Assembly: GCA_000182565.2 (NCBI GenBank)
Contig: KQ257453.1
Origin: Spizellomyces punctatus DAOM BR117
Taxonomy: Eukaryota
Reading direction: 5' to 3' (one strand)
DNA: 64,000 nucleotides
The notes under the pieces were generated by a model. That model saw only the letters and a list, made by a program, of their open reading frames with translations. It did no database searches and was not told the origin of the DNA. This document shows, piece by piece, positions 1 through 64,000 of this stretch; the first letter of the stretch is position 1; each line of letters starts with the position of its first letter. Both the position numbers and the translations under genes were made by a program.

Positions 1-2
1 AA

Positions 3-440
3 TGGAACCTCGACTCTACGGAGAGGGCTCCAGGGGCCTTCGAAGCCCAATTAAAAGACGCGGAACGTTTCCACGTCGATCTCAAGCGACCCAAACCCGT
101 GGTCTGGGCCCTAATCAACATTCTACGACACTTCCATCAAGCCTTCAGCTATGAGGGTCATCTCATAGGGAACTACACCAAGATTCCTTATGCGCCTCGA
201 TTTATCTCGGCTCCGCCACCCCTTTCGAGGCCACGGTCGTACTCTCCGTTGGAGCGGACAGCCCTCGAGACGGAGCGAGACACCATGATGGGGCTTCAGA
301 GGTGGAAACGAACCACCGAAGTAACCTTCGCCAGCGATCCTGTTATCATTCGCTATGCAGACAAACCCCCGCGCGTAGCCTTCGACTATCGCCGAGCCAA
401 CGACTGCATGGCCTGGGATCCATATCCCTTTCCCATCATG
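3..440 (+). mobile_element. Ty3/Gypsy-type pol fragment (linker plus N-terminal part of reverse transcriptase), truncated at ~440
   Basis: Frame is open from position 3. It reads RPRSYSPLERTALETERDTMMGLQRWKRTTEVTFASDPVIIRYADKPPRVAFDYRRANDCMAWDPYPFP, which matches the Gypsy RT start consensus (RPYR.SP.E...ASP.V....K.R...DYR.LN....D.YPLP). The similarity ends at DPYPFP and no YxDD motif follows. Confidence 0.75.
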
Positions 441-1373
441 CTTGATTTGGATGTCACTGGGCAATTGTTCGACTATTAGGTCGAAATGCTGGTCAGCGGG
501 ACATTCTATGTTTGCCCGGTCGCCGTATGCGAGGCGCTGGAGATGAGTTTTGTGGTCAATGAACGCGAGAAAGCTGCAAAATTCTTTGGGGTTCACGTGG
601 CAGTGCACATATTCGGTTTTGCGCTTGGACTCGGTTAGGGGATCTCGGAACTCTCGAAGCAGTTCCTCTTTCCACCTTTTCCAGGTCCATGAGCGAGTTT
701 CCTGGGCTTCCAGAGTGTAAAACCAAGCGTCAGCAGGGGTTTTCTCGGCTATCATGGCTGGTAGGAGCTGTACCATCCTGGCATCCGACGTTGCGCTAAC
801 GTTTTGAAGAAGTTGGACTTTGTTAAGCCATTCTTCAACGTCTTGGTTTCTTCTGCCCGTAAACTCGGGTACGTCCTTTGCTTTCAAGGAATCGACCTTG
901 GTGTCGCTGGCCCACGGGGCCGCTGGCACTTGGATTGGAGGCACCGCACCTGAAAAACTTGGTTCGGTACGCTCCCTTGGTGTGTCCGCCGTTTCCCACG
1001 GGGTTGCGGACCGTTCTCTTGTAGCTCGTGCTATGGGAGGTTGTCCAGGCAGCGGGCGATGCGCTAGGGCTTCTAAGGCTCGTGCGAGGCGCTCATCCGC
1101 CGCTGTCTGACGTTCGGAAAGCCTATGAAGCTGTTCCGTAAGGTTTTGAGTTGCCAACTGCGTTGCAGCAGTCGAGCGGGCAATGTCTTCTTTTAACGCT
1201 GCCACTTCAGAGGCCATCGTGGCCAAGTTAGGGGCTTCCGGTTCGACGGAAGTGGTCCCTGAACGCCTTGGGCGTGTTGCGGGAGGGACTTCGACGTCCT
1301 CCGCAGGACCCTGACTACGAGTCTGGATCACAGGTGAGCGGCCTCGCGTTGGAGAGCGTTCGACCGGCATCAT
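437..1373 (-). CDS. gag: Retrotransposon Gag-like protein (Ty3/Gypsy), C-terminally truncated at a rearrangement junction
   Basis: Begins about 140 bp after the PBS. Has an N-terminal coiled coil and capsid-like motifs VPEFTGRRNQDVEEWL, AWFYTL and TWKRWKEELLREF. The ORF-track extension below ~437 is just the antisense of the RT fragment. Confidence 0.8.
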
Positions 1374-1510
1374 TCTCAGTTTCGTGAAGTCTGTTTCCGA
1401 AACGAGAGAAAAGGTTTCCGAGTAGCTACCTGAGCGGATCTCGGTTTGCGCAAGAGTTTCGGTACGACCGAATAAGGATTTCAGCTGAATTTGAGAGGGG
1501 AAGGCAGTTC

Positions 1511-1527
1511 GTCGCGCTTCTCCACCA
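1511..1527 (-). promoter_or_regulatory. Primer-binding site complementary to a tRNA-Ala 3' end
   Basis: The minus strand reads TGGTGGAGAAGCGCGAC directly after the LTR end. Its complement ...CTTCTCCACCA gives U70-C71-C72-A73-CCA, typical of tRNA-Ala. Confidence 0.8.
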
Positions 1528-2127
1528 TGTAACGGATTTTTTGTTGGTAGACTATGGTAAAGACAACTTGGGTCTCCTAGCAGGTTGTGTGGGTGTCCGT
1601 ACTAGGAATCATAGTCTCCAAATCCTTTCTTTGGGCGTCGGTAGCGACTTGAGGGCGAGAGGCAAGGAGAGTCGGTTAGTTGTGAACCGAGCAGGATTTA
1701 GAGGCTTCGGTGCGGGTGATCAGGCCATTGAAGCGCTCTGTTAGGTTCCTGTTAACCTAGGATTGGGGTTGAGAAGCTAGTTGTGGGGATTTTTTGTCGC
1801 TACGGCTTCTGCCCCCGACTTATTTTATTGAATACATCCTTTTTATACAAGATTCTTGGATAAACTGTTAAACTAAACTAAACTAATGGGTGTCGCTGCA
1901 CCGCAACTGATTTATTGGTGGCGGTACCGATCTCTTCCTTTTCCGCACTGGCTCGGGCCTCCACAGGTTGTACGAGGCACGCTGAAATCTAATGCGCCAA
2001 TTGCCATTCTCCGAACCGGTTTTTTCGGTCGCGGTAACCCAATCGGTGGAGTTGGTCACGCGATTCGTGCTTCCCGCGTCCGATTTGGGCTTACTCGCGA
2101 TCTCTCGAAGACGTCCTCGTCGTTACA
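1528..2127 (-). mobile_element. 5' LTR (600 bp) of an LTR retrotransposon
   Basis: TG...CA ends with a perfect 7-bp terminal inverted repeat (TGTAACG 1528-1534 / CGTTACA 2121-2127). Minus-strand TATAAAA (~1841-1847) and AATAAA (~1824-1829) lie inside. The PBS is adjacent, and the Fanzor reading frame resumes exactly at 2128. Confidence 0.85.
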
Positions 2128-3186
2128 ATCCTCTGCATCGCCCGCCAAGAAGCACAAGCCATAGAGAAGGTCGATTTATGGATGCGCATCTGCAATCTAC
2201 GTACCAAGGCTTTTCGGTCTCGCCGCGATATGCAGTTTGAAGGCTCGATCACGACAGATGGCACCTCGGTGTCAGTTTACTTGAAACATCCTGAAGCTGA
2301 CAAGTATGGAAAGCGCAGCAGCGGAGGGAAGAAGTCAGCAAAGACCCTAGAAGCTGAGGTGAAGGCAGTATATGTGGAGAACAACTTGCCTGCCTGTCGA
2401 GCAGCAGAGAATGTCATCGTTATCAACCCAAACAAGCGCGACATTCTCTACTGCCAAGACAGTAATGGCATGACATTTCGCTACACTGCCAACCAGCGAG
2501 CCGTGGAGACTGGAAGCCGTCAATTTGCAAAAGAACGGCAGCAGATGAAAGCCGGCAGTATTGACCTCATAGAATCATGAATACCATCTCACAAGACGAT
2601 GAACCTCATGGACTTTACTCGCTACCTTCTCATTCGCTGTGCAGATTCGGATCATTGAAAGGAGTTCTACTCACATCCTGCCCACACGCGGTGGAAGTGG
2701 CATACATTTATAAACCATCAGAAGAGTGAATCAAACCTCATATCCAACATGCGCAACAAGTTTGGGAACTTCACCATTGTGATGGGTGATTGGAGCGATG
2801 CCAGTCGAACTGCAAGATTTCAGACCTCATCAAAGACGAAAGGTTGGCGCACCCTCTTTAAGCGCAACAGGATCAACTGCTTCCTTCTCAACGAGTACAA
2901 GACCTCATCTGTCTGCCCTCACTGTTTGGCCTCATCCGCTGACTTCCTTGAAAAAGGCTTCAAAACACGACCTCATTCAAGACCTTGGCGCCGTCGCGAA
3001 GGCAAGATTGAAAAAGTCCATGGATTGCTGGGTTGTACCAACCCTAACTGTCAGCAAGCCTGGACGATGCGCTACTGGAACAGGGACACGCTGAGCACCT
3101 GCAACATGCTGATGATCGTGCAATCAATGTTAGATGGACACGGTAGACCAGAGGTGTTCAGGAGGGGTGTTCCAGTGGTAGCGTAG
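2128..3186 (+). pseudogene. Fz1: Fanzor1 (TnpB-derived RNA-guided RuvC endonuclease), C-terminal ~350 codons, inactivated
   Basis: One frame from 2128 to TAG 3184-3186 with two in-frame TGA stops (2578, 2656). Motifs: FEGSITTDGTSVSV (WED), VIVI[N]PNKRDILY (RuvC-I, catalytic D->N at 2425), IVMGDWS, L[N]EYKTSSVCPHC (rearranged catalytic Glu at 2893 plus zinc-finger CxxC), HGLLGCTNPNC, WNRD (RuvC-III Asp at 3085) and C-terminal GRPEVF. Confidence 0.92.
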
Positions 3187-3205
3187 CGTAGACTAGTTAG
3201 ATTAA

Positions 3206-3294
3206 GGTTTCCGAACTGGTTGTCGCCGGTTCAATCCCTGGTGCGGGTGCTAGTGCCAATACCCATCGGCTCCGCACTAACAATCATACCCATC
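3206..3294 (+). ncRNA. Fanzor omegaRNA: scaffold ~3206-3279 (includes element right end/TIR) plus ~15-nt guide 3280-3294 (ACAATCATACCCATC)
   Basis: Starts 20 nt after the Fanzor stop. TGGTGCGG (3239-3246) can pair with CCGCACTA (3272-3279), GGGT...ACCC forms a hairpin, and GAACTGGT/ATCGGCTC forms a degraded stem. It ends ...GGCTCCGCAC-TA and closely resembles, from memory, the Spizellomyces punctatus Fz1 scaffold. Confidence 0.8.
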
Positions 3295-3802
3295 AAACCA
3301 AACCAACAGCGACAACTTCCAACCCTCGTGCGATGGCCAAGATTGAAGAAGAAAAACCCGTACATGCCTATTTTAACAAAATATTTCCGGAACGATGGAA
3401 CCCTCCCCATTTCTGGGGAAATGGAGGCAGTCCACTGAAGGAGCAAGCTCATCACATCTGGAAAACGTCGCTTCTCAATCTTTTGTCGTGTCTGGACTAA
3501 GCAAGAGCTGAGAGAGCTGCTGCTTTGTTGAAGATGGATCAGGTTCGTTGCTTCAGCCATTTTACACAAACGCGTCGTTCATTAACATGATACACCTTGA
3601 ATAGTTCTACTTTTAGAGTCCTAAACCGGAGTTCCATTGTCATAAAAAAAAACAAAATCGCTGATACCCAAGGGAGCGTAAACTTAACCGGTGCGTCCAT
3701 CTCAATGGAGCCGCAAACACCTGTAATCCAGACGCCAAACGTGAGTCTTTGTAGTAGTTGTTTATCATGTCAATGTAATACTCACAGTTCATTTAGGTCG
3801 GT

Positions 3803-4696
3803 ATGAAATTATCCGGATTTAAGGAAAGGTTAACGAAACGCTCGTTTGCGGATGCGTTCGACGATGATGATGATACGATCGACACTCCTACGCGCCATAC
3901 CAAGACCACCCAACTCGAAGCACCGTACAAGTCAAAAGATGAAACCCTTACTCGATATTATATTCGCTTGGCGCAGCACTGTGAGAGGACTGGACATATC
4001 ACTCGCCCCCAACTTGGATTCACGGTTCGCTGCATTACTGACACCGAGCACCAGTATCACAAGGCAGTAATGGATGTGCTCGCTGTCTACGATGAGACTC
4101 GGATGGGATGTACCTTTGGCTCCTTCTTGGAGGAAATTTACCCCAACAATACGACCAAAATGAAGAGTCTGGTAAAAGAATCCTTGATGAAACAGGCTTC
4201 CTCACAAGCTATGTCGGCGGCCTGTACGATGCTCTCTAATGGTGTAGCGGCTTTTGGTGCTATCCTTCTCGCGAGAGCATTTGGGTGGAACGTCAAGGGT
4301 GACGCAAGGTTGATGCCTAGAAATGTGGCTTTGACAGGCAGTATAACCGAAGATCACAGTGCACTCCTTGTTCGTACTCGAGAGCACCGAAATGAGAATG
4401 GGTTACTGTATATTGTTTTACCGAGTCCGTGTGTTTTGAATTCACGGTATATGACGCATGAGCGGTTTATTGAGGTGTTGGGGTGTGTTGGGTTTGGCGT
4501 GGTTGAATTCAAGTTTGCGAAACGGGTTGCGTTTTGTTTGTTTAGGAGGTGTGGTGGGGGTGTAAAGGGGATTGGGAAAGTCGAATGTAATCCTGGGAAG
4601 GAGAGGAATAATTTTTGTGTTGTTATTGATGGCAGGGCAGCTGGGATGCCAATTTGGCACATACACACTGTATATTTTGAGATAAAAGGGATATAA
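3803..4696 (+). CDS. Intronless ORF (297 aa); C-terminal ~100 aa resemble the C-terminus of the 25S rRNA adenine-N1 methyltransferase Bmt2, N-terminus unrelated
   Basis: GLLYIVLPSPCVLNSRYMTHERF...GFGVVEFKFAKRVAFCLF...CNPGKERNNFCVV matches the Bmt2 C-terminal consensus. No LDVG-type SAM motif is visible upstream. Confidence 0.55.
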   Translation: MKLSGFKERLTKRSFADAFDDDDDTIDTPTRHTKTTQLEAPYKSKDETLTRYYIRLAQHCERTGHITRPQLGFTVRCITDTEHQYHKAVMDVLAVYDETRMGCTFGSFLEEIYPNNTTKMKSLVKESLMKQASSQAMSAACTMLSNGVAAFGAILLARAFGWNVKGDARLMPRNVALTGSITEDHSALLVRTREHRNENGLLYIVLPSPCVLNSRYMTHERFIEVLGCVGFGVVEFKFAKRVAFCLFRRCGGGVKGIGKVECNPGKERNNFCVVIDGRAAGMPIWHIHTVYFEIKGI

Positions 4697-4785
4697 GATA
4701 CTTCGTTCACGTATCCTAATACTAATTCCTACCACGCCATGTTGCAATGAATGCTGTCAAGGGTCATGGGCTGAATATCAAAGCT

Positions 4786-6030
4786 TACTCGCCCCTCTCT
4801 CAACAGCCGCAACCGCTCGCAAAAAGTCTTCACGTCCCTCTGCCCTCAAAACATGCTCGGCATTTCCTTCGCGAACGGTAAATGTGTTAGGAAGGTACCA
4901 TTCTTGAACAGAGTCTCTGACAGCAGAGTTGCGGAGGTCGATGGTTTGGATGGGTTTTGTAGAGTTTTGGTCTTTGTAGAGATGGAGGTGGGTGTGCTAT
5001 GAAATGGTTTTTTTGTGGAAGTGAATATAGTATATGTGTACACAGAAGCGGAAGGACGGTCAACATACGTGAATCACCATCCAGCGTTTCCTCCAGTACC
5101 GATCATTGGATGTCAACTGGTCGAACCAGTTGGAGAGAATGGCGCCCTGCCATTCAGCACAGTGTAAGATTATGGTACGGTCTGGATGAACTGGCAAAGG
5201 AATGAGATAGATGCAAGCTACCTACCTTACGGTTCTTATCTTCCATGGTTTGATATTGGGCCTTGTAGGCTTCTTTGATTGAGCGTTCTTTGGCTGCCTT
5301 TTCCTTTAGCCATTGCTGTTCTTTGACTCTATTAACGTGCCAAAACATTGGGTGTTAGTCCCTTCTAAGTTTTTCCAACCTAGTTCTCATGTGGCGTGTA
5401 CCTCTCTTCTGCAGCCGCTTTCACCTTTCTCGCCGCCTCCTCCTTCAACTGCTCCTTTAATGCCGTATGCTCTCGCACTCTCCTCGCCGCCTCCTCTTGT
5501 GCATCTTCACCTTTATCTGATGACAAGGAGCTCGTGGATTGATTCAACGCCTTGCCTGGTAGCATGTTGGAGCTACTTGAGCTGTGAAGAGGAACTTTTG
5601 TGGGCGTGAGAGGTGTCTCAAGCAGATCACTTGGGGATGTGATGGAGATTTCAGAATCGTGTTCCTTGAGGAGTGCATTGATTTGTTTGCCGTAGGTAAA
5701 GGCAAGAGCACGGTTCGCTGTCTAATCGCACATCACGGGATGAGAAAGGAACAGATGGAAAAGACAGATGTACTTTCGTACGTTACCTGCTCGGGAACAC
5801 ATTCGACAAGTAAAAACTTATTTTCATGTTTCACGTAGCCATAGAGCGGGACTTCGCCCTGTCCGAACTCCTTTTGAAATTCCTGAAATCCGCCTGCTCC
5901 GCTGGCGAGGACACTGGATCGTAATAACGGATTATGTTGTCAGTGTGCCCCGAACAGAGTGATGTGAATGATTTGTTCTTACCTTAGGACTTGGAGATTC
6001 TGTCCAGGCAGCTTAGGAAGGACAGCTACA
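4786..6030 (-). CDS. Spliced gene: ADF-H/coactosin-like domain, coiled coil and C-terminal PH domain (5' end uncertain)
   Basis: Minus-strand exons translate to VLASGAGGFQEFQKEFGQGEVPLYGYVKHENKFLLVECVPEQ (ADF-H-like), E/K/A-rich helices, YWRKRWMVI and LYKDQNSTKPIQTIDLRNSAVRDSVQEWYLPNTFTVREGNAEHVLRAEGREDFLRAVAAVE (PH-like). Confidence 0.55.
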
Positions 6031-7037
6031 ACAGATAAAGGATTTAGAGAAGAATGAATTTGACAGATGCCCTCGAGCCCATGTGTGCAGTAAACTAAAC
6101 ATGACGGTGCACTTACACAGGATCATCCTGTTCACACAAAGACGAATATTAACTGGTCAGATCTACATGTTTCTTCACCACGGCCTCATCACCACAAAAC
6201 CAATATTCAAAAAACAGCTCACCAATCTGTACCAGAGTCTCCAGCCCGAATCGCCTCATACGTCTGCAAGATCTTTGGGTCGTTGGTATCTAATGTAGCC
6301 ATTCCTAGTAGCAGCTATCCACCGTGACAAGTCGAGATGTGTCAAAATCGATAGTAAAAAGAAAAACGATCTTTGCAAACCCAAGGACAAGGTATTCTGG
6401 TTTGGACTTTTCTCGAAGCAAATACCAGCGACTACAAACACCACAACACTTGCAATCACATTCACAGCAGAAAGAAAAGAGGCACACTGCACAGTGGGGG
6501 TCTGAACTAAGAACAAATAATACCGTATAAATAATACCGCATGTGTTATGGCATTGACACTATCTTGGTTTGTCTAAAAATAGCTGTTGCGCACAAGGTT
6601 TCCTTCCGGATCCTTATGGCTTTGTCGGAGATTTTTATAGCGGGCAGGGAGCAGAAGGAAATTCCCTCGGAAATGGGTGACGCTGGGTCATGTTTTTGTT
6701 GGGCTTCGAGATAAAAAAAACTACACCCCTTTATGCCTGATAATCTTTAGATGTGTATGCAGGGTATGTTTTGTCGTGGCTATGGAGTGTGTCCCCGGGA
6801 TTCTAGGTTTGATTGCGTTGCGCTTTTGATGTGAGGTAAACACTTTCATTTGGCGCCTTCTTCAGCTCCCTTATTGTCCAGTCTCGGGTTCTTCTGTAGG
6901 GTTATTTTAACTGGCGGTTAGATTTCTTTTTTTGGAGACACTGGGTATTCCACCCGCTACTTGTCTTGAGAAAACCTTATTTTCGTGGATTGGGGGAATA
7001 TACCTCCTTTATTCCTTACTTAATTGCCTTCATCGAC

Positions 7038-8126
7038 ATGGTCAATGACCAGCTGTTGAGGACGTGGGGGGCTGCGTTGTCGTTTGGGGGAACCGTGATT
7101 TGTCTTTTGAGCGTCTTTGAATGGATGTGAGTACACGACAAGGCACACGTTTATCGGGGGATTGAGTATCCAGTCTTGATTGATAGATACCTAAATGTTT
7201 AACCATAACTTGTAGTTTTAAGTTTCGCCGGTCCCTCCGTCCCAACAAACTCTTGCTCCTCATTTTCTCGTGTGCATTTGGCTCACTTTCCCTAACCATC
7301 ATGGCGAGCCGCATCGTCATCAAACAACCAAACGAGGCAACACTAGCTTTCGCGGTTCTAAGCGGCATCTTTCTCCAAACCTCCCAAGCAATTCTCTGGC
7401 GATGCGCACTCCAACGTCTCAACTCTGTTCTGGCAACAAAGTTCGCAGAGCGGGCAACAGACGTGGCAACCGCACTGAGTGCGGGGTATTGTATGGTCCT
7501 GGCTTCTTTTATGGTGATTTCTGCTATGCAAGCGGAGGGAACTGTGATGGAGTTGATTAATTCAAAATGGTATCAAGATTGGTTTAGGATGGGGGATGGA
7601 GCGGATTTGGTGATATATGAGGCTGTTTGCGTTTGCGCAGATTTGATACTGCTACAGGTTTGCTTGAGCCACCGTTGCTTTTCTGCAAGCGTGTTCTTTA
7701 AAGTTAACATAACGTATTGCTTCTGTACACCAGATGCTCCGAGAAAACATGAAAGCACGAGGCGACCGATCCACCCTTGACAAAACCCTCAAACTCCGCA
7801 TCACAGCCTTCCTCGTCATAATGAACCTCGTCTTCAAGATGGCCGATGTCAGCGTGAAAATTGCCTCCATTGCAACAACCTACTTCCCGTTTGATGTCTA
7901 CTTTCGGTCTGTCACCGTGTGTTTTGAGACTTGGACGTTACTCAAGTTGGGAATCACGGTCGAGGATGTCATAAAAGGGGACGGATGGGATAAAGGGTCG
8001 GATCGAGCAGGGGAATTGACGATCAATCGGGCGGATACACATAATAGGTTGCTCTTGGCCAAGAGTGAGACGTCCTTGCTCCACAGCAGGTCCGCGCCAG
8101 TGTTGCCGCCTATTAACGTTACGTAG
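7038..8126 (+). CDS. Multi-pass membrane protein (possible 7TM/GPCR-like), spliced
   Basis: ORFs 7253-7780 and 7734-8126 carry several hydrophobic helices followed by a hydrophilic tail. GT..AG introns are plausible near 7127-7190 and 7658-7733. Confidence 0.5.
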
Positions 8127-8274
8127 ATTTCTGTTTTTTGGAGGAACCGGGCTATATTATACTAGGAACATGAGAGATTCGATGGTCGCGGGGGGATACT
8201 GGGATTTCTTTGGAGGTTCGATGAGAGGAGAGGTTTATTATTTGGGATCATCATGAATATCTGCCGTTATACCA

Positions 8275-9810
8275 TTTCTTGTACTGTGGAGCTGTATCCA
8301 TTAGTAGCTTGAGGTCTGACTGTTCGATTCGCATCGTGGACACCAACCACGTTTCTCCCCATCCCAGATCAGTGGTCAAGTTTCTGAATAGGCATTCATG
8401 TTGGCTGTGGTTGCAAAAAAATAAAGCAAAGACCTCTGGGATGCAGGGGTGTTCAAAATGTCTCGTTCAATCATTGTCATCTGTCCTTTGCTCACCCGTT
8501 CTTGTGATTTGCATTCAAATGATTGCCTAATTTCGCTGACTAAGCCAGGGGTGAATCAGCAGTCACCTGACCATGGGCTGTTCATAAAAGGGGGAACGCG
8601 AGGGGTTTACACGTCTTTCCATCGCGCCCATCCTTGTTTCTTGCCCATCATCTCTGCCCACCACTCACACACCATAGAGAGGACAAGAATGCAACACCCG
8701 TACTCTTGGATACCGTCGCTGCAAAAGCGGACTTGACCAGGTTCGTCCCCGTAGTGGAATGTGCACAGGTTCAGGGAATCTTCACGGGTACCTGCTTGGG
8801 AATGACGCGTGCGCTCTGCTGGTGGGAGCAGGGTCCACATATCATTCTTGCCCAGACTCGGTGATTTTTCACTGCCTGCTCCAGACTGACGCCGAGGCTC
8901 GGAGAAACTGAGCGGGTCTCTGGTTGGGAGTGAACCGATGCTCCTGCTCCCACGAGCAGGGTTCCATCATCATTCGTGCCCAGAGCTCGGTGATGTTTTT
9001 ACTGTGTTGGCTTCAGCCTGAGCCTCGGTGGCGTCTATCTCATCTTGTGCATTCGCTAACCCCGGACGGATTAGTTCTAGGGGCATCAATCGTGGTGCGG
9101 TAATTGTGAAGAGTCATCCGCGCAAGACACCCCCTGGCAATCTGTGTCTAGCCGGTTGACAATTTAGGCCCAAGAAGATCCGTCGTTCAGCAGCAGACTC
9201 CAAATATCAAAGCATCTGCGGCTCGGATCGAACGTGCTGCTGACTTGACCAGGTACGTCCCTTGGTGATTGTGCACAGGTTGGAGAAACATCACTGGTAC
9301 CTGCTTGGGAATGACGCGTGCACTCTGCTTGTGGGAGCAGGGTTCACATATCATTCTTGCCCAGACTCGGTGATGTGTATACTGTGTTGGCTTCAGCCTG
9401 AGCCTCTGGTTATCTGCCACTTTTGTGCATTCGCTAATTGGACGTTTTAGTTTTAGGGGCATCAAGCGTGGTGCGGCAATTGTAAAACCTGGTTCAATAG
9501 TTCGCAGATAACCAATTCGTTAATAGATACTTGCTGCTCACGCTATATTACCGACATTCTTTATGGTGATGTCTTGATGAGATTCTGCGTAAAGCCATTT
9601 CTTGTAGTACTGTTGAGCTGTATCCACTAGTACCATGAGGTATGAGAGGTTGAAAAATACATGATACACCCAAATGTTGGGCACGACCACATTTCTGCCC
9701 GTGTCAGATCAGTTTGTAAAGTTTCTCACCCTCACTAAAGGTACCTGATGCTGCAGAGGCATTCATATTGGCTGTACGAGTTGCACAACAGAAACCAAGG
9801 GCTGTGGGAT
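8275..9810 (+). repeat. Cluster of diverged direct repeats
   Basis: 8730-8870 ~ 9242-9380; 8953-9108 ~ 9335-9483; 8275-8450 ~ 9597-9810. Shared strings include GGTACCTGCTTGGGAATGACGCGTGC, ACATATCATTCTTGCCCAGACTCGGTGAT and ACTGTGTTGGCTTCAGCCTGAGCCTC. Confidence 0.85.
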
Positions 9811-9940
9811 GTAGATAATGTGGGTATACGTTGGTATTTGGGCGCTAATTTGGAAACCTTGGAGGGATATGTTCTTGCAAAGAAAGTCGAGTTCTTTGGC
9901 CAATGACGTGGAACTCTTAACTTTGACTCGAGAGGAAAAT

Positions 9941-10572
9941 CATCCCAGGCAAGCCGTATCGAGGGTCTTCATTTTCACTACATAAAGGACGTATTTTCAA
10001 ACCCCTGCAAGATGTAACTTGGGAACTTCGAGGCCATATACGTCGCCTTTGAGTGCTGGGCATATTGAGCCACAGCAGGCGAATGATAATGGAGGGAATG
10101 ATTGGGTGTGCTTTTACAGATAGCCAGGAATGGGGATAAATAAAGGTGAAAAGTACCATTGCTCTTGGTAATTGCCATACAGTTAATAGCTATAATGGAA
10201 CAGCATAATGTCCAGTGGCCTATAAGATGCACGAATCCTGATGAGATAATGTCATCTTATAATTCAATAGAAAATGTCCTAGTCCCGTCATCTGTTGCTT
10301 GATGTGTTGTCACATGACCATGACCATGACCCTGCTGTGATGTTGCAGCGCAAATCTCACTTTCTGTTGCTCTATCTGCTTGATTTGCCTCATCAGGATT
10401 AGCGCATCCTTTTTACTACAATATACTGGATGTCATTCCAAATTACTCTGTCTCCTTATGGATATTAACTGTATAGCAATAACCAAGGCCAGTGGTCTTT
10501 TTTTGCCGCCAAGAATTATATCTTGCAGTAGTTTGAAAATACAGAGTGAAAATAAAGACCTTTACCGGGATG
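9941..10572. repeat. Long imperfect inverted repeat (foldback/MITE-like relic)
   Basis: 9965-10020 is the reverse complement (with indels) of 10513-10560, and 10155-10248 of 10385-10497. The ORF track shows mirrored peptides INCMAITKS/INCIAITKA and SENED/SENKD on opposite strands. Confidence 0.8.
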
Positions 10573-10683
10573 TATATATACATCATATAGTATATAGCGA
10601 AGGGCTCTTCCGTACTGTAGCAACGCTACAGAGGAAGCAAAGAAAGCCCGGTCGTGCAAAGCTAACCATTGTACATATGCGCG

Positions 10684-12435
10684 CTACGCTTTGGCATCGT
10701 CCACATCAACACCAACCTGGCCAACATCCCACAACTCTTCCACATCCCCTTCTAAGTCCTCCTCTGATCCATCTATCCCATTTGGTCTTTCCACCAATGT
10801 ATACTCCATGTCATCGTCGCCCTCAGCCTCAGCTTCCGGTTTCTCCAATAAACCACCAAACAGCTTTCGATCCACCAAAAATAATAACACGGCGAAGAAC
10901 ACTCCGCCCAATGCACAGAAAACAAAGAACATTTCGGTGAAGAGAAAGGTTGGGTCTAGCGTTGTGAGTCGGGCGACAAGGATCGGAAAGACCGTTAGGG
11001 ATATGTTGAGGAAGGAGGTTGTGAGACCGCTACGGCATGGGGTGAGTTTCGTGAAACAGTAATCCTTGGCGCACATTGTACGGTGAGTACTTACAAAGCA
11101 GTGGCGCTTCCCTCTTCACCGATAACGATAGCCACGCAAGGCCAAAACGTCAATAGCATTGCGTAAGATACTCCCAAGACCACCAATGCAGGAATCGGCG
11201 AAGACGAACTGCCACCCTTCACCAGGCCCAAATAACCGTGGATACTTGCAATCAGGATCCCACACAGAATGATAGTTTTCACTCGATGTCCGCGTGTATC
11301 CGAAAAGTGGCCAATGAACGGGACCAGGATAGCGGAGAGAGTATCCGGAATAGATGTAAGTTGGGCAGCTATTACAGTAGAGCTTCAGTTTTTACTCTTT
11401 CTCTTTCATAATGCAAGATTGGCATACCTTTCTCTGGATCATCCTTGTACCACTTATTCTGCAAAAATTCGGCGTGGATCGTATTGAACGGTATAACCGT
11501 CGCATACAACAGGCACAATATCAAACAAAGCATCCAAAACGTCAAGGGATAAGATTTTACTATCTGCAGTGACAGTCGTTCCGTCCTGGCGACCGGGGAT
11601 GCCTTGCTGTCATGTATCCGATCGAGTCGGATGAGCAGTATGCCGCATGTGAGCGAGAATAAGCATGTCACCAGTCCAAACCAGACTGCAAATGGCGTAG
11701 AGATTGTGTATGCAAGGTGGGGTGTAAGGAGATCGTTGAAAACGGTTCCTAGGCGGGCAACGCTGAGGTTCATGCCTATTATGTATCTAACGGTTAGGGA
11801 CGCCCAGACGCTGAGATGTTGGATGCATCGCTTGCCCCACCTAGCGCCAATGCCAAGTCTTTACCACGGAACCATTTGGTCGTAATGCGTGTTTGCTGTA
11901 CACACAATAAAACCACACCCGTCAAAGGTCAATAATCTGCCCATCTTGCACACACCACAAAACACCACGCATCCTCACCATATCAACCTCGACTCACCGC
12001 AACACTCAGACTCTCAGCCCCGACTCCAAATAGTAATCGACCCACCCAGACCACCCAAACCCATTTCACTTGGACGCCAAGCGCAACAAGCGCCTGCCCA
12101 AGACAAACCAGAATACCCAACCACCAGACCATTTTCGCGGTTCCGTACACATCTACCAAGTAGCCGCCCCAGAAAGGCAGCACAGTATTTGGAAGGGAGT
12201 AGAGGGAATAAAATAAGTTTAGGTTATATTGGTGTTGAGAGGGCGTGAATGAAAAGTGCTGTGCGAAAGCAGTTGAGAGGGAGGCAGGAATGTCATAAGC
12301 GTAGTAATTCTGTCATGAACTTCGCATGAGTATCCGGAAGTGCATACGTCAAATTGCGGAACAATTGACATTTACCCCAAACAGAAGCGTAGAACTTAGA
12401 CCGAGTACGAGCCATCGTGTGGATGGCAAGTTCAT
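10684..12435 (-). CDS. MFS transporter, MFSD1-like, multi-exon
   Basis: Exons give MNLPSTRWLVLGLSSTLLFG, NYYAYDIPASL, LFYSLYSLPNTVLPFWGGYLVD, GRLLFGVGAESL, NLSVARLGTVFND, YATVIPFNTIHAEFLQNKWY and FWPCVAIV. Confidence 0.85.
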
Positions 12436-12824
12436 GGCGGTCGTCAAATGGACTTTACAAGCTTCTCTGCAATGGGCATTTTGTGAGTGCAAGGCGTCGC
12501 GGCACAAGGTCGACCCCCTTTGAGCCCTGTGCTGCGCACGCGTTATGTCATTTGGTCAAAAAACCAAACTTTCGTTGAGGATGTTTTTTGACGATTTGGA
12601 AATAACAGGGGTGGGGATGTGAAAGCCAGCAATGGGCAGTTCAATCCAAGCGTGCTCTGCAGACATCAACTTCGCAAGGAGGTCGACGTTGAAAGTGTTT
12701 ACCGCTCAGCAGGCATGGTGTAATCGTCATATAAATTGATAGATCAACAGTTGCCCTCAATCTCTCCTCGCCCTAGTGGTTTTTCATACTGTCAAGCTAC
12801 CAAGACTCCACAAGCATCAGCACC

Positions 12825-15800
12825 ATGCATCCCACCTTGATCTTGCTCGTAATCTTCATTTTAACTATCCCTCACATTACATCCCATTCTCTTCCCATCC
12901 ACCAAAGCGACGACCAGGTTCTCAAACTTTCAGAACTATCATGGACTGTCTACAACGTGAACAAAAGTATCATCATACCTGCTGTTGTGCCAGGACAAAT
13001 TCACATGGATTTGCTGCGAGCGGGTGTGATTGAGGAGCCCTATGTTGGGAGCAACGGTAGGTACTACTGGGCCGATGGATGTATGTAGATCTCTAATATC
13101 TTACGATCATCAAATCAGAGTTATATCAACGTTGGATAGCGTACGAGCCAACCTGGACATATACTGCGGCGCTTCATAACCTAGCGGCATGGAATCAATA
13201 CAAAAAGGTAGTCTCGATAAGTTATTTAAAAAATATGGGGCAGACTTTGAAGTAACAGGCCCTGAGTAGTACTATCTCAGATTCGATGGGCTCGACACAC
13301 CTTGCAATATCACCATCGGCAACCACCATATTGGCACCGCCGCAAACCAGTTTAGACAATGGGTTTTTGATGTATGTTTTTTCTTCTTCAAGCGCAAATG
13401 TACAGTTCTCCAAGAATTAATGTCCTCATTAGGTGACAGACGTGCTTCACAAAACCCTCAACAGAGACGATGCCATCAACATCACAATCGCCTTTCGGTC
13501 TCCAGTCAAGTACGCACGAGAGGTCAGAGACCGTTCCGAGGTGTTCCCCTCAGTGGCAAGGACGCAATATGTTTTTCCGAATCGAGAGTATATTCGGAAA
13601 ATTCAAAGTGATTTCGGATGGGGTGAGAATCTGGTTCTGTTTGCGGTATAGTTGTAGTTGACACTGAAATTTCCATTTTGAAGATTGGGGCCCGGCATTT
13701 TCACCAGTTGGTATCTGGAAACCAGCCTACCTCATCGGCCTCGGTTCATCTTGTGAAACGATCGGCTGCAATTATCACGGGAGCGAATTTGTGCACGAAC
13801 TGAACACGTTCATTGATATCTATCGGAAAGGACAGGTGGGTTAGTTCTCCAGGACATCAAAGACCATGCATTCAGATTGACTGACAAGGAGCAGATTCCC
13901 AATCTCCCACCCGACCAATCAGCACCATGGATCGTCAATGTGTCAATCTCCCTCGTTTCTTCGGATGTCTTTCAAAACCCTTCCATGGTCCTTTCGTTCC
14001 CTGAACTCGGAATCACGTCCGAAAACTTACGAGTGAACCGCATCAATGTCGGAAAGAACTACGTGGATGCCCATATAATCGTTGAGAATGATATTCCGCA
14101 GCTTTGGTGGCCTTGGACTTTGGGTTTGTTGTCTCTGTTTGCTTTTCGACACTGTGTACATGCATTCTGACATAACATGTAGGCAAACCGTGTCTGTATA
14201 ACCTGACAATAAAGCTCCTGCCTTCGCCTACGTCTAGACCCTTGATCTACTCCAAACGCACAGCATTTCGTACCATCGTGCTCAACCTGCTTCCGTATCC
14301 AAGCCCTCAAACCCTTCCTAATGGTGGACCCTACACCCCAGGCGACCAATTTCATTTTGAAATTAATGGAAAAACCATATATACCAAAGGGTCAAACTGG
14401 GTTCCTGCGGACTCATTTCAGAGCCGTATTAGTAGTGAGAAGAGATGGAGGCTCCTGACCAATGCTGTTCAGTCGAATATGAACGTGAGTTTGGCGCAAG
14501 AGTTTTCGATGTAAGTGCGAGTTTAACCGCTGTTTATTCGCATAGATGATTCGGGTCTGGGGAGGTGGACTGTACGAAGCCGATGAGCTGTATGATTTTG
14601 CGGATGAGCTGGGTTTATTAATGTGGAGTGAACTGCAGTTTTCAGTGTCGCTTTATGTGGGTATATTTTAATATGCGTCTGAAGTCCTGGTGCTCACTTG
14701 CCTTCCTGGATCGTACAGCCCACTGACAAAGCATTTGTGGAGAATGTCATTCCCGAAGTGGAGGTATGACTTTTATTTACATTCACCCGCGGACACGTTA
14801 ACTGATGAACGTCGTGTTCATCTAGTACAACGTTCGCCGTCTAAATCGGCATCCTTCCCTTGCTCTCTGGGCAGCAAACAATGGTATGACATTGTCTAAC
14901 CGTATCACACGAACTTTTCTGAGATCGCCGTCCACAGAAATTGAATGGTTTGTCGAAAGGGTGAACCAAACATTCCCAAACAATGGAACACATTACCTTG
15001 ACGAATATAACTATCTTTTTGTCGATACCCTTCAACACGTGGTCAAATCCATCACTCGTAGCATCACTTATCTTCATTCCTCAACGTCACAAGGATACCT
15101 ATCGGGCCCGGACCCCTGGATTGCAAGATATTTGAATAAAACACAAGGGGAGTTGTATGGGAGTAGTGAAAATTGGAATTTCAGAGTTGAGGTTGCGGAA
15201 GATGTGGGGAGGTATCCAACGAGTAGATTTGTGAACGAGTTTGGGTTTCATTCTATGCCTTCTATTCATTCGGTGGGTCTAGAGAGGTTTTCTTCTGCCT
15301 TTCGCTTGATGTTTACGCGTTCTCACTTTCCCTGTTGATCTTATAGTGGGATGAGGTATTGGAATCACCAGATGATTTTCAGTTTAACAGCACGGTGATT
15401 GTAGCACGTAATCGCAAACCGCCAGCGGGAAGCACTGGTAAATTCACTTCCCGTCTCTCCTATCCATGCAAAATGTGCTCAACTCGTCCCGTCACGTCCA
15501 GAATGGCCCAACCCCAATTCTCCACAGGGCATGGGCGAGATGACCCGGGCCGTAATATCACACTACCCAATTCCCAACCGAAGCAATCCCCGCGAAAACT
15601 TCACCATGTGGTGCCACGCCACTCAGCTTTTCCAGGCTCAATTCATGCAGTGGCAGATTCAGTATTACCGACTTGGTGCGGGTCGACCAGAAAATAACCT
15701 TGGATCCATCGTGTGGCAGTTCAATGATATTTGGCAGGCACCGAGTTGGAGTGGTATTGAGTATAATCTTAGATGGTGGGTAAACATTCCACAACTCAAA

Positions 15801-16654
15801 CATGTCACTTTGAATTCAACTTTTCTTGACTTGATTATAGGAAAGTAGTCCAATATCATATCGCCCGAGTATACCAACCTGTCATCATTTCCCCAATATA
15901 CAAGTAAAGTACAGCTTTTGATCATCTCTGTCACAACTGAACAAGAACACTCACTTCCCATTAGCATTACGTCCAAATCACTCTCCATATACGTCACTTC
16001 CGATCGTCACTGTTCCGTCACTGGGACGGCAAAGAGAACCTGGTACACATGGACAGGCGAGAAGATATCTTCCGTATCAACCGACTTCACTGCACTTGCG
16101 TTGAATAACTCATTGGTGTGGCACACAACGGGGACAGGCGATATGGTGCCACAAGGATATCATGTCAGGGATGTGTGGTTGTTACTTGAAGTAACGGCTC
16201 AGGATAGCGAGGGGAAGGAATATAAGGTATCAAAGGCTTTTGTTTATTTTTGAGGTTTCTCACTAAATTCTGATGATGGCAAATAGCATGAAAATTACTT
16301 TACACCTGTAGGCCTGACATCCGCCAACCTCCAGAACCCACAGCTAACGCTTACACCAAGCACAACAAACAGCAATACCATCATCATTAAGTCAAAGGGC
16401 GGTGTGGCCGTTTATGCATGGCGTAAGTTTTACATTTTCCTTTATCCTTCCCGGAAAATCTGGGCATTAGCTGAACTTGTACCCATCCAGTGGATCATCC
16501 GTCATGCCTTAAAGGCCACTTTAGTGACAATAGCTTTTTTGTCATTCCGGGCTTCCCGCGCGAGATTTCTTTTGAGGCAGGGGCGAATAATTGCGAGGGG
16601 GACTGGAGGGATAACGTCAAGGTATATAGTGTGTGGAATTACAATCATGAATAA
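12825..16654 (+). CDS. Secreted GH2 beta-mannosidase, multi-exon
   Basis: Signal peptide MHPTLILLVIFIL. Motifs VPGQIHMDLL, FDGLDT, YIRKIQSDFGW/DWGP, FEINGKTIYTKGSNWVPADSF, MIRVWGGGLYE, HPSLALWAANNE, RFVNEFGF and GSIVWQFNDIWQAPSWSGIEY. Confidence 0.92.
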
Positions 16655-17060
16655 GGTAGTGCATGTTGCGTAAGTAGATATAAGAGGACCTGAGGATGGT
16701 TAGTCTCGTTTTTTCATGTTCGTTGACTTGACGATGTAGTCGCGTTATTACATGATCCTTATCGTAACGATCATCTGGTACCTTCTGGAGAGTAAAATCA
16801 TGGCATTTATGGTGGGCATCCGAAATCTCTTTTGGAAGTTTACCTATGTCCCACGTACACAATATTGATTTCAATTCACGGACTGGATACATAAAATGTC
16901 TCCCAGTGAAGCATGATGACCAGTCTGCCGGGTAACCGGCACTCATACAAAAATTGAAACTCTTTCACAATCCAATACCAGCAAACTATCATTCTGATCA
17001 AACCAACTATAACTACTAACTACTGTACAATGGAGAAAAAAAGACATCTAGGGGGACCCA

Positions 17061-19091
17061 TCACTCTTTTACGCTGTTGACTTGAGTTTTTTCACCGGCA
17101 TCCTTTCCGCTGCCAGCAAAATCAAACTCTTCGTCCTTGTGTTTTGCCACATACCCAGCTGATTTGCGCATGGGGACACCAGAGTCAAACATTTGGTCAA
17201 CGTCTTCAAGGGATAGACCCTTAGTTTCGGGAACTGCAAAGTAGACCTGATATACACACAAAGCTTTTAAAACTACGTATATCAAGTGAGAAACACGATG
17301 AAACACTTACAAAGATACCACCGGCAAGAATAAAGGCTGCCCAAAGGAAGGCAATCTTTGGGCCAAGGTTTGCTTGGTCGCGGTCGACAAGGTATGGAGT
17401 AACGAATCCAAGGACCCAGTTCCAGAACCAGTTGGACGCGGTAGCAATGGCCATACCCTTTGATCGGTATCGAAGAGGAAAGATCTCGGCAGGAACCACC
17501 CAGGCACCAGGACCCCAAGAAGATGCGAAACCGTAAATGAAGACACAGGTGAAGACAATGGTGCAAATGCCCGCAGCGGTGTTGGATGATAGGACGTTGC
17601 CCTTGTCGTCGAGGGTGGCAGGGAAAGCGGTTCCAACACTACCCACGATAAGTTGTCCGATAAGCATGATCATTGTGCCACTAAGCAAAAGCTTTCTGCG
17701 GCCGATGCGCTCCATCAAGTACAGTGCCGGGAGGGTAGAAAGGACGTTAACGACACCAGTGATGGTTGAGGTTGTGTATGCATTGGAGATGCCCGCTTGC
17801 TTGAAGAAGGTTGTACCATAGTAGCTGTAAAGTTGAAGCAATCAGAATTTGATGACGACAATGTGCTGAAAAATGACGAGTTACATACAAGATAAAGTTC
17901 ACACCGGTGAGTTGTTGGAACATTTGAATCCAGATGCCAATGTGAGTTCGACGGCTGACGGGGCTCTTGAAACAGTCGAGATAACTTGCTTCCCCAATTT
18001 GACCTTCGAGTTCAATGGCACGCTGACAGACAGAATGAACGAGTTAAATAGGGTCATCACACATGCAAAAAACACTCGTACACATAAACCACATACCTGA
18101 AGGTCGTTGATTTCTTCAGTCACTGAAGGATCACTGGAATGCTTGCCTCGTAGACGGCATAGAGCTTTGATGGCTTGATCGCGACGGTTGAGACGCAAAA
18201 GATTACGAGGGGATTCGGGCAAGACAAACATGCCCGCCATGAGGATGCCAGCGAAGACGAGCTGAATTCCAATTGGAATTCTGTATGAGGCACGACCAGG
18301 ATGGTCCTTGAGACCTTGATTAACACCCTGAGCGACAACGATTCCGACTGAGTAGGAGAGAAAAGTATTAATTCATTCGTATCCTTTTCATCACGAAATG
18401 CATACTGGCATACGTACTTGTAATGGCAAGCTGGTATGATGACACCAATGCACCACTATGTACAATGATGATGACTGTTAAATTTTAAAGTTGAAAGAAA
18501 TGGGGAGTATGCGACTCGACAACTTACCGAAGATGTTTCGGTGCGGCTTCCGCTTGGTACAATGGAACCAAGTCAGACAAAAGGCCAACACCAAGACCAG
18601 CGCCAATACGTCCGGGTAGCATCAAACCAAGACTATGAGATGCCGTTTGCAAAACGCAACCGACGCTGTCAAAAGCAAATACATGTGAACGGACAGTTAC
18701 TTTTAAACAAAAACCAAAAAGCAAAATACATACCAAAAGATCATGCAGGAAATGATGATGGCCCAACGACGTCCAGCGGCATCCGCAAGGTGTCCAGCAC
18801 TCAAGGATCCAATAAACGTTCCTACAGAGAGAATTGAAACAAGCAAACTCTTTGTGGATGACAGGAGGTCGCGTCCTTCGCCTGGACCAAAGTCATCCTT
18901 GAAGACTGCCATCTCCATGATACCGGAGATGAGTCCAGTGTCATATCCAAAGAGAAAGCTTCATTTGAAAAATGTAAAGAATATCATTAGTTTTTGCGAT
19001 GAAACTTGGATGGATTTTATGATTCTTGACAGCACACATACCCTCCAAAGGAGACAAACAAACAAATGATAATTGTGCTAACGTTGGTCAT
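17061..19091 (-). CDS. Sugar porter family hexose transporter, multi-exon
   Basis: Motifs FGYDTGLISGI, ADAAGRRWAI, GRIGAGLGVG, PLYQAEAAPKHLR, LPESPR, YYGTTFF, ERIGRRKLLL, SWGPGAWVVPAEIFPLRYRSKG and PETKGLSLE. Confidence 0.93.
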
Positions 19092-20824
19092 GATGGAAAG
19101 CAAGACTTCTGCCCGTCTCCAGCAAATCAAAAAAACAAGAGACACGGAGCTGGATAGAAGATGGCGGTGATCAGCGTGGGGGCTGAAAGGGCGGCAGTTG
19201 AGCTTTAAATACAATTTCTATTTTTTTTTTTTGTTCCCTTCGTTGGTTTGGCTGAGAATTACAATAATTCAAAAAGAGTTCTGGGCACCGTGGAGTGTCC
19301 AACTTTTTATTTTTTCGTGGGTATCAGTAGGTGATTTAATCGATGGGCCTTGTTTGCTCGTGTGATCAACTCAAAAGGAGGATTTCGGTGGTCGGACGGA
19401 GCCTCTCAATGGGTTGTTTGGTTTCTTACCTTTTGGTCAATCTGCAGGAAAAACGGTTCCTTTTTTTTGTCGTTGTTTCCAACTTTTCAACTCCTGATTT
19501 GGGATGGTTGTAGTTGCAAAGTCAGCTGCACTGCGGCCGACAATAATGACGACTTTTATTTTTTTTATGATTTCCAAATGTTGAAAGCAGCAGTAGCCCA
19601 ACCGTGAAAAAAACAGTACCCTTTGAGGAGTGCCGTTTTGTTTTGAAAATAGGGTTTCCGCGGATATTGCGATTGACGTAGCGCTGTGTCGCCGTATCTC
19701 CCTTTAACAGTGTCTCTTACGCAGGGTAAAGCAAACTACAACGAATCGACGGTCGAAAGCGGTTGGTTGTGTCTTTTGTTCTTAACGCCAAATGGCACAA
19801 AACCCACTCATCCTTACAAAGCGATTTCATTTGTAACCCCAATGTTGGAAATCAAATTCCGTTGGAACACCCGCAAGACAAAGGGTGGTACGAGGGGCTG
19901 ACAGAACACTCTGTACCCACCGCCGTGTCGGTCGTTGGATGTTGCATTGTTATCCATTCTTACTTTTTCCTTACGCTAATTACTCAAGAGTCTTTACACA
20001 ACCTGCGAGCTATTCCTTTGCACAATGTAACGTTTGTTACTTTTTTGCAATAACCAAATCAGCAAAGGCCCCATTAGATCTTTTCCAATAATTCTCTCAA
20101 GAATTTGTGAAATTTTCAAAGTCAGCGGCAACGTCTGCGCGCTACCGCCCTTTTGCCAAATCAGGTATATGACGTTATACAGTACCCCACGATTAAATCA
20201 GCTCCGTTTCGTTAAAAAGCTACAATAGTCACACGACCGGAGCACAAGCACGTTACCTGCACGCCGCCACGTTTTAGTGTTCGACCCCTGATGGCTTGTA
20301 GACGTAATTGTTGGCCGCGGAGATTGCGATGGAAGGAAAATGGGAAGAAGAACACTCGCTTGTTCAAAAGGAAGGCCTTATCGATATTTGACTTGGGGAT
20401 CTGGCACAAAGTAAAAGGACACAATGAAAGTCAGCAGTTTTTTATCTAGCTGGTCGTGGAATCTCTAAAATCAAATGTTTCACAGGATCTTCCTTGATTT
20501 CTGCATTTAGCGATTGTAATTCCTGCTGAGATTTTGTGTAAAGGAAGGCTAGAAGGTTTATCTCGCATCAATCATCATGGATCCGAGAGACATGATTTGC
20601 AGGTAAGTGATTGATGGGCTTTTACAATTACCTAGATCCCTCCGAATGTCTAAAGGATCAACATGATTATCGGACACCAAAGATAACACTTGAAATGTTT
20701 TTATTATGCTCCTCGACATTTGCTGTCACTAAACTTGACGCGTACACACACGTATAAATAAACCACCTCTCATCTACAGCGATAAATAACCAAACGTCAA
20801 GTCTAAGGAATCGACAACATTTTT

Positions 20825-22066
20825 CTACACTACCCTATTCATCTTTTTGTAAGCAAATCCGAGTCCAACGGGCCATTCGGGATGGTATACGATAGGACAG
20901 TCCATGTGGTTTTCAAAACCTTGTTCATCCAAGACGCCGAGCGTCACGTTTCGACATCCAATGATTTTGATCCACTCAATGTTTTGGCATGCCTCTGCTA
21001 AAGCTCGAATACCCGAATTGGTGATGCTCAGGCCGTAGTGGATAAGGAATACTTTGAGATTGGGGCAACCTTCTCCGAGGAGCGCCAGACCAGAGTCACT
21101 GGCATTCTGGTACTGCGAAACGCAGAGGTATTTCAGGTTAGCAGCGCATGGAGACTTTGTGATTGCGATTAAACTGTCGTCGTGAAGCATGTGGCAGGAC
21201 GACAGGGACAGAGCTTCCAGGTTGTGGCATCCCGCAAGAAGCGACAACAGTCCATGCTGGTTGATCGGACTGTTGGTCATAAAGTGCAATTCTGAACCCG
21301 ACGAATGTGTCACTGTTATTGACCCGCATTACACAGTGATACAAACCTGAACTACATACCTCGCAGGTTCACGCACGAAGTTCCAATGAAAGCCAAAAGC
21401 GATCCGACAGACTCTGAACTCAGTGTCGTCGCCCGGTAATCCTCCATCGTGATATCAAGCCTGCGAAGCTACAAATACAACCATTATTTCACAAAGTAGC
21501 TCTCCAAGATGTCTCCAATCCAAATGGCATACCTTAATAAAGGCACCGCCAAGGCTCAGCTGCTTCATTGCGCTCACAAGCACATCACCATTGATTCTTC
21601 GTAGAGCAAGTTCGCTCAAATTCCGGCATGTAGAAAGGTAGGCCAAACTGTCCGAATGCAGCCCACTGTATCTAAAAGTCTTTATAGAGGCACTACACTC
21701 TTGAAGAAGTTTATGCGTAAACGTCCGCAACACTGATGAATCGTCATCTTTTGTCACGCGGCGGTTTCCGTGCGGATCAAAGATGTGCCACATGGTGGGA
21801 GTCCAGAAAAGTCCCTCAAAAAATCTAGAGATGAGGCGGACTATTGGACAACCACAAAATGAGTAATGTAATGCATAAGGCAAGATCGCAGGCTCCCAAG
21901 CCGCATATTCCCACTTACTCTTGGCCCTATTCTGCACATCGAGATATTTGAGCGACTCGAGGAGGATCTCAGGAGGCAAATCCAGGATGCCCGGATCTCG
22001 AATGGTGGTTCGCCGAAGCTGTTCCTCCAGCATGTCAAGGTCCAAACTGTTCTCATGAGGTGACAT
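20825..22066 (-). CDS. F-box / leucine-rich-repeat (AMN1/FBXL-like) protein
   Basis: N-terminal F-box ILDLPPEILLESLKYLD. C-terminal Cys-containing LRRs GCHNLEALSLSSC, GCPNLKVFLI..ITNSGIRALAEACQNIEWI. Confidence 0.8.
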
Positions 22067-23529
22067 TTCGTAGACGCTCTTCTCTTAATAGGATATAAAT
22101 AACTGCACGGAATATCTATGCTCTACTTTACAAGTCTTGCGCTCACACGCCTAACCACATTCCCACATGCCAAGTACTTCGAGAAGGTGGAGAAGGGGGC
22201 GGGGGTGGAGGTGGTGTCTGCTTACCGCAGCTGCTTTAGTGGCTTAGTACAATAATTTGGATAAGTTATCAAATGGCTCACGTAAGCACATCGTCACGCG
22301 AAGCAACCCCTGACGATCCTTTCTTTTGCGCACAAGTAGCCAATTCCCGTCGTTTGCTTCGGACGATTTTCAACGATGCCCACCATCGCTCCAGCACACC
22401 ATATCATCCACTCCCCATCCACCCCTTCTTTTGGGGCCCGTCGACTCTTGAATGCATTCAAGTTTAACCGTCATCGACGACAACCAGAGTCTTTGCACGC
22501 CGCATCCCTACGCAAAACCCAGCGCATACTCGTCTTGGACACCGTACGCCGTCGATCACTCCCAAAAACACCATCCACACTCCCATACATTAGCACACAG
22601 CAGGATCCGATTACATTCTTGACGTCCACGCCACTCACACTTGACCCTATTGCGAAAGAAACCAAATCAGAAAACAATGGTATTCCGCTCGTATTTCATA
22701 TTTCGACTGTAGTTTTTTTGGCTGGGTGGGGACTTGCTTGTCTTCGTGATGGATGGGGGAAGCGGAAGGTTCAGCGTGGGTTTTGATGGGTTGCAGCCCA
22801 GACGATCTCCTATGATTATGTATTTACATTGTAGCTTAGCGGAACTTGACGCGACTGACGTGATCAGACGAATCCCATGTCAACACTTGGATGAGCAGGT
22901 GGTAGTTTATGCCTTGTTCTTTTTGTTTTTAACAAAGGTTATCTCGGAGCAAACGGATGTCATCTGCTTTAAACCTGCTTCAGTACTTACATATGCAGAA
23001 TTCGAAGCGACACAGGAAACCGCTGTGTTATATACTACAGGAGGAACCCTTAGCTCTTAAAACTTGGCCATGTCACGATGATAAAGTACCCACCTGTTGA
23101 AAAACATCGGGAAGGCCAAGGGAAAAATAATCCGAGAGACAAGGACAATGGCATGCTAAACGGTGGTATGAGACCGACGATTTGAACGATGGAGCACGCA
23201 TCATTGCAAACGCTCCCCACCGGTAAAATGTCGACCATCACTTCATCGTCTCTCCGGTTCGCTTTGTAACACTATGTAGCAGACATTCGCCTGAATGGTG
23301 GAGCAGGAAATTTGAAATAGCAGTGTCATAAGTCTATCTATGTCACCCAGCGTCATGTCATTACGAAACATCTGGATCATATGAACCACCCATAGATCAT
23401 TCGCCCGTGCTTTCTGGAAAGCATGAACCATTTGTATATTTTGCAATGGACCCAAGTAGTCATCCCGTTTCTCCACCGTTTCTTACGGGGGGAACGTGGT
23501 TGTCCAAGCTAGACGCGCAACCCACAACA

Positions 23530-24060
23530 TTTTTACAGTGGCCATAAACCCATGGCCAAGGCAGGGACAAAGATGATTGGAGTGATCCTCCGTCCCCAGG
23601 GGCCTGGGTAATGGCACCCGGCTGGATCGCGGACTTGGTTGTACACTGGTATGCGTTCATGCACGTGATCAAAAAGCGATTGCCAATGTCGCTTATGATG
23701 AAGGGGACAACTGGTTGAGGCATCCAGTTCGTATGAAACCAGGAGTCTCATCACCAGTTTTGTGCTTAACGATCGCTCTCACGATCTGGAGATTGGAGAT
23801 TTTGGGACGCAACTATGGACATTTTGGTTTTGGATCGACGGTCGATCGAGAATATCAGCCGCCTCCTTGTATGCGAGCAGGCGTCTATGCCCGTCATCAA
23901 AGCGCAATAGGTTGCTTATCATCAAGGGGACAACGGGTTGGGGTATCCAGTTGTATGTAGCAATGTGTTTCATCACCTTGTTGTGCTTAACGATTCCTCT
24001 AATAGAGGTATTGTGAGACAGGATATCTGTGAGTCGTCCATGTTGTATTCGTGGTTTCAT
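23530..24060 (-). pseudogene. Two tandem degenerate copies of a short ParB/sulfiredoxin-like domain
   Basis: Copy 1 reads RGIVKHNKVMKHIATYNWIPQPVVPLMISNLLRFDDGHRRLLAYK. Copy 2, about 225 bp downstream, reads RAIVKHK../LVMRLL../NWMPQPVVPFIISD../FDHVHERIPVY across frameshifts. Confidence 0.45.
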
Positions 24061-24110
24061 CTCTAGACAAACATCAACATAGGAGTCAAAGGTCTTTGGG
24101 TGTTCCAAAT

Positions 24111-24182
24111 GGGGGTTTAGATCAGTGGTAGATCGTCCGCTTTGCATGCGGAAGGCCGCGGGATCAAGCCCCGCAACCTCCA
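24111..24182 (+). tRNA. tRNA-Ala(TGC)
   Basis: 72-nt cloverleaf: acceptor GGGGGTT/AACCTCC-A with G3:U70, D arm GATC/GATC, anticodon arm TCCGC-TTTGCAT-GCGGA, T arm GCGGG-ATCAAGC-CCCGC. Confidence 0.93.
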
Positions 24183-25692
24183 ATCACGGCCAACAAAAGT
24201 ACGTTTTTTTTTCCCGTTTATTCCCTAGTATGATTGGCACAGTGGGCGTCATTTCTATCATAAAGACTTTTATGAGTAGACTCGGGCAACTGATTCCGTC
24301 ATGTCCTTTCAAACATCAAAACCATCAAACATGCCGCGCAATGGAGTTGTCGTGCGGAAATCATTAAGCGCAGAAAAGTAATGAAATGGTTCATATTTGG
24401 TCATGTCATATCTATGAATTGAGGACCCCACCCACTTGATCATAAAGCAATTAGCTTTCTGGTGACGGGCATTGTCGCATACAACAAAGTAGGCAGCCCG
24501 ATATCCTCGCTTTATCGTCGATTCAATTTCCAAAAGTCCACCCCTGAGGCTCCAAAATGTCCATCTACGTCTGCAACGTCCCATAGAGAATGTTTGTAAA
24601 GTAGCCATCTCGGGCAGTTTCTAGGGGTGCCCCTTTGTTATGCAGCTAATGGCGTAAGGGTGCCGCCAAGAGGTGGCTAAAAGTGGAGATAAAAGTCTAC
24701 ATCCATAATTGCCACCTTTCAGTGCCCGTTCGTAACCTTCACCAATAGATGGGCTTTTTGCATCCAGGTTGTCGACTCTGGTAGGTGTAATGCCTGGAAC
24801 GGGTTACTGGTTTGAAACTTTTGTGTATCCAACACTCACACTAGTGAAACCACCACCCAATGTTTACTTTACGACGACTGGGTGGCCGTCCATATCTTGC
24901 ATCTTGTCCAGCTGAGTGAATACCCGTCCAGCTAGTCCAAACACAAGAACCACAGACTGTTTATGAAAGGAACGTATCGGAACTCAAAAACATCAACAAA
25001 AAAACAAACAAAAATTAAGTTGGAGAAACCAAGATGTAAAAATTTTGTGGCAAAAGCCTCGCCAGACCCAGGAACCAGGCACACGCTTTTCGGAGTGATG
25101 AGAGGCGCGGTAAGTTACAGAATTCGGGTCTTAATTTCCGACGAGGGATGCGCCCCAATTATTTACGATGGTAAGGTACTTTCAACAGAAAGTATGATCA
25201 ATGCAAAAGTAGTCAGAAAAGTAAATCCTATCGTCGTCCTACAGGATAATAAGGATTAAAGCACGAATGAGCAATCTCCCATTGCACGCCTCTGGGAAGT
25301 ATCCTTTGTCGTATATTTCCTAACTACAAGGTAGCCCATATGTTTGATGAAAAAAAAAAAAAAAAAGATCCCGTATACAAAGGATCGATCCCCAAAAAAT
25401 TCCCCAGTTGAACGTGTCCGATATGAGACATAGCAGGAGACTCTGCTACATGGGGCTGGGACTAGGCGCATGTTTCATTCTTGCTCAGAGGTATTCCAAA
25501 AATGACAATGACCACGCCCACACAAACACATACCAACAAAGCATTTTTTTCACTTGGAAGGTATCTGCCGCTTTCTTCTTTCTCTTCCTTTTCTTCCGTC
25601 CTGACGACCAGTTACTTTTTAATTTGAAGAGTTTTTGCATTTCTTAACTCACCACCGCCAAGGAGTTGCCTTTTGACACGATCATCCACAGA

Positions 25693-27818
25693 ATGGCTAC
25701 GTTGCTGATAACTTCGTTACTCCTCTTTCTATTGCGTTGCACGCAGGCTGCCGATTTGAACCTTGGAATTCCGCGGGCAGGCTTCGTTATTATCCCATAT
25801 TCAGATAAATTCGTTGCTTTTGGAGGATCACGGAGTATACTCATCACCAGTGAGTCTCGAGATAGATTTAAAGACCGCCAGAGTAAAACTCGAGCTAAAC
25901 TCATCCTGTTCTATGCTATTAGATAATGCCAGTATTCTCCAGAATGACGCTGTTCTCGCGGGCACTGGTACAGTTGTCAACTATAAAGGCTGGACGGTTT
26001 CCCAGACCATTCTGCTTCAAAATCAGCCGCTGTTGACTTTTTCCTCCTCATGCGCCCCGTACGGAAATTCTACGATGCTTTGCTCCGGTTAGTTACAGTG
26101 GATTCTACTAGTTATACAGTTGTCTAACAACACCGTAACTGTTTTACAGGGGGATTGGATCACGATCATTATTGGTCCAATACGTTTAACTTGACGGTAT
26201 ACAATACTTCAAACTTGGCTGCAATGGATATAACTCAGTACCCAATGCCAATAATTCCGACACGTTGGGATCATGGCTCTGTGATTTTGGAAAACAAACT
26301 GTACATTTTTGGTGGACGAGGGCCTGTCAACGTTACGCAACCACCCAGTAAGAGATAAGTGATGCCTTTTCAGTCTACAATAGTAAAGCTGACATTTCTC
26401 GTATCAGTTGTTGAATTTGACGACCATTATGTGATCGACTTGGCTGCGGCCCCCTACGGCGCAACAAAGATTGTGTCCACGAAAACACCTGGTCCCCGAA
26501 CGGGCTTCTGTATGGCAGCGCTGAATTCCACAGCCTATGTCTTGTACGGTGGATATCGCGAAACATCGGCAAAGTCATACTACGATGATACGTGGATTTA
26601 TCAACCCTCAACCGGATGGGTTGATGTGACGTCCCGGACACAGGGAAATCCTTCGCGACGTGTCAGCCCTGCCTGTACTACTCTGAACGGCCGTGTTTAC
26701 ATGTTTGGTGGATGGGGACCGAGTGTCAGTGGCATGAACGACGTCTGGGTCTTTGATGCTGAAATGTTGCGATGGTGGCAACTCTCAGCCGATTCCCCGA
26801 AATTGACAGGTGGTCGGCCGCAAGGACGCTACTACTGTAGAATGCATGGTGTTGGAAAACATCTCCTTATTACCGGTGGATTACGTCTGGCGCCGGCTGG
26901 TAGTGGCGTCGCGGACGACTCTGCTCTCTACATTTTCGATACTGTGGCAAATAAATGGGTGGAGAAGGTATCCGATATAGCAGATGTTACCGCCGGCACA
27001 GCTCCTCCCCCAAATAGTGTTCCTACATGGGCGATGGACGTAGGATCCCGAAAGGCCCAGACAGTAGGCATTGTACTCGGTGTGCTTGGTGGGTTGGCCC
27101 TTATAACTGGCGGAGCTTATTGGTATCTAGTGTATCGACGCAACAAATCGAACGATGGCGCTTTTACCGTTGGTCCCATGCAGTATGCCCGTAAGGATGA
27201 CCTTGGTCCCAGGGCTTTGTTGCGATCCCTTTCTGGATCGTCTCGGTCTACAGGATCTACTACATTCTCTGGGTCCTCTCGGGGCTCCAACGGTCCTGGC
27301 TCCCCAGTACCTCCTGCCCGTACGCTATCGCTACAATCAACCCAATCACGCACGACTAGCAGGCATAGTTCTGGATCAGCGACACAGCTACCTGAACCTG
27401 TCCTTGCCACACGTGCTGTAAATCCCGTCATTGTCAACCGATTCGAGTTTCCAATCAGCCCGCCTGCCTATGAATCGTTGGTGGGCTCGAGCGGTCTGAT
27501 GCTTCCAGAACTCTCTGCTGGCAAGAGTAGCGAAGACGATGCGGCAACAAAACTGAAAGGGCTTCCGCACGTTGGAAGCACATACTTTAAGCCAGGAATA
27601 CATCAAGAAAACCTCTCAGGAGACGAAATTGTTATTGCACCCGGAGATACAGTCTATGTCCGGTATGTTTCCGCTGCTTTCACTTGTATCTTTGATATTT
27701 ATACTTAAACGTTTTTCCATAAAGGGAACTTTATGCTGATGGTTGGGCCTGCGGCTGGAACGCAACCAGTCAAAAAGACGGCTACTTCCCTTACAAATGC
27801 GTTAAAGGGACCTCATAG
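25693..27818 (+). CDS. Type I membrane protein: signal peptide, Kelch repeats, TM helix, Ser-rich tail, C-terminal SH3
   Basis: Signal MATLLITSLLLFLL. Kelch GG motifs KLYIFGGRG, YVLYGGY, VYMFGGWG, LLITGG. TM VGIVLGVLGGLALITGGAYWYLV. SH3 DEIVIAPGDTVYV..YADGWACGWNATSQKDGYFPYKCV. Confidence 0.88.
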
Positions 27819-28064
27819 ACCTTGACTTCACCTTTTGAATTGTGCTTGGTCTTGGTCGAGCACTACATATTATATTTGTATATATTATCCGGAGCGCCTT
27901 CCATTGTATTTTGTCAAAGCATGTAAATGTAAATGACATGTATTCGATCACTGTTCAACTTGAAACTATTCGATCGCTGATTTTGATCGACGATAATAAG
28001 AGTTTAGGCCATATAGGCTGTCAATAATTTACATTACACTGATGGCATATCACATAACAAAAAG

Positions 28065-28136
28065 GCCTTCTTAGCATAGTGGTAGTGCGTCTGCCTCGTA
28101 AGCAGAAGGTCGCGTGTTCGATCCACGCAGGAGGCA
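28065..28136 (+). tRNA. tRNA-Thr(CGT)
   Basis: GCCTTCT...AGGAGGC-A cloverleaf with anticodon arm TCTGC-CTCGTAA-GCAGA and T loop TTCGATC. Confidence 0.95.
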
Positions 28137-28720
28137 TAAGGGGGATGATTTGTTGTCATTTTTTGACATTAATTTTCATTTGGGGTTTCCTGCAGCCCGC
28201 CAAATGTTAGCGGCACGCAACACGCCAGCCACTAGCAGCCAGTCGAGCAGCCATGGCAAGCTCTTCGTGTTCTATTCGTCTATTTGTAAGATTGCCTCGT
28301 GCACCGACAAATTCCACGTCATCTGAAACCCCATTGCATTGGGAGACAAAAAGCGGCCGTATTTGGTTATTTGCTGTGGGGGAGCTGACACGTGGCTCAG
28401 CTGAGGCTTTTCTCTTTCTCTAAAAGTCAAGTCATTAAACCCGATAAGATTAGATTACCACTGCGCCCATCCATTATGTTTGCTGATGACGTTTTGCGAC
28501 TTTCCCAATTGCTGGACACAACGAAAAGTGTTTGGGAATTTGTGCGGAGAAACTGAGGGGCTTTAAAGTGTGGTTACTTTCTGATGGGTTGTGCTGCAAG
28601 GGTTTTGTTGTGCTTGCAGAGGCGTTTTTATTATAAAGCCAGGCTTTGGAACACTTTCCCCCGTCGGACCTTGTTGTTGACCCAGGATCCATCTGGGTAG
28701 CGAAGCTGACTTTTGAACAA

Positions 28721-31354
28721 ATGCTTACGCACATTACCGATTACAATCATCTCATGCCTGTGCTATCGAAACAGACCCGCTCTGACAGCGGTATAGCGGA
28801 TAATATCCCCATTGTCGACTTGCGAGGTGCGACTCCCTCGTCCAACACGGGGTCCAACCTTCAATCGTCCATTATTCAGTCCCTTTCCAACAAGAATGTA
28901 GTGTTTCGGCACAAGGGTGTTGATACACTGGTGCGATCCATTCCTACCATGGTGCTGTATGATGACAAGGGATTGGAGATTTTTGATCAAATCACCTATG
29001 TGGAGGATTATTATCTGACTGAGGCTGAGATTGACGTGTTGAGAAGTCACGCTGAGGAATGCGTGAGCAAAATCGTACAGGATGGAAGCGTGCTTGTGGA
29101 GTTGGGCTGTGGGTGAGTCAAGGTGCCATGCTGAGGCACGTGGTTTGATGCTGACGTGTTCCTACCCAGATCAATGCGCAAGACAAAGTACATTCTTTCA
29201 GCGATTGAGCGGCAAAAAAAGCGGAATGTCACGTATTATGCTGTTGATCTCTCAGAGTCGTCCTTGCGTGAATCGCTTGGTCCGTTGACTCTGGCGTTTT
29301 CCACAATCAATTTTGTTGGGCTGCTTGGCTGCTACGAAGACTCTATCCAATATATTCGGGACACGATCCCGTCATCAACACCAAAGACATACCTCTGGCT
29401 GGGATCATCTATTGGAAATCTCAACCGGACCGAGGCTGCCGCCTTTTTGAGACACATTTGTGACGATGGCATGCAAATCGGCGACACGTTCCTTTGCGGG
29501 ATTGATCGCCGAAATGAACCACAAAAGATTGCTTTGGCGTATAATGACACGAAAGGTGTAACAAGAGAGTTTATTCTCAACGGCTTGGATCATGTGAATG
29601 CAATTTTCGGTGCACATGTCTTTGACCGATCGGCATTTGAGTATGTCTCCATTTACAATCAAGTGGAGGGACGGCATGAAGCGTACTATCGCTCATTGAA
29701 GCAGCAGGCGATCGGCTTGCGAGATAACAGCGCCAGCAATTTCACTGTCAATTTGGAGGAGGGCGAGCTGATCAACGTAGAGTACAGCTACAAGTACGCG
29801 CGGGAGGAGGTCGATGAGTTGGTGGAACAAGCGAGATTCTACAATGTTGGCAAATGGACAGATGCAAAAGAAATGTACGATTTGCACTTGTTCCAGAAGC
29901 CTCCGTTCTTTTTTGAACAGCATGTTCTCGATGCGCCTTTGGTTCCCACCACTCTGGAGTGGGAGGAACTCTGGAAAGCCTGGGATACCGTCACATTGAC
30001 AATGATCCCGTCAAGTGCACACCATCTTCGTCCCATCGCTCTTCGACATCCGTACATATTCTATTTGGGTCACATCCCAGCGTTCCTCGACATTCAACTG
30101 ACGCGCGCCCTCAACACGAACTTTACACCGCCGGAACACTATCCTCGCATCTTTGAACGTGGGATTGACCCGGATATGGATGATCCCACTATTTGTCATC
30201 CTCATTCTGAAGTCCCCAATGAGTGGCCACCCGTGGAAGAAATTCATGCCTACAAGGAGCGAGTAAGGGAGAGATTGCGAGGTCTTTTACAAAAGATCGA
30301 AAAGGGAGAGAAATTAGACAAAAGGGTCCTCCGTGTCATATGGATGTGTTACGAGCATGAGGCGATGCATTTGGAGGTGAGTTACCATGAGGCGGATTTG
30401 AAGATGAATAATGCTGATGGTGTGGTACTCTTAGACATTGCTGTACATGCTGGTCCAAGCGCCAACAACCCTCCCTCCACTTCATTTTCTTTCACCGATT
30501 ATAAGCACTTCCGCATCTCACAAACCCAAGCAACCGGCACGGATGCTATCGTTTACAGAACCTGATACCATTCAGACCGGTATTTACGATCCCGAAAGTC
30601 AAGACAAGGACGACTCCACACCGTTGCCGTCAGTCTTTGGTTGGGACAATGAGAAACCTGTTCGGAGTTACAGTGTCAAGCCTTTTGAGATTCAGAACCG
30701 AATGGTCACCACTGCCGAGTGGATCGAGTTCCTTGATAGTATGGACTGGGCCGAAGATCTTATTCCAGCCAGCTGGGGTATTGCGGAGCCTGTTAACCCT
30801 GATCGCCCCATCTATTGCACCAAAACGCCGTTTGGTCTCATTCCAACCGATCGGACTCCACACTACCCGGTCGCGGTCTCCAACGACCAAGCTCTTAAAT
30901 ACGCCAACATTAAAGGAATGCGTCTTCCCACCGAGGTAGAACTCCGCTATCTTCGCCTCAAAGAGATGAGCACTCATAAGCTGCGGGGCAATTACGGATT
31001 CCGGTCGTGGGTTGCAAAGGGTGTGGAAGAGGGCCAAGACGGCCCCGTCATTGGGGATTTATGGGAATGGACAGGGACGCTGTTTGATCGCAGCGAGGAG
31101 GATGGATACATTAAAAGCGAAGTGTATCCAGGATACTCTAGTGACTTTTTGTAAGTCCTATTGGTTTTTCAACTGTTGCAAAATGTTTCTCTAACCGGGG
31201 AATTCAACTTTGTAGCGACGGGAAGCATAATATCCTATTGGGCGGCTCATGGGCCACTGTGCCGCGCATTGCCGAGCGCGAGAGTTTTGTCAACTGGTAC
31301 CAGAGGGGATATCCCTATGTGTTTGCTGGCTTCCGGTTGGCGAGGAGTTTGTAA
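28721..31354 (+). CDS. egt1: Ergothioneine biosynthesis protein 1 (histidine N-methyltransferase fused to DinB/FGE-type sulfoxide synthase)
   Basis: EgtD part: IPTMVLYDDKGLEIFDQIT..YYLTEAE, LVELGCG, LWLGSSIGNL, AYNDTKGVTREFILNGL. EgtB part: LRHPYIFYLGHIPAF, FERGIDPDMDDPTICHPHSEVP, HEAMHLE, FGWDNEKP, LWEWT, YPGYSSDF, NWYQRGYPY. Three introns. Confidence 0.95.
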
Positions 31355-32047
31355 ATTGTAGATGCGGGGTGTACAGGATAACTTTCACATTGGACACTAT
31401 TGTTTTTCAATATGACATTCTTTCCAACTATCTGATTTGTAGAAATGTTTAAGCAACTTTTGGCAATGATGAAAAACGCAGCGAAATGCAAAAGTAGAAC
31501 GTTCTACCGCGCCCAAGACCTGCGCCTGCCCCTTCACCAGTCTCCTAAAGGATTGCCCTCCATGGAACACACAGCGTATCCATAACGCATGCTCTTTTGC
31601 TTTCCTTTCACTATTCATGGGGGCGATCTTTTTGGGATCCATGAGACGCGATGGCGCAGTTACGACAGGCATGGGTGTGGCACAGTAACTGACAATCAGA
31701 CACCTTTTTTTGTCTTCACTTTCCCACGTTGTGGAACGAGTTACAGGAACGTTTGGTAAAACTGGTTCCATCAAACTTTCTGCCTCAACCCCCTTTTTAC
31801 ATACGGCCATTTCTCATCAATTTTGATGCCGTATCGCAAAAAAAAACTAATGGAGTGCAACCGTCTGGGGTGGGAAAAAAAAGTTGAAACTGTCGTCGGC
31901 AAAGTAAGCGATGGAGAAATTCGCCAAGTTTTTTTTTTCCCACAGCCCAAAAGATGGCTTGACTGCTGCAGATGCCAAGGTTTATAAAGGTCAAGGGTTA
32001 GAATCTCCCCTCCAGATTGTGTTTGACCTCCCATCCTTCTTCTCAAC

Positions 32048-33003
32048 ATGTCATCCAAAATTGCCATCTTTGGAGCTCTGCTCGCTTGCCATGCTGCCGT
32101 CACTAGCGCCCACTTGATGATTTCAAATCCCGCTGTTTGGGGAGGACGATCTGATGAGTTGGAAAACCCATTGCAACCCGGGAATGAAAACTGGTTCTGC
32201 CACGGTCAATCTCGAGAGTCGGCAAAGGGCCAAGTTGAAGTAAAGGCAGGAGGATCTGTCACTTTCCCCGTTCTTTGTGCCGCAGCTTCAAACAATCCTG
32301 GAGATGCAGCCAACATTTGCGGGAACGACCCGAATTCCTGGCACAATGGAGGCGGATGTGCCTTGTCCATTGCGTACAAAAAGGATGGAGTCAAACCAGA
32401 TGATTTTGTCATGTTTTCTTCGAATCACGATTGCCCTACGCGAAACTTTGGATCTATTGACTTTAAAGTCCCCGCCAACCTTCCTGCGTGCGACGATTGC
32501 GTCTGCTCTTGGACGTGGATCCCACAAACCGCTGCAGACGAAATGGTAAGTGTGCATCAATCTGACGTTTTTGTGTGCACATTATCCCGAATAACTCATC
32601 GTCAACTTTTTTTCTGCAGTACATGAATTGCTTCAACTGCAAAGTGCTCAGTGACACCAATGGCACCGTCACTAGCGGTACCTACCTCAAGGACCATTAT
32701 TTCGCCGTCCCGGGCTATGAATCCAAAGGTGGTGCCCGCCCCCTCTACAAGAACGTCCTTCCCAACGGTGAACTCAAAATTCAAGTAGCGACACCACCCG
32801 CGAGCGCCAATTTCCAATCCAACACGACCACCACGGTAGCCACTGTAAAGCCTTCCTCTACTTCTGCTGCCGTCGCTACAGGTCAAGCCACTTTTACGCC
32901 GGCCCCCACCCCAGAAATTAAGAGCGCTGGTCTCGTTTCATTTTCCCCCGTTGCATGGGGTTTGCTTCCTGTCGTGGCCATCTCCTCCTTACTCTTCTTC
33001 TAA
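32048..33003 (+). CDS. Secreted, probably GPI-anchored lytic polysaccharide monooxygenase-like protein (AA14-like)
   Basis: Signal peptide ends AVTSA followed by His1. Second His in SWHNGGGCALSIAY. Then VKPDDFVMFSSNHDC, FKVPANLPACDDCVCSWTWIP, EM/YMNCFNCKV, an S/T-rich linker and a hydrophobic C-terminus. One intron ~32546-32619. Confidence 0.75.
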
Positions 33004-33230
33004 ACGTAGATTCTAGACCCAGATATATACAATACATAGATAGTCTTGCACTGCTGGCCAGCAAGACTGCACAAAAAATACAATCTCTAAATATAAATTA
33101 GATTAGCTACTACTGCTTCCCGCTTAAAAACTTGGTTGCTGAAAATGTGTTGGAAAATTAATTGCAGAAATTTACAGGGAGAAATTGGATCATAATATAA
33201 AGATATGAGCCGTAGTGAAGTGTTCAGCCG

Positions 33231-33302
33231 GCCTGCTTAGCATAGTGGTAGTGCGTCTGCCTCGTAAGCAGAAGGTCGCGTGTTCGATCCACGCAGCAGG
33301 CA
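33231..33302 (+). tRNA. tRNA-Thr(CGT), second copy
   Basis: Identical to 28065-28136 except at acceptor pair 5:68 (GCCTGCT/AGCAGGC). Confidence 0.95.
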
Positions 33303-33332
33303 TTCGTTTATGAGTGCACTTACTTTTGTTAA

Positions 33333-33775
33333 CTCGTTGCATGCGGAAACAAAGTGTAGAGTGTCCAATTACTTTACAGCGCTCAATACGAGGAATAAAC
33401 GACCAGCTTCAAGATGGTTGTTTACTGGTTGTTGGGTATATCTTCCAAGTGAAAGGAGGTTACGCTCTTAACTGAACTCGCACGGCTACTTCGTCGTTGC
33501 CGCACAATAATTCCCTATTGCTCGATGGTTTTCCTGCCAACATGGTTGACCTTCACATTCATTTGTATTCGTTACATGTTGAGGCAAAGTTTAGAATTGT
33601 TGATTTATTTTACAGTGCTCAATACAAGGAATACAGCGACCAGCTTCAAGATGGCTATTTAATGATTGTTGGGTATATCTTCCAAGTGAAGGGATGTTAC
33701 GCTTTTAACTGAACTCGCACGACTACTTCGTCGTTGCCGCACAACACTTTCCCATTGCTCGATAGTTTTCCTAGT
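33333..33775. repeat. Tandem direct duplication, period ~237 bp, covering the last exon and 3' flank of the histidine kinase gene
   Basis: 33333-33537 aligns with 33569-33775. Shared strings include CGACCAGCTTCAAGATGG, TTGTTGGGTATATCTTCCAAGTGAA and TTAACTGAACTCGCACG. Confidence 0.9.
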
Positions 33776-36700
33776 ACCAAATTTGTGGGTGAGATTTTCT
33801 GTAATATATTCACAAATCATAGGTTACTTACTCGAGGATATCTCGAGAAGCAGGTTTCAAAAGGTAACCGTCTGCACCCGCTTGCATACATTGTACATAG
33901 TCTTCGTGGAGCTGTAATGAGGATTAAGCAACGGGCAATGTTAGTCAGCTACCAACCCTCAAGCAGAAAGTCCATGACAGATGCGCTCGTCGGTCGTATT
34001 GTCCCGAGTAAAGCAAGTTACATACCGCGTTGGCTGTCATGGTAATCACAATGGGTCGAACCTTATCCGGGTACAGCTCCATAATCGCTCTCGTGGCAGT
34101 TAACCCATCCATAACGGGCATACAAACATCCATAAAGATAATGTCCACCAGAGTTCCTTTTTGATAGCACTCGGCTAGCATGTCGAGGCACATTTGGCCG
34201 TCGTGCGCGACGAGTGGGACTTCTCCGGTGATTCGGGAGAGGAGTTTGGCAACGGCTTTCTGATTAATTAGATTGTCTGTGTCGATGGAAAGATTATGAG
34301 TATATATGTGTGATGGTTATGCTCATTTTTTAACCTTTCACGTCCCTACCTTCGACGAGCATAATTTTACTTTTCCATTGTTGACCGTTGGGATGGAGGA
34401 GTTGCACATCTGGTATGGTCCTCTGAGCTTTTGATCGCCGGGCTGTTGCGTGTCCAACCGGTGCTGGTCCTAATTGTAGCAAGATGTGGGATAATTCATC
34501 TTGCAGCCTTTTCGTCTTTATCGGATCTGTTACTGCTATGACTTTCTCCGGAATAAGCCGATGTCGTATTGTTTCCATCTTTTCCCTTGACACGACAATG
34601 ACCACAGGCATCTTTTCGGAAATTTTACATAATGCTTCATCATTTTCTTTCTGTTCAAGGTCGACATCTAGAATCACCGCAGCGAGGCCACCCTGTTCTA
34701 CTAATTGGATCGCTGTCGGAAGATGCATAGTGTCGACTGGGATACCTCCGATGGCTTCTACAGCAGCATGGACGACCTCATATGTTCGATCCCATGCGCT
34801 CACAATCAATATACGCTTGTTATCAATTCGAAGGGGTGAGATCATGGGCGGTCCATCGTCGAATCCTGTCATATCGGCCAGGAACACGGCGGTAAAGTAA
34901 AAGGTTGATCCTTTGCCGATTTCAGATATAATACCGACATCCCCGTTCATCATATTAACCAGCTGGCGGACAATGGATAAACCTAGCCCTGTTCCACCAT
35001 AATGACGACTCGTACTCGCTTCAGCCTGCGCAAACTCTTTGAATAGTTTTCCTTGGTTTTCTTTGGATATTCCGATGCCGGTGTCTGTCAGGAGGAATCT
35101 TAGGGCCACTTGACCTTGCCCATCCGTTGTAGGCGAACCAGTATATTCGGCATCCCTCTCTACTCGTAGGAACACAGATCCTTTTTGTGTGAATCTGCAG
35201 AAAATTGACAAACGTTACAATTGAACAACCCCATTCAGGCGTGATGTGCTATGAGACTTACTTGACGGCATTGGTAAATAGGTTAATAATGATTTGCCTC
35301 AATCTCAACGGGTCGCCTTTCACCAATGGATTAATGGTCGGATCCACGTATCCACCGACCCGAAGCCCCTTTTTATGGGCTTGAGGTGCCATTAGATCTA
35401 ACACATCTTCGATCTGTGTGGCCAAGTTGAACGGTATCGTTTCTAGATGCATTTCTCCGGCTTCCAGTTTTGCCAAGTCTGAAGAAAGGTTTATATTAGC
35501 AAGTGGCGAGCATCGCAATGGTATCTCCAGCTAATACCAACCAAGAATGCTGTTGATCAGCGACAGCAGGTTATCATTGGAGGTTCGGATAGTTTGCAGC
35601 AAATCCAGTTGCTCTGCCGACAAATCCATCTCCAACAATAGATTGATCATCGTAAAGGTCGCAGCTAATGGGTTCCTAATCTCGTGTCCAACCTGCCGCA
35701 CCCATGAACTCTTGTGCTGAGACTCAATCTCCGCTTGTTTTTGCAGTGATATATCTTGGAAGACGCCGATAACCCGTTTTGGTGTGTGATCTCTTGCTTT
35801 TGGTTTCACTAAAAGTGATCTCAATGCAATATATCGGAGCCTCTGGTTGTCAGCGAGAGGACCAGGGGTGACTCGGAAAGTGATATCAATGGGTGATTTT
35901 TGACGCTGTGCAAAAGCCTTGGCGACGGCTTGTTGATCTTCCGGAGCGACCACCTGCAACCAGGTTGTAGGATCATCTTCGAGTTCCATGGCAGATATGC
36001 CAAAGAGCTTAACAAAGGCAGCTGACATGTGTACCCATTTTTCAGGCAACACACCAGCATCGTCATTTGGTGGGGGACTCAGAAGGGAGCTATATTCACC
36101 CGGGGGGAGGATCTCGAGGATAAAGAAGGCATCCTGCGTTGTATCCGTCACCTGTCGAAATTTGTCCTCGCTAGCGCGGAGACTTGCTTCAGCACGTTCA
36201 AGTGCTTCCACCTTGTCTGCCAAGTCCTGATTAATTCCCTTCAGATTGATCTCTTTTTCGACCAGCGTAGATACAAGTGAATTTAAGGAATATGACAGCC
36301 GGGCGATTTCATCATTTCCGTGGACAACGGGAATTTGCGGCATCGCCGATCGTTTACGGATATTATCAGCGGCCCGAGAGATGGCCAGTAGTGGCGCCGT
36401 TGTGATGTGAGCAACGGTGTAGGAAGCTCCCACAAGGATAATGGCAAAGCCAAGATGAGCTAGTCCTAAAATCAACACCAGGCGATTTGGTGCCGCGAAT
36501 GCAGTCGCTGTTGATTGTCGAACGAGGATGCTCCAGTTCATATTTATGCCTTCGATACCGCTGCATTGGCTGAATCCTGTGAGATACTGAACGCCTGATG
36601 GCCATCGCTCTACTCTCCATCCGGTGTGGCCAGCTCTGGCTAACATCAACGCAGAGTCGGGAGATTGTGAAATCCTGTAGATGGCAAAAATTCAGACAAT

Positions 36701-37670
36701 TATTCTTTAAAAGAGTCATCGGCAGCCTTACCAGGCTGTACTGTTTTCAGTACTTCCCACTGGCGCTTGCACAAGGCCGTCCGTCCCTATAATGAAGAGC
36801 TCCATCGTTCCTTCCCGAAATGTTCCCAGTACATCCCGCTCGACCTTTCGTGTTACGGAAGCGTTGATGTGACTTCCAAGAACACCAATCTGCGTTTCGT
36901 TCATCGCAAAAAGTGGGAGAGCAACGTCCAGCAAACGGAGCGGCTCTGTAAGATTCAGAACTCTTTGCAACAGTACTGCACCGTGCACGTCCCCAACGAA
37001 ACGGGGCGGGTTTGCAAATGGTGCATTTGCACATGCCTTGAACCACGGTCGAGCGGACACGTTTACGTTGGCTAAAACTCCGTCCGTTGCTGCCTACAAG
37101 ATTCAAGGCAAAAAGTTCGCTCTGAATACCCGAATATCAACGGATCTCTTCCTAATCGCAACCCTGACCTCAGCCCGCTCAGAACACTACCTTCACAGTT
37201 CCATCATTCGTCGTAATCCCTATCCACGAATAAAGCTCGTACGTCGCTTTCGTCTCATCCAATACCAATTGGAGTGTAGCCGAATCCGTGCTTGGATCTC
37301 GCACAAATGGCAAGGTCGAAATGATGCGCATATCCCGGTATCGCGCATATATCGTCTCATCGATCGTCCTGGCCGTGGTCATTGCAAATTGCATAAGTGA
37401 TAGGCCTGAAGATTCTCTGAGGTTGTTGATGACTGTGAAGCCCACAATGCAGGCCGATGTCAGGAGGAAAAGAATTGACACGCAGAACATTGCTACCGCC
37501 AAGCGGGACTTGAACCTCTACCTATTAAAAATGATGAACAGCGAATGCTTCAAAGTTTATATTACCTTTATCGACCGCCGGGGATCCAGCAATCGCAGAA
37601 ACCTCTGAGTTCGTGTTAATTGCTGCTCGGCTCTGCTGCTAGTTCCCGTTGAGATATTGTTAGTTGACAT
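33659..37670 (-). CDS. Hybrid sensor histidine kinase: TM-Cache-TM-HAMP-PAS-HisKA-HATPase-(pseudo)REC-REC
   Basis: H-box VGHEIRNPL, N-box GDPLRLRQIIINLFTNAVK, G1 DTGIGIS, G2 YGGTGLGLSI, receiver DIIFMDVCMPVMDGL..TMTANA..GADGYLLKP, HAMP PLLAISRAAD...DEIARLSYSLN. The last exon is 33659-33770. Confidence 0.92.
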
Positions 37671-38739
37671 GAGTTGGGAGACTAAGATATAGTTAGCGTA
37701 CACATGCAGAGTTGTCCGTAATACAAGGAACCGAGGACGAGGAGCGCCATGGCACTTACACAGGACATCGGGTGCTATGGGCTTCCTAGCAAAGTACGCG
37801 CACGACGACAGTGAGCAGAATCAAAATTTGATGTAGATGCGCCGTGAAAGCACCATGCTTTACCTCGATGGCGTGGCATTACCCGACGTTTTTCCAGTAT
37901 TCAATAATCTAAATCCCACCTCCCCCCGAATCCTCTCAATGGTGTCGTCCTTGTTCATTTGTCCAATGTGATGGAATGGTAAGGTATCATCGGTATGAGC
38001 GTTTGATAATGTTTCGGTCACAGTATGCATGTAGAATTTTGGCACAAACGGGAAATGACTGCAGAGCAAAGGGCGTAAGACGATCCCCTCGCGGTGTACG
38101 CCAAAAGGACAAGAATGCGTTCCCGCGGGATGTAAACCTTGCACGCTTTTGCCGCCCGCGACTGGGCGAGCTTCACAAGGGTTTCGCAGATCAAAACACA
38201 ATTTCCTCGTCAGAAGCGTGACATCAAAATACCCTCAGCCAAATTGAATGCAAAACAATAAACTTGAGGGACTTGAGCAATGTCTCCCCTCTGCGTCCCT
38301 TACATCCATGGGCCTTAATTTAGGAACAAACGCTTCAAGGACGCAAGAACATCAACTGAACTGGCGCGATGCGGAAAAAATTCTGGATGATTATCTAACA
38401 TACTCGGATCTACAGCCCCGACGGTCAGAACTCATCCCAAAAAACATTGCACTTTGTAGCAAGCCAATGAACGAACACATGTACTTGGCCTTGTTACCCG
38501 TGTTGAAAAGGGACGACTTTCAATTTGTGCGCACTCACTGCGTGATATCCAAAAGATCCAAATGGACAGCTACATGACCGCTTCACAGCATTGTAATCTT
38601 TTTTTTTTTTTTTTTTTTTTTGGATCACTTTTAGAGGGTGTTCACTTGTTGATTCTTCTGCCCAGTAATACAAGAATTCAATTATTCTTGGCTTCTATGT
38701 CATCTATTTAAGTATCATGCAATAAGTAATAGTAGATAT

Positions 38740-41700
38740 TTACGTTGGTTTATGCACTGATCGTCGGCGTTCTTGTTCAATTTTTTCAACAGTCTGGCTA
38801 ACAGATCCTTCTCGCACACCATCTCCACTGAGAAACTCTCTAACCAAAACATCATTGTGTTCCTTGTATCCCCCTGCACCTGGGTAAAAAGGAAAGCAGA
38901 TTAATAAATGGGCAGCAGTTGTTACATCGAAACTGCCACATACCTCTACCTCCGCCGTGTGAGACCACCCGGTGGTGAAGACCAGTACTTTCACGTCTTG
39001 CTGGTTCAGCAGCTGCCGCTGCTATCACATCAACGTCAGGATTATCATCACGCCGATGTTCCTTCTGGTATTCGTCCCCATGCTCCGGCTCAAATCCTTC
39101 TCCAGCATGATAAGGGACTGGATAGCCCCCAGATGGCTTACGTCGGATCTTGTGATCCGTTGGCTGTGCAGGAGGATTGAATGAACCCTGTACATCAAAG
39201 CTGACCGTTGCAGGTGGGTCCCGGCGAGGGAGAGAGTGTCCTGGTGCTGCGTGCTCCGCCTCGGTGAAATCGCGGTCTTCATGTTGAAATGCAGCCGACA
39301 CACCGGCCGCTGCGGCTGCGGCTGCTGCGGAAGCAATTCTTTTGTAGTGTGTTCGGGATCGAGTCTCGACATTCATGTTCAGGGGGGGTGTTTGCGTCCC
39401 AGTATGTATCAGACGGCTGGCATCGCTGCCGATCCGCTGCATGTGATGCTGTTGCCTTGTCCTCTTGATGTTCTGCACCACGGCTGGCTGAGTGCCGCTA
39501 TCAATCGACATTCTGCGCTGCTCCTCAACCCAGTGTTCGATGCGGCTATTGTCAATTTGTACCTGCTCCATTATGATGGGTGTAGTCTGCTCATGCAAGA
39601 CTGGTGTGCGATCTTTGTCTCCAAGACTGGCAGGCATTTTGCCTTTTCGCTTTGATGCGTTCCTTCTTACGTCTGCATCTCGTGCTTCAGCTTCTTCTGC
39701 CTTCTTCTTCTCAGCATCACGGCTCGCCTTGATGAAGTTTCGCAGCTCAACGGACGCAGAAGACGAAGGGATCCGAACAACTGCTGGATTGTATGGCGGA
39801 ATGTCTGAGGAATTGGCAAGTCCCATAGAAGGCAAGTGGGATCGAAGCAATGCAGGAGATGTACACCGTTTTTGGCTAGGCTGTGGGACAGATTGGGAGG
39901 TGGCTATTGGCTCGTTAGCGGACACAATAGGGTCCTTCAAAACCGGGTTCGGTAGTGGGCCCCTTCGTCGAGGAGGAGGGACTGGATGGCTACCGTTACC
40001 ACCTCCATCAAACCGTGTATCGTCGTTGCCTGGCTTACGGGGGCCGCTTGCTTGGTCAATAGCTGATATGATCGCGCCAAATATATCTTTGAAGGATTTT
40101 GGGTCAGTTATTGCATCCTCCAACGGTGAAGCGATTACTAAGGATTCCAAAGGCCGCCTTAGAGGTGGAAGGAGGCGACTGTCAAAGGACGGATGGTGGT
40201 GACGCTCAAAGTTAGCATGCACAAGGAACGAGTAAGCCGTGTTGATGATATTTGCATGACCCTGCGCGCATAGACCCCATTAGATATGGAAAACCGCAGC
40301 TGGACTATGAAGAATATAATACCTGGACCAGCTCATGTAAAGCCCCTCCAACTTCTCGACTATATTTAGCAGCCTTGTCTACAGCCTCTTTTGCCGCGGA
40401 GACTCGCGCGATGCGCTCTCCTACTGCAGAATCGGCGGCGGATTGAGGAGCAGTATGCATGTGGGCAATCGCCGTAAACATAAATGTCTTAGATTTGATA
40501 TGATCTGACCAGTACTGTAACAGAAAAGTACACGGTAAGCACTTGATGCGCTCTGTGATAGTGCTGAGCTTCTTCTTCCAACAAAGCAGACTTCACCTTT
40601 GGAAATCGTGCTTTGCAAAGTTCTGTTGGGGCATCAGCAGCCCGGCGAGCGACTTCGTAAAAGTCTGCTGTTTGCGCTGCAATTTTTGCGGTTACCCCAG
40701 AGCTCGCTTTTGCTGAAAGGAACCAAGCAACAACAAATCTCCGTTGAGCAATTTGTTGCGTACATGTTCAAAACAATACGATATTGTAACATACTGTCAT
40801 TTGCCTTTTCGTAAAAGCATTCCATTGCTTGTGCCAGCATGAGCTCGGCCGCTGCCGTTAAGGTCGACTCGTTGAGGTCACTGGCCCGATCCAGCTTCGG
40901 TTTGAAGCGTGCGCACAATCTGTCCCGAATATAAACCAAGACGCCGGCACCTTTCTGGAGTCTCGTTTGAGAGATAGAAAGCCAATTGCCATAATCCGTT
41001 CTGAAGTACCTGAAAATAGGCAGCTGCCTTCCTTTTTCCATCAGGAGTCCAAAGGCTCTGCGCGGATGCCAAAATACTATACACGGCGGCTATGTTGAAC
41101 AAAACGCTTGCCTTCTCGTACTGAATGCAATTCGTGACAACTGCGTTGATCATGCTATCAGAAATTGATTTCCTTTCTTAAAGCCCTAGAGTGCGGCGCT
41201 TACCTTTTCTATCGGGCACGAGGCTTTCATACCAAGTGAAGTTCATTTGAATCTTAGATGAACTGAGATGAGAGGCCATCATTTGTCAGACTTTCATGAA
41301 GCAAAGTGATCCTTACTTCGTCCGTCTCAAACGGAAATTTGGGCTCTAAATACAAAAGTTGGGCGTAATAGCTTCGGGGTACCTCGTCAGCTACTCTCGA
41401 ACGCCAATGATCAAAAGAAGCACAAGCTTACTGGGAGAGTCTCTCAATTCCCACTTCAGAGCGTTCGGGAGCGCCAGCATGTATTCGGAGCTCGTTCAAC
41501 GAGTACCAGTGTGCTTCGTTTGGCAAGAGCAATCCAGTGGTATAGATGGCCTCACGACGAAGATGTTCCTCTGCATCTCCAGTGTTGCCTATTTGTTCCT
41601 CCGCAAGATAAGTTCCCGCTTCACTCAACAAAAGTTTGGCCGGGGCGGCCGGATCGGTTTGCACATCCATACGTGCAGGGTTGCTCGGTTCCAACGTTGT

Positions 41701-42111
41701 AGAGTCTCTTTGGGCCGTATTTGACTGCATCAAATCTTTGTCTACGTGCATGCGACTCAATAGTGCTAGCATAGAAGGAAGCAAGGCCCTTTTGAAATTC
41801 AAGTATTGCATGGCCGATGCTTTCAACCCCCCGATAGATCCACTAGAGCCAGTCGTACTGTTGGTGCTCTTGGATTTAAGAAGGGATATGAATGAGCCAG
41901 GAGCCGCTGGATGAGGCCCAGATGCGACTTGAGAAGACAACAGCCGATCATTGCGCTTGACAGGAACAGCGAGAAAGGTCGAGACTTCACCATTGAAGGA
42001 TATGTTTGGACCATCTTGGAAGGGAATATGCTCGGAGTATGGGGCTTCAAAAAAACGAGAAAACGACGGATGTATGACGGCCTCAATCGCCGCTTGCTCG
42101 GTCCGAAGCAT
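38740..42111 (-). CDS. BRO1-domain protein with long disordered C-terminus, multi-exon (5' end uncertain)
   Basis: Exons give FLAVPVKR, YYAQLLYLEPKFPF, FTWYEA, YEKASVLFNIAAVYS, KAAAYFQ/KGAGVL and DLNESTL..LMLAQAMECFYEKA. Confidence 0.85.
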
Positions 42112-42857
42112 GCCCTTTGCCAGTTATCCGTATCCTCCCAAGCGTCAATGTCACTAGATTATGTGTCGCTGCTCAGTGGCAAAAAGTGGAATCAAAAGCG
42201 TCATATCATATGTCGGAAAATAAATTTAAAGGTCCGCACGCATATTCCTGGTTCTTGATGACATTTTATGGGATCAATTAGGGCAACACATTATTTGAGC
42301 CCGAGCAGCCAATCTTGGCCGACTTTGGGGGAAAATAGAATGGATATCCAACCTGGACGAGTTCTGGCTGGTCCATCCGCAACCTGCGCTGCCAACAGTC
42401 CATGGCCATCTGTACTTCTATCTTTGTCTGGACTCGAGTGTGTTCCTCGATCGCCTGTGTATAGAAATCCCGGCTACTTGAATGAGTCCTAAACGGTATT
42501 CTATCACAGCTTGGATTTGAGAACCGTCGACGCATAGCTAAAGGAGAATAGCTCAGGTGTATTGATGTGATAACGTCACCCACAAAAGGACCAATACAGT
42601 CCTTTTCATGGCTCTAATGCCGTGATCGACAGACTCGGATAGCCCTTGATCAACGGGAGGACCAGATCTTACCGACATGGTCAATCGAATCGAGGACGTT
42701 TTCAATAAAAGGTTTACCTTTGCAAAGCGCTCATAAAGGTCCAAGCGCGACGTCGCGACGTTTGACAGCTCATCGACAACACCATGGCAACGAGTTCCCG
42801 TAGATCGTCGTCGTTTCCCCTCACGACATTTCCAATGGGAATGCCGCCGAGTTGGCA

Positions 42858-45800
42858 ATGTGGCCATGTCGTTCCTTCACCGTACAAGAGACTCTCCTCC
42901 CCAGAGCTCTGCGCGCGGCGGCAGTTCGTCAGCTAGGCGTCCCGTGCACATTCGGTGACCGGCTCCATTTGGGAGTCCGCGAGCCTCTGTTTGCCCGAAG
43001 TATTTCTCATAGCACGGCTCACTCTTTACTATTTGTACGTCAACAAAGAGCTACATATACCACATTTCCATCCCCCGCTGCAATCAATATCACTCCTATA
43101 CCGCCAATTTCGCAAGTAGACCAAGAGGTGTGTAAGCTTCTTAGAGATCTTCTCCTGCAGCTGTTCTTTGACGGCCAGCATTTGAGTCACAGAAAGTTAG
43201 TAATCATACGCCTGAAAGCGTCTCCGCTGGGGGCACGAGGGACGAACATGCGGGAATCTCTGATGGTCCGGTAGATAGTAATGAAGCTTCGCGCGCAACG
43301 AGCCCCCCAGTTCCGGGTGAGCCTATGAAGTCTGGTATAGTATTACCCACAAGAGCGCAACCCGTCAAGTATGAGACAGACTGGGACGATGGGGTCTTGG
43401 ACTTGATAACAAAGTCTGTGGGTGGTGAGAATGCAAACGCGGACATTGCGGATGAGATCAGTCCGGCAACTGCGTGCGGCACTATTGACAAACAAGCGTC
43501 AGATGTAGGACAGGGCGACACTAGTGTCCGTCCCGCAACTGCATGCGGCGAAGATGAGAAGCAAGCGTCAGATGTAGGACAGGGCGACACTAGTGTCAGT
43601 CCTGCAACTGCATGCGGCAAAGATGAGAAGCAAGCGTCAGATATAGGACAGGGCGACACTAGTGTCAGTCCTACAACTGCATGCGGCAAAGATGACAAAC
43701 AAGATGTAGGACAGGACGACACTAGTGTCGGCCCGGCAGCGACCGCTGATTTGGAGTCTTCTTGTGATATTACACATTTGGGCCCTACGATTACAGTCCA
43801 GGAAGTGGATTTGGCCTCTGGTGATTTACTTACAAGCTCCGAGGCGCTTTTGGGACGGAAGTCTTCAGAGCCCGTTGATGTAAATGTACTCGACATCTCC
43901 GAGGAGAATCGGACTGCAGAGGCCTCTGCAGATAAGTTCAGCGGTGCAACGCCACCGCAGGATCCGCTCTCCGTGGCAACTGCCGCTCAGTATACCGGGG
44001 CCGAAACCGCAAAGGATATCCCGACCAGGGATGGGCCATCAGAACCAGATAGCGATTTGAACATGAATCGCTTGAGCCGCATGGAGATCTCGATGGCCAG
44101 TTTAGTAGCAGAACAGGAACAAATTGCGTCCACATTAAATGGTCTAGCGACAAACATGACGGGATTAGCTACGGATATGGAGGCAACAAAGGACCAGCTG
44201 CATGCGTTCAGACATTCCGCAATTCACCGGATGGACTCCAGTGATGGTGGCTGGAGTAAAAACATGAAGCAGCTTGAAGACCGGATAGTTCAGATAGAGA
44301 GGAAAGAGCAATATCTTTGGAACAAGCTACTCCAATTGAAAGGGGAGACTGACGCAAGCCTAAAGCAACTACGTGCACAAGTTGACAAGATACCTGACCT
44401 GCTGGAGCGGCGGTTATCTGAAGCACAAGAAAAATCAACAACGCCAGCGGTCTCCGACCGGCGCTCTATAGGCTTTAACCCCACAAAGGCAATTCGAAAT
44501 AAAGTCAAATCAATCCGCAACCACACAATTACGACGGTGCAACGTGTAGTTGGTGTTGCAGATTCGATTACTGCCAAAGTTTCCGACGCCTGGTCAAGCG
44601 CCAGGCGAAAAACAGCAAGGGTCTTTATTTCTCTGGGAAATAAGGTTTCTCCATTAACACCGGAAATCTCTTCAGTGACCGAAGTAGGAGAGCGTAAACT
44701 GGATGCCGATTTACTTGTCCCAATAATTGTGAGACGCTTGACGACGGCTGGCATTCGTCCGTATACGACGGAACCTTATGCCATCTACCTTATCGACTCC
44801 ATCTCCGAAGCTGAGACTTTTATGTCGATTGTAATGGATGAATCAGGAACCTCTCCCCACCATCGCATTCGGGTTGTAGGATTTGACACTGAGACTGCCT
44901 TTCGGAACGATGAACATAACAATTTTGGACCGACGAGCATGGTGCAGATTGCCTTTGCGGAAGGCCTTGTTGGTATATTCCAGGTGTGTGAGCGGACATG
45001 ACGCTATTGGCCACGGGAATGTCATCATGCTGTTTACACAATGGCTTTTTCAGATTTATCGTATGTGCGCGGCGGAGACGTCGGGAACGTTGAAAATTGA
45101 CAAAAGTCGGTTTCCGAAATTGTTGAAGGCATTTATTTCCAGTACCATTACTATTAAAACTGGCGTTGGGATATGGGGAGATTTGAAAAACCTCCAAAGA
45201 CACTACGACGTCGAGGTGAGTTTTCTATGTGTTGCAGGCCGAGAACGGTTTGTAGATGAAAACTTTTCGACTATAGATTCCTATCGAAGCCGTGGTATCG
45301 TTAGACTCACTTGGACGCACAATTGGCGTTCAAAGATGGTCCCTCGCGGCGCTCAGTTCGCAGTATTGCGATATGGAGCTTCAGAAGGGTACCAGCCCAC
45401 CCAAAAGGTGGGACGCGCCACGAAATCTCATCTCGAGAAATGCGGTTTTGTATGCTGCCAACGATGCTCTAGCTGGTCTGAGAATATACAAGAGTATGGT
45501 CAGGCCACCTAAAGAACGGACATTAGTCTCGGATGACACTTCCGTCGAGCGAGTGCAAAGTCCCGTTATTCAATCGGGTGGCACCGCAACTACGGCAGCG
45601 TCGTTCGATGAAATTGCCGATAACATTTTTCCGAAAATGAGAAAAGCACTGTTCGGACAGCGACAAGTGGTGCCACGTCTCCAGGCTCAGAGATGGATGA
45701 TGGCAGCGGTACCTGCCTGGAAGGAGCTTTCAGATTTTGAAAAGCGAGAAAATGCACATCGATGTGTGGATATATTTATCAAGGACAGACGATTACTTCA

Positions 45801-48282
45801 GGGCCGTCGCGGCCTAGCGCTGGCGTCGCAGCATCCCACCTCTAGGTTGACGGCCAAAAATTTACCCTCAAGTCAATATGTTCTTATTGACACAAGTTCG
45901 AATGATGTGGGCGACGACAAGCTTATATTTGAGGAGATTTCAACGTCGAATACATCCAGTCCATCAAATGTGGGACGTGATACGTCGGACTCTGCAGTGA
46001 AGACTGTTCCATCCAAGCCCGCTGATCAACGCAGTGGCGTAGTGGATACCCCAGTGCAAGCAGCAAGCGGCAAACCCACAGAAAAGTCAAAGTCTACAAC
46101 TGTTGACAAATCTCCTCCTGCAAAGATCGCAAAGGAAGAACACGGCGATGCAGTGGATACCCCATTGCAAACAGCATCGGCGAGCGCCAAGCCCGCTGAA
46201 AAGTCGAAGTCTGTAGCCGTTGTTGACAAAACGCCTCCTGCGACACTTGTAAGAGACGAAAGTAGTGGTACAGTGGATAGCTCAGTGCAAATGTCAGCTG
46301 CGAACGCGAAAGCCGCGGAAGGAGAGGATGTCTTGGGCAACGCAGCCGCCAAGGTTCAATCACTTCAGGATATTGCTGACCAAATAGCTGCTGCCCTTGA
46401 CGATGCTGGCGACGCACCGTTCTTCACTATTTACAGACAGTTCTTCGATACACCCATAGCAATAAGTACCATCAGCGCGTCGATTCAAAATGGCATGAAT
46501 TGGTCGTCGATTCCGAAAACGGTCGATCGATCACTTATCAGCGATGCGTTGATACAGCGTTTACGGCAGCAAGGAAGATTAGTTGATGCCACTGTACCCG
46601 ACCGCGTACAGCTGGTCATGAAGGCAGAAGATATCCCAAAGGAGGTTCTAACGCAAATCGAAATGACTGCCGATCCATTTGTTGTGCTTTGGAAGGTGTT
46701 TAATACACGCGGAACACAGATAGGACGACTCCAGAAACACTTGGTGATGCCCCAACGAGGTCTATGGCCAGATTGTAAGAACCACAGCCAGCGACAGCTT
46801 TTCGCAATGGTGTCCGCTTGGCAGCTCTATGTGAATCAGCGACTCCTTCGTGTTGATAACAACACTTTTCGATTGGACCCGAACGATGCTGCGATCCCAA
46901 GATTAGCAGCATCCAAGCAATCGAAAAAAGACAGTAGTAAACCCGAGAAAACTAAGAAGGACAGCAGCAAAAGCAATGCGGCAAAGGAAGAGATTAGTGC
47001 AGCTGACGGTACGAAGGAGCCTCCCAACGTCTCGAAATCCAATGAGTCGAAGAATACTGGCGCAGCCCCAAAGGTCAAAGAGTCGAACGTTCCTACACAT
47101 CCGAGCTCTGTTGCAGTCATTAGCGCTTCAACAAGTTCTGAACCGTCAACCACGTGCACAAAGGAATCACATCAGTCTGCCCTAGATGCTCATGCGAGAG
47201 AAGATGGGACGACTGTGGCAAGTAGTAACGTGGAGGATGGCATTGCTCAAAATGGGATGACTGCTAGTACTGCGAATACCATTGATAGTGGCTTGCCCAT
47301 CAAGGAGTCATCTGAAGCGGAAATTAAACATGAGGTTGTGCCCATTGATACTGTTTTGATGACCATGGCGGAGGCCCAGGATCCAGGAGGGGAAGAACCG
47401 GATCCGATTGTTAGAAGTGAGGGAGACGCGCCGACGGGATCTGTTGCAACGATCAACGTCGAAAAGCATGAGAAGAACGCGGCGACAGGAACTGTTGCAA
47501 CGATCAACCTCGAAACGCATGAGCAGATCGAGGCGACAGGAACTGTTCCGATGATCAACCTCGAAACGCATGAGCAGATCGAGGCGACAGGAGCTGTTCC
47601 GATGATCAACCTTGAAAAGCATGAACAGATCGAGGCGACAGGAACTGTTCCGACGATCAACCTTGAAAAGCATGAACAGATCGAGGCGACAGGAACTGTT
47701 CCGACGATCAACCTCGAGAAGCATGAGCAGATCGACCTTTCTATTTTTGAGGATAAATCAGATACCTTGGAGCCTACAGCGACAGTACAGGCTCTGGAGA
47801 CAAACAATATGACTGAGCTTGCTTCCGATGACAATATAGCGCCCGAGGAATCCGGTTCAGCACTGAAGATCCCAACATCTGCAAGCGAAGTGAGAGAGGT
47901 ATCAGTGGAAACGCCCAATGTTGTTGAAGCACGGCACACAGCACCGCACGAAGCACATGCCTTGGTACAAACAAAAGACGTTCTCCAGACGGAGGGGCAG
48001 GCAGCATTGGGGGAAATTGAAGAGTCTAAATTACCTGTAAAATCTGATACAGCCCATATGGTAACTGAGCTGCGACAGATCCATGATGCTATCCCGCCAC
48101 AAACAACGTCTAGTGTACAAACATCAAAAAACACAGCAACGATCGGAGTTCTTGGAGACATTGAGAGATCGCGCAAGCCCGACATGAAGCACAAGGACAC
48201 CACTGCTCCAAGGGCTGCCAGTACTGTCGATCGGCAGCTAGAGAAATGGATGGCAGCGTTGCAGACGCGTAAGGAGAGGTAG
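42858..48282 (+). CDS. Large protein with WRN/EXD2-like DEDDy 3'-5' exonuclease domain, coiled coil and tandem peptide repeats
   Basis: ExoI VVGFDTET, MVQIAF, ExoII KTGVGIWGDLKNL, SLAAL, ExoIII RWDAP..VLYAANDALAGLRIY. An upstream exon from ATG 42858 splices (GT ~43128, AG ~43192) in frame into the 43325 ORF. Confidence 0.82.
43463..43740 (+). repeat. Coding minisatellite, 69-bp/23-aa unit, ~4 copies
   Basis: PATACGxDEKQASDVGQGDTSVS repeated. Confidence 0.9.
47431..47735 (+). repeat. Coding minisatellite, 51-bp/17-aa unit, ~6 copies
   Basis: ATGTVPTINLEKHEQIE repeated. Confidence 0.9.
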
Positions 48283-49588
48283 TGCAAGTTTACATGCGTG
48301 TAGATAGACATATTCTTGAAAAGTTTGTATATAGCATAGCATCATCTTATCTAAAATTTTTATTTTATTATATACCTCTGCTGGCCCGCCATTGCCCTTT
48401 TGTGTTGAACTGTTTGTGTGTTGCCAGCTGTCCAAACCAACTCTGATTTTTTCATCGAAATATTGGTTCCAATTTGCGCATTTTGTGGCTTGGAATCCAT
48501 CGATGAGATCATGACGTCAGACAGCAGAATGGAACCGGCAATTTGAGGCAGTGCTGTTTTCTCATCCATGGTTCTGCTGGTTTGAAAAGCACGAGGTGGG
48601 GCAGATTTGGAATATCTTTTCAAAAATCATCTGGCAAAATTCCAACTGGAAAGTGATTTTTTTGTGCCATGTCATTTAGCGGACTTTAATTTGGAGGAGG
48701 ACGAAACGAGAGCGTGTTGCTTCTCTCCAAAACAAACAAGTAAATAACCCGCTCGTTGTTGGTTTTTTGCAGCTTGCCCGCTCTCGCGTCTTTGCCCTGT
48801 TTTCTGCTGTGTTTACTCCAGGAATTCTTATTGTTGACAGATGGTTCCGCCCTCATCCTTTTGCTAACAAGCGTCGTCGTATTGTTGATGATTACCTTGG
48901 GGGGCGGGGTGGGGGGGCGTGGGCGAGGCGGGCTTGTCCATGGGCGATTTTGTGTTTATTTTTGGCCAGCATTACGGCTAAATGTTGGTTTGAATTCCAG
49001 GGCATTAGAATCACTTGTGTTGCCATTGCATTCCGGTACAACCATGACACAATGTCATATCGATGCATTGGAACACATTCCAATCTATGCATTCGAGTGG
49101 TGAGTGTGCACTTGTATTGGAGGGCTGAGGTTGTTATATCTTTTTGTTTTCCTTCTGGGTTTTCGTTTCCTTTTTTTTTTTTTCCCGCTTGGAGCTTTTT
49201 TTATCACCTTCATCCATAGCTGAACGGGGATTGCCACCGCCGTAAGAGGACGGCCTCGTTTCTCCTGGGGGTATCTTGTTTTCCTACTCAGTATCAAACG
49301 ACCAAAAGGACTTGTTGCTTCCGCCTCGCTTGTTTGTCTTGTTCGAGCAGGATACAGTCTAGCTAATAGCGCAACTTTGGACAAGTTTACCACGAATACC
49401 TCTCCGTCCGTGTAGGCTGCTGGCAAGTTCTTGCATTAGCTGTGCTGCCCGTGTTTGTTGAAAAAGCAAACTCAAAAAGCCAAGCGCAAAGGACGGCGCA
49501 ACGACCAATCCGGTCGGACCGTCCAGTAGTTGTGTTTTAGTAGTATCCCGCACATTTTTTACTTTTGCATATACCTCGCTCTGTGACC

Positions 49589-52485
49589 ATGGACTGGTCG
49601 CAGCAAATGGGTGGATACTCTACTCAACAGCTAGCAATGGTTCAGCAGGCACAACAAGTCCAGCTGCAACAGCAACCGTCGCAGATTATGAGCAGCTATG
49701 CCACGTTGATATCTCCCACTGCCACTCCACCACCGTCTGCGGATACCGACTTGAATGTTCTTCTCAACAAGCCCGATCAGTCAGCATTCCTGCCTAGCCC
49801 TCCGCAGCCGTCACTGCCACAGCCGGCTCAGCAGGCGACTTTCGACCCAACGCCTGGCCCTTCGCCGCAGACCAGTGGGACACTCCCTCGCCGAGTGTCG
49901 TCTGCAAGACGGGAGCGGCACGGAGCAGAGTTGGCAAGTTTCCAAAAAGATAGATTCCCACAGTCCTCGAGGGACAATCGATACCCGGATTTTTTGGAAC
50001 AGCTGCTGCAGGTGTTTGAAAAGGCAAAGGACTTGATCGGAGGAGGAACCTGTGATGTTCAGTTCGCAAGGGATGCTCTTCGAGACGTTAGAGCGCGAGT
50101 GTCTGCTGCCAACAGCACAAGAGTACGTTATTTGCGTGATACCCGGACCTCGTTCTGAACATCTCGCTCATAATTGAACTTCTTTAGGGCTGGCGCATAT
50201 GGCTCAAGGAACCGCTTTTCAATCGCTTCCGAGATGTCAAGCAATGCTGTACGCCTCCTGATACTACCCACGCAGAGTTTGTAGAGCTGTTGCTGGACCT
50301 GTATTATCTTGTTCAAGAAGATCAGTGGCAGCAGGTTCGAGAGACGCTTTTGCAACCGCGGACGACACCCCTTTCTTTTGGCACACACGATGCCCAAGTC
50401 TCTTTCAAGGTGGAGAATGGAACAGTTGGCGCAAGTGTGGCGACGATGCATGGTGAACTGCTATCGTCTTCTGTGCAGCAGCAAGTGCAGCAAGCGTTAC
50501 AGCAGGCACTTCAACAACCAGTCGGAAACGCCCTTCAGCAACAGCTATCGGAGCAAGGACAAACACCTGTCTCGTTTTACATACCTGATGGGTCTGTTCA
50601 GATGACGCAATCCGCAATGGACAACCAAACGCCAATGATGGATCTGGCGACGGTACCTTCGGGCTGGACCCTACCCGTTTCGACAGAAGCCTTGGCGGCA
50701 TCCCAAATGGAGTTACATCCTCCTTTGCATCCCCTGAGTACGGCCCAAGCCATGGAGGATCTACAGTCAGGTCATAAACCTCCGCCTGTTGTGACAACTA
50801 CGCTCCCTGGGCGTCCTGTGCGGAGATCCTTGTCATCCCCAGGCGTTGCAAGACCAAGAGGAATACCGCGAACCCAGCAATTGCCGACACACCAGGATTA
50901 CATTCAGACCACTTTGAACCGTGCGAAGAGTTTTGGTGGTGGCATGAGGCGGCGAAAAGACGAAACTGGAGGGACCGGTCTCCAAAGGAAAGGTTCTTTG
51001 CGAGGGACAAAGTCCTCGGGAACAAAGTCAGATGATGTTCCCACCTCTCGAGCGCCATTTGTCATGCATCACAGACACGGCAGTACTGCTAGCACAAGTT
51101 CTGCTTTGTCATGTGCTACTGGTACCTCGACCTCGGCGTTTTATGCAAGGGATTCTCCGGCGCTACAACCAGTGCCAAACAGTCCAGCTCAACATCAGTG
51201 GCCACCGGAATCCGAGGCGCTCATGCAAGGGCTGGAAGCTATTAGTCTGAGTGATTCCAAGGACGCTGCAATTGCCGCAGTGGCTGCTGCTTACATCGAG
51301 CAACAGCAACAACAGCATCAGCACGAGCAGCACCAACAACAACAGCAACAACAACTACAGCAGCAGCAGCAGCAGCAGCATCATGAACAACATCCTCAAC
51401 AACAACAGCAGCACGAGATGCAAGTACAGGCTCAAGCTTTCAACGTTGGCGGTGGCCTGTTCCCTACTCAGTTGGTGCAGCAGCCCGTTTCGCTCATGAC
51501 GTACGGACAAATAGTTGAACATGCTGCTCAACAACAGCAGCTGGCGCAACATCAGTTTGCCGAGCAGCAGTTTGCTGAACAACAGTTTGCTGAACAGCAA
51601 TTTGCCCAGCAGCAGCTGGTCCAGCAACAGCTTGCTCAACAACATCTCGCACAGCAGCAACAACTCGCCCAACAACACCTGGCTCAACAGCACCTGGCTC
51701 AGCAGCAAGTAGTGGAACAGCACCATCTTGCACAACAATACTCACAACCGCCTCCAAGCTCCTCCGTGGCACAACAATCATCGGAACAAGCCCAGGAAGC
51801 AATGTTCAAATATACTACGTTGGAGGCGATCCCTGATAGCAGTCCGTATGGTTCAACCTCTAGCTTATTGGATACGATGATTGTCGACGAGAAGGATGAG
51901 GGGGTTCATCTATCACAGATCGAACCAGGAGTGCATGGTACCTTGGAGAGTACAAAGGCGACAAATGCGAGTCTGGATTCAATCTTCAAAACGTTGATAG
52001 ACGGAGACCCTACAGAGTCACAGCAGATGTTTGACGAGCCGCCAGGGTTACTCGGTCAGCAACATGGTGTTATGAGCACAGTCCCGCTTATGACGGACAT
52101 GAATGGAACAATGGTGATGATGCAAGGAGAGTACCAAAGTAGAGCTCCATCGGTTCAAACGGAACCTGTGCGCCCTTTCCCTGTACGCACCACGTCCGTG
52201 CCGACGACCTATCAGGCACACCCGGCGTCTCACGCTCAGCGGCACCAAACGTTCACATATGGTACGATCCCACAACCCACTGCGTACGCCCAGCCGTTTA
52301 GTACCCAATCCCAGCGTGTGCAGATTGACCCAACACCTGCTCCACTTCCGCCATCATATCCGCAAGTATCTGTTCAGGTGCCTATCATGCCGGCTCATGT
52401 CCAGGCGCAAATCCCAGTCGGACGTAACCGTTCAAAGACCATTTCAAGGTTTATTGGAAGATTGCCATTCATCAGGAGTGGTTAG
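49589..52485 (+). CDS. Gln-rich low-complexity coding region, probably the N-terminal part of the downstream RhoGEF gene
   Basis: ORFs 49589-~50124 and ~50190-52448 are joined by a short intron. PolyQ and (QQFAE/QQHLA)n repeats lie at 51300-51740. A possible GT donor sits at ~52449. Confidence 0.65.
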
Positions 52486-53389
52486 ATTCACAAAAGGACA
52501 TATGTCATCATTGCTTGCACCTGTCCCCTTTTGATGGCGGTTTTATTGGGATTTTATTCAGGATGATTTTATTATTTTTGATGTACTTTAGTTTTGTGCT
52601 ATTGGAAAGCGGCGTCGAGTGCTAGTCATAGAGGGCATTTTATGCTTTTGTGAGCCGGTAGGACGCTTTGGCTCTAGATTGTTCGTGCACCTTTTTTTTT
52701 CTTTAGAATATTACCGAGATACCATTATAACCTTACGTGATGCGTCTTTTTAAACTTTGTCTTTTTGGTACTTGAGGTTTGGTTTGTTTATATTTGCGGT
52801 CTTGGCTTTTGATGATGTGCCAAATCATGAATATTCTGGCGGGACAAGTGTCCCCACCCTTCAGGGATTGTTTTCCATTTTCTGACGTCAAGCTTGTTGG
52901 AAATCATCTGCGCGTGCTTTTTCAAATGAATCCTTGGCTTTCACTCTTTGCCCTAACGTTATTTTGAACTTGCGACAAGCCTCGGCAAAAACAGGTCTTG
53001 GCCCCGAATTCAAACTTTCTTGTCTTGGCGGATACGGTCAGCACAGTAAAGAAGCAAAATCAAGCCCCATTTTTAGAGTGTGCTGAACATCTGCAATGAA
53101 AAAAGACCCAAAGCGTCAAAATCACACTGTTAGTGGCACAGCCATGCTTCTTTCGTCACTATTCATTTATCTCTTTATGGAATGATATCTTTAATCCTTT
53201 GGATGCGCGTTATGGGGCTTAGGAGGAGTGGCGGATCAGTTTCATTAGGGCTGAAGCGTTCACGAACATTCCTCATTGCTTTTACATTTGTTTTCTTTTA
53301 CGCCTCATCGCCTATTGAAAGTTGCGCTGGGTTTCTATCAAGTTATTAGCTCGTCCCATTGTTTGTCAGCGCGTTCATCAGTGTACAGG

Positions 53390-56300
53390 TCGACTTGTAA
53401 GAGTCGTCATTATTCAACAGTGGGCATGGGGGAGATGTTTACGGGCGAGTCTCCCCGCACGTTTGCCATGCAGAGTGCTGGGAACGGATTTCCTCTCTTC
53501 CCGAAACGTCCCGAATTGGATGACGTGGGATCTTCTAGTGAAAGTGCAGAAGCGGTAACTACCATTAGTTTGTAAAGAGTAAAGTGGCAGTGACTAATAA
53601 CATGCACGTTCGTCGACTAGAACGTTTTGTCATGCTTGCGACTGGTTTTAACTCTTGCTGATGAACTATCTCGCTACAACATTGAAAACATCCGGACAGT
53701 CAAATTCCGGTACTTTGATACACCCGGCGCGTTGCAGAGTCTGGAAACGGTCGCTCTCTTTTGTAAAGAGCTGGATGCGGCGTTACGGAACTCGTTGGTT
53801 TCGCCCCCAGATAGTCCAGATAGTCCACATATTTCTTCGAAAGGGAAAGAGCCAATCACATCGGGCACCGTCGGAGCTGAGGCCGGAATAGATGATGTCG
53901 TGGGGAGACGGTCAGCCGGACCAGAGCTTTCGGTCGTATCGTCCGTGCCGTTCCCCCGTCCTGAGTATTTATCCGCGCACGAGCAGGTCAATGCACCGTC
54001 ATCTTCCTCACTATCTTTAGTGGAGCCTCCTCTTTCAAGCGAAATGGAGCTTAGTCAAGAGGGGGTCTACAGGTGCTACACTGAGGTGGTTGCGGATCCG
54101 TCAGACGACATGGCAATCAACATAAAATTGATGGATCGCGTACGGGTAGATATCCGTATGGAGGACGGCGTCACTGGCATCGGAACGAATCTGAATACAG
54201 GTGCTATGGGATCTTTCCCATTGAGTTGTTTGGAGGTGCCGAGTGACGTGGACACGAGAGATTGGAAGCGAAGTGGGACATTGGCATCTTCGGTTCTCAG
54301 TGGAAATACTTCCGTGTCTTCAGAGTTGGCGGGCGGTGCACTGCGCGGGTACGCAGATGCACATATGCCGCCACATGTTGTTACGCAAAACTTTGTTCTC
54401 TCGCCTGTGCCAGAGGACAGACCAAGGGTCCGCAGAGAGTCCGAGCCATTGGTATCACGGTTCAATTCGGAGGATAACCAAGTGATGAATGGGGTGAGCG
54501 AGTCATCAAGGCCACCTCAGCGTTCCGACTCGCTACAGCAAAGATTGGAAGCATTGTACCAGTACCAACATGTACCAAGCGAAGCTGTTTCGGAACCGTT
54601 ACCGCAACCCACGCAACATCAAATTCCTATGCGGGTAGCTTCTGTGCAACCACGTCCACAGCAAGCTTCAGGGCCACCGGTGCCTGCAAAAGACCATCCG
54701 TCAGCTGAACCCTCGACAGCACCAGCGATGATCCATGTACCTGGACCATCCAGACCCGGACTTACCCGGGCAGCGACAAAGCCTCTTTCGGCTCAAGTAA
54801 TTGAGAAACGCAAATTCGCTCGTCAAGTCATTGCCGAACTATATGAGACAGAAAAGAACTTTATGGAGGGAATGGAAGTACTGATAAATCAATTCATGTA
54901 CCCTCTCGCCCACGCATCCTCGAGCGAAGAAACGACTATCACCAAGGTTGAGCATTCCACACTGTTTCGTAATATTCCCGGGTTGCGAAATTTGAGCAGG
55001 AAGATTTGCGAGTTGTTGAAGGCAGCTATGGCTAAGGCGGAGGCAGATGAGGAAGGCGACGTGGGAGGAGGCGCTGTAGCAGCTGTCGTCAATGTGTTTT
55101 TGGTGAATGTAGAGTTTGAGGAATGGTCGACATACGTGCGGTACATGGAAGGGTACTCACATGCGAAGCAGACATTTGCACAACTGAAGGAGCGTCCAGA
55201 GTTTAGCGAAGTACTTGATGTGCGTGCTTACGGATCAGAGTTTGCATATTGGTTTATGGTTTGGAAACTCAATTTCATTGTCATTTTAGAAACTCGAGAG
55301 TGCAAAGGAATGCAATCGATATACGTTTGAACACTATATGATCCTACCGGTGCAGCGAATCGGGCGGTATCACTTACTGTTGGGCAGACTCAAGAAGGTG
55401 ACGGACGAAGAAGATCCAGTTCACCAGTCGTAAGTTTGTCAAAGGTTGGGTTCAGTTATTGTACACCAACCCTGATTATGCGTATCAGTATTGAAACAGC
55501 AGAACAGTATATGAAGCAAATCGGGGATGTACTGGAAAGTGTTCAAAAGCAGGAGGAAGAGCTCCGTAGAGTGTTTGAAGTGTATGAAGCGATTGAGGGA
55601 TGTCCGGTATGTGAACAAACGCCACTATTCGACGTCTCCAAAACTCTACATCAACTCATTCTGATACTATGTAATAGCCGGATATCATCTCAGCATCTCG
55701 CCGTCGTTTGCTGTCATCTTTCGAGGTTGATGAGCTCTTTTCCGGGCGCAAACTCCACATGCACGTCTTTAGCGACTGTTTCTTGCTGTCAACCCGCAAT
55801 CGCTCTACGTCATCTGCATCCCTACAGCACACGGTATCCTCAGCAGCTTCGCTTGCCAATACCTGGAAAAATCGGAATAAAGATAAAGACAAGGACAGAA
55901 GCAGGAAAGAAAATCAAAAAGAGTTTACATTTGTTGCTCGTGTTGAATTGCGCGATGTCGAAGTTCAAAGCGTTGGAAATGTTGAGGATGGACTTGCTGG
56001 GTTCCCAGAGCTATCCCCATATCTACAATTGAGCGGTGGAAATAGTGGACGTGTTGCGGTATTACGACATATACCCGGCGGTGGAACGTTTGAAAGACAC
56101 TCAAAAATCGTTGGTCTACCTTTGATCTCAGCCACCGACCATGAGCGAATTCCTGTCCCTCCTTCCCACCGCCGGAGCATAGACTCCTCCTCTTCGTCTC
56201 TCTCCTCACCCTCCTCACCATCGAACCTCTCCCGCCATCCGTCCACCTCGTCTGGCGGATCAACTTTTGGTCACATGAACCTTAGCCGTCGAGGTACAGC

Positions 56301-56451
56301 GAAGAGCATGAACGGCATCATTGGCCGACCCAGCATGGACCAAGACAGTCAAAGAGGAGACCAAGATTTATATGCGTTCAGAGTCCCCGATTCCACAAGA
56401 ATGGCCGGGTTGTTGGCTGCACTTGGATTGGCTGGCGTACAAAGACCCTGA
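53390..56451 (+). CDS. SH3 + RhoGEF (DH) + PH domain protein, multi-exon
   Basis: SH3-like YRCYTEVVADPSDDMAINIKLMDRVRV..GTNLNTGAMGSFPLSCL. DH RQVIAELYETEKNFMEGM, LFRNIPGL, YMILPVQRIGRYHLLL..LKKVT. PH-like LHMHVFSDCFLLS. Confidence 0.85.
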
Positions 56452-56705
56452 AAAGAGAAAGTGTATTAAATGCAACATTTCCTACATGTATATAGCTGTT
56501 ACTTTTGTCTTTATGAAATGTGTTTTGGAGCGGAAAGGAGAAAACAAGAAAGTGAATACATTTATATGTTTTTACAAAAATGGTTTGGGAGAAAGTATTA
56601 CACACATCTTGCACCTTGGGTTCTTTGAGGAAGAAGACTGGTCGAGTGATTCTAGATATTTGGAAATATTACGATCTATTTAAGACAAAAAGCTAGACCT
56701 CTCAT

Positions 56706-56777
56706 GGTTCCATGGTGTAGTGGTTAGCACTCAGGACTTTGAATCCTGCGACTCGAGTTCGAATCTCGGTGGGACCT
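56706..56777 (+). tRNA. tRNA-Gln(TTG)
   Basis: GGTTCCA TGGTGTAGTGGTTAGCACT CAGGA CTTTGAA TCCTG ... GAGTTCGAATCTC GGTGGGACCT, a canonical cloverleaf. Confidence 0.96.
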
Positions 56778-58111
56778 GTCAAAGCATAGCTGGTGCAATT
56801 TTTGCCCCTGGCTTTTGTACATATTGCAAGTGGAGTGTTTGATTGCCACAGCATTTTGGGGGGTCGATCGCCAACTAGCCAAAAAGACTCGGTACTGCAG
56901 TTGTTTTAGAATGTTTGTTGCTACATTTAACAAACCGCCTGGATTTCTGTTCGTCATCCATGGCAGGAAATCGATCATCCGTTAACTGCCACTTGTTTTA
57001 GAATGTTGTGTTGCTACATTGGAAACATATGTGGATTTCAGTCGCCAAACTTGTCCCATAGGGACTTTTAGCCCTTTGCCATCGGTGTGCTAATAGTAAT
57101 CATTATTATTATTTATGCTTCAATGATGGAATGTGGACGCAACTCGTTCTGAAGCAAGTATCAGAAACGGAATGGTTGATTTTTAGGTTCGGGTGCTACA
57201 TCCAACAAACAAACATTTGCCAATTGCATCAATGAAAAATACTCCACAGATGAGGTGCCATTGACATGTTTAGAAAGGCAAAAATACCAAGGAATAAGCA
57301 CATAATAACACAGACCGCAAAGGAATTTCACTCCATGGCCATGCTCCATTGAGCTTGCTGTTAAACAATTTGTGGGAGGCGAAACGATATTTGATATCTC
57401 TCTCTCTTATTTACAAAATGACGAAAAAATAACAAGGTTTAGACTCAATAAAACACTCCCAACGCTTGCCAACTGTCTTTTCTCCAATGCTTCAGGCCTT
57501 GCAAACCTGTTGATAAAGTATCCATAATTAGTGTCAACACATTTGAGGGAGGGAGGCCCACTTAAAAAGAATGGCTTAAACTAACTTTTGACCCGTGTTT
57601 GGGACATTAGCGTTTTTAAAACTACCAAAGGATGTTTGGGTTGGTTTTTTTTTTTTTTTAAAACAAAGTATCATACATTTGGATGTAATGACAAGTTTTA
57701 ACGAGAGGCCCAACATACAACCACCGCCAACAAGTCGCTTTTCAAAAACCCGGTGGAGGTACTCATTCCGAGGTTGCTTGATTAGGGTTACTTTTTTAGT
57801 GCAGGCATAAACGGCATATGGTTGGCTCTTTGCTTTTTAGTCTACAAAGTTACCTTGCGGAGGACTTGCCAGATGGACGATGGCACTAGTTTTGGGGGAA
57901 AGGAGGTATCCCAACTGGGTTCCCGAGTTTAAACAAAAGCTTGGCAGGATAACAAGGATATATAAAGTAGGAAGGGAAGGGTTTCCTGGGCCCCTGCTTC
58001 TTGCTTTCATATACAAGGGAGGTTTTGAAAAAACGTAGAGGAAAAAGTTGCTAGTCGTTCGATTTCCTACCCAGATTTCCTTTATAAAAAGTCATATTGA
58101 TATCATAGAAT

Positions 58112-60211
58112 ATGAGGTTCTCGGTTCTTACAACCGTCCTCCTCGCCGTATCCAGCACGCAGGCTCGGCCTCTGAATAACCAACGGCGACATGAAGTAGC
58201 TACCTCGCCAACGCCGACTGGTCCGCCGTCTGGGACGCAATCAACCTCACCAGGTGGGGACCCACCAGCGGTGCCGCCAGCGACTGTACCAACGGCGCCT
58301 CAACCCGGTACGCCACAACCTGGAAACGTAGCAGGCGAAATTGAAAAAGCCAAAGCCGCCATCCAAGATGCTGCTGCCACTATCGCAAAGCTTTTAGATG
58401 GGTTTGTAGCTGGTAACAAGGCACCAAACAATGGCGCACCTGCACCCGCACCTGCTGCAACTATCAATGGGGCCGACCCCCCCGTCGCTACCACGCCTGC
58501 CGGTGCTAGCGATCCCGCAAGAAGTCCTTCAGGGCCCGCAACGCAGATCCCACCTCCTGTAACTCCAGGCGGACCCAATCCTCCTGCCCCGGAGATCCCA
58601 CCTCCTGTAACTCCAGGCGGACCCAATCCCCCCGCTCCAGGAGACACCACCGGTACTCCTGCCAACGTCCCAAAAGACGCCCCCAAAGCTACCCCAGGAG
58701 AGACCACCGGTACTCCTGTCGACGTCCCTAAAACCCCGGACGCCCCCAAAACTGCCCCAAGCCCCGGAGGTACTGGCGACAGCCCAAAAACTCCACAGAC
58801 CCCACCTCCTGGAGGTAATAAAAATGGAACCGAAACTGGAGCTCCAAAAACAGGCGGGGATAAAAAGACTCCTGATGCTGGAACTGGGAAAAAGGAGACC
58901 GGAGCTGCAAAAACGGGCGATGGTAAGAAGACTCCTGATGCTGGAACTGGGAAAAAGGAGACCGGAGCTGCAAAAACCGGCGGTGATAAGAAGACTGGAA
59001 CTGGGAAAACGGACACTGGAGCTGCAAAAACGGGCGATGGTAAGAAGACTCCTGATGCTGGAACTGGGAAAAAGGATACCGGAGCTGCAAAAACGGGCGA
59101 TGGTAAGAAGGCACCCGATGCTGGAACTGGAGCAAAGAAAGGAGACGAGACCGCAGGAAAGACAACCGATACTGGGGCAGGAAAGGCCAAAACTCCAGGC
59201 GCAAAGATTCCGCTTCCGCCTGCTGGCACCAATTCGACAGGTGCCCCCGCTAGCCAGGAGACTGCTGCTACTCCTACCACTCCTGGTAAAAAAACCCAAC
59301 CCGTTACTATAACCGGAACCCCGGAGGAAATTCAAAAGAAAATCGATGCCAGTATCGCTACCGTCACCGGTAAGGGAGGAGCTGCCCAAGGCGGCGGAGC
59401 GAAGAAAGGCGGAGCGAAAAAAGCTGGAGATGCTAAAGCTGGAGATGCCAAAGCCGGAGATGCCAAAGCTGGAGATGCTAAAGCTGGAGATGCTAAAGCC
59501 GGAGATGCCAAAGGCCAAAAGGGAGCCAAGGGGAAAGCCAAGGACGCCGGAGATGCCAAAGGCCAAAAGGGAGCCAAGGGGAAAGGCAAGGACGACGGAG
59601 CTGCCAAGGGGAAGGCCAAAGACAATGGAGCAGCCAAGGCGAAGGCCAAAGACGGCGGAGCAGCAGCCAAAACCCCAGATGCTACCCCAGGAGCCGCCAA
59701 AGACGGTGGAGTAGCCAAAACCCCAGATGCGAAAACCCCAGGTGCTAAAACCCCCGATGCGAAAACCCCAGATGCTACGCCGGGAGCCGCCAAAGACGGT
59801 GGAGCAGCCAAGGCCCCAGGAAAAGCCAAAGAAGACACAGGAGCAGTGAACAATGGAGCAACCACCGATACCACTGAAACAACAGTAGCACCCAATCCTG
59901 ACGATAATGACGACGGAGATGGATCCAACTTTACTGCCGCTTTCCTAGCACGGCGCAATCCACAAGATCCAAAGACGACGCCTGGAGGAGCAAAGACCGC
60001 ACCTGGAGGAGCAGATAAGGCACCTGGAGGAGCAAACAAGGCACCTGGAGGAGCAAACAAGGCACCTGGAAAGGCAGAGGACAGTTCTGTAGGAACAAAG
60101 GCGAAGCCTGGAGGAGAAAAGGAGGCACCCAAGCAAAAGTCGCCAGCGCTTCCCACTCTAAAGACCCCACCTGGAGGACCAGTGGTAATAGCAAATGCAA
60201 TCGTTTACTAG
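58112..60211 (+). CDS. Secreted intronless low-complexity protein (P/G/A/K/T/D-rich) built from several tandem repeat families
   Basis: Signal peptide MRFSVLTTVLLAVSSTQA. Repeats IPPPVTPGGPNPPAP x2, TGAAKTGDGKKTPDAGTGKK x~5, AGDAK x6, AKTPD and APGGANK. Confidence 0.85.
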   Translation: MRFSVLTTVLLAVSSTQARPLNNQRRHEVATSPTPTGPPSGTQSTSPGGDPPAVPPATVPTAPQPGTPQPGNVAGEIEKAKAAIQDAAATIAKLLDGFVAGNKAPNNGAPAPAPAATINGADPPVATTPAGASDPARSPSGPATQIPPPVTPGGPNPPAPEIPPPVTPGGPNPPAPGDTTGTPANVPKDAPKATPGETTGTPVDVPKTPDAPKTAPSPGGTGDSPKTPQTPPPGGNKNGTETGAPKTGGDKKTPDAGTGKKETGAAKTGDGKKTPDAGTGKKETGAAKTGGDKKTGTGKTDTGAAKTGDGKKTPDAGTGKKDTGAAKTGDGKKAPDAGTGAKKGDETAGKTTDTGAGKAKTPGAKIPLPPAGTNSTGAPASQETAATPTTPGKKTQPVTITGTPEEIQKKIDASIATVTGKGGAAQGGGAKKGGAKKAGDAKAGDAKAGDAKAGDAKAGDAKAGDAKGQKGAKGKAKDAGDAKGQKGAKGKGKDDGAAKGKAKDNGAAKAKAKDGGAAAKTPDATPGAAKDGGVAKTPDAKTPGAKTPDAKTPDATPGAAKDGGAAKAPGKAKEDTGAVNNGATTDTTETTVAPNPDDNDDGDGSNFTAAFLARRNPQDPKTTPGGAKTAPGGADKAPGGANKAPGGANKAPGKAEDSSVGTKAKPGGEKEAPKQKSPALPTLKTPPGGPVVIANAIVY

Positions 60212-60872
60212 CCAAAAAGTCAAAACATTGAGATTGGATTAGAGCGAAAAAATCGTATATCAGAATACCGGAGAGATGTAAATACTTTATGGACGCTTGG
60301 AAACAATGAAAAAAAAAAAAATGTAGAGTATAACGAACGAAAAAAAAACTGGAAAGAAATAGGGAGGGGTTTGTTTATAGCGGGCGTGTCATCACATATG
60401 AAATGCTGTAGAAAAACGAATGCAAGGTTTTTTTTTGTATAAAAATCCTTTATGTATAAATTCTGTTGCGAAAACGAAATAAAAAATCAACAAAAAAATA
60501 TCGAACTGGCGAAGCCGAGTATCTGTTCTTTCTTTGTTATGAGTATACAGATGTCTCATCCAAAGGATATGCAATCTAGTCACTCTAAACATTCAAAAAA
60601 CAAATGGATGATGCATACAGAGATGTGAACGTGTTAAACTTTTTGGTATATTATGCAACTCTTCTTTTAATTACAAGCAACTGGACTACGTACATGACCT
60701 AGACTCGATATCACACGCACAGCGTACGATTACGCCGTCGTCTAGCAAACCCGCAAGGTTCTATAAAAACTTGTCGCCGTCATCACATCTAAACGCCGCA
60801 ACAGGAATACGCCCCCAATCGACAAATGTTTTTTGTCTGTTCCAGAATTCACATAGGTTCATGTCCATATCA

Positions 60873-62168
60873 TCACCTTCTACCAAATGACCCTCCTTGC
60901 CCATGTCCATGCCCATGCCCGCTTCCAGTGTCACTCCACCCGCTATTCGATGTTCCATACCCAACACCATATTGATAACCGCCATAGTCATAATAGGCAG
61001 GAGCTTGTGCTATATTGCCAGTCATCGCCATTGGCACCGGGGAGGGTGTCGTCGACGGAATGGGTGTTGGAGTCGGTCGGTTGACCGAAAGCTCGCTGTG
61101 GATGGATGGTTCATGGACAAGGCGGTCTGCTGTTGTGGAAGGAGAGCTGAAGCTTGCAGACATGCGCTGACGAAAATTGCTGGAGGGCTGTTTAAAATAA
61201 TAAAGAAAAGTCAGTCTCTTGTACAGTAAAAGATTGGTTTTCGCCAAACTCAGAGCAACCAACTTTAAGTTTCCACTTTCTGAAAGCATAAATGGCTAAC
61301 GCGGCACCGACGACACACACACTGGCGACCACGATGCCTGTTATAGCAGTGCCTTTTAGTGAGCTTGTTTTCGGCGAATCTTCTAGTGATGAATTTGGTG
61401 CCGTTGCTGAGGTTGGACTTGGCTGGAGCGCCGTTCTGCTATTGGACGCTGTAATGTGCCTTGTCTCTGTTACAATTCGCGGCGGGTCATTAGCTCCAAC
61501 AACCTGGGACGGTTGAGATTGTGATGGCTGGGAAGGTCCAGGCTGCGGCTGCGGCTGCGGTTGAGGTTGGGGTTGGGGTTGGGGCTGAGGTTGAGGTTGA
61601 GGTTGGGGCTGCGGCTGCGGTTGCGGTTGCGGTTGAGGATTTGGTGTCGGGTCCTATTCCAAAACCAGAGTTAAACCGGTGACATCTACTGGTGGGTCAT
61701 CTATGCACCCACCTGTTGCACGATACGAGTAACTGAAGTAACTACAACAGTCCGTGGGGGAGTACTTACCGATGGATCTGGTGCACGAGAGGGAGTCGCT
61801 TGGGAATGTGGAGGATTGGTCGGTGACGGACTTGGTCCCGTAGGCCTGTCCGAAGGGGATTGTGGTGACGGCCTGTCAGAAGAAGGCGCCGGAGAGGGCG
61901 GTACCGGCGTGCTTCCACCACCAGCCTGAGTGGGGGACGGCTTCGGATCGCTTGAAGGAGGAGGATTGTTGGTCGGAGCGGTGGATCCGCCCCCGCTCCT
62001 CGTTCCCTGTCGCGGTACTAGTCCAAGCGCCTTTTCATGATTCTCAAATGCCCGTCGCGTCAGTTCCAAAGAACGCCGTCTGTCGCCAGCAACAAAGGGC
62101 GGGTATAATGTAACAAGTGCAATGACGAGCAACAGGTAAACAAATCGCGCAGCAGAGAGAGGTGACAT
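60873..62168 (-). CDS. Single-pass cell-surface protein (signal peptide, P/S/T-rich and (PQ)n ectodomain, TM helix, short tail; Mid2/WSC-like layout)
   Basis: Signal MSPLSAARFVYLLLVIALV. (PQ)n encoded at ~61540-61637. TM TAITGIVVASVCVVGAALAIYAF-RK at ~61280-61350. Tail ORF ends at 60873. Two introns. Confidence 0.75.
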
Positions 62169-63468
62169 TTGTTTTTTTTCGATTTTCGTTCAATCCAAAG
62201 CAGGGGGGAATATATAAACTTGTGTGCCTGTCAAACAGCAGACGCATGAATTCACGGCAAGTATGCACAAAAACAAACAAAAAAAACTGGCAGCGGACAA
62301 GGAAAATCAACGACGACGACGACGACGAGCGCAGGGCCAAAAGAAAGACATTTGAAACCCATCGCACTTTTGCCAATGACATCATTAATGTTCTATACCT
62401 TTTGAAACAAGTCTTTTACAAACAGAACGAGCGAAAAAGAATACGCAATGTGGTGTAGAATCGATAATGAAAAGCCTTTTGAGCAGCAGGAACTGTTTGC
62501 TAAAAGCCGTTTTTCCAGTTTCCGTTTCTTCGTTTGTATTCGATGACCTTTCCAATGCCCCGCTTAAGAACACCCCCAACAGTCTGAAATCGACACAAAA
62601 AAAAAGAGCTTTACATCCAACTCACAACCCACCAGCCAAAAACGCTACGAAAAAAAAAAAGCCTTTCGTCGTCGTCTAGCCGCCGTCAATCTCCTTTTCT
62701 CCTTGAAATGCCTTGAAGGAGGGGGGAAGATGGCCGTTGGGGGGAGTTACCATGGTGATTCTGTCAGGCACAATCACTGTGCCACTGCTACTTCATTTCG
62801 GGATTCGCTTCATTTCCAACACGCGCGGGTGGAAACCCAAGGCAGCCCAAAGCAGCCAAAAAAGCTGAGCAAAAAGCCCAAAGCAACAAAACTTTGGATA
62901 CATGACCACATCCACGTTGGATGCTCCAAAAGTAACGATACAAATCAAACAATCTGCAGAAAGAGAAAGGTCTTCCGTGTGTGCTTTTCATCGCTTGGCA
63001 TCTTGCTGTCCAGAATGGAGCGTATCAACTCGTGTTTGCACATGCGTTCTATTCAAAGCACAAGCGCAATACGATGGGGGCGTCATGCACACGTAGACCG
63101 TGGAAATGAACACTTCCAGCCGTCATTCAACTGGTTCCGCTTGTGTGCCTTCCAGATGTTAAAAAGCCTAAATGTTCTAAATAAACCCTCTTGAGTACTT
63201 TTACAATTTATCCATAAATAGAGTTACGGTGACTGTGACACCCTATTTATGCTATTTATAGAAATAAAGTTACAAGCGCGGCAGGTCTCGCGGACCCTTT
63301 CCAATGATGGTTTTTAGCTTTTGGGATGTGACAAAAGAGCTAGAAAAAAAAGAACACTTACTCATGCTGGGGATGGAAGGATAAAAAGGGCGGTCCTAAG
63401 TTTCCCTCCCAGACTGAAATAACGACTTTTTAGTTTTCCATTCGATACACAGCTCAAAAACAAAGAAC

Positions 63469-64000
63469 ATGCTCAAAGTCTCTTTGGCCACGTTTGCTCT
63501 CCTCTTGGGTGCGTCCTCTGCTCGTGCCCAGTCGTGCTCTGTCCTCGTTGACGACTTTACTGCCATCCGTACGGGGAGTTTACCTGGCGAGACCGTCGTG
63601 CGGGACTTTAATCTTCTCGGCGGTGACTATGGCAAGAGTGATGGTGCTTCCCTCACCTACACCATCGACACCACCGCCAAGCATGTTGAGCTGACTGCCG
63701 GCGCTACTGAAAACTTTTGGTTTGCAAAGTTTGTGAGTATTGGTGGGGGGAAGCGCGTTTTCTTTTGCTTTTTACATGGGTTTTGATTCATATCGGGCTA
63801 TTTGTTTATAATCAGGATCGTGATTCGTGCTTTGACCTCGTTACTCCCAAATACCAAGCAATTGTCTTTGATTTAGTCGCCCCCGCTGGATCTGACTTTA
63901 CCATGACCCTCACGCAAAAGACCCCCGACTGTGTAGACCGCGCGGGAGCCAACTCGGACTCGGTCTACGTTCCCCTCACAAAGTACATCACTCCCAACGG
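63469..64000 (+). CDS. Secreted protein, 5' part only (runs off the window); possible carbohydrate-binding module
   Basis: Signal MLKVSLATFALLLGASSARA, then SCSVLVDDF...NLLGGDYG..NFWFAKF. Intron ~63733-63815, then CFDL..IVFDLVAPAGSDFTMTLTQ..DSVYVPLTKYITPNG. Confidence 0.7.

What the first reader, a model, noticed from the sequence alone, without database searches (positions are those of the whole stretch)
2128..3294. Eukaryotic RNA-guided nuclease locus: Fanzor1 ORF with intact omegaRNA cassette and readable guide
Seen: two ORF-track pieces (2182-2580, 2749-3186) are one frame broken by stops. It carries WED (ITTDGTSVSV), RuvC-I, GDW, the ExxTSxxCxxC rearranged catalytic Glu, a zinc finger and the NRD RuvC-III motif. 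A structured ~74-nt segment ending GGCTCCGCACTA follows 20 nt later, then unrelated flank. Established: in Fanzor1 (Spizellomyces Spu-1 type) the omegaRNA overlaps the element's right end and takes a ~15-nt guide from the flanking DNA. Inference: this is a genomic copy of such an OMEGA system with guide ACAATCATACCCATC, and intact paralogs or ORF-less 'ghost' copies may exist elsewhere. The class is known; this copy and its guide may not be annotated.
Basis: partly seen in the sequence, partly recalled or inferred. Interest (0 to 1): 0.9.

Follow-up and report, generated by a model that had tools for sequence, protein, structure and literature searches.

The report
Decayed Fanzor1 transposon copy in Spizellomyces
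This is the broken rear half of a known Fanzor1 (SPu-1) transposon of the chytrid fungus Spizellomyces punctatus; its nuclease gene is dead, its guide-RNA cassette still looks whole, and the locus is ordinary for this genome.

Summary
Window 2128-3183 (+) encodes the C-terminal 358 residues of a SpuFz1-type Fanzor1: E 1e-197 to PDB 8GKH, and 81-91% identity to annotated S. punctatus paralogs.

The gene is dead:
- Homology starts exactly at 2128, where a separate repeat ends. That repeat is a 600-nt LTR-like unit followed by a PBS-like site and a gag-like ORF.
- About 283 N-terminal residues, including the published TAM-reading residues, are absent from the whole window.
- Two Arg codons are now TGA (2578, 2656).
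- The RuvC-I catalytic Asp383 is Asn. It is Asp in 18 of 18 annotated paralogs that cover it.
- 22 of 25 listed G:C>A:T changes sit in CpG context.

The 75-nt omegaRNA scaffold (3205-3279) folds into two stem-loops. Paralog contigs diverge right after 3279, so the guide ACAATCATACCCATC is read correctly.

The flanking gene is 100% SPPG_02592, so this is strain DAOM BR117. Saito et al. 2023 already counted 42 Fz loci there (19 full-length, the rest partial) and 134 ghosts. No expression evidence for this copy was obtained.

Verdict: already known, low interest.

The parts
123..1373 (-). ORF (416 aa from ATG) of the neighbouring retroelement-like repeat; gag-like as a lead only
   Evidence: ORF list. 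No Pfam family at E <= 0.01. The three best named ESM Atlas clusters carry Retrotrans_gag, but at scores of 0.76-0.77, below the tool's 0.9 line.
1510..1527 (-). Primer-binding-site-like stretch starting TGGTGGAG directly inside the LTR-like unit
   Evidence: Read from the sequence. It matches none of the four tRNA genes of the window. That this is a PBS is an inference.
1528..2127 (-). 600-nt LTR-like unit with 7-nt inverted termini TGTAACG...CGTTACA; its outer end at 2127 cuts the Fanzor gene
   Evidence: Sequence. Contigs identical to 1900-2127 stop at 2127 and run on with unlike sequences in X1, X5 and X11. One X5 contig of 6239 nt ends there.
2128..3186 (+). Fanzor1 pseudogene fragment, equivalent to SpuFz1 residues ~284-638 (part of WED, RuvC, zinc-finger/TNB)
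   Evidence: phmmer against PDB 8gkh_P, E 1.3e-197. tblastn of four full-length paralogs: 80-84% identity, and only this one place in the window. 91% identity to SPPG_07598.
2425..2427 (+). RuvC-I catalytic position: Asn where SpuFz1 has Asp383
   Evidence: Alignments. Asp in 18 of 18 annotated S. punctatus paralogs that cover the column and in 62 of 63 of all homologues that cover it. All 8 X1 and 10 X5 contigs that differ from the window there read G at 2425.
2578..2580 (+). Premature stop TGA at the position of Arg435
   Evidence: Arg in 17 of 18 annotated paralogs that cover it. Other copies read C at 2578. CpG context.
2656..2658 (+). Premature stop TGA at the position of Arg461
   Evidence: Arg in 18 of 18 annotated paralogs that cover it. 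Other copies read C at 2656. CpG context.
2893..2895 (+). RuvC-II Glu (SpuFz1 E541), kept
2914..3051 (+). Zinc-finger cysteines (CPHC ... CTNPNC), kept
3085..3087 (+). RuvC-III Asp (SpuFz1 D606), kept
3205..3279 (+). omegaRNA scaffold: SL1 at 3213-3232 (8 predicted pairs), SL2 at 3240-3278 with an 8-nt hairpin loop at 3256-3263
   Evidence: Fold. Other copies join the alignment at about 3208 and leave it at 3279. Only one listed difference from other copies (3207). The published architecture is a 75-nt scaffold; SL2 with an 8-nt loop is the canonical type (passages).
3250..3279 (+). Right-end inverted repeat (last 30 nt); the final TA (3278-3279) is the putative TA target-site duplication
   Evidence: Inferred from published descriptions: 30-nt IRs (PMC10432273); 33-bp TIRs and putative TA TSDs (PMC3627910). 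No left-end partner in the window.
3280..3294 (+). Flank-derived guide, ACAATCATACCCATC
   Evidence: Position is inferred from the boundary and the published 14-15-nt guide. No second match in the window beyond chance: 2 further hits at 3 mismatches against 1.75 expected.
3705..4587 (+). Host gene SPPG_02592 (Bmt2-like methyltransferase paralogue, three exons), 426 nt downstream of the element end
   Evidence: Pfam PF11968. 98% hit. All three exons are 100% identical by tblastn.

Best explanation
This is a decayed copy of the SPu-1 DNA transposon of Spizellomyces punctatus DAOM BR117, the element that encodes the RNA-guided nuclease SpuFz1 (Fanzor1).

Only the right-hand ~1150 bp of the ~2.1-kb element are present (2128-3279). 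At 2127/2128 the gene abuts the outer end of an LTR-retrotransposon-like repeat that faces the other way. Most likely that element inserted into the gene, so the front half would lie beyond the left edge of the window.

The remaining coding sequence cannot make a nuclease:
- It lacks the N-terminal WED/REC part that reads the TAM.
- It has two CGA>TGA stops.
- Its RuvC-I catalytic Asp is Asn.

The changes look mostly like CpG>TpG/CpA decay, as expected for a methylated, silenced repeat. That cause is inferred.

The right end still holds a canonical-looking 75-nt omegaRNA scaffold followed by the flank-derived guide ACAATCATACCCATC. If transcribed, this RNA could only act in trans, loaded by one of the intact SpuFz1 paralogs. 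It would direct cleavage of a CATA-plus-guide site, i.e. the empty form of this insertion site. That last step is inferred from published work on SpuFz1 and ghost omegaRNAs and is not shown here. I put it at about one in four.
For: Identity of the element:
- E 1.3e-197 to the solved SpuFz1 chain.
- 66 homologues; the best are all S. punctatus paralogs at 81-91% identity.

Organism: all three exons of the flanking gene SPPG_02592 are 100% identical.

Truncation:
- tblastn with four full-length paralogs (627-638 aa) finds only residues ~274/281 to the end, once in the 64 kb.
- Homology begins at the codon starting at 2128.
- 1900-2127 belongs to another repeat. Its contigs end at 2127 and continue differently in three runs.
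- The unit has TGTAACG...CGTTACA termini 600 nt apart, a TGGTGGAG site and an ORF on the same strand.

Decay:
- Stops at 2578 and 2656.
- D383N, against Asp in 18 of 18 annotated paralogs.
- Of the 40 best-supported differences from other copies (of 228; 188 not shown), 25 are G:C>A:T in the window, and 22 of those 25 are in CpG context.

omegaRNA:
- Two stem-loops, z -2.76.
- Loose ends behind 3279, and a contig identical to the window's flank starting at 3251.
- This matches the published 75-nt scaffold, 14-15-nt guide and 8-nt SL2 loop (passages of PMC10432273).
- Ty3/Gypsy insertions in Fz genes are reported for this genome.
Against: - The left part of the element is not in the window, so insertion (rather than deletion or rearrangement next to an LTR) is not shown. 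No target-site duplication could be checked.
- The retroelement label is soft.
- The direction of the CpG changes assumes that the letter read by most other copies is ancestral. Only 40 of 228 differences were visible.
- 'Intact' for the scaffold rests on a fold and on one listed difference. I had no reference omegaRNA sequence, because the supplements are closed.
- Keeping all 6 scaffold CpGs is not significant against the coding part (50 kept, at least 22 lost; Fisher p = 0.18), so there is no sign of selection on the RNA.
Confidence: 0.9

Rival explanations
1. One reading: a self-contained OMEGA locus in which this ORF, once its stops are allowed for, makes a Fanzor1 nuclease that uses its own omegaRNA.
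For: Strong Fanzor1 homology. E541, D606 and the zinc-finger cysteines are kept. The scaffold and boundary are present.
Against: - There is no N-terminal ~283 residues anywhere in the window.
- There are two in-frame stops.
- The catalytic Asp383 is Asn, while 18 of 18 annotated paralogs keep Asp.
- The published TAM-reading residues (R96, Q129, Q130, N133; passage) lie in the missing part.
Confidence: 0.02
2. Ghost-like relic: the protein is dead, but the omegaRNA is still transcribed and loaded in trans by intact SpuFz1 paralogs. This would add one guide (ACAATCATACCCATC) to the cell's repertoire and guard this insertion site.
For: - The scaffold folds like the canonical type and shows one listed difference from other copies.
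- The paper reports that ghost omegaRNAs from ORF-less loci work with SpuFz1 in human cells, and proposes a shared guide repertoire (passages).
Against: - No run showed an RNA of this locus. The only contig of the possible RNA run X10 over 3182-3284 has 8 differences and is another copy.
- The paper found native omegaRNA at four loci only.
- The CpG-decay pattern suggests a silenced, methylated copy.
- There is no statistical sign of selection on the scaffold.
- The gene's own upstream region is cut off by the LTR-like repeat.
Confidence: 0.25
3. The Fanzor copy was 5'-truncated by some other event (deletion, ectopic recombination between repeats, abortive transposition). The LTR-like repeat merely abuts it, so no front half exists upstream.
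For: - The window shows only one side of the junction.
- Table 5 lists joints within Fz: one X5 contig that joins 2127 to 2872, and an X10 contig that skips 2359-3009. So rearranged and deleted Fz copies exist.
Against: - The break coincides to the base with the terminus of a repeat that ends at the same base in three runs, as an insertion would give.
- Ty3/Gypsy insertions inside Fz genes are reported for this genome.
Confidence: 0.2

Closest known systems
SPu-1 element / SpuFz1 (Fanzor1) of Spizellomyces punctatus DAOM BR117 (Bao & Jurka 2013, PMC3627910; Saito et al. 2023, PMC10432273; PDB 8GKH)
   Same: - Same genome.
- 81% amino-acid identity to SpuFz1 (SPPG_07727) over its last 358 residues.
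- The same order of stop codon, ~18-nt spacer, 75-nt scaffold ending in the right inverted repeat, then flank-derived guide.
- SL2 has the canonical 8-nt loop.
   Different: - Only the 3' ~55% is present, cut by an LTR-like repeat.
- Two premature stops.
- RuvC-I Asp>Asn.
- The left inverted repeat and the CA/TAM are not in the window.
- No evidence that its RNA is made.
Ghost Spu-1 elements (134 ORF-less loci; Saito et al. 2023)
   Same: An omegaRNA cassette without a working nuclease gene of its own, which could act only in trans.
   Different: Ghosts are ~550-nt units with both inverted repeats. Their IRs differ at seven positions, and their SL2 has a 3-nt bulge instead of the 8-nt loop (passages). 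This copy keeps 1 kb of recognisable coding sequence and the canonical SL2, and has no left end in view.
Bacterial IS200/IS605 TnpB-omegaRNA systems (e.g. ISDra2)
   Same: A RuvC nuclease guided by an RNA that spans the element's right end and takes its guide from the flanking DNA; the TAM lies beside the left end.
   Different: This is a eukaryotic element with terminal inverted repeats and putative TA duplications, no TnpA, and an omegaRNA that does not overlap the ORF and lacks the pseudoknot (figure-legend passage). Here the nuclease is in any case inactivated.

Membership tests
Fanzor1 (SpuFz1 type) protein | Significant sequence homology to SpuFz1 across WED/RuvC/zinc-finger regions | tested here: met
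   E 1.3e-197 to 8gkh_P over 358 residues; 80-84% identity by tblastn with four full-length paralogs.
Fanzor1 (SpuFz1 type) protein | Complete ORF of ~630 aa with the N-terminal WED/REC part that reads the TAM | tested here: not met
   Residues 1 to ~283 are found nowhere in the 64-kb window. There are two in-frame TGA codons.
Fanzor1 (SpuFz1 type) protein | RuvC catalytic residues D383, E541, D606 | tested here: not met
   Asn at the D383 position (Asp in 18 of 18 annotated paralogs that cover it). E541 and D606 are kept.
Fanzor1 (SpuFz1 type) protein | Zinc-finger cysteines (CxxC ... CxxxxC) | tested here: met
   C548, C551, C586 and C591 equivalents are all Cys.
SPu-1 element | [quoted passage not shown] | tested here: met
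   Other copies' contigs align from ~3208 to 3279 and then run on unlike the window. A contig identical to the window's flank starts at 3251. Only 16 of 66 loose ends were shown.
SPu-1 element | Left inverted repeat preceded by CA (TAM CATA) and TA duplications at both ends | not testable with these tools
   There is no inverted copy of the right end in the window, and no genome is held for it. The right end does finish in TA.
omegaRNA of SpuFz1 | Two stem-loops: SL1 of about 7 bp, SL2 with an 8-nt hairpin loop (canonical type) | tested here: met
   The MFE fold gives SL1 with 8 pairs (one is a closing U-G) and SL2 with an 8-nt loop, z -2.76. It was compared with text passages only. The reference sequence is in closed supplements.
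omegaRNA of SpuFz1 | An 88-90-nt RNA expressed from the locus | tested here: inconclusive
   No listed run is on record as RNA. The one contig of the possible RNA run X10 over the scaffold is another copy.
LTR retrotransposon (neighbouring repeat) | LTR with TG...CA termini, PBS next to it, gag/pol ORFs, multiple copies | tested here: inconclusive
   TGTAACG...CGTTACA termini 600 nt apart and a TGGTGGAG site. The outer end is shared by contigs of three runs, and one contig is 6.2 kb long. But there is no Pfam hit, gag is supported only as an Atlas lead at 0.76-0.77, and no second LTR is in the window.

The most novel reading that the evidence does not exclude
A Fanzor copy whose nuclease gene has been split by a retroelement and riddled with CpG decay still issues a working omegaRNA. 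Intact SpuFz1 paralogs load it in trans. Dead copies, not only the short 'ghost' elements, would then enlarge the genome's guide repertoire, and each would keep its own empty site under surveillance.

A further, weaker twist concerns how such an RNA could be made without the ORF. The scaffold carries GGTTCAATCCC (3228-3238), which fits the tRNA-type RNA polymerase III B-box consensus as I recall it. That might allow ORF-independent transcription.
Probability: 0.2. Interest if true: 0.45.

Novelty: already known. Interest (0 to 1): 0.12.

Why it matters
It matters little beyond annotation. The family (SPu-1/Fanzor1), its omegaRNA, TAM and guide logic, and the presence of partial, retroelement-interrupted and ORF-less copies in this very genome are all published.

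The locus is a tidy worked example of how such an element dies: retroelement insertion plus CpG decay that hits a catalytic residue and creates two stops. Meanwhile the 75-nt RNA cassette still looks whole.

If relic copies like this one do supply guides in trans, that would bear on the open question of what Fanzor does for its host or its transposon. Nothing here shows that they do.

Tried and rejected
- **Whole-genome search for other copies.** No genome is held for this window.
- **Pfam.**
  - No OrfB/Fanzor model hit for the two pieces, and none for the full-length paralog P0008. This copy of Pfam therefore appears not to report the family (PF26935) that the protein table lists as precomputed.
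  - No Pfam hit for the retroelement ORFs.
- **tRNA and Rfam.** No tRNA gene and no meaningful Rfam match at 3187-3294, despite the T-arm-like GGTTCAATCC.
- **Other copies within the window.** None; self-BLAST returns only the locus itself.
- **Guide elsewhere in the window.** Nothing beyond chance.
- **Published omegaRNA sequence.** It is not in the main texts of PMC10432273 or PMC11423790, and the supplements are closed.
- **Metagenome scan with the 20-nt SL1 word.** Two hits (L001, L002). Both match over 21 nt only and are unrelated coding sequence.
- **Sequencing runs.**
  - No RNA holder is listed.
  - X10, guessed to be RNA, gave 4 laid pieces, none of them this locus's scaffold.
  - X5, X10 and X11 have no cover over 3304-3500. 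Neither point says anything about expression.
- **Exact look-up of six window ORFs, including both Fz pieces.** None is in the protein collection.
- **Homologue search with ORF 58112-60208.** Nothing at E <= 1e-20.
- **Selection on the scaffold from CpG retention.** Not significant (p = 0.18).
- **An A-box-like AGTGG at 3174-3178.** Rejected as a promoter hint, because 8 contigs of other copies read C at 3176. In this copy it is itself a CpG>TpG change.
- **Earlier findings of the scan.** None for this genome.

Full report
**What is there**

Frame 1 of the + strand is open from 2038 to the TAG at 3184-3186, except for two TGA codons at 2578-2580 and 2656-2658.

Read through with X at the stops (P0001), it matches the solved Spizellomyces punctatus Fanzor1 chain 8gkh_P with E 1.3e-197. 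Query residues 25-382 align to chain residues 674-1032, which is the end of the protein. It matches Parasitella Fanzor1 more weakly, at E 2.9e-33.

A search of the large protein collection gave 66 homologues. The best are all annotated proteins of S. punctatus DAOM BR117:
- 81-85% identity for full-length paralogs of 627-638 aa.
- 91% for the 238-aa SPPG_07598.
- P0008 (SPPG_07727, 638 aa) is the SpuFz1 of the structure papers. This follows from its agreement with the PDB alignment.

**Which genome**

The gene 426 nt downstream (exons at 3705-3743, about 3797-4477 and 4540-4587) is 100% identical in all three exons to SPPG_02592 of DAOM BR117, on a 1,741,622-bp scaffold.

So the window is from that strain. 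It is the same assembly in which Saito et al. 2023 counted:
- 42 loci with full-length (19) or partial Fz genes,
- 134 ORF-less 'ghost' elements,
- 11 Fz loci with extra genes such as Ty3/Gypsy inserted upstream of, downstream of or in the Fz gene.

They found these by translated BLAST at E < 0.05 (passages of PMC10432273). Bao and Jurka 2013 had already described SPu-1 as a ~2,100-bp element with 33-bp terminal inverted repeats and putative TA duplications (passage of PMC3627910). I read passages of these papers, not the whole texts, and their supplements were closed. I therefore cannot confirm that this exact locus is in their tables.

**The gene is dead**

1. *Truncation.* tblastn with four full-length paralogs finds only their residues from ~274-281 to the end, at one place in the 64 kb. 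True homology starts at the codon beginning at 2128 (I-L-C-I-A-R...).

2. *The junction at 2127/2128.* I laid Logan contigs of four runs on 1900-3500 at 80% likeness. The pieces laid were 183 for X1, 161 for X5, 4 for X10 and 3 for X11. Only 24 of 359 pieces, 16 of 66 loose ends and 40 of 228 letter differences were printed.
   - 1900-2127 belongs to a different repeat.
   - Contigs identical to the window there stop exactly at 2127. These are an X1 contig of 380 nt, an X5 contig of 6239 nt, and one X11 contig with a single difference; a second X11 contig, with 11 differences, stops there too.
   - They carry on with sequences unlike the window and unlike each other.
   - On the minus strand this unit reads TGTAACG ... 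CGTTACA over 600 nt (1528-2127). It is followed at once by TGGTGGAG... and then an ORF of 416 aa.
   - That is the layout of a 5' LTR, primer-binding site and gag.
   - The ORF has no Pfam hit. It has only sub-threshold Atlas neighbours that carry Retrotrans_gag (0.76-0.77). The label is therefore likely rather than shown.

3. *Stops.* Both stops stand where paralogs have Arg: 17 of 18 and 18 of 18 annotated paralogs that cover the column.

4. *Catalytic residue.* The RuvC-I catalytic Asp383 is Asn. It is Asp in 18 of 18 annotated S. punctatus paralogs that cover it, and in 62 of 63 of all homologues that cover it. Every contig of another copy listed at 2425 reads G (8 in X1, 10 in X5). Glu541, Asp606 and the four zinc-finger cysteines are kept. 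The residue numbers for the catalytic site and the TAM readers come from passages of PMC10432273.

**How it decayed**

Of the 40 printed differences between the window and the letter most other copies read:
- 25 are G:C>A:T in the window,
- 6 are the reverse transitions,
- 9 are transversions.

Of those 25, 22 lie in CpG context. They include both stops and the Asp>Asn change. This is the signature of deamination of methylated cytosine, and it suggests a silenced copy. The argument assumes that the majority letter is ancestral, and it rests on the printed subset only.

**The RNA cassette**

The segment 3205-3279 folds into SL1 (3213-3232) and a long SL2 (3240-3278) with an 8-nt hairpin loop. 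The free energy is -29.8 kcal/mol, z -2.76, and 2 of 200 shuffles fold as well. The papers describe a 75-nt scaffold with two stem-loops. SL1 has seven pairs, and an 8-nt SL2 loop marks the canonical type against a 3-nt bulge in ghosts (passages).

In one search:
- Other copies join the alignment at about 3208 (loose ends before 3208 in X5).
- They leave it at 3279 (two X5 contigs run on for a median of 255 nt, unlike the window and only 0.62 alike to each other).
- The X1 contig identical to the window's flank starts at 3251. This is what a k = 31 graph gives if sequence becomes unique at 3280-3281.
- Only one difference inside the scaffold was printed (3207).

The element ends in TA. With the conserved CA before the left repeat and the putative TA duplication, the empty site would read CATA plus the guide. 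That fits the published TAM, but it is my inference, because the left end is not in the window.

**What could not be shown**

- *Expression.* No listed run is on record as RNA. The single X10 contig over 3182-3284 has 8 differences and is another copy.
- *Selection on the scaffold.* All 6 of its CpGs are kept, against 50 kept and at least 22 lost in the coding part. This is not significant (p = 0.18).
- *More copies from metagenomes.* The scan with the SL1 word returned two chance matches.

**Verdict**

The locus is a retroelement-interrupted, point-mutated relic of a well-described element in a genome already surveyed for exactly such loci. It is not a working OMEGA system.

The only open and mildly interesting possibility is that its RNA still serves intact paralogs in trans, as ghost omegaRNAs can in heterologous tests. 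I put this at 0.2-0.25.

Noticed in passing
window 3196-3249 (run X5): In run X5 (kind guessed 'DNA?') the summed contig depth is 22,308 in this bin. It is 8.3 in the bin before and 67-450 over the LTR-like repeat and the coding part. In X1 the same bins are flat (141 against 59). This could mean that X5 holds RNA rich in omegaRNA scaffolds, or it could be an artefact. The tool warns that contig depth cannot rank parts of a gene, and the contigs are not specific to this locus.
   Followed up: no
window 3228-3238: The scaffold contains GGTTCAATCCC. This fits the tRNA T-arm / RNA polymerase III B-box consensus as I recall it. The strict pattern occurs only twice in the 64 kb on both strands. ARAGORN and Rfam find no tRNA here. 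One literature search listed no paper on the native promoter of Fanzor omegaRNAs.
   Followed up: partly
window 2128-3204: There is a CpG-to-TpG/CpA bias in this copy's private changes (22 of 25 listed G:C>A:T transitions). CpG observed/expected is 0.78 in the fragment, against 1.13 in the adjacent LTR-like unit and 0.89 in the window. This hints that the Fanzor relic is older or more methylated than the repeat that cuts it.
   Followed up: partly
window 1-479 (+) and 123-1601 (-): The first 480 bases are open on both strands. By eye the + frame (3-479) resembles the start of a Ty3/Gypsy reverse-transcriptase domain, but it has no Pfam hit. This may be a second, nested retroelement fragment next to the gag-like ORF.
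   Followed up: partly
window 2127 joints (table 5): One X5 contig joins 2127 to 2872, and one X10 contig skips 2359-3009. So other rearranged or internally deleted Fanzor copies exist in those runs. The X5 loose end behind 2127 also loosely resembles the A/C-rich flank after 3285, possibly by chance.
   Followed up: no
window 28065-28136 and 33231-33302: Two tRNA-Thr(CGU) genes about 5.2 kb apart differ at only two bases. They may mark a local duplication.
   Followed up: no
window 3705-4587: SPPG_02592 is a short Bmt2-like (25S rRNA adenine methyltransferase family) paralogue. A second S. punctatus protein annotated as the methyltransferase proper is 87% identical over only a third of the query. 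The Fanzor right end lies 426 nt upstream of its start codon.
   Followed up: partly
window 29156-30562: An ORF with Methyltransf_33 plus DinB_2 domains (ergothioneine-synthesis EgtD/Egt1-like exon). Other ordinary host genes are also present: Kelch repeats at 26359-27705, a HisKA/PAS/HAMP sensor at 35534-36649 (-), and RhoGEF at 53627-55327.
   Followed up: no
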